From Sphyrna mokarran (lineage: Eukaryota): a DNA stretch of 64,000 nt. Made by a program: the position numbers and the translations under genes. The notes below the pieces were generated by a model, which did no database searches, had not been told where the DNA came from, and saw only the letters and a program-made list of their open reading frames with translations. This document shows positions 1 to 64,000 of this stretch, piece after piece (positions within the stretch are counted from its first letter, which is position 1; each line of letters starts with the position of its first letter). The stretch is taken from positions 8,060,001 to 8,124,000 of the forward strand of contig JAGIQG010000020.1 in NCBI GenBank assembly GCA_024679065.1, given 5' to 3'.

Positions 1-546
1 TGTTGCCAGACTTTACTGAGCTTTAATCGGAGCCAGTTTCTCCCCAAAGCTTTGGAATGTTCTGACTCATTGTCTCGGAGGTATAATTTTACCTACGACA
101 TCTGTAAATGTGGATTCAATTCTCTCCCGCAATAAATGCCGCAAAACAAATTCCTCCATTATAGAGCTGGCTCTGTGGGTCACAACCCTTCAACCAGTGC
201 AGCACAATGGGTCTCTGCTCTTCACCTTACCCCGTTATATCCTCAATTGTAACCGCAGCGATCTTATTTTGCACAGTTCAGTAAATCATAAACCTAACGG
301 TCCTCAGTTAATAGTAATTGTAATGCATTCGATACTGTTCTATGACAATTTTATCAATGGTAAAGCCATTCACTTCACGGTAGATAAAATCTGTAATAAT
401 GGAGGCTAAAGTGATGAATAATCTGCATCATGAATTTCTGAAGATTCCTTTCCCCAGTTTCTGGAAGACCAACTACTTTCCTGGTGAAACTGGCTGCATA
501 TTATTTAGTTGGGATTGTCCAATTAGATGTTGCCCTTACAGGGAGG

Positions 547-554
547 ATTTGCAT
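547..554 (+). promoter_or_regulatory. Ig light-chain promoter octamer ATTTGCAT
   Basis: Exact ATTTGCAT in light-chain orientation, 126 bp upstream of the leader ATG; AT-rich TATA-like TTAATAAAA at 592-600. Confidence 0.85.
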
Positions 555-679
555 ACATACAGAACAGACAGGTAACGCCTCCTTCACACTGTTAATAAAA
601 AGATATCAGGAGGCAGATAATTCATTCGTTTCATCCAGATACCTGTATCGGTATTTCTGCCCTCCTTCCTGTCGTCACC

Positions 680-728
680 ATGTTTGAGTGGCTCACTGTT
701 GCCGCCGTGCTGTTATCTTTTATGTCAG
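680..728 (+). CDS. IGL: Ig light-chain leader exon (MFEWLTVAAVLLSFMS-G)
   Basis: Kozak-like CACCATG, hydrophobic signal peptide, phase-1 donor G|GTAAAT at 729; 104-bp intron ending TTCTAG at 832. Confidence 0.9.
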
Positions 729-832
729 GTAAATAATTTGACGAAATTTCGTGTTTGTTCTGAATAACGTTTTATTGCCATTTTCGATAGTGACTAAAGG
801 TGTCTGAAGCTTTCGCCTTTGTTCCCTTCTAG

Positions 833-1189
833 GCTCAAACGCGGAATTTACATTAAAGCAACCACTGTCTCTTTCCATTGTCCCGGGAGGAAACGTCGAG
901 ATAAGTTGTACATTGAGCGGGGTCAGTCTGGGAAACGCAGATATAAGCTGGTACCAGCAAAAACCTACTAATGCTCCTCGTTATATGCTGCGCCATAATA
1001 CCGAAACTGTAAACAGAGGCTCCGGTACTCCAGATCGGTTCTCCGGAAGGAGTGACTCGTCCGCCAACACTAGATACTTAACCATCAGCCAGGTACAAAA
1101 GGAGGATGAGGCCGATTACTACTGCGGAGTATGGATTGGCTCTGCTGGATTGTATCTATTCGGGAGTGGAACCAGGCTTTCGGTTTTGA
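833..1189 (+). CDS. IGL: Pre-joined VJ exon of an Ig lambda-type light chain
   Basis: Open frame GSNAEFTLKQP...ISC...WYQQKP...DEADYYC-GVWIGSAGLYL-FGSGTRLSVL, then donor A|GTAAGT at 1190; no heptamer/nonamer between V and J. Confidence 0.95.
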
Positions 1190-1869
1190 GTAAGTTATTT
1201 CACATCGTGATATCATAGGAATGGTGCAAGTTTACAATGTCCTTCTCAAAACAACAAGGTGCTAAACATTGAAAATCAGGCGACACGGAGTTATGAAATA
1301 GGCAGTTCATGTCCAATAATACTTAAAGCATAAACTTAGAAGGTACTACGGACAGGGTGACCTTGCCGTTATGATTGAAGGACTGAGCGTATTCAGTTGA
1401 GTATTTTAAGCCTTTCTTAATCCAAATATTTGGTTAATATTTACACTGTTCCCATCGCCGAACCAGTTTTAATGATTTCTTTTCTTCTCGCACCACCATT
1501 CCCCCTCCCGTACCCACTGATGGATTGAAATGATTTAATTGTTCGGTCGAAAGGGACGCATTGTTTGCAGTTGTTTCCTTTTTCATCTTACAGTCAAAAT
1601 TGCCTATTGTAAGAGGGAGTAGATAGCTAAAGATAATACGCATCAAAAAGCAACTTGCGTTCATTTGGTGCCTTTCATGATCTCAAAACTGTCAATAGGC
1701 CTTCATGTATTGTTACTTTTAAAGTGTAGTCATTGTTGCAATGCAGGGGAATGCGACAGGCATTTCAAGCACAGCGGGTGCAATAAACAGCCATGTGATG
1801 ACTGATCATCATGTGAGGTTATCCATTCTGTCGGGAAAATGGAAAGGCAAGTTAGTATCTAAATGATGA

Positions 1870-2605
1870 GAAATTCAGAGCGTTTGGCAGAGGCAGTTGA
1901 GTGTGCTCATATAAGATTCAGAGAAAACTAGTATGCAGATACAGTATGTAATAGGGAAGACAAATGGAATGCTGGCATTTATTGCTGAAGGAATGGAGAA
2001 GGGAAGTGTTGCTACAACCAGTGAGACCGCACCTGGAGTAACTCCGCGCACACTTCTGCTTACTTGAAAAGGACACAAGAATACTTCAGGAAAGTTGTAG
2101 CTGTACTGGAGACAACTCAGAGGAGGTTCACTAGATTGATTCCAGAGATGAGGGGTTTGTCTTGCGAAGGGAGATTGAGCAGTTTAGGTCTATATTCTCT
2201 AGAGTTTGGAAGAATGAGGGAAGATCTAATTGAGATATATATGATAAAGGGAGGGGGGGAGGTGACAGGGTAGACATAGAGAGAATGATTCCTGTTTTGG
2301 GGTAATCTACAAGGAGAGGTAGCAGTTTTATGATAAGGGGTAGCAGATTTAAAACAGAGATGAGGGGGAACTACTCTGAAAGTGTTGTGGATCTGAAATT
2401 GGCCACGCCAGAGTGGTCTGGATGCAGAACATTGAGTAAATTTGTAGAGGAGATTGACAGATTTGGAGATGGACAGATTTTTAATTAGTAATGCGTTGAA
2501 GAGCTGTGGAAAACGGGCAGGAAAGTGGAGTGAGACCTAGATGAGATCAGCAATGATCGAATTGAATGGCGGAGTGGGCTGGAGGAACTGATTGGCCACT
2601 CCGAC
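1870..2605 (+). mobile_element. CR1-type LINE 3' remnant in the J-C intron
   Basis: Degenerate RT C-terminus (QRRFTRLIPEMRGLS...GLYSLEF...REDLIE) plus typical CR1 3' UTR. Confidence 0.8.
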
Positions 2606-2779
2606 TGCGGAGTACTTCAATCCAGAGGGATCTGGATGTCCTCAAACAACAAATGAATCAACAGTCCAGTTTACATCCGTCATGATTTTTGCGTTCGTTG
2701 AAATCGATCTGTGAGTTGTATAAGTCAAATTCAAAATCTAGTCTGTGTTTTGAGTTCATGGATATCTTTACTTCCTAAA

Positions 2780-3043
2780 ATCATGCAATCCCTACAGTAC
2801 AGAAAGAGGTCGTTCAGCCAATCAATCCCACCAGGCCCTATCCCTGTAACCCCATACATTTACTTTGGTAATTTCCCGACACTAAGGAGCCGGGCCGATC
2901 AATCTAACCCTGCTCATCTTTGGACTGTAGGAGGAAACCGAAGTAGACACGAGGAGAACATGCAGGCTCCACACAGACAGTGACCCAAGGCCAGAATTGG
3001 CCCCTGGCGCTGAGAGGCAGCAGTGCTAATCACTGTGCCACCC
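2780..3043 (-). mobile_element. HE1-like tRNA-derived SINE
   Basis: Reverse complement of GGTGGCACAGTG..TTAGCACTGCTGCCTC head and GGTTTCCTCC core. Confidence 0.8.
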
Positions 3044-3943
3044 ATGAAATAAGGAGTTAGCACAGGAATACTAGGCAAGATAATTTCATTACTGTGAAGA
3101 GGATGAGAGAGATAACTTGCAATGAGTAAAGGCAAAGTACTGCGGCTGCTGGAATCTGCAATAAGCAATATATTGGGATGCCCGTGACTGAATGTGATAC
3201 TGGGGGTGAAAAAAAATGGTCGTAATTGTGGGAAGACTTGAATAAATGTCACAGAGTAACGTAGCTCCAAAATTGTATAATGTTTCATGGACAATGCGTT
3301 TCCCCTTGATTTGCCCGGGGATCAGTTTGTTAGAAACATATGACATAAATCAAATCCTACGAGAACAGAGCGGGGATTTGCCCTGGGGCAAATTTAATTT
3401 CCTTATAACATTATTGGGTTTTTAAATGAAATATTGCAAACATAACAGCTACCCCGGGCAATGAGGCGAATAAAAGGTGAGTTTGATTGAGGCTAGGTCA
3501 TGAAATGTGTAAATGCAGCACAACTGTAGTTCGATATTTGATTTAGGATAAAGATCAGGCCCTTCGGCCCTCCAAGCCCATGCCGATCATGCTGTTCTAT
3601 TTAGAACAACCGCTTGCAATCTTTATTCCCCATTAGTTGATGTGTCTATCCAGATAAGACTTAAATGTCGCTACAGTAAAACATATGACCACCTGATTCA
3701 AAGACCTTCAGTCGATAAGATACAATATTCGATGCATTTAGCAACATTAACTATCGCATTTATAGAAATCATCATTTTCAGGACGCGAGGTAAAATAACA
3801 TTGGGTATTTCAGGGTTTCAGCCGAGGTTACGGCGGAGAAAAGGGCGAGAAACCCAGTGAAAATCATCACCCCTTCTTAAGTCTCGAATTGCTGTCACGT
3901 CTGATTGATTTGCTTCTCTACTTTTTATTATACCCCTTTACAG

Positions 3944-4272
3944 CCCAGGCGAAGTCTCGCCCCTCTGTGTCTCTTTTCCCTCCGGCGCCCGATCAAATCT
4001 CTGCAGCAAACACGGCGACCCTAACGTGCTTGGTGACTAACTTCTTTCCCAGTTCTGTGCAAGTTTCCTGGACCGTCGACGACAAAGCAATGAAAACCGG
4101 CGTTCAGACAATTCAGCCCGTGGCGGACACCAACAAGACGTACAGTGTGAGCAGTTACCTGACCCTGAGCGCCGCCGACTGGAATTCGCACGAAGTGTAC
4201 ACCTGCGGGGTCACACATGAATCTCTGGTGTCTGAACTTCAGAAAAGCATCAAGAGATCACTCTGCCAGTGA
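3944..4272 (+). CDS. IGL: Ig lambda-type constant exon (C1-set domain ending ...KRSLCQ*)
   Basis: Polypyrimidine tract and TACAG acceptor; phase matches the J donor (A+CC=Thr); PSVSLFPP, TLTCLV, SSYLTL, YTCGVTHE motifs; penultimate Cys for H-L bond; TGA at 4270-4272. Confidence 0.95.
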
Positions 4273-4399
4273 TAGAGACAATTAACATCTGGGCATTGGC
4301 AACGAACAAGATTTCAATACAGTTTTGTTTGTAATCTTAGAATTGATTTATTAAATGCATCACAGACGGATTTCACATAATCAAATTAAAATATTGTTA

Positions 4400-4467
4400 A
4401 ATAAAGTCACATTTCATCAGCAAGGTCAATGCGTCAATCTTTTTTAAACTAAACTAGCGTCAATAAA
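4400..4467 (+). terminator. Poly(A) signals of the light-chain gene
   Basis: AATAAA at 4400-4405 and 4462-4467, downstream of the C-exon stop. Confidence 0.6.
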
Positions 4468-4789
4468 TATTCCACCACTAAATTCTTCCAGTTGCAAAAG
4501 ACTGTTTGCAATTCTAAAATACGTGTTTAATTAGAGGCGGCAGCATGTTGCAGATATATATTTAAATATTGAAAACATATTGATACAGGCATTTATAGAA
4601 ATCAATTCTGCCGATCTCCCGCCTCAACCTAGGCAGAAGATAGGTGGAAGGCGGTGTTAGGTGGTGCCAGGGCTCCCCTCTCCCTGGTTTGGCCGCTGTT
4701 ATGGCTGAAATAAAGCATGGAATAAACCAAATTATACAATCTATTTTTACGGCCTGGAAGGTAACCTGATTGGGGTGGCTTGAACGGTT

Positions 4790-5075
4790 CTCACTGATGC
4801 TTCACAGCGCCAGGGACCCGGGTTTGATTCCCGGCTGGGGTCACTGTCTGTGTGGCGCCTGCACGTTCTCTTCGTGTCTGCGTGGGTTTCTTCCGGGTGC
4901 TCCGGTTTCCTCCCGAAGTCGGAAAGACGCTCTGGTTTAGGTACATTAGTCGTGCTAAACTCTCCATCACTGTACATGAACAGGTGCCGGAGTGTGGCGA
5001 CGAGGGGATTTTCAGAGACATTTGGCAGCATTAATGTAAGTCTATTTGTGACACTGATAAATAAACGTTTAAACT
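4790..5075 (+). mobile_element. HE1-related SINE with alternative tail
   Basis: CACAGCGCCAGGGACCCGGGTTTGATTCC head, GGGTGCTCCGGTTTCCTCC core. Confidence 0.8.
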
Positions 5076-5129
5076 TTACTCTAGCACACACACACTCGCA
5101 TGAGGCAAATATGCTCTTGAATAAAAAAG

Positions 5130-5330
5130 GTCAAGTTTGGCTCCAGGAATTGAATGTAAAAGCCAGGCTGAGCCATTAATGCGGCAGTGAAGGAGAGCTG
5201 AACGGGGATGTTGACTTTCAAATAAGATGTTAAACAATTCTGTCTTTTCCGGTAAATGAAATGGATCCAAAGGTGCTATTGAAATAACAGGGGCGTTCTC
5301 TTGGTGTCCTTTCCAATGCTGATCCTTTTT
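5130..5330 (+). mobile_element. Deu-domain (SacSINE1/AmnSINE-like) SINE remnant
   Basis: Similar to the copies at 33250-33670 and 52180-52520 (GATGTTAAAC...GGATCC..GGTGCTATT..GAA). Confidence 0.5.
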
Positions 5331-6334
5331 TTCCGTTCGTGGGATATGATCATGGTTAGACCATCCCTAATTACTCCTGACTTGGCAGTGATGAGCTGCC
5401 GCCACACTTCATACTGACACACCTTCAGTTCGGTTAGGAAACTAATTCTTGGATATTTGAACCTGCGACAATGTTGTAAATGTGGGAAAGACTACACTAC
5501 ACTAACATGCCACCAAACAGCAGCATGAATATGTAGGGAAATTGATGTTTAATGATTAGTTTTAGTTTAGTTTACGGACAATCTGATCGATAAGGGAATT
5601 AAGGGTTATGGGAAGCAGGCGGGAAAGTGGAACTGATCCACTTCAGATCAGCCACGATCTTATTGAATGGCGGGGCAGGCTCGAAGGGCTAGATGGCCTA
5701 CGCCTGCTCCTTTTTCTTATCTTCTTGAGTTCTTATAACAATCGAAGTATGTCAACCCAAATTTGGTTTTCTGATGGATTCTGGAACACAAGCTCATCAC
5801 ATGACTTGGTCTTAGCATCACATTCAAGGGGAGGAAGAAGCTCTAACTCTTAAAGTTACTGATACAAAATATCAAGGTTGAACAATTACTGGGATGGAAC
5901 CATTCACCTCCCTCCAAATTAAAATTAACAGTTCAATTCTCTAAAATTCAAAGTCCTATTGTGAAATAAATCTTGAAATATCCAGCCTTGTGTATTAAAT
6001 TAGTGCAGTTTAGCTTGTGATGTTTGAGGGAAGTCATTTTATTTCCCACTATAGTCACGTTCGATTTTGTAAATTTAGTATTAAATTCTGTAATTAGCTT
6101 TTGTAACTCTGTAGGGTTTTAATTTTAGTGTCTGTTGGTTGAATGCATCGTGTTATATTTAGCACACCAATTACTTTCAAGTATCCATATGTATTTCATA
6201 TCGATTTTGTGAAGTTGCTGTAACTTTTTAAGTTTTAGAAAAACGCACTTATACCAAGTACTGACAGATAAAACAAAGTTAGTTGTCTCACAAACACATG
6301 TTGATAAGCGTCCGTTTTAATGAAGTCCTGTAGA

Positions 6335-6580
6335 CCATAGAATCTCTCCAGTGCAGAAGGAGGCTATTCAGCCCATCCAGTCTGCACTGATAACAATCCC
6401 ACCTAGGCCCTATCGCTGTAACCCCGAACATCTACCCTCCTAATTCCTCTAATCTACACATCCCGGGACACTAAGGGGCAATTCAGCATAACTAATGCAT
6501 CCTAACCTTCACACATTTGGACAATGAGAGGAAACTAGAGCATCTGGAGGAAACACAGACACGGGGAAAACGTGTAGACT
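6335..6580 (-). mobile_element. HE1-like SINE
   Basis: Shared SINE tail and core. Confidence 0.75.
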
Positions 6581-8419
6581 TTTACAACTTTAGGTATACC
6601 GGCGCACTTTACGTTTAATCAAGTAACATTTATGTCACAGAAACTATTCAATAATAATGCAATGACAGGAAGTTATTATTTTGTAGATTTACGTGATTTG
6701 CTGGAATAAGAAGAAATTTTTCTTAAGAAGAAATTTCTAAGACGTTTTATTCAGGAGATTAAATGGATTGAATAGCATCACATTGTTATAGATTGTCAGT
6801 AAACTCTGCATCAAGGACAAGCTCAAAAGGGGAAGTGGTAAACTAGTGGTAATGCTGCTGCACTAATAATCCACTGGTCCAGACTAATGCCACGGGAACA
6901 TGGGTTCAAATCCCACTATAGCTTGTGGAATTGAAATTCAATTAGCTAGTCTCAGTTATAGTAACCATGAAACAATCAGTGACTGTTGTAACAGGCTATT
7001 GGCTCATTTATATCCTTCAGAGAAGATAATCTGCCATCCTTACCTAACTTTGTCTACATGGGACTCCAGGTATAATTCTTAGCTGCCCTCTGAAATGGCC
7101 AAACAAACCATTTAGTTCATGCCAATTACAATGGGCAACAAATGTTGGCCCTGCCACATCCCATGAAAGAAAAGATATAAACTGAATATCACTTTTTGTT
7201 TTATGTGCCCTTCTGCATATGAACATCGGATAAAGGAGGAGTGTGCTTATTTATCTATCAGCAGATGATCTTTTACCCCATAGAAAGGAACAGAAGAGAA
7301 GGAAAATTATTCAGAGGGAAAAAAACTCACAAGTATTTTAAACTGAAAAGTCTTAACTTTAGGTTGCAAGATAGGTGGCTAGTCAGAATAGCATTGGGAA
7401 AGTTTTTGCATAAGTGTCTAAGCGGGTAGTCTTGTTAATGGCATGGCTATGGGTCACAAAGCTCATCCCAGGTCAGATATGATTTCATTCTTATGACTCA
7501 TTTATATCAGTCTCAGACAATTGCCAGAGGGTTGAATCAGTAACTGGGAAATAAGGATTGTATTGGAAAGCAATGATAATAGTATGATCTTTCCAATATT
7601 TAGAGGATTTTTTTTATTTGTTTATGGGATGTGGGCATCGTTGGCTGGGTCAGCATTTATCACCCATCCTGGGGGCAGTTAAGCATCAACCACACTGCTG
7701 TGGGTCTGGAGTCACATGTAGGCCAGACCAGGTAAGGATGGCAGATTTCTTTCCCCTTCACTGGTGAATCAGCTGGGCTTTTCCAACTAGTTATGTCATC
7801 ATCACTGGATTTCTAATTCAAGGCTTTCACTGAATACAAATTTCATTATCTGCTGTGGTGAGATTTGAAACCGGGTTCTCAGACCATTACTCTTAGTCTC
7901 TGGACTACTAGTCCAGTGACAATACCACTACACCACAGCTTCTGCTCATACAATACAGCGTGTCAGATAAACATTCTGATTAATCAACGGTAGTGAGTAG
8001 GTCAAAAGGGATCAGACTGGATATCATCAGCATCTAACTGAAACTTGAAATGATATTTTCTGATAATGCCACCAAGTAGAAATATTTAGTTAAGAAATGG
8101 AAAGGAGACAGGGATGGACTTTTTGGTGAATGCCTGAAGTAACTATGAAGGACAGCAAGGGAAGCCATGCAGGTGATTCTCTGGCAAACACTGGAGAGAT
8201 ATAAATGGAACTAGGTGAAGGACAGTCAGCACAGGAGAAGGAGTTGAAAGGAAAATCTGGCAAAGTCTCGGGGAATCATGTGGAGTTGGAGCACAAGATC
8301 AGTTGTGATCATATTGAATGGCACAGCAGGCTTGAGAGACTATGTGGTCTTCTCCTGCTCTTTTTCTTTAATTCATACTATTTTAGGTGGTATGGGTCAT
8401 GAATTTCAGATGTACTATC

Positions 8420-9050
8420 AAAGAAGTCTTTGAAATTGCTAAAATGCAGCTTGTAGATGTTAGAGGGAGATGATGTTTAACGTTATAGATGTAGATAGCA
8501 TGCTTAAAAAGCAGGCTGTTTTGTCTTCAATGGCATCAAGCTACACTCATCTGCGGAAATGAAGAGTGTCCATTATACTCCCAAATTGTGTCCTCTGGAT
8601 GGTAGAAATCCTCTAGTAAATAGGACATGAGTCACAGACTGCAGAATATAGTCTATAACCCGTATTTTTTGAGCCACAGTAGTTATGGGCTGCAAAAGTT
8701 CTGTCCAGTTAATGGTGAATCTAGGTTGTGGGTGAGAATTTGATAATGGTTGATTGGGACATCTGACATTACAGTAGAGTAAAAGTAATTGATAAAGCAG
8801 ATAAAGATGATCAGCATAGAACCTTGCCATGGGAAACATTAGTTTCTGATACCTTGAGGCTGGCTTGAGGAGTTCCAACAACCATAACTATCTTCCTTTG
8901 TGCTATACCCACTTTAATTCTATTAGCATTCCTTGAAATTAGCGTCTATCAATTGCTATGTTGACATCAATGACAATCACTCTCACCTTAGCTCTGGAAG
9001 TTCAGCCGATTTGTACATTTTGGCCCATGATTGTAATGAGGTCTGTATTT
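8420..9050. mobile_element. Degenerate L2/CR1-class LINE remnant
   Basis: Resembles the segments at 58960-59620 and 18090-18950. Confidence 0.45.
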
Positions 9051-11054
9051 GAGTGGTCTTACAAACTGTGCTCTGATTTGGAGTGTCTCAAGGCAGAAGC
9101 ATAAGCTGAAGATCTGAGGTAGCTTTACAAACTCCCGCATATCATAGTCCCAATACATCCTCTGCATCTGCGCCACCGCTTCTTGCAATTATTTATTGCT
9201 TAGTAATTTTATAATTTTATATCTCATATATACTTAGTAGGTGATGTTAGATTGATTTCTGGTGAATCTGTATAAAGGTAGTCTTGCTTTTATTTATCGA
9301 CATGGTTATTTTAACTTCCACTCCCCTGTTGTAATTTAAGTAACTGACTTAAACATTGTTTCCCTTTAGGATCCCTATAATGCTGGAATCCACTAATTAA
9401 TTTTGCTTTTGTTACTAGATATAATGCTGAGTTTTCCTTTCTCGACTGGTGACGAGATGGGACTGGGAGGACTGGAAAATATCGAAGGGAGTCATAGGGA
9501 AGGAATGCCAACATTTTTGTCTTAACATGCCATAAAGCCAATGGCAAGAAACTGTTAAGAATTTGGTTCATTCACATGGCCAGTTAAGAGCTAGGTGCTT
9601 CGTGCAGAGATTTGCGGGTAAACCTGGGATGCCTCGCATTAGATCCTAGGGGAACCACATTTAATGCATACTCCATGATCTAATGGGGGGGGGGAGTGGT
9701 CTCTGGCAGGAATGGCCACCCTAATGGCAACAATATTGTTGGTGCTAAGCAAAACCATCAGCCACCCCAAACACCAGCATCTGACTACCAGGCTCCGACC
9801 TCTCCACGGAAATCAATGATCTCTTTGATAGCACCTCACCATTGAGATGCACACATTCTGAAATTGCAGCCTCAACAATGCTCACTGCTATTAATAGTGC
9901 TGAAGAACTGCAGCTCTCTAATTGAAACAGCCACTTGTGCAATCGGCAATTGTCCCTAATTGGATGCAGTCCCAGTGGTAACCTGTTAAGTTGCCCCAGA
10001 TCCAACATCTACAACCGTAAAGTCAGTTCCATTTTCAACACTGGTAGAGGGACTTCAGGAAAGGAGCAAACTTCAGCCCAGTTACTATTATTTATATTTA
10101 CTCTCTGCTTTCGATTTAAGTTACTTAGCCCTTAGCTCCATTTCAATGCCAAGTTTACATTTATACCAAACTCTAGTCAATGCTGTTCACTTTGTTCAGT
10201 TATCCCAGTTCCACGCACACGGCTTAGCTAAACAAAAGAGAGTAGCAAGAGAACTGATTGTAAAGTCATCAGTTAATGAAATCCAGGATCTGAGAGAGAT
10301 GATTGAAGATGGAATGGTAGTTCAAGAGGAGGGAGGCTTTTTCTTGTTACATTTTACGATATGGGAGCAATGCAGGGAATGGAAACAGGTTGGTGATATT
10401 GATGAAAATGGGTCGAAGATGGATGTTGAGTTCAGCCTCTTTCTTGACACATTTCCCCTAAGGTTTTTAGTCCGACCAGTCCATAAGCAGATGATATTTT
10501 TCATGAGATCAATGTTTTATTATTCATCAGTGTTTGGGTATTTGTGTATTTAATCAACCCTGAAACACTTTGTAATTTCCAAATATGTCTGAATATCATT
10601 GTGTTCTCCTGTAACATTAGGTGAAAAATATCATAAATCAATAAGCTGGACCAATATATACAGGCTGATCATATTTGGTCAATTTTTTTAACATGGTTAG
10701 GGATCAAAGTCAGATTTAAAAAATAAACAATTTCTATCATAAACTTTCAGTTGTTTTTAGATCTGTGTTGAAAATGGTTTTCTTCTCGATCTTATCTTTA
10801 AAAATTATTTCTAGTCCTACCTTGAAAACTGGTAGGAGATAAGAGAATATCACATCTGTGGCATTATCAAGCACGCCGCTTGATTTATATGCAAAAATGC
10901 AAAATGCATTGTAACATAGCTAATACAATGCAGATGCATCTCAGAACCCAATTTTCAATAAGTTATTTAAAAGAATTTCCAGAGATTGAAAAATTACAAT
11001 AAGTTCAGTGAGAGTAGACTATAGGTTAATATAGTCAATATCACTGCATTCAGA

Positions 11055-11390
11055 AACACAGTATCCCTACAGTGCAGAAGGAGATCATTTGGCCCCTTTG
11101 AGTCTGCATCATCAACAATCCCACCTAGGCCCTAAACCCATAACCTTATATATTTACCCCACTAATCCTTTTAACCTATGCATCCTGGAACATTAAGTGG
11201 TAATTTAGCAAGGCTAATGCACCCAACCTATACATTTTTGGAGTGTGGGAGGAAACTACAGCATCCAAAGGAAATCCACACAGACACAGGAGAACATGCA
11301 AACTCCATGTAGACAGTCACCAAGCTGGGAATTAAACCTGGGTCCATAGAGCTGTAAAGCAGCAGTGCTAACCACTGTGCCACCATGTCA
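11055..11390 (-). mobile_element. HE1-like SINE
   Basis: Full head-to-tail match to the other copies. Confidence 0.8.
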
Positions 11391-11619
11391 CTCCAACTTA
11401 TTTATAAGTTGGATTTTCTGATAACCAACAATGTAAAATGATGAAGAGGCCAGAAGATTAGTATTAGTGAAATAGAAGTTCATATAAAGTATAACATTGG
11501 AATTGGCAAAACCAAGCCTTTCCATGCTGGAGAAAATGTGTAAAGTTAACTTTTGCCCATTTCCTTAAATTCCACAAAACCATCCTTAACATTTGAGCTA
11601 TAAATCAAGCCCATTTCCA

Positions 11620-12390
11620 GGTTAAGTGAGTGGGCGGAAAATTGGCAAATGGAATTCAGTGTGGGAAAATATGAGATTGTTCATTTTGGGGAAAAGGAAT
11701 GAGAAGGTGTACTATTATGTAAATGAAGAGAGATTACACAAAGCTGTAGCATAAAAGGACTTGGGAATCCTTGTTTATGAAACCCAGCATAAAGATGCAG
11801 AAAAGGAAGGCAAATAGAATGCTGGCCTTCATCTGAAGGAGGCTGGAGTGTCAAAGTGTTGCTGTAACTATACAAGATACTAGTGAGGCTACATTTAAAT
11901 ATTGTGTACAGTTTTGGTCCCCTTATTTAAGTAAAGGTATATTATCATTGGAGGCAGTATAGAGGAGATTTACAAGGATGATCCTGGCTCTATGAGGAAA
12001 GGTTAAACAGATTGAGTCTGTGTTTCTTGGAGTTCAAAGGAATGAGAACTGATATGTTTGAGGCATGTAAGATTCTTATGCATTAGACAGGGTATATTTA
12101 GAAGGATGTTTCCACCCTGAAAGTGTCAGATCAGAGGGTATATTCACAGGATAAGGGGTTGCTCACTCGTGATGGAATTGAAGAAGAATTTCTTCTGTCA
12201 AAGAATGGTGGATTTTTGGAATTCTTTACCCCAGGAAGCTGTGGAGGCCAAGTCCTTGAACATTTTTAAGACTGGCACAATTAAGAATTATGGAGATAAG
12301 ATTGGAAAGTGCATACATTGAATACCACATCAGCCATGATCTTACTGAACTGTGGAGCAGGCTTGATTCTTTTACTCTCCATGTTTTGCT
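11620..12390 (+). mobile_element. CR1-type LINE 3' remnant
   Basis: WQMEFSVGK..., YCVQFWSP-like degenerate RT end. Confidence 0.75.
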
Positions 12391-12414
12391 ACTCAATGTT
12401 TTTAAAAAATGAAT

Positions 12415-12675
12415 CATAATATCCCTACAAGACAGGAGGAGGTCATTTGTCCCATCGAATCTGCACTGACTAAAATCCCATCCAGGTTCTATTTGCATAA
12501 CCCCTCATATTTACCCTGCTAATCCCTAATTTACCTAATTCGTACACCTTTGGACTGTGGGAGGAAACCAGAGGAAATCCATGCAGACATGGGGAGAACA
12601 TGCACAGACAGTGACCCGAGGTCAGAATTGAACTGGGTCTCTGAGGCAGCAGCGCTAACCGCTGTGCCATCATGC
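12415..12675 (-). mobile_element. HE1-like SINE
   Basis: SINE head and core. Confidence 0.75.
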
Positions 12676-13419
12676 CTCTACAAATAAAGTAGGAACTGAG
12701 GACTTAATTAAAATAGCAAAAATAATACTGAAAAATAATGCAAAGAGTTCATGCACTTTGATTTCATCACCTTTGCAAATGAACCTCCCATAGAAAGCTG
12801 CTTCCTTTGAGTTCAGATGGGTCTTTTTTGGGAATACAATTATTTTAATTTTCTGAACTTTTATTAAAAATAGAACTTGAAAACAGCCTTAAAAACTTTA
12901 CAATTGATTGACACGTCATTTTTAAAAATAATAAGCAGAAATAGTGGAGTGAGATAGTAATGCAGCACAATATAGTAAATGGCCTGTTCAAAAAGACAAA
13001 AAGTCAAACCCCTTGTACTTTTCTCATGAAAATGCAATCTCTATTAGTAGGATAACTTAGAAATTAATCCTTGTAGGATTCCTACTGGTACGTGTTAACA
13101 ATAAGAGAGAATTGAAGACCCTGGGAAAAGCTGAGTAAAGATGAAGGGGATGATGTTCAGACTTGTCATGCTGATCAGCGTGGTAAGCTGGTAAGATTCT
13201 GAGAGAGGCAAAAAATCGGGTTCATGCTCGGTTTCTTGCCTTTTGCGATCTCACCAGCCCTGGATTGCCAGCAAATCAACCTTGCACTAAAAAATTTTTA
13301 AATCTGTTTTTAAATATGATTGATGAATTCAATCGTCTCACTTCCCGTAATGGCCTCACAGCTGAAGGTCCACACTGATGAGAATCTCTCATGGACTCAT
13401 CAATGCAGACCTGCTGTGA

Positions 13420-13508
13420 GTCACCTAATGAAGGAGCAATGTTCCAAAAGCTCGTGCTACCAAATAAACCTGTTGGACTTTAGCCTGGTGTTATGAGACT
13501 ACTTACTA
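13420..13508 (+). mobile_element. Short Penelope-like 3' end with decayed hammerhead core
   Basis: CTAATGAAGGAGC..GTTCCAAAAGCTCGTGCTACCAAATAAACCTGTTGGACTT; matches PLE termini at 35290-35390 and 55773-55870. Confidence 0.65.
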
Positions 13509-13894
13509 TCTAAACATCAGTAGAAGTGGGACAGCTGTATCTTCTGGGTTATGTGACAATGTTTTTGACTACTGACAATGATAGGAAGTACAACTTAATC
13601 AATGCAAACATTTAACATTTCAACAAAATTTGCACTTTAACAACGTAGTAAAATATGCCAAGGTATTTTATAGGAGCACTATCATCTAAAAACTGACATT
13701 GTGCCATATATGGTGAGATTAGGACTTGTAACTAAAGGCTCATACAAATAAATAGGTAGAAAATTTCTAATGAACTTGTCACCTATCAATGAAACTATCT
13801 TAGTGGACCTCTTAACAAGGTCCCTTTTCTACTGCTTATCATCAAGATGTTTTGTATGGCAAGGTAAAGTTGAAATTGAGACCAAAGGTTCAAG

Positions 13895-14240
13895 ACAGCA
13901 GCACAGTGACGCAATGGTTAGCACTACTGCTTCACAACATCAGGAACGCGGGTTCGATTCCAACCTGGATGATTGTTGCAAACCCCACACACATTCTCCT
14001 GGTGGGTGTTTTTTCCAGATGCTCTGCTTTTCTCCCACAGTCCAAAGATGTGCAAGTTAGGTGGATTCATTATAATCAATTGCCCAAGATATGTAGGTTA
14101 GATGGATTAGCCATGGCAAGAGCACAGTGAAATGGGGTTAGGACTGGGAAGGGCAGGGTGGGTGGCTGGAGCTGGGAAACATGTTGAATTGGTGCAGAAT
14201 CAATGGACCTAATAGCATTCTTCCGCACTGTAGGAATTGT
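13895..14240 (+). mobile_element. HE1-like SINE
   Basis: SINE head and core. Confidence 0.75.
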
Positions 14241-14327
14241 AAGACAGGAGGTAGTGGATTCATGGACAAGGTGAGGGAAACATGATCTAGGGTTGAGGAG
14301 AAGTTTTGGAACATTGTTCATCAAGGA

Positions 14328-14658
14328 TGGCGGCTCGGTAGCACAGTGGTTAGCATTGCTGCTTCACAGCTCCAGGGACCTGGATTTGATTTCCTTCCTC
14401 GGGTCACTGTCTGTGTGGAGTTTGCACACTCTCCTCATGTCTGTGAGGGTTTCTTCCGGGTGCTCCAGTTTCCTCTCTCAGTCCAAAGATGTGTGGGTTA
14501 GGTTAATTGCCATACTAAAATTGTCCCTTAGTGTCCTAAAATGCTTAGGTTAGAGGGATTAGCGAGTAATAATATGTAGGGACATGGGGGTAGGGCCTGG
14601 GTGGGATTGTAGTTGGTGCAGGCTCCAAGGGCCTCTTCCTGCACTGTAGGATTCTATG
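14328..14658 (+). mobile_element. HE1-like SINE
   Basis: GGCGGCTCGGTAGCACAGTGGTTAGC head through GGATTCTATG tail. Confidence 0.8.
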
Positions 14659-14919
14659 TAGGGAGGAGGCATAGGGATGTTGGAAGGCTGGAATAATTGA
14701 TGAGCACCAGAGAGGAATTTCTTCCCTCTTATATACGTAAAATACAACTCCTTTCCTTTTCCAGAAATAATTTTTAAGCATACAAATACACACACACACA
14801 CACAGTTCCCCGAGAAAGAATTAGCACCACATATTGAGGTAGTAAATTGAGAAATGCTTTGCATCTATCAGCAGCTTTTGTTTTCTAGTACTTTAAACTG
14901 GTTTGCTCTTAACAGAATT

Positions 14920-14930
14920 AGGAAGTGAAA
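14920..14930 (+). promoter_or_regulatory. Candidate PU.1/IRF composite element (EICE) AGGAAGTGAAA
   Basis: Exact GGAAnnGAAA match, 10.6 kb 3' of the C exon, in apparently unique sequence. Confidence 0.35.
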
Positions 14931-15289
14931 GAAACCATATGGGTTAACCAACCAAACGGCAAGCAGTGATAACTTGGCTTTTGCTGCCCTCTGCCGCTCA
15001 CAAAACTTCAAAGTTTTAAAAATAAATCTCTTGGTTCTCAAGCAGCATTTACTCAGTAACATCCTGCTCACTGCTTCTCGATTTTGGCTCCATTAGGATC
15101 ATTCAACTCCAAGTCTCATTAAAGATTTGATACAAGCCTGGATGAAGTTCGAGGTGAGAGTCACTGCCCTTGACAGTCAGTATTTAACACTGAGCATCAA
15201 GGAGTCTGAGCAAAATTGAGAATAGGGAAAGAGGATGGGATTTCGAGTGAATTTGGGGAGGTGGGGGTGGCGGATACATTGGTTGGAGT

Positions 15290-15592
15290 CATAGAATAGA
15301 ATCTCCACACAGAGAGGCCAATCAGCGCATCGAGACTGCACCACAATCCCACTCAGGCCCTACTCCCTATATATTCACCCTGCTAATCTCCCGACAATAG
15401 GGTCAATTTAGCATGCCCAATCCCACCTAACTCACATTCCTCTGGGCTGTGGGAGGAAACCGGAGCACCTAAAGGAAACCAACACAGACACAGGGACAAC
15501 ATGCAGACTCCATACAGACCGAGGCTGGAATTGAACCCGGGTCCTCGGCGTTGTGAGGCAGCATGCTAACCGCTGTGCCACCATACTGCCAC
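15290..15592 (-). mobile_element. HE1-like SINE
   Basis: SINE head and core. Confidence 0.75.
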
Positions 15593-15734
15593 TCCCCCAC
15601 CCTCGCCTCCTGCCATACCTAACACAAAGGAAAATGGTATTTGAAAGCCGAATATTTCAGCTCCAATACGAGTTCTTCACAACAATGTCTTAAGCCAAAT
15701 CATCCTTAGATGCTCCATCAATAACCTTCGCTCC

Positions 15735-15864
15735 NNNNNNNNNNNNNNNNNNNNNNNNNNNNNNNNNNNNNNNNNNNNNNNNNNNNNNNNNNNNNNNNNN
15801 NNNNNNNNNNNNNNNNNNNNNNNNNNNNNNNNNNNNNNNNNNNNNNNNNNNNNNNNNNNNNNNN
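15735..15864. other. Assembly gap (130 N)
   Basis: N run followed by about 95 bp of A/C-only sequence. Confidence 1.
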
Positions 15865-15964
15865 AAAAAACCACCACAACAAAACCACCCCACAACACCC
15901 CACAAAAAAAAACAAAACAAAACAACCACAAAAAAAACAAAAACAAACAAACAAAAAAAAAGAC

Positions 15965-16257
15965 GTGATAGCCTTTTTCCTAGATGGAAAAGCTAGCCGA
16001 GGGGAACACTTTAAATTAGGGGTATAGTTATAGGACGATATCAGAGGTAGGTTCTTACAAGGTGATTGGGAGTGGAATGCCCTCCTGCAGCGTTGTAGAT
16101 GGCCAAGTTTGGTGGCGTTTAAGAGGTTAGTTGATAAGTATATGGAGAGAAGGATGTTTAGTTAGAGGGGCATGCTTTTATTTTGGTCGGCACAACATCG
16201 AAGGCCGAAGGGCCTGTTCTGTGCTGTATTGTTCTATGTTCTATGTTCTATGTTCTA
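15965..16257 (+). mobile_element. Young CR1 LINE 3' end with (GTTCTAT)n tail
   Basis: Nearly collinear with 50865-51168 but with many 1-bp deletions; tandem GTTCTAT tail. Confidence 0.85.
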
Positions 16258-16259
16258 TA

Positions 16260-18090
16260 CAAATTAGTGGCCACCTAGCCCTTGAGCCTAATTCACCATT
16301 CAATAAGATCATGGCTGATCTAACTGTGATCTCAATTCCACATTTCTGCTTACCCTGGTAACATTTCACTCCCTTACTTCGTCTACCGTCTACCTCTGTC
16401 TTAAAACTATTCACTGACTACTACCAGGACCTTTTGAGGGAGGGAGTTCCAAAGACTCACAACTGTCTGAAGTAAAAAAAGACACTCATCTGAATCCTAA
16501 GTGGGTGCCTGTTTATTTTTAAACAGTGACCTCCAGTTGTAGACGCTTCCATCCTTTTCCCATCCACCCTGTCAAGTCCCCTCAGGATTGGGGGGTGGGG
16601 GGGGGTGTTATTTTCCAGCCATGTTTGTTCCAAGATCAGAAAACCCTACTCAAAGTCAACAGACCTTTGCATGGTCCACACTGCCCCCATGATTCCAATG
16701 GCAGGCAGGAGGGGAAAATTCTGCCCTATTTGTTTCAATCAAGTCACCTCTTACTCTGCTGAACTCCAACAGGTACTAGCCAAGCCTGTTCAGCTTTTCC
16801 TCACCCATTCCAAATGTTAGTCTCCAGCATAATTACAACCATCCTTAAATAAAGAGACCAATATGTACACAGTATTCCAGATGTGATCTCATCAATTCCC
16901 TCGTTAACTGAAGCATAACCTCCCAATTTTTGTATTCAATTCCCCTTGCAATAACTAATAACATTCTGTAAGCTTTCCCAACTACCTGCTGTACCTGCAT
17001 ACTAACCTTTTGTCCGTCAAACACTCGCACACCCAGATCCTTCTGCACCTGAGCTTGTCAATTTCTCACTAATTTAGACCATACGCTTCTTCCAAATCTT
17101 TCCTGCCAAACTGGACAGTTTCACATTTGCCTGATCTTTGCCCACTCACTTGTCCTATCTATAATCCCTTTATAGCCTTATGTGCTCTTCACAACTTAAC
17201 TTCTATTGCATCTTTGTGACATTAGCAAATTTAGCAACCATACCTTTGGTCTCTTCATCCAGATTATTCACACAAATTGCAGAAAGCTAAGGCTCCAGCA
17301 CTGATCCCTGAGGCACATCTCTCATTACATCCTGCCAACCCAGAAAATGATATATTTACTCTTACTCTCTTGCCTTCCTGTTAGTTACTCAATCTTTCTC
17401 CATGTCAACATGCTAACCCCTAACCCATAAGCTTTTATTTTCCACAAGAATGTTTAATGTGGCACCTAATCAAATCACAGTACTTCCAGTGGTTCTCCAT
17501 CATCCACAGCATTTGCTTCTTCTTCAAAGAACTGTAATAAACATGATTTCCCTTTCACAAAACTGTGTTGACTCTATCTGATTACCTTCATTTTTTCAAG
17601 AGTCTTGCTACAACACTGATAAAAATAACTTCCAGCATTTTCCTTATGACAGATGATAAGCTAACTAACCTGTAGGCTAGCTTTCCATCTCCCTCCCTTA
17701 TTGGATAAAGGAATTACATTTGTTATTTTCCAATCTAACAGAATCTTTGCTGAATCTAGGGAATTTTGCAAAATTAAAACTATTGGATCAATTATCTAAC
17801 TAGCCTCTTCTTTTGAGACAAATCCATCAGATCCAGAGAGTCTACAGCTCCAGTCATTTGTTCAGCACCACTTCCCCGGTGTTGTAATTTTCTTGAATTT
17901 CACCTCCCTGGTTTATTTTCCAGGATGTTGCCTGTATCTGCTAGTGAAGACTGATGAAAATGCTTGTTCAATTCTTCTGCCATCTCCCCATTTTCTATGA
18001 GTAATTTCCCAGACTCTCATTCTCTCAAACCACCACTCACATTGTTAATTCTTTTTTTAAATATCTGTTAAAAGCTCTTACTGTCTTCGT
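16260..18090 (-). mobile_element. CR1-type LINE remnant
   Basis: Minus ORF QKDLGV...HLEYCV; degenerate RT segments. Confidence 0.7.
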
Positions 18091-18257
18091 ATTTCCAACT
18101 GGAGATAAATAAGCTAAGAAGTGTGGATGTTCGCTGACAATTGCAGCCTTCAGTACCATTCACAGCTCCTCAGATGCTGAAGTAATCTGAACTTCGTGCA
18201 GTGAGTCAGGAACAATATTCAGGTTGAGGTTGATAAATGACAAGTTGCATTTATATC

Positions 18258-18545
18258 GCACAGTGATTAGCATTGCTGCCTCACAACACCAGTGACCCGG
18301 GTTTGATTTCCAGATTGGGCCACTGCATGGAGTCTGCACGTTTTTCCATGTGCCTGCATGGGTTTCTTCTGGGTGCTCCGGTTTCCTCCCACAAGACCGA
18401 AAGATCTGCTGGTTAGGTGCACTGACCATGCTAAATTCTCTCTCTATTCCCAAACAGGCGCAGAAATGCGCTGATTAGATTTTCACAGTAACTCCATTGC
18501 AGTGTTTATCTACTCATGTCACAAGTCGCCTTATATTAAGCTTAA
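18258..18545 (+). mobile_element. HE1-related SINE
   Basis: SINE head and core. Confidence 0.7.
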
Positions 18546-18954
18546 AACTTTATTCCAATAGGAGAGTAACCCACTTCTCAAAGCCGTTCACAATCTACAA
18601 GACACAGCTCAGGAGTGCAGTGAAATACTCTCCACTTCTCTGGATGAGTGTAGTTCCAACGCCACTCAATTATCCCAACACATCCCACCCCCGCCCCACC
18701 ATTGCACTGTATGACTGAATATGCTCCCTATTGGTGCTACTGGTATTAAATCCGGGAGACTATAAAATAATAGAAACACTGACCATGCGGCAGTGGGATG
18801 GTGTTTGTGGGGAAGTCACAACTCTCTCTGATGACTGACAGCCACTGCGTGACACACACCTTTGATAGCATCTTCCAAACACACAACCTCCAGCATCTAG
18901 AGGGGCAACGGCAACAGATGCAAGGAAACATGATGACATGCAAGTTCTCCTCTG

Positions 18955-19240
18955 GCAGCAAAGCGGTACAGTGGTTGGCACTGTTGCTTCACAGCGCCAG
19001 GGACCTGGGTTTGATCCTGGCCTCAGGTGGAGTTTGCACGTTCTTCTTGTGTCTGCATGGGTTTCCTCTGGGTGCTCCAATTTCCTCCCACACTCCAAAA
19101 ATCTGTGGGTTTGGTTAATTGATCACGCTTAATTGCCCTTTAGTATCGGGGTAAATATGTTAATGGGATAGAACCTGAGTGGAATTCTTGTTGGTGCAGG
19201 TTTGATGGGCTGAATGGCCTCCTCCTGCACTATAGGGATT
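18955..19240 (+). mobile_element. HE1-like SINE
   Basis: SINE head and core. Confidence 0.75.
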
Positions 19241-19887
19241 GTGTGAATGCTGACTATCACTGAGTGAAACGCCTGGAACAGCACGGAGTGTGGCTATAGC
19301 AGTTTAAAGTGGCAGCTCATCACCAGCTTTTCAAGAGCACTTAGGAATGGGTAAGAAATGCTGGCCTTGACAGTGATGCTCAAATCCCTGGAGCAAATTT
19401 TTAAAAAATAATCAGCTATGGCACCTCACTGCAATGTTGGGAATGTGGACTGTAAAAAATGGCCACTCACAGAGAGTTCAAACAAAATGGGGGACAAAAA
19501 AAATACAAACCTGCTCCACCAAAACCCTTTTGTAACTAGAGTTTGTATTGGCTGGTGTTATTTCATTCCATGTTGTGAAGGAAGACCCAATAAGAATTCC
19601 AAGGGATCAATATTATTTACATCAAAATTTATAGCTTATTCAATGAAAAAGTCTATCCAGCCAATTTCAATCCACTATATAATGATCCAGTTAACTCTCT
19701 CTCTCACTCCCTTCTGATTTTAATACTTAAATCTCAGGAGGATTAGAACCAAGTGCCCCATATTTTCAGGCATTGCCTCTTATTTTGGCTGTCTCTTGTC
19801 TCTCATTTCTAGGACAGTTTATAAGCAGGCTGAATTTGGCAATCTTCTTTTGCTTGTGTTCCTTATTGTGAGCACTGTGGCTATCAG

Positions 19888-19901
19888 CCACCAGAGGGAG
19901 C
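19888..19901 (+). promoter_or_regulatory. Candidate CTCF site CCACCAGAGGGAGC
   Basis: Close match to the vertebrate CTCF core CCASYAGRKGGCRS; lies between IgL and the HIRA 3' end. Confidence 0.4.
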
Positions 19902-20409
19902 TTTAATCACCCTTCCCTCGGTTCAGCAACACCATTACCTCAAACACCATCCCACTTCCCCACCATCAGTGTATTTATTACTTTATAGTCTTCTTGACTC
20001 GGTACCAGCAACGCCAACAAGGAGCACATTCAGCCCCCCTACAGTGCGGTGCAGCATAGCTCTGAATCCTGACCACACAAGGCCGCAAAGCAACTACCGG
20101 GCGCACCTAACACTACAAACAGAAAGCGAGTAAAGCTCAAGTCCATTTGACTGAGGTGACATACACCAGCAGCAAGAAGGTTGGCAGGGAAATAATAGTG
20201 GGGGCACTGCAAGCCTGGGGCGGGGCAAGGCAGGACAGGGATAAAGAAAGAGCAAGAACAAGGCCCAGGAGCAAAGGCTGAGTCAGACCAGGGATGAGGT
20301 AGGAGAGAGCTCTAAAAAAGAGCGAGGGACTTCCTGATAGAATCGCAATGTTTAGGAAAAAAAATTATAATATGACAAAGAGGGAAGTTACTGATTATTT
20401 AGAAAAGTT

Positions 20410-20770
20410 CATAAGATATAGGAGCTGAATTAGGCTTTTGGCCCACCCAGTCTGCTCTGCCATTCAATCATGGCTGATATGCTCCTCATTCCCATTTTCC
20501 TGCCTTCTTTCCACCACCCCCCCCCAACAATTACCAATTAAATATCTAACTCCTCCTTAAATTTATTCACTGTTCCAGCATCCACTGCACTTTGGGGTAG
20601 GGAATCCCAGACTCACAACCCTTTGTGAGAAATACTTTCTCCTCAACTCTGTTTTCACTTGGCTACCCATTATCCTAAGACTATGACCTCTCAGCCCAGA
20701 ATGCCCTACCAGTGGAAGCATCCACTCAACATCTACTTTATCCATATCCTTTATCATCTTGTATACCTCA
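20410..20770 (-). mobile_element. CR1 LINE 3' end
   Basis: EVYKMIK...LRGHSLRI...YFSQRVV in minus ORF. Confidence 0.75.
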
Positions 20771-20974
20771 ACACTTTGGCAAGCATTTCTCTTTTCTCTT
20801 CCTAAACTAGGACACTTCTTCAAATTGGCAAGTGAGAAATCAAAAATTTCAATCAGGCTAAGTGGATTAATACTAAATATCAGTACAGAGCAGTCCAGAG
20901 CCATTCTTTTAGATTAATAATTTAAACAAGACACAAATTAGATTCTAATAGAGGGAATAGAGTTTTTTTTAGGT

Positions 20975-21390
20975 TTACAAGAATGTTGCCAGGGCTAAGA
21001 AAGCGTAGCTATGAGGAGAGATTGGGGTGATTTTCCTCTGAACATAGGCAAGGGTGACTTGATAGAGATGTACAAAATTATGAGGGGAAGAGATAGAGTG
21101 GACAGGATAAAATTGTTTCCCTTGGGTGAATTCTAGAACCAGGGAACATAGAGTGATAATAGGTGTAGAGGAGATATGAGGAAGTACAATTTTGTGCAAA
21201 GTATGATGGCTGTTAAGAGGCCCTGAACTCTTTTGAAAAGTACCTGGATCTGCACTTTAAGTGCTGTAAGCTACAGAGCTATGGGCCGGGTACGGGAAGA
21301 TGGGATTAGTAAGGGCACCTGGGTGTCCTTGAGCTGGCACGGACTAAATGGGCCGAATTGCCTCCTTCTGTGCTGTAACTTTTCTATGCT
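20975..21390 (+). mobile_element. CR1 LINE 3' end
   Basis: Degenerate DLIEMYKIMRG..DRV..LFP and 3' UTR. Confidence 0.7.
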
Positions 21391-21419
21391 TCTAACCGAC
21401 ACTACTTCTTGCAATTCCT

Positions 21420-23740
21420 ATACTATACAGGGACTTCAGGATACTTCATGTGTCGTAGGGTTGTCACATGTGTAGGGAATGTCTTCAACTGCCTGAGCTT
21501 GAGTTCAGGGTTTCTGAGTTTGAGTGGCAACTGCAGTCACTGCACAGCAGTGGGGAGGGTGAATGTTCCCAGGATCAAATACTGCAGGAGGTGGTTACCC
21601 AGCAAAGAGTGAGAATTCAAGAAGATGGAAGAATATGTGAAAGAAAGGAAGTGCCGGAGTCTTCAATGTGTAAGCCACTCTCAAATAGGTACTCAGCATT
21701 GGAAACTGCTGGGGGAACATAAGAAACAGTAGCAGGAGTAGGCTATCAAGCCCCTCGAGCCTGCTCCATGACAACATCTCGAAGGAATGTCCAGACAACA
21801 GCAGCATTCGGCAAAGGACTGTATCAGAAGGAAGAGCAAAGATCAGCAAGCGTCATTATTGTACATCCCACAGTTCGAGTGACAGGCAGGCATTTCTGTA
21901 ACTATCATTGTGAATCCAATAGGATCTGTTCCCTTCCTGCCAGCATAAGGGACATCACAGAAGGGTGCAGGATAGTTTTCAGGGGGAAAGAATGAAGTTG
22001 TGATACATAGCGGTACCATCAACATAGAGGACACAGGTATTCGGGTCCTACGGTCAGATTTTCAGGAGTTAGGGAGAAAGTATCAGATGCCAATAGTAGT
22101 ACTCTGAATTACAAACAGTGTTGCACCTTGGCAAAGTAGAAATAGGAAGATAGGATCAATTTCTGGCTTGCAGGATGGAGGGCTTTGGATTCTTAGGAAG
22201 TTGACTAGTGTAGTTGGAGAAAGCTTAAACTGAGATAAATTTAAATTAGGTTGATGGGGATGGGCATGTCTAAGAAGGAAAGGAGAATAGGTTTACTTAT
22301 CAGCAATGGTTTTAAAAACAATTAAATGAAAAAAAATCAATAGGCACTAGAGGAAGTTTGAGTTATTTAAAAGGAGCCAATTTGGATTTGCTAAAAGACA
22401 AAACCTGCTTGACTAATCTAGGTGAATCTTTTGATGAAAAGTTTTAAAGTTTATTTATGAGTATCAAAGGTAAGCTTACATTAACATTGCAATGAAGTTA
22501 CTGTAAAAATCCTCTGGTGGTCACACTCTGGTGCCTGTTTGGGCACACTGAGGGAGAATTAGCATGGCCAATGCACCTAATCATTATGTCTTTCAGGCTG
22601 TGGGGGGAAATTAGAGCATCTGGAGGAAACTCACGCAGACATGGGGAGAATATGCAGATTCAAACTGGGAATCGAACCCGGATCCTTGGCGCTGTGAGGC
22701 AGCAGTGCTATACACTGTGCCATCGTGTTACCCCATCCGTAAGAGAGATGGTTGATGAAGGGAATGCAATGAATATTGTCTATATGAATTTCAAGGAAGT
22801 ATAAGATAAGGTATCACTCACAAGACAGGTTAACAATATTAAGGCTCATGGAATAGGAAAGTCAGTATCAACTTAGATGAAAAATTGGCTTAAGGATGAT
22901 ATTGGAATACAGGAAAAGCATTTTAAAACTTGCCAATGATGCCAAACTTGAAGTGTGGCAATGTGAGAATTGACTGCAATAAGACATAAATAGGTTAGCA
23001 AGATGGACAGATGGAATTTAATACAGAAAAGTGTGATGATACATTTTGGCAGATGGGCTAGGGAGATTACTTATAAATCTAATAGTATAATTCTAAAGAG
23101 TGTGCAGAAACAGAGGGAGCTTGGGGGAGCAGGAAGAAGTTGGGGCATATGTTTAGATCTATGAAGGTATATAGAGTTATTGAGTACAAAAACAGGCAAG
23201 TTATGTGAACCTTTATAAAAGATTTGGTTAGGGCCAACTAGGGTATTTTGTCCAGTTCTGATTCATCACAGTTTAGGAAGGATATGAGGGTCCTTGAGAG
23301 GGTGCAGAAGAGATTTACCTGACTAGTTCCAGGGATGAAGGGTCAGGAAACTTGAGGTCATTCTCCATGCTGCAAAGGAGATTGAGAGGCAACCTGATCG
23401 AGGATTATGACAGGTTTTTAAAAGGTCTACATAGAAATATGTTCCCATTGATTAATGGTACAAATATCAGTGAACACAGATTTAAGATTTTGGGCAAGAG
23501 ATGCAAAGGAGATGTCAGGAGAATCATTTTTATGCAATGACTTGGAACTTGCTGCCCATGGGAGTGGTGGAAGTGGCAAAATCATGATTTGAAAATAAAA
23601 TTGAATAAGAACTTGAGGAAAATAAATTTGGAGGGCAATAGGGATAGAACAAGGAATTGGGAGTGACTGGGTTGTTTGCTGAAGAACCAATATATATTCA
23701 GAAGCCTTGTTCTGTATCCTAATGACACTATGATTCTTCC
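21420..23740 (+). mobile_element. Internally deleted CR1 LINE (ORF1 remnant plus ORF2 3' part), interrupted by a SINE at about 22440-22735 (-)
   Basis: CRECLQLPELEFRVSEFEWQLQSL and PLSNRYSALE (CR1 ORF1-like); downstream VDEGNAMNIVYMNFK and QRRLRGNLIE (ORF2-like). Confidence 0.7.
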
Positions 23741-24463
23741 CGAGTTTGTTTCAGTTTCTCGATGTAAAATTTAATCAACAGATTGTAACTAGAAATTTGA
23801 ATGTATGAGTATAGAGACCTAGCAGTTTAAGACTGCATTTACGCAGCAGCAAGTTGTCTTTTTAGAAACATTTTTCAGTTCAAGTTACAGAGCCAATGCT
23901 CATAACGGACCAGGCAAACCCAAATCCATTCCTTGCTTTTTCCAAAACCAAATTCAAAATCCAACTGAATCCAATCCATGGTCCCCTCAAACAAGACAAA
24001 GAAGTCCAGGCTAACAACATAATGCATTGCACTCCATCTTGAGCTTGTAGTCTGCAGTTCAGGTTTGAAACACACGGGTTCTGATTTGGACTTCCTAGTA
24101 TTAAGGATGGGGATCCAATTGCTATACTGCATCACCGAGCTCACAGTTCCTGCCTCGATTCTATGTTCAGGATATTGGGAAGTCAAGTACAAAACAGTGA
24201 GGCCTCAGTGGTTTCAAACTTAGACTGCAGACCACTTATTTCAGTCTTGAGCAACTTGCACTCCATGCAAAGCTCAGATATCTTAAATGATGGTACATTT
24301 ACATATTCTTGATCACTGTTCAATTCACCAAGTACAATCTGCACTTTTTGCCTAACTCAATAATACATAGCCGGGCTTGTTTTGAAGTGGGAGGTACCCT
24401 CTTGGTGCCTTACATGGAATGCTGTAATTCCAACAGGGAAAAACAGAGATGTAATATTCTATC

Positions 24464-24469
24464 TTTATT
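24464..24469 (-). terminator. HIRA: HIRA poly(A) signal
   Basis: AATAAA on minus about 740 nt after the stop, at the end of a repeat-free U-rich 3' UTR. Confidence 0.6.
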
Positions 24470-25208
24470 TTATAAAAAAGAACAAAAAAAATTTGCCTGT
24501 ATAAAGTTAAAAGGTACCAAAGGGCGGATTAGGTTTATGTACATCTCTGCCATATCCATGGTCACTCATTAGAATTTCATTTTTCCCATTCACACTTTTA
24601 AACAATGACAGACGGTAAACAAATGTGTAACTTAGTACATCAGGCAAACGGAAAACTACATCATGAAAAGTCTGAACTCAGCCGTTTCCTCCACTGAGGA
24701 GGCTCCAAGGTCTGGCAGCTTTCACATCTGTGTTGCCCTTCCCGTTCTGTGGAAAGGAACAGCCAGTAAATTGCTGAGTGTCATACAGCATTGGACTTGG
24801 TAGCTTATAGTGGGCAAGGGCTGTGAAGTCACTCTATCTGGTAAGTAAGGGGGCCAGTGTACATTACAAGTTGGATAGAGTCTTTAATCTTGGTCGCTTC
24901 CAACCAAACTCTGGGTGGAGCATTAGCCCCCTGGTCACCGATGTCCTGCAGTACAGCCGCAAATCATCTCTCGTGTGCACAGCACAGCCGCTAGTTGTGA
25001 AGTGATGCATTCAGACCAGCAGCGCTGTTTCTGTGAGAAGGTCATCACCTGGCGTGGGCCAGCTTGGTGTAACATAACGTGGACCCATCTCTAAGGCTGA
25101 ACCCCAAATCCTCTAAGTCCATCTCTCCCAAGCGGGGTCACCGGCTGACCACAGCAAATCTCCCAGAGAACTACCACGGTCAGATCTTCAAAACATTACT
25201 GGGTAGTG

Positions 25209-25325
25209 CTACTTGTCTCTCAGGAGATCCAGCTGGTCCTGATACTCTGTGAAGAGTCTCTGGAATCGAAGATTCTGTCCAATCACGGGAAGCATCTCCT
25301 TTAGCAGCTCTCTCTTCCGCAGTCC
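25209..25325 (-). CDS. HIRA: HIRA terminal coding exon (GLRKRELLKEMLPVIGQNLRFQRLFTEYQDQLDLLRDK*)
   Basis: Near identical to the recalled vertebrate HIRA C-terminus; CAG acceptor, TAG stop. Confidence 0.95.
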   Translation of the reverse strand, partial: GLRKRELLKEMLPVIGQNLRFQRLFTEYQDQLDLLRDK

Positions 25326-26038
25326 CTGCATATGGAATGAAGAAATCTTTCAGATAAAGGCTGAAGTAGCACTGATTTTTTTTTTGCTTGGCTGGTCGGG
25401 GAGTTTAAGATTAAAGGACAAAGCATACATATTCAACTCCTACATGTAACAGTACAGACTGCAGCACCTAACTCCCTCAGGGTGACAGTGCACTCTGCAG
25501 TACACAATCCTTCATTGACGTTAATAGTGCAGACTGCAGGATTCAATCTCTCACTTGCATTAATAGTGCACAGTGTAGCAAATTCAAATGATGCAGCAGA
25601 ACCTGTCTCTCCCTTTGATTGAGTAGAATTGTGAGTTTTAATATGTTACAAAATGCACGTACCAATCGACAGTGGCTGTATATAGAAAAGGAATTTGTCA
25701 ATAAATCCAGTCTTTGAGACGAAAAAGTTGAGCTTTCATATTTTTCTCTTTCTATTTCCCCACTCAAAATTTCCTCCTCAACCGATGACACCAGCACATT
25801 CTGGAACCTGGTTCCACTGATATCCACAACTCACAAGAGGCAATAAAAACACAGCATTTCTAAAATTCTGCAGATCAAACAGAACTATACTGCTCACAAA
25901 ATACTGGTCACATTCTAATTACATATGGAGATAATTTCAGCCATTCTCCAGTGTTTTAATGCTGTCTTCACACACTAGAGTTTGCAGCCTGAAATGTTAA
26001 ATTCTCTCTCTCCAAGTTGCTGGCTGCACTATGCTTAC

Positions 26039-26127
26039 CAAGACAGTTGACTCCCACTGGCTACTGGAAGAGTTGTGCACAGGACCCAGCAAATCTTTAC
26101 ACAACTCCCTTAGTCGAGGCTCAAATC
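26039..26127 (-). CDS. HIRA: HIRA exon (GFEPRLRELCKDLLGPVHNSSSSQWESTVL)
   Basis: AG/GT boundaries, 89 bp, phases consistent. Confidence 0.95.
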
Positions 26128-26213
26128 CTGCAATCAAAAGCAAGAGTCAATGGAGTATCTGAGCATAAATCAAACCACTGAATCAAGGTATGGAGCTTGA
26201 GAGACTATCCTAC

Positions 26214-26377
26214 CTTCGTTTACTAAATAGCGGGTGTAGATAAGAAGCCAGTGACGGTATTCCTGACTAGATTTTAGCGTCATTGCAGCCGCAACCTGAT
26301 TCTCCAGATAAGCCAGCGTCGTCCCTCGTTGTAAGACATGAGGCATCGAGGAGAGTCTAGCAGCCTGACGTCCAGCA
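26214..26377 (-). CDS. HIRA: HIRA exon (AGRQAARL...TLAYLENQ...EYRHWLLIYTRYLVNEG)
   Basis: AG/GT boundaries, 164 bp; Hira-domain motif. Confidence 0.95.
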
Positions 26378-27516
26378 CTAGAAAATTCAAAGATTGACTT
26401 TACATCTTGAGGCAGTGAAAGGACAGCTGAAGCACAAAGAGAGCTGCAGGTGTAGTAACAAAGTCCATTTCCATAAAAATATATTATTCAGCGTTTCACA
26501 AGTCTCTGCTCACTGGGTTATAAGGTGAAGGGACCCGACCAGACCTCAGACAGACAAATAGTGATATGTTTCCCTCCTGAGCCTTGTTTCCTGATTGGAG
26601 CTCCCCCCTCCAAGATCTGCTCACCCCCAAGGTGGTCCCCTGCTGCTCACCCTTCAGCATTTTCATCAAGAGCCCCAGCACCCCGGGACCTCCTGTTCTG
26701 GACCCATCAAAAAGCTCCCCCCCAACATCCCCCTCCTATGTACCTCCCATCCAAATCCTAGCTCCTCTTTGCTGGGACAGTATATAGTTCCAGCAGTGTT
26801 CACCACTCGAGGTTGCACTGAGACTACACAGCAGCCTCCTGCTAACAAACACTCCTTGGACCTGTTAAATTCTACCCAAAGACTTTTCTGCTTCCCCTCC
26901 CCTACCTCATCTAAACCCATCAGAATATCCGTCTAATTCCATTCCATCACAACAAGAAGCTTTTCTAGCTTCTTCTTCAATGTATCAATGCAACTTGCTT
27001 CAACTACTCCATCAGGCAGCTGACTTCCTCAGACACCATAGGAATGGGAGTAAGTACCTTAAACGGCAACTTTATTAATATAAACATGACTCTCATAATT
27101 AGACAACATTGGAGTACTGAGTTGGGTGAGGGGAGGGGTGATATTCAGGGGAGAACATCCACCGAGCACTCCAACTATAACTAGTAGGAAAAAACCACAA
27201 ACTCTTGATACATAATATGACTTAGAGGTGAGTAACATAAATACTGCATTATATTGCACACCTTGCTGAGGTGCAAGATCCCTTCAGCAAGTTGCCTTTA
27301 ACATCATAGTTTCAGCAATTAGACACATGCAAGTTCACAATGTAGAGCAAATCAATTCAATCTCAATGGACAATAAAGAAAATCAATCTTAATGAAAATC
27401 AATAGAAATAATATTTCTAAACAACAACTTCGGAAAGGATAACAAATGAATTTTTAAAAATTATGGATTCGCCCCTTTGTTGCATTGATGGATAGATCAG
27501 CATTGTGGCCACTTAC

Positions 27517-27639
27517 TTTATCCCACAACCTTGCACTGTAGCCAGGGGCCCCGAGCACAACATGGCTTCTTGAGAAGTTAAACAACTGCGGTAATCTGCA
27601 CACTGAACCAGCGAGTCCTGTTTATCCGAGATCAAATTC
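27517..27639 (-). CDS. HIRA: HIRA exon (NLISDKQDSLVQCADYRS...SGPLATVQG)
   Basis: AG/GT boundaries, 123 bp. Confidence 0.95.
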
Positions 27640-29928
27640 CTTAAAGATAAAGCAATCCAAATGAGACAAGAGGCCTGAAGACAAATGACACAAGTACGGT
27701 TTACTGGACTGCCTAAATCATCCCTCATTTGGTGTCAAATCATTGTAAATTCACAAAGGATGTGGAAAGTAGCCTACCACGATTAGAAGTTTGTGTCACA
27801 CAAATAGATTATTATAAGAGAGTCTGCTCTCCTATCTATATACTGAATTGATATTATTTCCAGTAATGAAAAACCAGCATTATGTCACCTCAGCAGTTAC
27901 TTTTCAGGATTGCAGCAGAATCCTATGTTGGGTTGCATCCACACATATTTGGTATGATCTAGCCCTCCATGGCACTTTCAATTTAGCCCAGATTACTGAC
28001 AGCCCTGGAGTACAGTGTGGCTCTTGAGAATTAAGTGTAGCAACAGCAGAGGAGTTTACATTATTGTTATTTGTGACCAAAGCACTACACCCAAACTTTA
28101 CTCTTTCCATGCTTGGTCGTGACCTGCTCCAGCAACAAGAGCAATTCTCAAGCAGACAAGAACCACACACACTCAGATCTACTCGCCAGGCTATTACGAA
28201 CATCCAGTGACAAAAAAATTAACTTGCTTGGCCACACTGAGCAGATAAGTTGCTTGCAACTGGAAGGATGTGCAAGTTCAAACTGGCAAACCTTTTACAG
28301 AAACTACTAGGTGCCTTCACTGTCAGGTACCTCCCATAACGCACAATAATGTAAAATCCTTAAAAAGTCCCACCAGGATTTCCTATTGTTGACACAAATC
28401 ACGGGAAGAAATCACGTCAATACTGAAACTTTAAATATTAATTGTTTTCAGCTATCCGGAATGAAATATTACTTAATGTCAAGAATATACTGAACAGTAA
28501 AAGATAGTGCAATTAATTTGCTCAATAATCCAGTTATGTTCAACAAAAGGTAACTTTGGTGATGGTTGTAGCATAGATTTTGTCTATACACTATGACATG
28601 TATCCAGCCGTAAAGTACACTGCCCGTTCTCTGAAAGTGTTGGATGTAGTGAAACTACACAGAAAGACCAGTTTGTTATCTTTACAAACATCACCATACT
28701 GCTGCCCACAAAATGGATTATTTATAGTAAGGGGAACTCCCAGGCTCACTGGATATCTAAATCAGATTTTAAAAAAATACTCCAGTGTGCTATTTATGAT
28801 GTCTGACTGTCGCATTTGATCTATTTGAAAGAACAGTTTGGTTACACATCATCAGTTAGTCAAATCAGTTCATTGCTCTCAGTCAGATATTTTCATAGGT
28901 TCATTCATCTCAAGATTCACGTAATGCAATTTAAAATGATTAAATGCATTACAAAGCTTAAAAAGAAAATAAAATAAAAGAAAAACTAAAATAGCTGCAA
29001 CTGCTTAAATAAAAGGACTTGTTCTGAATGCTTTGATATCTATTGTAAAACTGAGTGGTGTTCTCAAAGCAGTTGATACGGAGTCTCATCACAAAGCGTT
29101 GAATCAAAAGATTAAAGGCAGCCTGGCATTAGGGAGGAGGATTTTCTTCCTCATTAAATGACCATGAGTATGATCACTGGTCTGACCATCATTCAAAGTG
29201 CCACAAGCGCTCAGAGGTACCACATTGCATTAATCTGCATGGTCTCTGAATTGAATGGTCAAAACCGAATTGGATATATAGTTGAAAAGATGAAATATTT
29301 ACAGGCCTATGGAGAACAAGTGGGACCAATTGGATGGCTCTTTTAAAAACTCAGTTACAGGTATGATAGGCTGAATGGTCTCCTTCAGTTCTGAAAGATT
29401 CTCTGCTGGAAATTAGAAACTCACAGCCCTAACACCATATTATTCACTCACCCATCCCTATACAGCTTCAAGTTGTAATACCAACTTCTCTGTTCATTAA
29501 GGTGCCGCTACATTCACTATCCAACATTACAATGTCATTGTCCTCACCAAGCATATGCAGTGCACTATTTTTTATACAGAAGATGAATGATGGGATTTAG
29601 TTTACCAAAAATAGATTGACACTGCCGTACTGTACCTTTGTAACTGTCCTGCCTAATTATAAACTTTATGATCACTGAATTACAGCAAGGAAGATGACCA
29701 TTCAGCCATACATTTCATTCCTGTATCAGTGCTAGGGCTCCACAGAGCATGGTAGCTAAAAGCTCTAAACTGTGCCCTTTTCCTTCCATCCATCGTATCT
29801 TTTTCCATTTTAACTCTCTATCAAAATCATATATTCAACGCCAGAACTGGTTTGGCTTCAGTTTGTTTAAGAATGTTTTCTCTCCCCTTTATGTGTTTGC
29901 TGGCCTCTGAGTAACTGACTGGAGACTG

Positions 29929-30065
29929 GTGTGTGTGCGTGTGCGTGTGCGTGTGCGCGTGTGTGCGTGTGTGTACACGCACAGGGGGGCAAAAGGGGAA
30001 GAGAGAGAGAGAGAGGGAGAGTGACGTGGTGAGAGGGTGCTGATAGATGCGAGTGTGTGTGTGTG
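29929..30065. repeat. Compound microsatellite (GT/GTGC/GA)
   Basis: Directly visible. Confidence 0.9.
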
Positions 30066-30339
30066 GAGAGCCTGCAGGGGACAGTGAGAGTGTGGGGGCA
30101 GACTTTATCTCTTGAAATTTGATCATTAGTCCCTCAAGTGAGAAATGTTTGAAATGTGCCCCTTCCACGTGAAAAGTTTGGACGCTGATGTAGAGGATGT
30201 TCCAGTCGAGGTTACAGGATTTCAGATCAGTGCATGGGCTTTTAGAAGTCTTTTATTAATGGGAATGCTTTGATAGCTGTTTAGTCAGTGCTGTTTTTTT
30301 TTGAAGGAGTGTTTTGCCTACGGACATCATGCATGCTAC

Positions 30340-30560
30340 AACAGGACGCCTCGCAAACTGCGTTGGTGTAAATATTGCAGAAATCATCTTCATGGCTTCT
30401 CAAAGATGGATATCTACCACATTTGTGCGGCAGCTCCTGAGCCTAGCTGAGCAGCAATACTCTGCTGTTGAGTAGAACAAGGCAATTGGAGCAGTGTTGG
30501 CTTTGCTATACCAGGTGGTGCCTACTGAATGAGATTCACTCTTCAAGGGAGACAGCAACC
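30340..30560 (-). mobile_element. Old non-LTR retrotransposon RT remnant (Vingi/RTE-X-like)
   Basis: GTTW..ANTAPIALFYSTAEYC...VVDIHL resembles the ALVYSTAEYCAPVW motif. Confidence 0.5.
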
Positions 30561-31581
30561 TTCGTGTGCTCCGCCTGTTAAAGCAAGTTTCCAACCACAA
30601 AACCTACAAACTGATGGTGTCAAGAAGGTGACCGAATCATGGCCATCCGACACCCTATCCAAGCAATAAACCTTCAAAAAAATAGTGGATGCTGTTCAAT
30701 GATATGAGGTAACTGAAGGTACGGTCAAAGGCTTTCTAAGCAGTGAGAGACAATAAAGTGCAAGAGTGCTGGTAGAAGGTTCCAGGCTGTGAAACAAAGG
30801 AAGTTGAAGGGACTGGCATAAAAATGACAAGAGCAATGTACACAAAGGATCAGAGTATTAGAAGAACGGTGGGCACATACTGACACACGTAATGGGAAAG
30901 TTTAGATGCAAGATGGAAACGTGGAGGGATTTGTAAATAACAACAAAAATTATTAATCCGATGCATTGAGGTAAAGGGGAACCGATGGGTGAGAAGGGGC
31001 ACCGATGGGTGAGAAGGGGCTAGGACACAGTGCAGTTTGCATAGTTTTGAGCAGATTGCAGTTTCCAAAGGAGGAAAGTCAGAAAATCAGCAAGATCAGA
31101 ATTCAGCCCAGTAAACAAGAGTTTCAGAGGCAAAAGGAGTAAGTTATCGATGAAGGCAGCTGATATAGTGTTATGGAAACATATGTCACCTGGATGGTGA
31201 ACGGAATGTGGTTTTGAAGTTCAGTTCTCAAGATGAAGCAGACACTGAAGACACTGTATACAGTCAAACTCAGTAATTAGGGAAGACAGGCAGAATTGGG
31301 TTTTAGGGTGAAGAATGGTTGGTGGGAAGCAAATTGGTTTTAGTTTCAGATTTTTTTAAAAAATCTCCTGTGAAATAATGACAGTGGAGTTAAGGATCAT
31401 GGCAATAAAATATAATATTCACGTGACAGCGTCAATGTGGAAAACTGTATGGAAACCTCTCTTTCCTTTCCATCACTGACCAATACACCTCCAACCAGGC
31501 CCAATTCCCCCTTGAACTAGGAGGGCTTATCTGATCCATGATTAAAACAAATTGCAAAGATTGCCCATGATAATTCCTTAC

Positions 31582-31687
31582 CATGTGCATAGGGACGTGT
31601 TGAAACAGTATGACTTGCCATTGGATAGAGTGACCACTGGAACACCATGGTGTGTGAGCAGCGATTGTGTTATAGTGGTATCGTTAC
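31582..31687 (-). CDS. HIRA: HIRA exon (GNDTTITQSLLTHHGVPVVTLSNGKSYCFNTSLCTW)
   Basis: AG/GT boundaries, 106 bp. Confidence 0.95.
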
Positions 31688-31929
31688 CTATGAAGAAAAG
31701 GTGATGAAAAGGTATTAAAGCTCAGACACCGGCAGGGTTCACATAGTATGCAGGACAATTATAATGCATTCATCATACAGTACACTGGGTTACTCCCCTA
31801 ATATCTAGTGAGGGATGACATTCCATAATACAACAACTTTGTGTAGTTCTGCCACACAGCATCCTATGCTAGGGATTACAGTACATTTTATAATTGAGCA
31901 CCTTTGGTCTGTGATTACACTAAGGTCTT

Positions 31930-32240
31930 GGACAGCATGGTGGCACAGTGGTTAGCACTACTACCTCACAGCGCTAGGGACCTGGGTTTGATTGCTGGTT
32001 TGGGCCTTTGTCTGTGTGGAGCTTGCATATTCGCCCTCTGTCTGTGTGGGTTTTCTCCAGGTGCTCCAGTCTCCACCCACTCCAAAGGTGTGCGGGTTAG
32101 GTGGATTGGCCATACTAAATTGCCTCCTTAGTGTTAGTGGGACTCGCTAGATATATGAGATTATGGGGATAGGGGCTAGGTGGAATTGTGGTCGGTGCAG
32201 ACTCGATGGGCCGAATGGCCTCTTACTGCAGTGCATAGAA
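31930..32240 (+). mobile_element. HE1-like SINE
   Basis: SINE head and core. Confidence 0.8.
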
Positions 32241-33249
32241 TATTTAACAACAACATTCATGGTTTGGGATTACCTTGTATCCTACAATACAGCAGACTTT
32301 GATATTAAATCCAACTCACTTTGTACTACATCATTTTGCCTCAAGAATTTCGTAATCTTTAAGTATAAAATCCTGACAGCATTGGTATCAATATGTTCTA
32401 AATAATGTTTGGTACATTTAGTACCAGTGCTTCTTTTAGTGTACAGGGTTCAAATTATCGCACTCCCATATACCTGTCCTCCACTACGGTGTACAGCAAG
32501 TGATTACAATATGGCTCTGCTTTTAAAACTGGTGCTGGAATCGATTCCCATTCCACTTAGGGAAAAAAAATCACCAAAACTAAATCAAATAAATAGTTTT
32601 GTTTCATTGAGAAGATTATGGCAGTTAAAAAAAAAGTTGCAAGTGAATCTATCGATAGTTGGTATATCACTTGGACACTGAAGTTGGCTACTAATCATAA
32701 TTATAAAAAGATGCAGCAAAAAGGCTGACCATTCAGCCCATTTTGTCTGTCCAGTCTTTGCAAGAACTATACTGTTCTTCCATAGCCCTAGAATTTTTTT
32801 CTGCAAATATATATCCAATTCACTTTTGAACATTAATATCGTTTCTACCATCTCTTTAAGCAGTCTATCACAAATCACCACAACTTGTGCTATGTTAAAA
32901 AAAAACTAATTTTCCTTCTGGTTTTTTTGGCAATTATATTAAATCTATCCCTTCTGGTTACTGACCCTGTGTCCGTAGAAACACTTTCACTTTATTCTCT
33001 TCTATGAACACCCTTTGTAATTCTGCTGCATCACTCTATCGCAATGATCACTGGCGAACCTCAGATTGTTGCAAATACAATTAATTTTTGTAAACTGTTA
33101 CTATCTCCTTCACAAAGCAAAGCCATCTAGGTGGTTTGATTTCGTTTGTGTGTTCTTAACCCTTCTTTGGCTGGTTTAGGGCCTTAAAAATTAGGTCATG
33201 TTGTGATCATACTAAATTTCCCTTCCCCATTTCAGCTCCAAAAAGAAAG

Positions 33250-33670
33250 AGTTGCATTTTTATAGCGTCTTTCATGATCTCAGGATAGCTCAAAGCATTT
33301 CACAGCCAACAAAGTACTTCTGACATGTAGTCATTGTTACAATTTGCGAAAGGCAGTAGTCAATTTGCCAGGTCCGACAAGCAGCAATATAATAATATCC
33401 AGATAATGTTTTCTTGTGATATTGATTGAAGGATAAATATTGGCTAGAACAGATGAGATAAGCTCCCTGCTCTTTTTTGAAATAGTGTCACAGGATCCTT
33501 TATGCCCAGCTGAGAGGGCAGTGGGATCTCAGCTTTACATCTCATCTGAATCATGGCATCTCTGATAGTCAGCACTCCCTCAGTTTTGCACTGGAGTGTT
33601 AGATTTTTATGCTCAGGTCCTGGACGGGGAGCAGAACACTCAAATGTCTAACTCAAAGGTGAGATTGTTA
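33250..33670 (-). mobile_element. Deu-domain (SacSINE1-like) SINE
   Basis: Reverse complement of CTGAGGGAGTGCTG...GATGAGATGTAAA...AAGAGCAGGGAG...CCAATATTTATCC. Confidence 0.6.
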
Positions 33671-33679
33671 CCAAAGGGG

Positions 33680-34375
33680 ATAGTTCTGGACTTCAGAAAG
33701 CATAATGGAGGACATAACCCTGTCTACATCAATGGGGATAAAGTGGAAATGGTCAACAGCTTCAAGTTTCAAGATGTCCAGATGACCAACAACCTACCCT
33801 ACTCCCTATACATTAGTGTTATAGTTAAGAAAGCCCATCAATGCTTCTACATTCTCAGGAGGCAGACGAAATTCAGCATGTCCACTGTGACACTCACCAA
33901 CTTTTACAGATTACCATAAAAAGCATCCTTTCTGGTTGTATCACAGCTTGTTATGGCTCCTGCTCTGTTCAAAACCGCAAGAAACCACATGAAGCCCAGT
34001 CCATCATGCAAACCAGCCTCCCATTTATTGACTTTGTCTACACTGCCTTGGAAAAACAGACAGCATAATCAAGAACCTCAACATATCCCGGACATTCTCT
34101 CTTCCAGTTTCTTCCATTAGAGAAAAAGATACAAAAGTCTGAGTTACATACCAACCAGCATAACAACAGGTTCTTCCCTGCTGCCATCAGACTTCTGAAT
34201 GCACCTATCTCAGTTACTTTGATAATTCTCTACACCCTAGCTATGAATGTAACACTACATTCTGGACCTTCTGCTTTTTTTATCTACGGTATGCTTTGGC
34301 TGAATACTGCATAACAGACAATACTTTTCACTGTACATTAATACATGTAGCAATAATAAATAAAATCAAAAAATC
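33680..34375 (+). mobile_element. Rex1/Babar-like LINE 3' part
   Basis: VLDFRK..PVYINGDKVEMVNSFKF...IVKKAHQ.FY.LRR...SILSGCITACYG; tail ends CAATAATAAA. Confidence 0.75.
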
Positions 34376-34376
34376 A

Positions 34377-35393
34377 AGTAAGATGTTGCACAGTACCAGG
34401 TTAAAGTCCAACAGGTTTATTTCGAATCACAACTTTTGGAATGCTGCCCTTTCATCGGTGAGTGGGGGTTAGTTCACAAACACAGTATATATAGGCAAAG
34501 ACACAATTGCAAGATAATTACAGATTGGAATGTAAAGAATGGTTAGAATGCGAGTTTTACAGGTAATCAAGTCTTAACAGATACAAACAGTGTGTGCGGA
34601 GAGAGGGATAATCACAGATTAAAGATTTGTTTCAAGCCAGCTCAGTTTGTAGGATTTTGCAAACCCAGGCAATATGGTGGCATTACGTGTAGTGTGACAT
34701 GAACCCAAGATCCTGGTTGAGGTCATCCTCATGCATACAGAACTTGACTGTCAGTTTCTGCTCAGAGGTTCTGCATTGTTGTGTATCATGAAGGCTATCT
34801 TGGAGAATGCTTATCCTAGGATCGGAAGCTGAATGCCCTTGACTGTTGAAATGTTCCCCAACTGGAAGGGAATACTCCTGCCTGGCGATTATTGCACAAT
34901 GTTTGTTCACCCATTGTTGTAGCGTCTACATAATCTCGCCAACATGCCACACCTCAGGACATCTTTTCCTGCAGCGAGACCATGCAAAAACTGATAGCCA
35001 GGTTTCGCAAGCATGAGGATGGCCTCAACCAGGATCTTGGGTTCATATCGCATTACTTGTAATCCCCACTATACTACCTCAATTTGCAAAATGTTATGAA
35101 CTGTCGAGGCTTGAGACAATTCACACCTTTTTAATCTGTGATTATCCTTCTCTCGCCACACGCTGTTTGTACTTTTAGATTTAATTACCTGTAAAAACAC
35201 GCATTCCAACCACCCCAACCTGTAATTATCTTGCTTCTGTATCTGTGTTTTTGCCTCTGTATGCCCTGTTTGTGAACTAACCTCCACTCACCTGATGAAG
35301 CAGCAGTATTCTGAAAGCTCATGATTCCAAGTAAATCTGTTAGACTTTAACCTGGTGCTGTGAGACATCTTACTGTGCTGGCATCTCCACATC
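34377..35393 (-). mobile_element. Penelope-like element remnant with inverted 3' ends
   Basis: Minus GIY-YIG C-terminus (LPVGEHFNSQGHS...NQDLGFMSHY); strand switch at about 34975; right arm ends in the tail GCTGGCATCTCCACATC. Confidence 0.8.
35286..35330 (+). ncRNA. Hammerhead-like motif in PLE terminus (degenerate)
   Basis: CTGATGA (35292) and GAAA (35313) cores present; stems imperfect. Confidence 0.4.
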
Positions 35394-36643
35394 AAATAAA
35401 ACTACTGAGCTGCAGCCAACCAAGGAGCTCATAAGAAGCATAATCAGAGTTTCTTTAGCCTCCCCCCGCCCCGTTTATTAATCTACAGTGACAATGAGTA
35501 ATCCATACCCAAAGGAGAATTGGTCTTTTCACACAAAATGTCAAATGATGAGCACGTCATTTATCACTTTCAAAAGAAAATCATTTCTGAAGTTAGTGAA
35601 GTAATTCCTGTTCTAAGACATCAATTAAACATGAAAACACACACTTGAGTTTGAGTTCAAGGTTTACTTTCAAAACTACCGCAAATGTTTAATGTTAGGA
35701 TGGGTGATCAAGGGTTTTCAAGTGTATTCCTGCAGAATTGTGCATGGAACTTAAGTGTCCTGGGTGAGCATTGGGGAACCGCTCCCCCCAATATCTAGGC
35801 CTTCTATTTCTCTGTAAAGAGTTACTAACTGCTCCAAAACGAGCATTCATTTTGATAAGTTGCAGTTGCAATGTAGGAACATGAAAGCCAGTTTTCACAC
35901 AGTTAAGACTCTCAGGCAGCAATAAGGACATAACCAGGTAATCTGGCTTACTGTCAGTGTTTGAGGAATAAATACTGTACCCGATTTCACAATAAGATAG
36001 TCTTTTCACACAAAATATCAAATGAAGGGCATGTCATTTATTGCTTTGAAAAGAAAATCATTTCTGAAGTACCTGAGAAATTCTTGTCCCAAAACTATCT
36101 GAGAAAATGGGATGTTTCCTTGAAATATTTTTGCTCTCCTTATATAGGGATTGGGTTGTTGGGATGCCCCAGTTCGATCAAACTAGTAGAAATGCTAACA
36201 AAACTTGGGAAACACTAATAAACCATATGGAGTGAAAAGGGAACAGAGGGTTTGGTGAAAAGGTGGTGAAAATATTTATAATTCACACGCCTGCTAATTA
36301 AATGTGATGTGGGGGGAAAAAAATGTTTTTTTTTTCTCAAGCTTAATTTGATTGCTCGGAAACAGATGCATAGGAAAAGACAAAAAGGAACTGAAACTGC
36401 ACTGACAAATAAAGGCACAATCGTTTTATTTTGAGTTTTCAAAGCTCCCGGCTAGGTTTCAGTACAAACCAGGTGCAACTGACAAACAACCCAGTGAAGG
36501 TTCAATAATTCTAAAGTTTGCATTTTATAATTTTGCATTAGAAATTTACAAGAATTCAACCAATTTAAGAATATTGCAAAAGCAGATTTATGGTAAAAGC
36601 TTTTTTTAAGTTATCTGTAATTAATGGACAAGAAATTAAAAGA

Positions 36644-36706
36644 ATTATGTACATCCCAATTATCCAGCACTTTATTCATTATGTACATCCCAATTATCCA
36701 GCACTT
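36644..36706. repeat. Perfect 29-bp direct repeat, period 34
   Basis: ATTATGTACATCCCAATTATCCAGCACTT at 36644 and 36678. Confidence 0.95.
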
Positions 36707-38404
36707 CACATCATTTTGCTAGTCTAAACAGATCATCCAAAGGGACAAGATGATACACAAAGCAATTAGTATGCTTTGGACAGTTCAAAGCTGTGGACTG
36801 CTAACAACAGTATGACAAGCAGATAAGGTCCAGACAGTCTCAGATAGCTAGTGCTAGTCTGTATGCAGTTCACTGAAATAGCAACTTGTTTCTTTCTGCT
36901 CTCTACAATCATATTCATCTGTATCAGTTCCCATAGGAGTGAAGTGCAAGCGTAAAAGGGAACAATGCACTCCTGTCTAGTATGGTATAGCTCGTATGTG
37001 TCTTATCATTATTTTTTGTACAGTTGCACCAGGGCAAAAAGAGCATTGTGTTCCCTACTGGCACTATGCAATAGCAATCTCCTGACAAAAACTCCTCTAC
37101 ATCTGAAGTGTCACTGCAGAGGTTCTTGCTTGCATTGTAGGAGATAAGTTATTTAAGTAGAACAAACCGTTTTGCTGCTGAATAATTCTGTAGATAAGGT
37201 GGGTATAGTTACAGAAATGATAAATGGGTCTGCAGGTTCCTTGTGTGGTTGTGAATGTCTGCATGCTTCATAAGGCTGGACTATATTCACTGTCATTGGT
37301 TTGGACAGGACAGATATGGTTGTTCAAGGATTATTTCAGACCAAGAGAAAATTGGTAGCAGATCCCATGGGCAAGTTCTCAAATGAATCCGTAAAAAACA
37401 TAAAGGGTCATTAGAATGTGGAACGCAGGCCATAGACATAGAATCAACTCAGATATTTGTGAAGAGCAAATGATACTTCCATATGCCAATATGAAAATTT
37501 CAATCTTTTTAGTTAGCATGAAGACTAACCCAGAGAAGATATTCAGATAAAGTGGCTGATTAAAACAAAAATCAAAATGCTGACCTTCACGCATTATAAA
37601 TAAATAATTTTTATTCTATACGAGACTATTAGACACAACCATTCAGACTCTATATACTCCCTCGACCCAAAGCAATTCATTTTCATTTCTGCGTACTATC
37701 CACATTTGACTTACTGCAGCCTTTTATGCCTTCCTACATTTGTATCATCTTCAGACTTGGCTACTTCAATGATCTACTCAATAAATTCTAACTTGCCCAG
37801 AACTCTGGCACATATATCTTTTTCCACATTAAGTCCTATTTCTCCATCATCTTTGTCCTGTTAACTTACCATTAGCTCCTTACCTCTCTCAACACATGTA
37901 AGTTTAAATTTTTTGTCTTGGTCTTTGCTAGCATCATCTCTGGAGCTTGATTCAACCCTTTGTTCCACATTAAATGTACATCTGACTCTGGCTTTTTTTT
38001 TGCAGACCTTCCTTGCCCCACTGCCTTTCATTGCCTGGATTCTACTGTCTAGAATATCCCTTATCCTAAAATTCTCAGAATCTTCATCTCTCTAATTTCC
38101 TTCAACATGCATCCCTTCAATCAAGGTTTTGGTTACTCCTAATTGATCTCTTCCTGAATCAGGGTCCATTTGGGAAACTCTATGATAAATGCGCTATATA
38201 AGTAAATTCACATTGTTATATGTAATTTTGATAACTGGGTCAACTTGTGGAAACTGCCACTGTGTCATAAAAACAAAAGCAAGTATTGTAAAGAGTCCAA
38301 ATGGTATTTTACTTAAGATACAAAGATACTAAAAAATATGAAGAAACGGACAAGAAAGTGGGTTTTAAAAAGATGAACACCAGCCATGGTGAACAAACAG
38401 TAGT

Positions 38405-38715
38405 ATTTGTAGTAAACGCCACTAGCTTTCAGAATTGGCTCTTCCCTCATCAGGTGGGTGGGAGTTCTGATCACAAACAGAGCAGATAAAGACGTAAACT
38501 CAATTTACACGAATAATGATTGGAATATGAATCTTTACAGCTTATCAAGGCTTATGTACAGACAATGTGAGTGGAGAGAGCATTAAGCACAGATTATAAA
38601 GATGTGTATTGTTTCTAGGCAGGAAAGTTAGTGAGATTTTGCAAGTCCAGGCAAGTTGTGGAGGTTACAGATAGTGTGACAAGACACATAATATTCATGC
38701 TGAGGATTGGGTTCC
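38405..38715 (-). mobile_element. Penelope-like 3' fragment with hammerhead-like core
   Basis: Homologous to 55820-56158; minus strand reads CTGATGA-GGGAAGAGCCAATTCT-GAAAGCTAGTGGC. Confidence 0.7.
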
Positions 38716-39016
38716 TTTCCCTGAACTCTGTTCTAAACAGGATACACGCTGAAATTCCTGAATTTCACACACCTGAATTCTCCACAATACTCAATACTGA
38801 AGCAAAATATTAAAATGGACAAAAGAATTGGGAAAGTATGTGCTGGATGTGCCAGATTAGAATTAAAACTTCAAAATCTTTGGTTATTTAAAAGAAACAC
38901 GTGGTGGTTGGGGAAGAAAACTGGGAGAAATCTGAAAGTGTTTTGAATTTTCACACACCTGAGTTATAATTACAGCAAGAATTCTGCATGAACAAATAAA
39001 AATCAAAGCCAAGTAC

Positions 39017-39075
39017 CTGATAATATAGTGATTAGAGATTCATCTTTGACCAATACAGTCTGCTTCTTTGCATCC
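39017..39075 (-). CDS. HIRA: HIRA exon (DAKKQTVLVKDESLITILSG)
   Basis: AG/GT boundaries, 59 bp, phases consistent. Confidence 0.9.
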
Positions 39076-39357
39076 CTGGAATAACAATAAAACATGTAAT
39101 ACAATTGAAGTCTCTCATTTGATGATGAATATTGTGGCCTGAGTAATATAATTACAATTCTAATAAATGTCAGCAACTCCTATCACCAAGATGTAGGCCG
39201 ATATCTCTCATGTGACATTGTTTCCTCATCAGCATAATGGGATTGGAAAGCCAAATTAGCTTACATATGATCAGATTCTTACCTTCTGCAATTAACTTAC
39301 CACATGCATAGATCGCACAGTATAACAATCCAACACACGCAGGTCTCAATCCCAAAT

Positions 39358-39705
39358 AATCATAGAATCATAGAACCCTACAGTGCAGAAAGAAGCCTTC
39401 GGCCCATCAAGTCTGCACCAAACACGATCCCCCAACCAGGTTCTACCCTACATATCCCAACAAGATACCCACTAATCCTTCTTAACCTACGCATCCCTGG
39501 GCACTAAGAGGCAATTTCTTAGCATGGCCTATCAACCTAACCCGCACATCTTTGGATTGTGGGAGGAAACCAGAGTACCCAGAGGAAACCCACGCAGACA
39601 TGAGGAGAATGTGCAAACTTCACAGAGTGACCCGAGCCAGGAATCGAACCCAGAACCCTGGAGCTGTGAAGCAGCACTGCTAGCCATCATACTACCATGC
39701 CGCCT
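39358..39705 (-). mobile_element. HE1-like SINE
   Basis: SINE head, core and CATAGAAT tail. Confidence 0.8.
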
Positions 39706-40278
39706 CAAATAATCCTCAAATGAGGTCCATAAAGTTTCATGTTGAAGATAAGGTTTGCACATCATGAAATGCTGTTAATTCCTGGAGAGAGAAGTTATCA
39801 CATATTGCAGTTCTAAGCTGAACAGGCCAGAAGGTCCCAGCCACAGCTTCTAAACTACGCTATGTTAGCTGGTCCTGGCCAGAACAATAATTGGAGGGCT
39901 ATTGCTAGCCTCAGAGTGGAATAACTGATTTTCTTTTTACAATCTTTTGCTGGTGCATTGCTCCATATAGCTATCACACACCATATGTTAAAATTATATG
40001 GCAGTAGAGTCAAATTTACTTTTGTCACTTTTTATTCATGCCTCTTGTCCCATTACCTGATCTAATTTTAAATCATCTGGATACATAATTTCAACAAAAT
40101 CTTTCACTCAACTATTGTTGCCTAAAATTGAGTTGCTCTTTGAACCTTTCCTTAGAACTTATTACAATACACTTCAAATTATTTGTTTGCTCTTCATTGT
40201 ATCATCTCCAACCCTTGCCTCTGCCCTTACCAGTTATCTTCCCGTACTAGAACAGCAAGTTGAGGGGCTTGAGAGTGA

Positions 40279-40301
40279 CACACACACACACACACACACA
40301 C
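40279..40301. repeat. (CA)n microsatellite
   Basis: Directly visible. Confidence 0.9.
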
Positions 40302-40438
40302 AAGAATGATTTATATTTTGGGTCAGTTGCTCCTCAATATTTCTCTACACAACATGCATCCTCGCACTCCGTTATTCTATCCATAATCTATTTGGATGGC
40401 CAGATTTGCTGTTATTTTTCGAAGTTGTAAGCACTTAC

Positions 40439-40600
40439 CAGACAGAGAGTGTAGCAGTAGCCAACAAAGCCATCACAAAGTGACTCGCACAATGCAGTGT
40501 AGAGATGGGCGACTGTAGGAGGATGGCAGGTAGCAGCCGTCGCCCGCTTGCTGAAAACACAGAGACCGTTCGTTCCTCACAAGCTACGCTGACGAGGTCG
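40439..40600 (-). CDS. HIRA: HIRA exon (DLVSVACEERTVSVFSASGRRLLPAILLQSPISTLHC...TLSVW)
   Basis: AG/GT boundaries, 162 bp; GRRLL motif of the Hira domain. Confidence 0.95.
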
Positions 40601-40924
40601 CTGCAAAACAAAAAGGGCACAATGGACCAGGATGAGACCTGTTAAACTTTGCTTCACTGGGTGCTGGGGAGAGCAGGAGAAACCAAAGCCCAGCAACCAG
40701 GTTGGGAAATGAAGCAGAGAAATCGCAACGCAACATCAAGGGAACGGACCAATTTTCCTTTGCTGCAACCTGCAGGAGGTTGTGCTACTTCACTACAGAA
40801 AAGTACAGACCAGCATGTCAATCAACAGCCCACAAGAATCACACAGATTTTAGTCAGGGTTAGACATCTCTGCCAATTTACCATTATTTCTTGGCTGTAT
40901 ACTTGGAGTGAGCAGAATAAATGA

Positions 40925-41157
40925 CAAAAATTCTTTAGCAAGGATCCGTAGAGTTCCTGAATGTAACACAATTGAACTTGGATAAAATACCTATACCACA
41001 GCATTACATGGCGCTGTTAGTAATGTTGCAAAATAAGTAAGTCAACAAAAGTTCTTTAGCAGGAATCTGTAGAATTCCTGAATGTAAAACAATTGAACTT
41101 GGGTAAAACACCTATACCACAGCATTACGTGGTGCTGTTAGTAATGTTGCAAAATAA
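40925..41157. repeat. Tandem duplication, period about 121 bp, two copies
   Basis: TTCTTTAGCA...GTAATGTTGCAAAATAA at 40931 and 41052. Confidence 0.9.
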
Positions 41158-41804
41158 CATTTAACTGGAAGGAACTGAATCAGAGCACTATCCCTCCATC
41201 CCTGAATTATAGCTTCAAGTCAAATTAGACAGGAAATAAGCCTCCATTTTCTGTTTGAAGTAAAAATTAGTGTTTTAAAATCTCTAGCCACTTCCAAAGT
41301 TGCCTCACATCTATTGCCCAGCAATAATTCCTAACTCCAGACATAAAGATAGCAATGGATGTTGTGGGGAGTGGTGCAATAAAGGGCACTCTTCCCTGTC
41401 TGCCATTAAAGTGCAGTAGTGAATGAGAGCAAAAGCTCAATTCTGAAACTGGTGACAGATGGAGAGTTGGAAATACCAATTTGTACATGGCTCAAGAAGG
41501 CAGCTCACTACCACCTTCTCAAGGGCAATTAGGGATGGGCAATAAATACTGGCTTAGTCAGTGAAGCCACATCCCATGAAGGAATATCAAAAAAAAATAC
41601 CCTTTAGAGGTCAGTTTCAGAATTCAGCTCTCTTTGCTGATACATGATTGCAAAAATGGAGAATGGAGAAAATAGAGAAAAATGGCAAAGCACAGAAGAA
41701 ACATATTAATTGTATAAAGTACAGATTACAATGATTTTTATTAAATAAACTCTAATAAAATGTAACAGCGTAGTTAATGGAGCTATGGAACTAATTTGAG
41801 ACAA

Positions 41805-42742
41805 AAATGAATTTAGCTGGCATGGTTCGTAAGTTTGCAGATGACACCAAGATTGGTGGCATAGTGAACAGTGAAAAAGGTTATCTAAGATTGCAACGGG
41901 ATATTGTTCAATTAGGCCAGGGGGCTGAAGGACGGCAGATGGAGTTTAATTCAGACAAATGCAAATTATGCATTTTAGTTGATCGACCCAGGGCAGGACT
42001 TACTCAGTTAGTGATATGGCATAGGGGAGAGTTACAGAGCAAAGAGATCTAGAGGTACAGGTTCATAGCTCCTTGAAAGTGGAGACACAGGTGGACAAAG
42101 TGGTCAAGAAGACATTTGGCATGCTTGGCTTCGTTACTCAGAACATTGAATACGGGAGTTGGGATGTCTTGCTGAAGTTGTATAAGACGTTGGTATGGCC
42201 ACACTTGTAATAGTGTGTACAGTTCTGGTCACTATATTATAGAAAGGGTACTATTAAACTAGAAAGAGTGCAGAAAAAATTTACAAGAATGCTACCATGA
42301 CTTAATGTTATAAGGAGAGCCTCGATAGACTGGGACATTTTTCTGAGTGTAGAAGGATTGAGGATGATCTTATACAAGTCTATAAAATAATGAGGTGCAT
42401 AGATCAGTTACATAGTCAATATTGTTTCCCAAAGGTAGGGGAATCTAAAACTAGAGGGCATAGGTTTAAGGTGAAAAGGGAAAGATAAAAAAAATTCCGG
42501 AGGAGCAATTGTTTTATACGAGGGTAGTGAGTGTCTGGAACAAGCTGCCAGAGGTGGTAGTAAAGGTGGGTACAATTTTGTCTTTGAAAAAGAGTTTAGA
42601 TAATACATGGGTAAGATGGATATGGAGGGATATGGGCCAAACGTGGACAATTGAGACTAGCTTGAGGGATTAAAAAAAAAGGTGGCATAGACACATTAGG
42701 CTGAAGGGCCGGTTTCCATGCTGTAAACATCTATGACTCTAT
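41805..42742 (+). mobile_element. CR1 LINE 3' part
   Basis: KFADDTKIGG RT motif, LQRD, 3' UTR ending CTATGACTCTAT. Confidence 0.85.
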
Positions 42743-42829
42743 CCTATGGAGGCAGAAGGCATGACTGAAACACTGAACGAGTACTTTCGTCCTGGCCTTC
42801 TCCAAAGAAGAGAATAAAGTAAATGTAAC

Positions 42830-43145
42830 AATCATAGAATCGTCACAGTGCAGAAGGAGACCATTCGGCTCATTGAATCTGCACCAACCATAATCCCACC
42901 CAAGTCCTAGCCCCGTAACTCTACATATTTATCCTGTTAACCCCCTGACAATAGGATAAATTTAGCACGGCCAATCAACCTAACCTGCACATTTTTGGAT
43001 TGCGGGAGGAAACCAGAGCACCCGAAGGAAATCTGTGGAGACATGGGGGGGAAAGTGCAGACTCTGCTCTGAAGCTGGAATTGAAACCGGCTCCCTGAAT
43101 GCTGTGAGGCAGCAGTGTTAATCACTGTGCCACCGTGCCACCCCA
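42830..43145 (-). mobile_element. HE1-like SINE
   Basis: SINE head and core. Confidence 0.8.
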
Positions 43146-44429
43146 GCAGAGGATAGAGCAGAGATATTCGTTAGAAAGGAGGTGGTAAATAGATTGGCAT
43201 CATTCAAAGTAAACAAGTCACTGATTTAACTAAGATGCACGCTAGATTACTTGAAGGAGATCAGGTGAGCACTGATCGTTCAATCTTCTTTGAATATGTA
43301 ACAGGTAGCAGAGAACTGGAAGATTGCAAACGTTGCACCTAGCTAAACAAAAAATGGACAGGAATAAATCTGGCAATTGCATATTAATCAGTCTAACAAC
43401 AGCACAGGGAAAACTACCATTGTCAAGGCAACATCAATTCTCACTGGGAGAAGCATCCATTCGAAGAGACAGCCAGTATAAATTTCACTCTCCCTGATTG
43501 TTATTGGGACAATTACTATTCTTATCATATATAAATAACCTGGATTTATAATCTGGAGTAAAATTTGTATGTTTGACAATTGTACAGAACATGGCAATGT
43601 GGTAAGCACTGAGCATCATGATAACATTGTTTCAACAGGATATAGGCAGACTGGTGAAATAGATAGAAACATGGGAGATGCAATTTAATATGGATTGAAT
43701 GCGAAGTGATGTAATTCAAAAAAAAGCATAAGATAGCTTAACCTAAATGGTAGTGTTTTGAGGAAGTTTACCAATCAAAACAGCAAATTGAGACAAAAAT
43801 TGAAAATGGTACCCAATCTAACAATTCAATCATTTAAAGAAAAACTCAAACCTTTTTAAAGAAAAATCAGATTAAATGACATCAAATTCAGGTATGTCTG
43901 GAGTTGTGAACACCGGAGGTCAGGTACACTGAATTGTATTGGTATCAGTAAACCAAGTGGCTTCTTGTCAGAGGCATTTTGAAAGGTTCCAAAACTTTTC
44001 ATGTAGAATTATGGCTCAGGTAATCATGCCATACTTATCTAGTATAGTAGCTAGGATTTTCAGTGCAATCAACAAATTAATTGCTTTGTGATCAGCTTGA
44101 GTGAAGTGCCTTATTCATGGCTCAGGGTCTTATTGTGCAGGCGTGCACCAGAAGTGAGATTCACACTAACATCCTATCTTACTTCCAGTAAAGCATGTGT
44201 TTATTTTGATTTGCAAAACTGTGTTTACCATATATATCTGTTTATATCTATCATTTAGATCTGCATTTTAGAAAATAACTGGCATGCTTTCTAGCTCATG
44301 ATTAGAACATCAAGGTTAAAAAAAGACAGGAGGTAGTGAGTAGAAAACCCCAACTTTAGAAACAGCACACTAGTTATATATATGGACTGCAACAGGAATG
44401 GTCAATAGGAAACACATTTTTTAAGATTT

Positions 44430-44710
44430 ACAATTCATTTATTAATGTCACAAGTAAGCTTACATTAATGAAGTTACTATTAAAATTCCTTAGTTGCCAC
44501 ACTCCAATGTCTATTTGGATACACAGAAGGAAAATGCACCTAACCAGTATGTCTTTTGGACTATGGGAAGAAACTGGAGCACACGGAGGAAACTGATGCA
44601 GATACGGGGAGAATGCGCAAACTCCACACAGACAGTGAACCAAGCCAGGAATTGAACCCGAGTTCCTGGCACTGTGAGGCACTGGTGCTAACCTAACCAC
44701 GGTGCCACCT
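44430..44710 (-). mobile_element. HE1-related SINE
   Basis: SINE head and core, alternative tail as at 4790. Confidence 0.75.
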
Positions 44711-46154
44711 ATTAAACTGTCGATTTCAATACATTGCACAGCATTCCATTACAAAAATATTTATCCATATTGTTTCTGAACCAACAGCTGAGTACATTTT
44801 CTTATAACTAATCTGGATCCTCAACAAACTCCATTCAGTAAATCAGTTTTTTCTCTAAAATTGTGCAGCTTCATACAGTAGATAATGGCACGTAACCAAC
44901 TTGTGCACAAATACATTTAGATTGCATCATTTTAATTAGGTTTCATAGAATCATAAGTGAAAAAGCAGGGAACATGCACATTCAGTCCATCATGCCTGGG
45001 TCCTTGTGTTGAGCAAAAGATTCACTTCAGGAATCTTAAGTGGTCACTGATCCAAAGAAAAGACCAATTTTTCATTTTTGAATTTGCTGTTTTCACCTCA
45101 TGCAAGCATCTTTAATGGTTTAAGAAGCTGGCATGGTAATAATTTCTGGGTAGAGTTCTCGACTTGAGTTGCAGTCCAAAAACTCAAAGTCAATTCCTCT
45201 ATTCTCCAGTTCCTGATCTGACACTCAGCCCTATTCAAATGATATGTTTCAAACTGAAACTCATGCTGATATACAGTAGGAAGTAACTGAAAAAGAAAAC
45301 TATCTGTGCGCAACAAATTAGCTGTTTAAATTAAGTGGATTTTGGTGACAGGATTGATTTTAAAATTTTATCTCTTCCCCAGAGCTCCGTGTCACAAGAT
45401 CATTGCAGGAAAAAGGATGGAAATCATACACACCTCTACAAGAAAGGTTGCCTCAACTTTGCAATACTGGAAAGATGCCTTGTGGCAAACCATTGCTGCA
45501 AGGCTGCAAATGCTAGTTAGCAATGTCTATATCTTGGCTTCAACACTCTAACTCCAACATTTATGATCATCAGCTGAACCCACCTCTCTTTCCCCTCTGT
45601 TATTAGGCGGTCACACATAATCCTTACCAGTCACAGATACAGCAATCTTTTAAATACTTTTATAATACTAAATTTGGAACAAGTTTCCAGTGCTATTAGC
45701 ATGTTAGTCACCCACAGTCTTAAAATTGTAAATGCCATATTATTTCATTAATTCTATAATACTGGCAGTTTAAATGAAAGTAACCTAAACTGACAGAGAG
45801 AGAGGAGTGATCTTCATACATTGTTAAACCATTGATTAAACAAATAAGAGTTAATAGGTTTACGTACACAAACTTCAAGCGGACATGCACAGGGAGCCTA
45901 TTACATTTCAAGTCTTAATAACATTCATACAGATTGGATAAGAATCTAAAACAAAACTAAGTACATATTACTTAGTTATTTTAAACAGAGCCATTAATAC
46001 ACAACATCATCCCCAAACAACTATCAGGAAGTTTGATGTTGAATGAACTAGATGAATGACAGGATTAATAAGACACCATCATTATTTCCCAGAACCAACA
46101 CCCACCAGTTCTATAATTCAACTCCCACAGTCCTTTTTTGGAACCTTTACTCAC

Positions 46155-46303
46155 CAGCTCCCTGCAGCAGTGAGGATTCGACTGGTTAGTAGTGTGTCCC
46201 ACTGTTTTCCTTCTCTCATGCACTTTAACCGGCTCAGTTTCCACCCTGTGACTGTAGGAACTTCATTTTCCACTTCTATGTACATAGCTGGCTCAGTGCT
46301 TAC
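46155..46303 (-). CDS. HIRA: HIRA exon (VSTEPAMYIEVENEV...KLSRLKC.REGKQWDTLLTSRILTAAGSC)
   Basis: AG/GT boundaries, 149 bp. Confidence 0.95.
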
Positions 46304-46584
46304 CTGAAATCAAGCCGGGTCAATGAGTCAGACTCTACACCATTTACTTATATATTTTTAGCCATGATTTCAACTTACAAGCTTGTCACCAATTTGACTT
46401 ATGTAATTACAGATCACATTTGAGATATACATATGGAGTTGGAAGTTACAAGCAAGAGTTTTACATTGTTCACTCAAGGTAAGGCAACTTTTATCATTTA
46501 AAGCTTCACACTACCATTATCAATAAATAAGAAATCTACTAAGTAATAGACATCACCCTACTACATGGGCTTGAATCCAGTTCA

Positions 46585-46750
46585 GACTAACCTGCACATT
46601 TTTGGATTGTGGGAGGAAACCGGAGCACCTGGAGAAAACTCATGCAGACACGAGGAGAATGTGCAAACTCCACACAGACAGTTATCCAAGCCGGGAATCG
46701 AACCCAGGTCCCTGGAGCTGTGAAGCAGCAGTGGTATCCACTATGCTACT
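46585..46750 (-). mobile_element. HE1-like SINE (5' half)
   Basis: SINE head and core. Confidence 0.75.
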
Positions 46751-47000
46751 GTGCAATATCCTGACCTTTATGTTATTGTCCCAAACCAAACAATTCATCT
46801 CAAGCAAAGTCTCCCTGCTGACAGCAAAGTTTCCAAGAAAGGTGAGTTTGGTAATGTTAGCTCAAAAGCCGTGACACCATCACAACTTTGCCTAGGATTC
46901 AACCCCAACTGTTCAATATCAAAGATCTTCCCTGAAACTTCACTGAGTTGCTCTGAAGGCTGATTAAGAAACACTACTCTGAGCCAGCATTATTTCTTAC

Positions 47001-47099
47001 CTGTATGTTGAATGCTTTCTTTGGTGCCGGTGTTGGGAGTTTAAATACAATGAGGGGAGCAGAGACACGCGACACCTCCTTTTCTATTGACGGAGCAGC
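47001..47099 (-). CDS. HIRA: HIRA exon (AAPSIEKEVSRVSAPLIVFKLPTPAPKKAFNIQ)
   Basis: AG/GT boundaries, 99 bp; similar to the recalled human EKEAMCLSAPALALKLPIPSPQRAFTLQ. Confidence 0.9.
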
Positions 47100-47429
47100 C
47101 TGAAAGGAAGCAGAGTGTCAATTGTGTAAATTAGTCTCCAAGTCCCAGTAAATAGCAGGAACACAAATTAATTTTTGTCTCAATTCAATTGAATAGATCT
47201 TCTCTAACATTCCCACAGAGTGCAGAAGTGAAATGGAAAGCACAGAAGTCAAAAGACCAAGATTTCAAGTCATCCACAGCCCTCTCAGCTGTTAACGGAC
47301 CGGCAACTTGCCAGTGACGATCCTGGGCGTAGGACAGTTCACAAAGACAAGGGGGTAGAAAACTAAACAGTACAAGAAATGCCAAGAGTTAAAGTTTTGA
47401 AGTTGCTAATTTTAATCTGGAGTTTAATG

Positions 47430-47745
47430 GGCAGCATGGGGATTATCACTGCTGCTTCACAGCTCCAGGGACTCGTGTTCGATTCTCGACTTGGGTCGCT
47501 GTGTGTGTGCACTCTGCACATTCTCCCTGTGTCTGTATGGGTTTCCTCCGGGTGCTGTGGTTTCCTTCCACAGTCTAAAGATGTGTGGGTTAGGTGGATT
47601 GGCCATTCTAAATTGTCCCTTAATGTTAGAATGACTAGCTAGGGTAAATGCACGGGGTTATGAGGACAGGGCCTGATGGGATTGTGGTCGCTGCAGACTC
47701 GACGAGCTAAATGGCCTGCTTCGCACTGTAGGATTCGATGATTTA
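47430..47745 (+). mobile_element. HE1-like SINE
   Basis: SINE head and core. Confidence 0.8.
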
Positions 47746-49043
47746 AAGGATGAATGATATAGTCAAAGTTATGAGATTTGAAGGACATCACAAAGTCAAG
47801 TGTACAATCAGCATTAATTTGCATGGTGTTTAAAACCATGTAATTGAGAATTCTGATTAATTCTAAATACCCAACATGAGGAAAATTAGCAGCTAATGTT
47901 TTGATATGTGGCTTGAGAATAATACAAAATATGCAAATAACACTTTAATATCTCTAAGAAATGTTTTTAACATGCCAGTCAAATGAAAGATGTATTCATG
48001 AAAGATATTAGCACAAGTCAGGCACAAAGTAAATTAGCAATGCATATCTAAGCCGGGAAAATAAATTCAATAGATAAAGGTCTCTTCAATAGAACCACTT
48101 TAAATGGTTAGAAAAAATTCTGAATCATAGAAGCCATTTCTTGGAGAGAATTCCATAAAACAGACAAATAACAGAGTTAGATTTGAAGGTGTCAAAGAAT
48201 TATTGATTGAAAGACATGTCATCAGTAGACTGACAGATTAGTGAATGAATAAAATTGCTGTTAATTAAGTGCTGGGCAGATTAATCTGATTAAAAAAAAA
48301 GTACAACTATTCCACTTTTTTGGAATGAAATCTAAGATCTTTTGTGAAAGCCAGTTAGCTCATTAGTTGCGTAGGTGGAACCATTGACCTGCCATTTTGG
48401 TCAAAATGAGATTTGTCTTGTCTTAATTGTATGTTTGTTGAATATTGTTAATTTGTAATGTTGTTGATTCTAACATGTCAATGTTTTAATAAAATTAGTT
48501 TAAGAATGTCATTGAACTGAATTTTTTGTTTTTATGGAATGAAATGTTGAATGAAAAGATTTAGTCTTTAAATTAATTAGGCCACCTAAGAGAATTTTCC
48601 ACAACAGACCAACATTCTTGCAATTTTATTTTCCACTAGTCATCTTATTTCTCCTGAAGACTGAAGCCTGCACTGAGACAATCTCTCAGTACCAACAAAG
48701 TTTATACTCAAGTAACCATAGGTGTAAACCCAGACAGTAATCATGAGCAAAGTATTTGGCCTTGGGGTATCACAACTAAGGTCAACCCTCCACCGTAACA
48801 CCCTTCCATCCCTTCACCCATCTGTACCACACAGATGCTATTCAGGAGAGATTATAACCAAATTTTCCATTCATTAGTCAAAGACCAATGAAGCCAATGA
48901 CACTTATCAATTAACTCAACAAAGACTTGGAGGCTGGAAGGAGGTGGGGAGGAAAGGAGGGGAGTGGCGAGACAGAGGTGGAAAGCATTAGCCACAAGAG
49001 GAAGCTTCTCTGAGCTTTATGCAAGAGATTATAAGATCCATAC

Positions 49044-49248
49044 CTGAGTTGCTATGGCTACAGTTGTTTGTTTTGTCTCTTTCCGCGGTCGGCCTTTCTT
49101 TTTCTTTTCCACAACTTCCCCCTCAGTGTCGTTCTTACGTTTTGACAGTGATGAGATTTTCGAAGCTGGAATTTTCTCCTCACTGTCACTGCTGCTCTCC
49201 TGAACCTCTCTCGGTTTCAAATCTTTGGAAAGTCCCTGCTCTTTACTC
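49044..49248 (-). CDS. HIRA: HIRA exon (SKEQG...ESSSDSEEK...EKKKKGRPRK..., basic NLS-like stretch)
   Basis: AG/GT boundaries, 205 bp. Confidence 0.95.
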
Positions 49249-49309
49249 CTATGAGAGAGTCACAATGGTTCACAAACAGTAAACAATCTCAAATTTACAT
49301 CTGAGTAAA

Positions 49310-49635
49310 TAGAAACATAGAAGCCCTACAGCCATTCGGCCCATCGAGTCTGCACTGACCACAATCACACCCAGGCCCTCCCCCCATATCCCTATATATT
49401 TACCTACTAATCCCTCTTACCTATGCATTTCAGGACACTAAGGGCAATTTTTTTTTTAGCATCAAACAACCTAACCCGCACGTCTTTTGAACTGTGGGAG
49501 GAAACTGGAGCATCCGGAGGAAACCCACGCAAACACGAGGAGAATATGCAAACTCCACACAGTTTCCCAAGCTGGGAATCGAACCAGGGTCCCTGGAGCT
49601 CTGAAGCAGCGGTGCTAACCATTTTGCTACTTTGC
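49310..49635 (-). mobile_element. HE1-like SINE
   Basis: SINE head and core. Confidence 0.8.
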
Positions 49636-50521
49636 AATATCCTGACCTTAGTGGACCCCAACCTTTATATTATTGTCCTAAACCAAACATTTAATCTCAA
49701 ATAAAACATCCAGCACTCATTTCCTGCAACACTAATATTTATGATCCTTGCTCTAAAACAATCTGCTTCACTCACATTTCCCCTCTCCTGAATAAGGGAA
49801 TTCATCCCAAGGGAACAAAAGGTTTTGGTTCTGACTACCAACCCAACTCCCCTTCAGGGCTGCTTCAGCTGCACCATGTTAGAATTATTGCAAGGAACTC
49901 CAATTAACTCTACTAAACAGCTCAAGCTTCTTTTTTGGCTTGTTTAATCTCTTCCCATTTCTTGTCCCTAATCTTAGATTCCTCAGAATATCAGAATGTG
50001 TGCTATGCCCATTGTGAGGGCCTAGGACCCAAGAATATGTAAGCTTCTAATTAAGAAGTGAGAGATCTTTGGGATGTTTGTCCTATCCAGTTGCAGAAGC
50101 ACTGAATGTGCTCTTTCTAAGCAAACAATGCGCTTTTGCAGAGCAAAGGGGGAAACTGTCAGCTGTTTGGCATATCATAACATACAGGGCTATGGGCCAA
50201 GCACTGGTAGGTGGAACTAAGTGGGAATTCAGGTATCAGTGCAGATCCATGAGCAAAAGAGCCTCTTCTGTGCTGTATAATTCTATGAATCTAGAAATAG
50301 TCTAAACCCCAGCCAATAGCTTCTCTCCACACCAAAACAAAACCTGAAAATAACCAGGTGTGGCCTCCATTGCAAATTCAACTTAACTATAAAGAAAGGG
50401 AAGTACAGATTGGACACATTTAGCAGAATCATTCAATACTTTGTACTACACATATTCAGCCTCAAATATCTATTCAAACATAACTTCAAATAAAAACACA
50501 CATAATCTGGATCTTCCTGTC

Positions 50522-51170
50522 AAGGCAGTCAAGTCGATAAGGTTGTTAAGAAGGCATACGGAGTCTTAGCTTTTATTGGTAGGGGGATTGAATTTCGGAG
50601 CCGCAACGTCATGTTGCAACTGTACAAAACTCTAGTGCGGCCGCACTTGGAGTATTGTGTGCAGTTCTGGTCCCCACATTATAAGAAGATGTGGAGGCAT
50701 TGGAGAGGGTACAGAGGAGGTTTACCAGGATGTTGCCTGGTATGGAGGGCAGGTCTTATGAAGAGAGGCGAGGGATTTGAGGTTGTTTTCGTTAGAAAGG
50801 AGGCGGCTAAGAGGGGACCTAATCGAAACATATAAGATGATTAGAGGTTTAGATAGGGTGGACAGTGATAGCCTTTTTCCTAGGATGGAGAAAGCTAGCA
50901 CGAGGGGACACAGCTTTAAATTAAGGGGTGATAGTTATAGGTCAGATATCAGAGGTAGGTTCTTTACCCAGAGGGTGGTTAGGGAGTGGAATGCCCTGCC
51001 TGCGGCAGTTGTAGATGCGCCAAGTTTGGTGGCGTTTAAGAGGTTAGTTGATAAGTTTATGGAAGAGAAGGGAATGGTTTAGTTTGGAGGGTCATTGCTT
51101 TTTTCATAATTGGTCGGCGCAACATCGAAGGCCGAAGGGCCTGTTCTGCGCTGTAATGTTCTATGTTCCT
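50522..51170 (+). mobile_element. Young CR1 LINE 3' end
   Basis: LYKTLVRPHLEYCVQFWSP and ERRRLRGDLIETYKMIRGLDRVD...FFTQRVVREWN; GTTCTATGTTC tail. Confidence 0.9.
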
Positions 51171-51426
51171 GTGTGAATTAATATGAAAGGAGAAAATCAG
51201 CCACAAATGACCTCTCGATGTCAAAATGGAGAAATTCAACCTAGAATGATGTCTTCTGGGAGCTTCTATCTGGCATGTCTTGAGAAACAGTCATGTAAAC
51301 AAAACTTGCCATGTAATAAAAATCTGATGTCAATACAACTGTACCCATTTTTCACCAATTGACACACTGCTGTCATTCCTCTTTTGATCAATCAAATTGG
51401 ACCCATTCATGTTGTCTTGGCCGTAC

Positions 51427-51597
51427 CTATCCAAGTCACTCTGTCTGGCAGCAGCAGAGATGGGAGCAGTTCCTGGAGTTGATTTTGATCTCTCAGTGAA
51501 CCTGGAATCTAGAGCTTTCATTGGCTCAATCCGTGAAGGTGAGGTCAATAGTTGAGTATTTGTGGGTATGGCAGTGGACGTGCTAGTAATTGCGGAC
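51427..51597 (-). CDS. HIRA: HIRA exon (SAITSTST...SPSRIEPMKALDSRFTERSKSTPG...DLDR)
   Basis: AG/GT boundaries, 171 bp; conserved IEPMKA.DSRFTERSK. Confidence 0.95.
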
Positions 51598-52179
51598 CTG
51601 AAAGACAAAGGCAAGACCGGATTACATAGGCTTTTACACTGGCACAATTTCCCCAGTGGATTGCACCACGCCCCTCCCAACCACTCACCCTGCTCCATCG
51701 ACAATGATGTAACAGGAATCTTGACTTTAAAAGTTGGGATTCCCATCTGCATATTTAAATATCATTATCAGGACTTTATTCCTGATAGTCCCTCATGTTA
51801 CATTGTCCATTCATGTTAGTATGTAGGCAGGCAGCATGGATCACAACAGGTTACCCACAACTGCACCTGGCAAGCCGAACCCATCATTTCAATCACCCTC
51901 CTCGTGCAAAGAATTTCTAGTTTTTGGCCTAAATTTGTCTTTCCCTAGTTTGAACTCTTATTGCTTAATCGTAATAGTATTTTAAATTTATCATTTAATG
52001 TCATATATCGCACTACAAAGCTAGTGAGTGACCTGCAGTAGTAAAATACCCATATTTCTCTGGTGTCTTTTCTGATACTAGAAAATATCATTCCTTCCTG
52101 TTCCATAGCTGCGTATGACTCAGTATAAAATGAGACAAAGGACATGCTTAGTGTCCACAGCGCCATTCTAGCCTGAGTC

Positions 52180-52520
52180 AGAGGCCTGGCAGACTTGAGC
52201 ATGTAATCCAAGCTACAGCTCCAGTACAGCACCGGGACTGTGCGGCAATATTAGGTCCGTCATCTTGTGGATGAGATGCTAAACCATTTTCCCCCTCAGG
52301 CAGATGCGAAAGAAAAGCAGGCGAGTTCTTCCAGCGCCCTGGCCAATGCATACCCCTCAGTTATCATCACTAAAAGCGGATGATCTGGTCATGTGCATTG
52401 CTGTTAGAGGGAGTGTACTGTGTACAACTGATTGCCAGATTTCCTACATTACATCAGTAACTTCACGTCCTGAGTATTTTTGTGGTGATGAAGCACATTA
52501 GGACAGAGGTTTCAAAGGCA
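52180..52520 (+). mobile_element. Deu-domain SINE remnant
   Basis: Homologous to 33250-33670. Confidence 0.5.
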
Positions 52521-52769
52521 CTTTGGAAATCATTTATACTTTGAAAAAGGTTTTATCAATCATGTCTTCATCACTGTTTTTCAATGCCCTGATGTGGAGG
52601 TACCATAAGCACTTAAAGCCAACATTATGATGATAGATTTAGATTGGATATTAGTGCTGTAATTTAATGAGTATTTTTATTAATTATTGTACTCTGAACT
52701 TTTACCAGTCTCCCATCCATTGACTCTGTCTACATTTCCCAGTGCCTTGGAAAAGTAGCCGGCATAATT

Positions 52770-53045
52770 AAGAATGTTCTCTTTTCCACCTTCTTCCATT
52801 GGGAAAAAGATAAGAAAGTCTGAGATCACATACCAATTAACTCAAGAACAGCTTCTTCCCTGCTGCCATCAGACTTTTGAATGGACTACCTCACACTAAG
52901 TTGATCTTTCTCTATACCTAGCTGTGACTATAGCATTACATTCTTCATTCTTTCCTTTCCTTCTTTCTGAACAGTATGCTTTGCATAGTGCACAAGAAAC
53001 AATACTTTTCACTGTATACTAATATATATGACAATAATAAATCAT
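52770..53045 (+). mobile_element. Rex1-like LINE 3' tail
   Basis: Homologous to 34090-34365 (CTTCTTCCCTGCTGCCATCAGACTT...ACAATAATAAA). Confidence 0.75.
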
Positions 53046-53206
53046 AAAGACTCCTGTACTAACAAAATACCTTCAGTTTTTATTACCAACAGAGCCACGG
53101 CTGACAATTACTGATGTAGAGATGCCGGCGTTGGACTGGGGTAGTAAGAACTCAGTAAGAATCTAGCAACACCAATTTTAAATCCAACCGATTTACGTGA
53201 TAGTAA

Positions 53207-53245
53207 ATTTGCGAGCTTTCAACACTCTGTCTTCGTCAGGCAAAT
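53207..53245 (-). ncRNA. Minimal type I hammerhead ribozyme motif (PLE-borne)
   Basis: AUUUGC CUGACGA A GAC AGAGU GUU GAAA GC UC GCAAAU: 6-bp stem I, 3-bp stem II, palindromic AGCU stem III. Confidence 0.7.
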
Positions 53246-53457
53246 GCAGTGTTCTGGTCTGCAATAGCACACATATCAACACAGACAGTTACAGATTGCT
53301 GATTAGAATGCGAATCCTTACATCTAACCTGCTATTCAAGTGTTAAAGTGGCTAACAATGTGTGTGAAGGGATCCTGAGCATTGTTAGAGAATTGTGTAT
53401 TTTCTCCAGACAGCACAGTAAGTGAGGTTTTTTGCTAACCCAGGCAAGTTACGGGGG

Positions 53458-55185
53458 TTACAGATAGTGTGTCATGAAGCCAAGATCCCTGTTAAGACCG
53501 TCCTCATGTGTGCGGACCTTGGCTATCAGTCTCTGTTCAGCGACTCTGCGCTGTCGTGTATCACGAAAGCCCCCCTGAAGAACATTTACCCGCAGGTCGG
53601 AGGCCGAATGCCCATGACTGCTGAAGTGTTCGCCCACAGGAAGGGAACTGTTTTGCCTGGTGATTGTTGAGCGATGCTCATTCATCCGCTGTCGTAGTGT
53701 CTGCATGGTCTCCCCAATGTACCACGCTTCGGGACATCCTTTCTTGCAACGTATTAGGTAGACAACATTGGCCGAGTTGCAAGGGTATGTACCGTGTACC
53801 TGGTGAATGGTATCCTCACGTTTGATGATGTCGTCCATGTCTATGATCCGGCATGTCTTGCAGAGGTTGCTGTGGCAGGGTTGTGTGGTATTGTGGTCAC
53901 TGTTCTCCTAAAGGTTGGGTAGTTTGCTGCGAACAATGATCTGTTTGAGGTTGTGCGGTTGTCTGAAAGCAAGAAGTGGGGGGGTGGGGATGGCCCTAGT
54001 GAGATGTTCATCGTCATCAATGATATGTTGAAGACTCCGGAGAAGATGTCATAGCTTCTCCGCTCCGGGGAAGTACTGGACAACAAAGGGTACTCTGTCC
54101 ACCGTGTCCCGTGTTCATCTTCTGAGGAGGTCAGTGCGGTTTATCGCTGTGGCATGTCAGAACTATCGATCGATGAGTCAAGCGCCATATCCTGTTCTCA
54201 CTAGGGCATCCTTCAGCGTCTGGAGATGTCTGTCACGATCCTCCTCATCTGAGCAAATTCTGTGTATACGGAGGGCTTGTCCATAGGGAATGGCTTCTTT
54301 AACATGTCTAGGGTGGAAGCTGGAGAAGTGGAGCATTGTGAAGTTGTCTGTCAGTTTGCGGTATAGCAAGGTGCTGAAGTGACTGTCCTTGATGGAGATG
54401 CGTGTGTCCAAGAATGCAACTGATTCTGGAGAATAGTCCATGATGAGTCTGATGGTGGGATGGAACTTGTTGATATCATCATACAATTGTTTCAATGATT
54501 GTTCACCATGAGTCCAAAGGAAAAAGATGTCATCAATGTATCTAGTATATAACCTTGGTTGAAGATCTCGTATGGTGAAGAAGTCTTGTTCGAACCTGTG
54601 CATGAAGATGTTGGCATACTGAGGTGCGAATTTGGTCCCCATGACTGTTCCATGTGTCTGGATGAAAAGCTGATTGTTGAAGGTGAAGACATTGTGGTCC
54701 AAGATGAAGCAGATGAGTTGTAAAATTGCATCCGGAAACTGGCAGTTGTTGGCATTGAGTACTGAAGCAGTTGCAGCAATACCATCATTGTGGGGGATGT
54801 TGGTGTAGAGCGCCGAGACATCCATTGTGACAAGGAGTGTCCCTGGTTCAACTGCTCCATGTGTGCTGAGTTTCTGTAGGAAGTCCGTAGTGTCAAGACA
54901 AAAGCCGGGGGTTCTTTGTACAATGGGTTTCAGGATGCCCTCGATATAGCCAGAGAAGTTCTCACACAAGGTCCCATTGCCCGATACAATGGGACGGCCG
55001 GGTATGTTTGCCTTGAGTATCTTTGGGAGGCAGTAGAGATCTCCAATGCGGGGAGTACGTGGAATGAGAACCCGGAGGGTGTTCTGAAGGTCCAGATCAA
55101 AGGTTTTGATCAGAGTGTTGAGTTGACGAGTGTGTTCTTTGGTCAGATCTGCTGGTAACTGTCTGTAGTGTTTCACATTGTTTAG
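53458..55185 (-). pseudogene. PLE RT/GIY-YIG ORF, disrupted
   Basis: Long open RT segment, in-frame TGA at 54178 and further breaks before the endonuclease segment 53458-53838. Confidence 0.85.
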
Positions 55186-55663
55186 TTCACATTGGGGAGA
55201 CCATGCAGACACTACGACAGCGGGTGAATGAGCGTCGCTCAACAATCACCAGGCAAAACAGTTCCCTTCCTGTGGGCGAACACTTCAGCAGTCATGGGCA
55301 TTCGGCCTCCGACATGCGGGTAAATGTTCTTCAAGGGGGCCTTCGTGACACACGACAGCGCAGAGTCGCTGAGCAGAGACTGATAGCCAAGTTCCGCACA
55401 CGAGGACGGTCTTAATAGGGATCTTGGCTTCATGTCACACTATCTGTAACCCCTGTAACTTGCCTGGGTTAGCAAAGAACCTCACTTACTGTGCTGTCTG
55501 GAGAAAATACACAATTGTCGAACCAATGCTCAGGATTCCCTTCACACACATTGTTAGCCACTTTAACACTTGAATAGCAGGTTAGATGTAAGGATTCGCA
55601 TTCTAATCAGCAATTTGTGACTGTCCGTGTTGATATGTGCGCTATTGCAGACCAGAACACTGC

Positions 55664-55702
55664 ATTTGCCTGACGAAGACAGAGTGTCGAAAGCTCCCAA
55701 AT
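55664..55702 (+). ncRNA. Minimal type I hammerhead ribozyme motif, second arm copy
   Basis: AUUUGC CUGACGA A GAC AGAGU GUC GAAA GC UC CCAAAU: stem II perfect, one mismatch in stem I. Confidence 0.65.
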
Positions 55703-55772
55703 TTACTATCAAATAAATCGGTTGGATTTAAAATTGGTGTTGCTAGATTCTTACTGAGTTCTGACAATTACT

Positions 55773-56158
55773 TCACAGTAAGAAGTCTCACAACATCAGG
55801 TTAAAGTCCAACAGGTTTATTTGTAGCAAACACCATTAGTTTTCGGAACAGGCTGTTCCTTCATCGGGGGATGGGAGTTCTGATCACAAACAGGGCATAT
55901 AAAGGCAACATCTCAATTTACATGAGTAATGATTGGAATGTGAGTCTTTACAGCTAATCAAGTCTTAAAGGTACAGATAATGTGAGTGGACAGAGCATTA
56001 AGCACAGGTTAAAAAAAAGTGTATTGTTTCCAGACAGGAAAATTAGTGAGATTTTGCAAGTCCAGGCAAGTTGTGGGGGTCACAGATAGTGTGACATGAA
56101 CCCAAGATCCCGGTTAAGGCTGTCGTCATGTATGCGGAACTTGGCTATCAGTCTCTGT
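55773..56158 (-). mobile_element. Second-family Penelope-like 3' fragment abutting the TSD
   Basis: End of GIY-YIG (RLIAKFRIHDDSLNRDLGFMSHYL) plus 3' UTR; core CCGATGA A GGAACA GCC TGTTCC GAAA. Confidence 0.8.
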
Positions 56159-56327
56159 TATTTAACAGAGGGATAGATCCAAATATATTATTCAAACAAA
56201 TAAGTGAAGAAATAATATGGAAGCAGTAAAATATTGCATTTTTTTTAAAAATAGAATAACATAGCAAAGGAATCACAAGGTGAACTTGAACATGCTTTTA
56301 TGCTTGGATCAGCAAGAATGGATGAGA

Positions 56328-56341
56328 CTGCCATCTAGTGT
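56328..56341 (-). promoter_or_regulatory. Candidate CTCF site (ACACTAGATGGCAG on minus)
   Basis: One mismatch to CCACTAGATGGCAG. Confidence 0.3.
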
Positions 56342-56634
56342 AACTCAGATCAATTTAGTTAAAAGATATTCATAAGTGCATTTTATTCAGCAGAACTGGT
56401 TTTGGGTTACGAAAACAGACAGAATCTCTCATATTGGATCTTGGATATCAATTCCACACCAAATAAGCACAGCAAAACGTCAGCCCCAGACAACTGTGGA
56501 AGCTCAGTCACTGAGTTTAACCAAACAGATTAATGATAGGGATAGAGCCTGGGTAAGATGCTCTTTCAGAGAGTCGGTGCAGACTCAATGGGCTGAATGG
56601 CCTCCATCTGCTCTGTAGGGATTCCACGATTTGA

Positions 56635-58020
56635 GGATAGCACAGAAAAAGTAGCCATTGGGTTCCTTGAGACTGTGCTACTTCCCTGTGCTATCCCCAC
56701 ATCTCTTGAAGCCATTAGTCTACTGATTTCTGTTTTGAAAATACTCAGCGTCTGAATTTCTATAGCTCTTTAGCGACAAGAGAATTCCAAAAATTTATCA
56801 CCTTGGAGTGAAGAAATTCCTCCTCTTTCAGTTTTACGTGGTCTGCCCCCTACTCCAAGATTGTCCCTTGATTTGAGGTTCTCCATGCAAGACAAACATC
56901 TTACCTATATCCACCCCTCTCATACTCCACCCCCTTTTAAAAATTTTGAAAGTTTCAGTGAGACCACCTCCTATTCCTTGAAATTCTAGAGAATGCAGGC
57001 ACAGTTTCTTCAATATCTCCTGATAACTCAATCCTGCCAGCTCAGGAACCTGTTCGGCCATTCATTAAGATCATGGCTGATCCAACATTCCTCAGGTCCA
57101 TTTTCCTGTCCTTGCTATCTCTATAACCATCTCCTTTAACTCTCTGAGACATAGCCCATCAGGTCCAGGGATTTATCAACTTACAATCCAATTAATTTTG
57201 AGTGTTTACCTCTTTGATAGTACTGATGTCTTTCAGTTTTTCATTTTCATATGCCCCCTTCTTGAAGACAGACGCAAAGTAATTTTTAGTTCTCCGTTAT
57301 TTCCATATTTTCCATTCTAAATTCTCCAGTCTGCACCTCTAATGGACTCATATTTGGTCCTTCTAATCTTTTCCTTCTCACATATTTAAAGAGGCTTTTA
57401 CAGTCCACTTTTATGTTTCTCACTAGCTTGTATTTATATTCTCTTTTCCCTTTCTCTATCATGGTTTATCTTTGCTGGATCCTAAATTGCTCCAATCCAT
57501 AGGCTTACTACTTTTTCTGGAAATCTTATCAACCACCTCCTTTCATACAAAGCAATCTTTAACTTATTTTGTTAGCCAGGATTGATTCATCTTTCCTGTT
57601 GGATTTTTGCATCTTAAAGGAATATATGTTTGTTACAGACTTTGTAATGCTTGTTTAAATACTAACTATTGCCTACAAAACATCAGTTAGTGCATTTTCC
57701 CAATCCACCAGAGACAGCTGCTCCTCATAACTTCATAGTTTTCATTGTTTGGATTTAATACTCTAGTTTCAGAATGAACTACATTACTTCAATCTTAATG
57801 TAAAATTCTATTAGATTATGGTCACTATTTCCGAAAGGCTCCTTTACATCAAGGTGATTAATCAATCCTCTTAAATTACATAATACTAAATCTAAAATAG
57901 CCCAACCCTTGTTAGTTCTTCAACATATCACTCCAGAAACCCAATTCGTACACACTCCACACCGTATTAGTGTAATTAATGTTTACCCTATACATGTATG
58001 TGAATTGAAGTCACCCATTA
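56635..58020 (-). mobile_element. Degenerate CR1 LINE fragments
   Basis: VPELAGLSYQEIL..L.LHSLEF...LTETFKI. Confidence 0.65.
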
Positions 58021-58959
58021 TTGTTGTATTAGTGTGTTTTGCTGATCATTTCCTCTTATTATTTCACTAATGTTTCAATGAATAATTTCCTTTGTTTTCC
58101 TTCAGAATAATGCCATGGGGTATTTTACATTTACCAGAGCAAGTACATGGGGCCTTGGTTTAACATCTCATCTGAAAGACAGCACATCTGACAATACAGC
58201 ACACCATCACTTCTGTACTGGAGGCTCTCTACTGGAGTCAAGCCCTGGAGAGGGTCTTGCACCCAAGCACCTTGTTACTCGGAGGCCACAGTGTTAGCTA
58301 CTGAGCCGTACATGACATTCTCCACAGCAACAATAAAGTGGAGCAGACTTTGTATGCTTCTATTTCAGCACTTCAAGATACAGCTGTCTTTACTTCTGTT
58401 TTTTTTAACCATTTCAAGAGACCTAGTAACAGTCCCCAAGAACTCCCAGGTCAATAGCCGAAGAGTAAAGATCTTTCTGCACTGTTGCAATCACAGAAAA
58501 TCAGCCCTCAGCTACATTGTGACACATCTAGTTGTCATTTTTGAGACCACTAAGATTACTAAGAAATTAGAGGTTGGTCTTGTCCGGTGACATGTTTATG
58601 ATAGGAGATGACCCTTTCAAGTCAACAGAGAAGTTTTCCATTCCATCCATTTGACCTGGATTGACCCCTTGATCTCAAATATCAGATATACTTCTGGCTC
58701 CCTTTTAAAGGGAAATAGTTATTTTTTGGATGAAATCTAAATCAACCAGAAACCTTAACAGCTTTTCTCTCCTCAGATGCTCAGGAGCTGCTGAACATTT
58801 TCAGCAGTTTCTGATTTCTGTTATTATTACAGCAACAAGCAGGTCAGCCATGACTTCATTAAATGATGGAGCAGGCTCAAGGGGCAAATGGCCTACTGCC
58901 ATCTCACATGTTCATTTTTCAGAAAATCATTCAAAAGGTATGAGCATTCATTGTCCATC

Positions 58960-59625
58960 CTCAATTGTCCTTGAGAAAGTAGTGGCAAGCTGTCTTCTTG
59001 AACCATCAATGGTACAGTTAGACCCACAGCGCCGTTACAGAGGGAGTTTCAAGATTCTGATGCAGCAACTGTAAGGGAACAGTGAGAGATTTCCAAGCCA
59101 GGATGGCGAGTGGCTTTTGGGGGGGAAACTTCGAGATGATGTTGTTCCCAGGTATCTCCTGGTGGCAGAAGTTAAGGGTTTGAAAGATTCGGTCTGAACA
59201 GCCTTGTTAAGTTTCTGCAGTGCATCTTGTAGATGGTGTACATTGCTGCTACCATAAGTTGGTGGTGAAGATGGGTGTTCATGGATAGGGTAGTAATCGA
59301 ACAGGCTGCTTTGTCCTAGATGGTATTGAGTTTCTTGGGTGTTGATGAAGCTGCATTTATCCAGGCAAGTGGAGAACATTCTATCATACGCCTGACTTGT
59401 GCCATGTAGATGGCTGACAGGCTTTGAGGAGTCAGGAAGCAAGTGACTCGCTGCAGAACTTCTAGACACTTCTTGAACCACTGCATGTGATACAGTTACA
59501 CCCCCAGTGCTATTACAGAGGGAATTTTAGGACTTGGCAAAAGTGCAAAAACAGTGCGAGATTTCCAAGCCAGAATGGCTTGGAGGGGAATCTCAAGGTG
59601 ATACTGTTCTAGGTAGCCACAGTAT
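58960..59625 (-). mobile_element. L2/CR1-class LINE remnant
   Basis: Homologous to 18500-18950. Confidence 0.55.
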
Positions 59626-59634
59626 TTATATAGA

Positions 59635-59970
59635 CTCATAGAATTATAGAAACCCTACAATGCAGAAAAAGGCCATTTGGTCCATCAAGTCTGCACCGGC
59701 CACAATCCCACCCAGGCCCTACCCCAATATCCCTTCATATTTACCTGTTAATCCCTGTAACTTATGCAGCTAAGAGGCAATTTAGCATGGCCAATCAACT
59801 AACCCGCACATTTTTCGGAATGCGGGAAGAAACCAGAGCACCTGGAGGAAACCCACACAGACACAACGAGAAGGTGCAAACTCCACACAGGCAGTGATGC
59901 AAGCAGAGAAACGAACCCAGGTCCCTAGAGCTGTGAAGCAGCAGTGCTAACCACTGTGCGACTATGCCAC
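59635..59970 (-). mobile_element. HE1-like SINE
   Basis: SINE head and core. Confidence 0.8.
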
Positions 59971-61727
59971 CTGGTTGATCTAACTCAGTTTCTGGTTAGT
60001 GGCAGGCACAAGGATGTTTTTCTGCCGTATTTTCTGGTTGAATTAATTATCTTATTTTTGTTCAGCTGCAGTACTAATTGCTTGCCCGTAGATGCCACTG
60101 TTGCTCTATTACAATCAACACTGTTCAGCAGATTCTTTCCTCGAGTGGGGGAGGGGAATAAAGAGCTTAGTTATCTCAGCAAAACTGAGAATTCTTGATG
60201 TTTGGAAACTCACTGATCAATTAACTATCAGAAAACCTGTATTGGTGTACATGCTTAATTTGTTCATTCACAGTATCCATTTATCCAATGAATGTGTCAA
60301 AGAAAATACCAAGAACTCGAACTATAAAAGATCCAAGGCCGTTTGAAATGCAGGAATTCAACTGTGTGCTGCAGCTGGTTAAAAGCACTGCAGAAACACA
60401 GGAAAACATTTTGTCATTTAAGGAATGAGGCAAAGGATTAAAATAAAATTTCACCCAAAGATCTGGATCAGAATAAGGTTACATTTCTGGAAAAAAAAAA
60501 AGCACCAAAATTAATTTACTACTTTGTATGTAACCCTGTGGTTTTTAGGCTGAGGATTAGTACAGCAGCAACAAAGAGAACCAAATTTGGTCAACTCTAA
60601 TTCAGAACTTCAACACACATCTGCTTTTCCTTCCATCTGTGTGTACTTATGTTATTAATGGATCTTCAGTGGCTTTGTGACAGCCTCAGGCACTCCCAGA
60701 TCATAACCGCAAAGAGTAAATATCGTTCTGAGACTGTTCCAGTTTCAGAAATGCACCTCTCGATTGCACCAATGTGAAACATCACGTTGTTACTTTGAGA
60801 TCTAATAGGGGCCACTAATGTTAGCAACAAATGAGAGGTTGATCCTGCACTATGATCTGTTTATCACGGCTCCTGAATCCTTAAAGTCAATTCTTTATTT
60901 TAATTTTTTTTTATTCCATCCTTAGAATTAGAAAGCTAATGCTCAGAATGAATTTAACAAACACAAATCTATTCCCTACACATTACAAATTCTAAATCTA
61001 ATTGAACCCTATTCACAATCCTTAGAAGACAGACATACAAGATCCAAGCTGACAAGATGAGGCACTGCACTTTATCATGGGCTTGATCCGACAACGCTTG
61101 ATATTAACCTTGCAAAGAATCCTGAAAGTCAGCAGAGAAGTTTTCCATTCCATCTGCCTGAACTGGATTCAAACACAAGCAATGGCACCAGATACACTTC
61201 TGGCTTGCCTTTAAATGGGATTAATTACCTTTCTGATCAAAGGTCACAATTTAAAATGTCAACTGTTTCTAACTTTACAGATGCTGCCAGGCTTGCTGAG
61301 TATTTCCAACATTTCCTTTTTTTTCAGCATCCGCAGTATTATCTTGTTTCTTCAGTTCCTGCAGTACTAATTTCTTGCCCCTAGATGGTAATGTTGCTCT
61401 ATTCTAGTTTCCACTGCCCAGTTGCACCTGTTTTTGGGTCATGCTCCTTCCTTTTGATGGGGGAGGGGAACAACCGTGTTCTGCTTCGCTAGACTTTCTG
61501 CGGTACATTACAAACAACCCCAGGCAACAAATGTTTTTTTGCTTTTGTGAAGCACTAATGAAATATCCAGGTTGGGATGAACTAGACTTCCTCACTCTCT
61601 AAATGACCAGATTGACAAATTAAATAAGGAGCATTATGCTCTGTGGCTAATGCGAGTTGGGTTTGTACGCCCATGTATCTGTGTACTACTGTTCAAATCC
61701 AGTCGTGTTCAATCTTGTGCACCTTAC

Positions 61728-61919
61728 CCGTCTTTGTTGGGGGTATCCTCAGCTGACTTTGCGGTGGCTGGTGCAGGATCCTGAGTTAGTTTAGTAGAGA
61801 CGGACTTGGCAGCATTAGAGTCTGAGGAAGGCTGAGGCTGGCTGATCTGTGAAGGCAGCACTGACCCTGGAAGTGCCCCTGCAATGGGTACACTATTAAA
61901 AAAAGCAGTCGAAAAATCC
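61728..61919 (-). CDS. HIRA: HIRA exon (DFSTAFFNSVP...TPNKDG), most 5' exon found in the window
   Basis: AG/GT boundaries, 192 bp; conserved DFSTAFFNS. Confidence 0.93.
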
Positions 61920-62774
61920 CTAATAACAGAAAACAAAAAGCAGTTTATGAGACTACATGATGATTTTTGAGTAATTGAACACTGCATTAGAATGAGTCAA
62001 ATGATAACAATAATCCTATGGAGTTCAATAATTCAAAACTATTACTTACAGATTCCAAACACAGATATCTCCAATTGCTTTACCTTGAATTCAGCCTTTC
62101 TAGGGATCTGGTCTATCCTTTGCTACAGTGCAGATCTATAAAGCTAGCTAGATAGTGGATGTTCATGAAGCTTTTAAAGACACTTGCAGCACACAGCCCT
62201 CGCAGACAGGGGTGGAATCAAAAGGATGACATGGAGTGTGCAAAATGGCAGAGTGGAAAATTCCATAATAATATTTATTTATTTGCTGCATAAAAAGATA
62301 TTATCTAAAAGCAGACACCAAACAAGCAAGCTGCTGCTCCTGTTTGCTTCTCAGATAATCCTTTAATTTTCTGAGAGGCTTGTCACCTTTGGCACTTGGA
62401 ACCTGACAAAACCATCATCTGGATCCCCTATTGCCACTCTGCACTTTCCCCAACAATCCCCCGACAAATGCACAAGGAACAGTATCCCACTAATATCTCC
62501 AGCAATGAAAGCAACCACATTGCTTAATTAGCGTCATGAGGAAGGTTCCAATTCGAAGTCAGATCACCAACAGCGCTCATGGTGGGGAGACATGGGCAGC
62601 AAATTGAAAAAGAGGCATTTCCCTCACACCATCTTTTTCTGCAGCTCAACAAAAAGGTTAATCAGTTAAGCATCACAAGAATCCTTGGGATGAATGGACC
62701 AAGTCCAGACATTGCTACTACTGAATAAACACACAGAGGGACAAGTCCACTGAGTCCTGCTTCACAAAAAAAAG

Positions 62775-62930
62775 ATAATGCTACAAAATCTCACCAGGTC
62801 TGACAGCATCTGTGGGGAGAGAATAGAACCAACATTTCGAGTCTGGATGGCCCTTCATCAGAGCTGAGAGCAAAGAGAATCAGCACAGATTTATATTATG
62901 AGGGCGGGGATGGAATGGAACAAAGGAAAC
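62775..62930 (-). mobile_element. Short repeat carrying a hammerhead-like core (62827-62866)
   Basis: Minus: AGCT CTGATGA A GGGCC ATCCA GACTC GAAA TGTT GGTT...CAGATGCTGTCAGACC; related tails at about 58770 and 61280. Confidence 0.55.
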
Positions 62931-63489
62931 ATCAATGAGGATACAGAAGGCTGAGAAGGTACTAAAAGTGTCCCATAAGTTTTCATTTCCACTCCTATAA
63001 AGAGATTTTAAAAGTTCTGGAATAAAAACTCAGCAAATTGATCCAGGCTAATAATTATCTCTGTTGAAAAGACATAGTTGGGAAGATTGGAATAAAAAGG
63101 GAATTAACTGAGGGAGAAACACATAGAACAAGCTACAGGGGTAAGTGGAATCAAGAAACAACCAATTGTATTCCCGTAGGGAAACTGAATTGAAGACTAT
63201 GATAAGCCCAAGATCAAAGAGTTTTGTTTCTTCCACCGAGAAGCTTTTTGAAATTTGAATCTTTCACCTGCCCTGAGAACATTTGTATCTGAGACCTTCA
63301 GCCACTTTGCAATCCCTCCCCAAACCCCTCTGCTTTATCCTACTTCAAATGCCCCCCAATCTTACTTCTTTTAGGATACAGATTAGCACAAAACTCCACA
63401 GTATGAATTTTAAAGTGACCATTAGTAGAACACGAACAGTATTCCAATTGCCATCAACATGAACAATTAATACACGTCACTTGAATAGT

Positions 63490-63790
63490 TTCACTTGCCG
63501 AACATATCAACATCTTAAAGCTTAAATCAGTCTATGATCATCTTTCTGGCTAGCAGCAGCCTACAAATAGCAATTAGATAGAATGGGTGATCGATGTTTC
63601 AGCAATATTATCTGAAAAGAATGTTGAACAAGTCTTTAAGAACCCCTGATCTTCTTTAAGATGTACCTGGGAGAAGACAAATGGCCTCTTTTTAATGTCT
63701 CTTACAGAGGAGTTGACTCTGACAGTGCAGCACTTCCTCAGCATTGCTATGCTCAAATCTTAGTGTGGCTTGAACCATGACTTTCTGATC
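63490..63790 (-). mobile_element. Deu-domain SINE remnant
   Basis: GACAGTGCAGCACTTCCTCAG...; homologous to 33250-33670 and 58080-58300. Confidence 0.5.
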
Positions 63791-63819
63791 CAGAAGTGAG
63801 TGTTTACCCGCAACTTGGA

Positions 63820-63995
63820 GTCAGTTTAGCTCAGTTGGCTGGACGGCTGGTTGGTGATGCAGAGCAACACCACTAGCATGGCTTCAATTCCCATACCAGC
63901 TGAGGTTATTCATGAAAGCTCCACCATCTCCACCCTGCCCTTACCTGAGCTGTGGTCACCTTGGGTTAAAATCACCATCAGTCAACTCTCTCTCT
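63820..63995 (+). mobile_element. tRNA-derived SINE of a different family
   Basis: TAGCTCAGTTGG A box and GGCTTCAATTCC B-box-like motif; no full cloverleaf. Confidence 0.55.
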
Positions 63996-64000
63996 AAGAG

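What the first reader, a model, noticed from the sequence alone, without database searches (positions are those of the whole stretch)
680..4272. Pre-joined lambda-type light chain with an unusually long CDR2: possible distinct isotype or invariant surrogate-like chain
Seen: V and J are fused in frame with a fixed 11-aa CDR3 (GVWIGSAGLYL, 1126-1158), there is no RSS, and promoter, splice sites and C exon are intact. The CDR2 region (HNTETVNRGS, about 10 aa versus 7 in most V-lambda/kappa) is long, and FR3 has a 2-aa insertion (FSGRSDSSANTRYL). Known: chondrichthyan type II (lambda) clusters are germline-joined, so joining alone is expected; long CDR2 plus FR3 insertion is typical of VpreB and IGLV5-like domains. 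Inference: this may be a divergent lambda/lambda-2 lineage. A RAG-independent invariant chain could pair with nascent H chains as a surrogate light chain, which to my knowledge has not been described in sharks.
Basis: partly seen in the sequence, partly recalled or inferred. Interest (0 to 1): 0.7.

Follow-up and report, generated by a model that had tools for sequence, protein, structure and literature searches.

The report
Ancient low-copy shark lambda light chain
This is an intact, transcribed shark antibody light-chain gene that is inherited already assembled and belongs to an old, low-copy branch of the lambda class kept in sharks and rays; it likely works as a fixed-shape ordinary antibody partner rather than as a new class or a stand-in chain for immature B cells.

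Summary
The gene is real, intact, joined in frame without RSS, and spliced in an independent sample with the same join. It sits at the edge of an array of about 20 lambda clusters, nearly all joined. Long CDR2 and the FR3 insertion are each common among those neighbours; only this gene (A) and its neighbour (B) have both. A is one copy here, with orthologues in 11 other sharks and rays that all keep loop lengths 8/6/11. A and B share their own C type, sister to ordinary shark C-lambda. So it is a second, old lambda subclass. It fails the lambda-2 loop lengths and lacks VpreB/lambda5 tails; a pre-B role is untested. The C-sister of this subclass is an unjoined cluster with lambda-type RSS, against the published statement that shark lambda is always germline-joined. 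This scan met the same subclass before in other genomes (e1-9388726, e1-9594545).

The parts
547..554 (+). Ig promoter octamer (ATTTGCAT)
   Evidence: an octamer lies at a similar distance upstream in most other clusters of the array
680..728 (+). leader exon (16 codons plus one base), GT donor at 729
   Evidence: spliced to the V exon in run X2 (104 bases skipped, GT..AG)
833..1189 (+). germline-joined V-J exon of gene A
   Evidence: Pfam V-set; model pLDDT 94; same join in run X2 and joined DNA in run X4
994..1011 (+). CDR2, 6 residues by IMGT-style count (10 in a Kabat-like count, to 1023)
1126..1158 (+). fixed 11-residue CDR3 across the V-J join, no RSS
1190..3943 (+). J-C intron with interspersed repeats
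   Evidence: run X2 continues from 1189 directly into the C exon
3944..4272 (+). C exon of the second C-lambda type, with the C-terminal Cys for the H-L bond, stop 4270-4272
4400..4405 (+). polyadenylation signal
   Evidence: the retrocopy L077 ends in a run of A just behind the matching place

Best explanation
This is an intact, germline-joined, spliced lambda light-chain minigene of a second, low-copy elasmobranch lambda subclass with its own C domain, and it likely works as an ordinary light chain that pairs with IgM or IgW heavy chains and supplies one fixed set of binding loops. Shown: gene anatomy, no RSS, splicing, one copy in this genome, one-to-one orthologues with fixed loop lengths in sharks and rays, and a C clade apart from ordinary type II. 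Inferred: V and J were joined once, by RAG in a germ cell of the shark-ray ancestor, from a split 23/12-RSS cluster like the one still at the far end of the array; a B cell then switches the gene on from its octamer promoter without rearrangement; diversity can come only from the heavy chain and from hypermutation; the C exons of A and B are partly homogenised within species while the V exons stay distinct.
For: Anatomy and splicing. V identity to own-genome lambda 41-59%, kappa 40-47%, sigma 35-36%, sigma-2-like 27%; C identity to B 75%, split cluster S 59%, ordinary lambda 49-56%, kappa 43-44%, sigma 36-37%, sigma-2-like 32%. C trees: all chondrichthyan lambda C on one side (93/86 and 91/86, not starred), split into ordinary + chimaera (99/96, 98/95) and A/B + S (99/95, 95/93). 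V tree: A orthologues one clade, 98/96. 13 of 13 A-type proteins have loops 8/6/11. VL interface positions and the C-terminal Cys are normal. The 50 best Foldseek matches are antibody or light-chain entries, none titled pre-BCR or VpreB. IFT81 on the same contig, 18 Mb away. A related species' transcript differs at 16 silent and 12 changed codons (31 of 36 differences listed; 80 silent and 265 replacement sites), which fits purifying selection. Precedents for fixed light chains: sterlet lambda and the joined sigma-2 partner of IgM1gj.
Against: Pairing, cell type, stage and mutation load were not observed. Deep V relationships are unresolved: no grouping of A/B V with other lambda families, IGLV5-like V, kappa or sigma was rejected (p-AU 0.16-0.44). 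In C, A/B+S with kappa gave p 0.062 and with the sigma-2-like row p 0.17, and the branch uniting all shark lambda is not starred. No lambda-2, VpreB or lambda5 sequence was in any tree. One- to two-copy retention with fixed loop lengths for at least 200 Myr is more than an interchangeable repertoire gene needs and hints at a dedicated job. No deposited cDNA among the 120 listed hits was A- or B-type, so expression may be low or restricted.
Confidence: 0.72

Rival explanations
1. A dedicated innate-like or neonatal light chain: A pairs preferentially with one heavy chain class or a germline-joined heavy chain to make a pre-set antibody against a conserved ligand. This is a specialised version of the best explanation.
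For: One-to-one orthologues and fixed loop lengths; CDR1 identity across species (0.68) as high as frameworks (0.63-0.75) in A, and CDR2 0.85 in B; X2 contigs match the germline except one half-depth change; IgM1gj uses a joined sigma-2 partner.
Against: CDR2 and CDR3 of A are only about 0.5 identical across species, not far above the multicopy families (CDR2 0.47-0.61, CDR3 0.34-0.42). Contigs drop rare variants, so they cannot show lack of mutation. No partner was identified.
Confidence: 0.15
2. A surrogate-like chain: A is made before any light chain is chosen and tests or escorts new heavy chains in the epigonal or Leydig organ.
For: RAG-independent, low-copy, conserved; long CDR2 plus FR3 insertion as in IGLV5-like domains; authentic light chains can replace the surrogate chain in pigs; the idea that a rejoined gene can take such a role is in PMC2193156.
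Against: No VpreB or lambda5 tail, no split into two chains. 17 of the 18 measured V genes of the array are joined. No A-type protein appeared for carpet sharks, catsharks or skates among the 120 listed hits although weaker lambda hits of these groups did, which an essential checkpoint gene would not predict; annotation gaps may explain it. Surrogate genes are reported in eutherians only.
Confidence: 0.08
3. A separate isotype, or the missing cartilaginous-fish lambda-2.
For: C is only about 50-56% identical to ordinary shark C-lambda; the split relative S has lambda-type RSS and a 3-residue CDR2, as lambda-2 does; V trees do not resolve.
Against: Same array as ordinary lambda and same contig as IFT81; C groups with shark lambda in both models; grouping A/B+S with tetrapod and lungfish C was borderline rejected (p 0.049); A's loops fail the lambda-2 range; A lacks the two-Cys CDR3 of the two lambda-2 sequences I read in the supplement of PMC5985310 (compared by eye only).
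Confidence: 0.05

Closest known systems
Cartilaginous-fish Ig lambda (type II, nurse-shark NS3, sandbar-shark lambda AAA86749)
   Same: VJ-C minicluster, germline join, same array, octamer promoter, FR3 insertion, C in the chondrichthyan lambda group
   Different: Own C type (50% to the sandbar C), CDR2 6 against 2-4, one copy here and one-to-one orthologues instead of species-specific expansion
Sterlet IgL3, true lambda (PMC5985310)
   Same: Single cluster, homogeneous junction, long CDR2 with FR3 insertion, 11-residue CDR3 starting GVW, IFT81 on the same contig or scaffold
   Different: Sterlet still rearranges by 23/12 RSS; orthology with A is not shown (sequence read, not treed)
Long-CDR2 V-lambda of coelacanth, frogs, turtles and mammals (IGLV5-like; label recalled)
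   Same: Long CDR2 plus FR3 insertion; 53-54% V identity
   Different: CDR2 7 against 6; they are rearranging segments; a shared clade with A/B is neither found nor rejected (p-AU 0.16)
Mammalian surrogate light chain, VpreB plus lambda5 (PMC9614664)
   Same: Invariant, RAG-independent, lambda-derived
   Different: Two chains with charged unique tails in place of CDR3; A is one complete chain with a normal CDR3 and no tails
Germline-joined sigma-2 partner of nurse-shark IgM1gj (PMC4279169, PMC5192425)
   Same: Pre-set light chain; a model for what A may do
   Different: Other isotype: the sigma-2-like joined gene of this genome is 27% (V) and 32% (C) identical

Membership tests
Ig lambda (chondrichthyan) | C domain groups with shark and chimaera C-lambda | tested here: met
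   93/86 and 91/86 with the mixture model; not starred
Ig lambda (chondrichthyan) | Lies in the lambda locus; linkage to IFT81 as in sterlet and gar | tested here: met
   Within the array of about 20 clusters; IFT81 on the same 52.5-Mb contig but 18 Mb away
Ig lambda (chondrichthyan) | CDR1 3-9 and CDR2 3-7 (IMGT) | tested here: met
   8 and 6
Ig lambda (chondrichthyan) | V-23 / 12-J RSS polarity | tested here: inconclusive
   A is joined and has none; its C-sister cluster S has 23/12
Ig lambda (chondrichthyan) | V domain groups with other lambda V | tested here: inconclusive
   Polytomy; no alternative rejected
Ordinary type II / NS3 clusters | Shared type II C domain | tested here: not met
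   49-56% identity; A/B plus ordinary elasmobranch C alone rejected, p-AU 0.018
Ig lambda-2 | CDR1 5-7 and CDR2 2-3 | tested here: not met
   8 and 6
Ig lambda-2 | V and C cluster with gar, bichir and teleost lambda-2 | not testable with these tools
   No lambda-2 sequence was returned by the searches; supplement sequences compared by eye only
Ig sigma-2 / sigma | CDR2 7 (sigma-2) or 9-10 (sigma) and close V and C similarity | tested here: not met
   CDR2 6; V 27-36%, C 32-37%. The sigma-2 label of L073 is mine, from loop lengths and likeness by eye to ropefish sigma-2; AU tests with that long branch did not reject (p 0.17, 0.28)
Surrogate light chain (VpreB + lambda5) | Separate V and J-C chains with charged C- and N-terminal unique regions | tested here: not met
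   One V-J-C reading frame, 16-codon leader, no tails
Surrogate light chain (VpreB + lambda5) | Expression limited to pro- and pre-B cells, with new heavy chains | not testable with these tools
   Tissue of run X2 not on record

The most novel reading that the evidence does not exclude
Elasmobranchs carry a second lambda subclass, not found described in the papers searched, in which gene A is a fixed light chain kept for over 200 million years for a dedicated early job, escorting or testing new heavy chains as a convergent surrogate chain, while its sister cluster S is a still-rearranging shark lambda gene that shows the joined lambda genes are secondary.
Probability: 0.1. Interest if true: 0.8.

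Novelty: new variant of a known kind. Interest (0 to 1): 0.47.

Why it matters
Reviews list four shark light-chain isotypes and treat lambda as one, wholly germline-joined class. A second C-lambda subclass with one-to-one conserved, fixed-loop genes gives a concrete, testable candidate for the long-standing idea that rejoined Ig genes take on special roles (PMC2193156). It may have been missed because no A-type gene appeared for carpet sharks, the group of the nurse-shark model (taxonomy recalled). The unjoined sister cluster bears on whether shark lambda genes were never split or were rejoined.

Tried and rejected
Reading the long-CDR2 neighbours (L004-L007, L009) as sigma-2: dropped, they sit on ordinary type II C exons. 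Searches for a sigma-2 C with lambda and sigma C queries found none among 150 scored of 403 and 315 candidates; a joined sigma-2-like gene turned up by hand in L073. Confirming the join in raw genomic reads of a second individual: run X16 was read to 3% and had no depth over 1104-1190, so no verdict. No RNA holder is on record; X2 and X5 are RNA by guess, but their contigs are spliced. Motif look-ups for VpreB and VpreB3 (motifs recalled) among stored proteins found no true member. The PDB sequence searches list only 60 hits, mostly multi-domain constructs, so the rank of VpreB is unknown. AU tests on V resolved nothing. Trees used subsets: 78, 37 and 35 C rows of about 150, and 79 and 42 V rows of about 155. 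A complex prediction with a heavy-chain V was not sent, since VH-VL pairs pass by likeness. Not held, so not seen: Criscitiello and Flajnik 2007, Iacoangeli 2017, Flajnik 2024, Hohman 1993; PMC2192082 gave no passage for my terms. These or their supplements could already describe this subclass or a split lambda. The protein atlas did not answer.

Full report
Observation. The window is G000:C772:8060001-8124000. The gene has an octamer at 547-554, ATG at 680, a leader exon to 728, a V-J exon 833-1189, a C exon 3944-4272 and AATAAA at 4400; all splice sites are canonical and the frame is open. CDR3 is the 11 residues at 1126-1158. An RSS scan found 0 sites in 600-4300 and did find those of kappa, sigma and split-lambda controls. 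Pfam gives V-set and C1-set. The V model is confident (pLDDT 94), and its 50 best structural matches are antibody or light-chain entries, none titled pre-BCR or VpreB.

Germline and expressed. Contigs of run X2 (same species label, another sample and study) splice leader to V and V-J to C. They match the assembly over 831-1189 apart from one half-depth change at 1088, which looks like a second allele. Run X5 (another species) holds a spliced 960-base orthologue with no gap across CDR3, and run X4 (another species) holds DNA running from V through J into the intron. So the join is inherited, not a lymphocyte product. Raw reads of X16 were too thin to say anything. Tissue and stage are unknown.

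Context. A DNA search found 1 match in the genome. Protein searches show 20 V and 21 C hits on this contig in two blocks, 7.93-8.06 Mb and 8.72-8.99 Mb (lower bounds). Kappa, sigma and a sigma-2-like gene lie on other contigs. Of 18 V domains measured, 17 are joined. They fall into five types: this gene (A), its neighbour about 17 kb away on the other strand (B), long-CDR2 genes on the ordinary C, short-CDR2 genes on the ordinary C (the sandbar-shark type), and one split cluster (S) at the far end. Six of 18 have a CDR2 of 6-7 residues and 14 of 18 have the FR3 insertion; only A and B have both. IFT81, linked to true lambda in sterlet and gar, is on the same contig, though 18 Mb away.

Relatives. 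A has orthologues in 11 other sharks and rays (57-87% identity), among them Mustelus, Cetorhinus, Heterodontus, Heptranchias, Pristiophorus, Pristis, Narcine, Mobula and stingrays; one stingray has two. All 13 of 13 A-type proteins measured have loops of 8, 6 and 11; the 16 B-type proteins have 8, 6 and 9 or 6. In V trees A (98/96) and B (100/98) are each one clade spanning sharks and rays. The simplest reading is one joining event before sharks and rays parted, at least 200 Myr ago by the date in PMC2193156. No A-type protein appeared for carpet sharks, catsharks, skates or chimaera among the 120 listed hits of 2164 (only 7901 candidates scored). In Chiloscyllium plagiosum two B-type genes and two long-CDR2 genes carry consecutive accessions, as if a second B fills A's place; this is inferred from numbering only.

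Class. In C trees, A and B form a clade (99/97-98), sister to S (99/95 and 95/93 in the reduced sets; 96/70 in the full set). That group is sister to ordinary shark plus chimaera C-lambda, and all chondrichthyan lambda C lie on one side at 93/86 and 91/86. Nesting A/B with ordinary elasmobranch C alone is rejected (p-AU 0.018). An elasmobranch-only grouping is not (p 0.15), so an origin before the chimaera split is the best tree but not shown. Within the clade, A and B C exons often pair by species (Narcine, Heterodontus, Pristiophorus), which suggests gene conversion. Deep V branches are unresolved. Lambda-2 fails on loop lengths and could not be treed. Sigma and the sigma-2-like gene are far by identity.

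How it likely works. The protein has a normal leader, normal VL interface positions and the C-terminal Cys, so it likely pairs with IgM or IgW heavy chains as any light chain does. Needing no RAG step, it can be switched on from its octamer promoter and supplies fixed loops; variety would come from the heavy chain and hypermutation (inferred from what is published for joined shark genes). Differences to the X5 orthologue lean to silent sites (16 silent, 12 changed codons; 31 of 36 differences listed). CDR1 is as conserved as the frameworks, but CDR2 and CDR3 are only about half identical across species, so lengths are fixed and sequences are not. Close parallels are the single homogeneous lambda of sterlet and the joined sigma-2 partner of IgM1gj.

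Surrogate idea. VpreB and lambda5 are two chains defined by charged tails and are reported only in eutherians (PMC9614664); reviews report none in fish. A has no such tails, and RAG independence is shared with its whole array. A purely functional role in precursors is not excluded, because stage of expression is untested.

The split relative. S has a V ending in a 23-spacer RSS and a J behind a 12-spacer RSS 258 bases on, with leader, octamer and C intact; a stop replaces the conserved Trp here. Gene models of S orthologues in five other shark species have no stop, and the Mustelus model reads through what is the J heptamer here, which suggests it is split too (inferred). PMC12227049, PMC5192425 and PMC4279169 state that cartilaginous-fish lambda is entirely germline-joined.

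Literature seen. PMC5985310: passages, Phylogenetic Analyses, Discussion, supplementary tables 3 and 5, parts 2-3 of figure S7, and passages of other supplements. PMC5192425, PMC2193156, PMC4279169, PMC12227049, PMC8873125, PMC9614664: passages. PMC6901605: one reference line. PMC2192082: a term search with no passage. Nine searches showed no description of this subclass or of a split shark lambda, but four key papers are not held. IMGT-style positions and labels such as IGLV5-like are from my own knowledge. Two earlier notes of this scan describe the B side of the same subclass in other genomes; I read them after my trees were built.

Verdict. Observation confirmed. A new variant of a known kind: a second, old, low-copy lambda subclass. 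Not lambda-2 by the testable feature, not a VpreB/lambda5 member. Interest 0.47.

Noticed in passing
L066:1702-2523 and 7834-8158 (G000:C772, about 8,979,700-8,986,160): An unjoined lambda-type cluster: V with 23-spacer RSS, J with 12-spacer RSS, intact leader and C, stop at the conserved V Trp. Its C is sister to the A/B type, and orthologous gene models without the stop exist in five other shark species. It runs against the statement that shark lambda is always germline-joined.
   Followed up: partly
L077:4250-5890, minus strand (G000:C224, about 25.43 Mb): A decayed processed copy of an A-type transcript (J fused to C, 3' UTR, run of A; 69-78% identical) with an 800-base insertion in V, which suggests such mRNA once reached the germ line.
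   Followed up: partly
L073 (G000:C994:512,230-515,170, minus strand): A germline-joined V-J with one C exon on the heavy-chain contig; loops 8 and 7 and likeness by eye to ropefish sigma-2 suggest sigma-2.
   Followed up: partly
L004-L007, L009 (G000:C772:7.93-8.02 Mb): A long-CDR2 (7-residue) V-lambda family on ordinary type II C exons, present across sharks, skates and rays; its loop lengths mimic sigma-2.
   Followed up: partly
L021, L022, L024, L072, L097-L100 (G000:C224:87.1-88.0 Mb): An array of about 20 single-exon V-J-like domains with a short G-x-G-T strand and no light-chain C found nearby; relatives in the protein library are multi-V proteins.
   Followed up: no
window 53458-55245, minus strand: Reverse transcriptase plus GIY-YIG frames, a Penelope-like retroelement (class name recalled). 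No other Ig exon lies in the window.
   Followed up: no
L023, L030, L062, L063 (G000:C838:36.02-36.09 Mb): Four sigma clusters; the two V genes read are unjoined, and L023 has a 12-spacer RSS.
   Followed up: no
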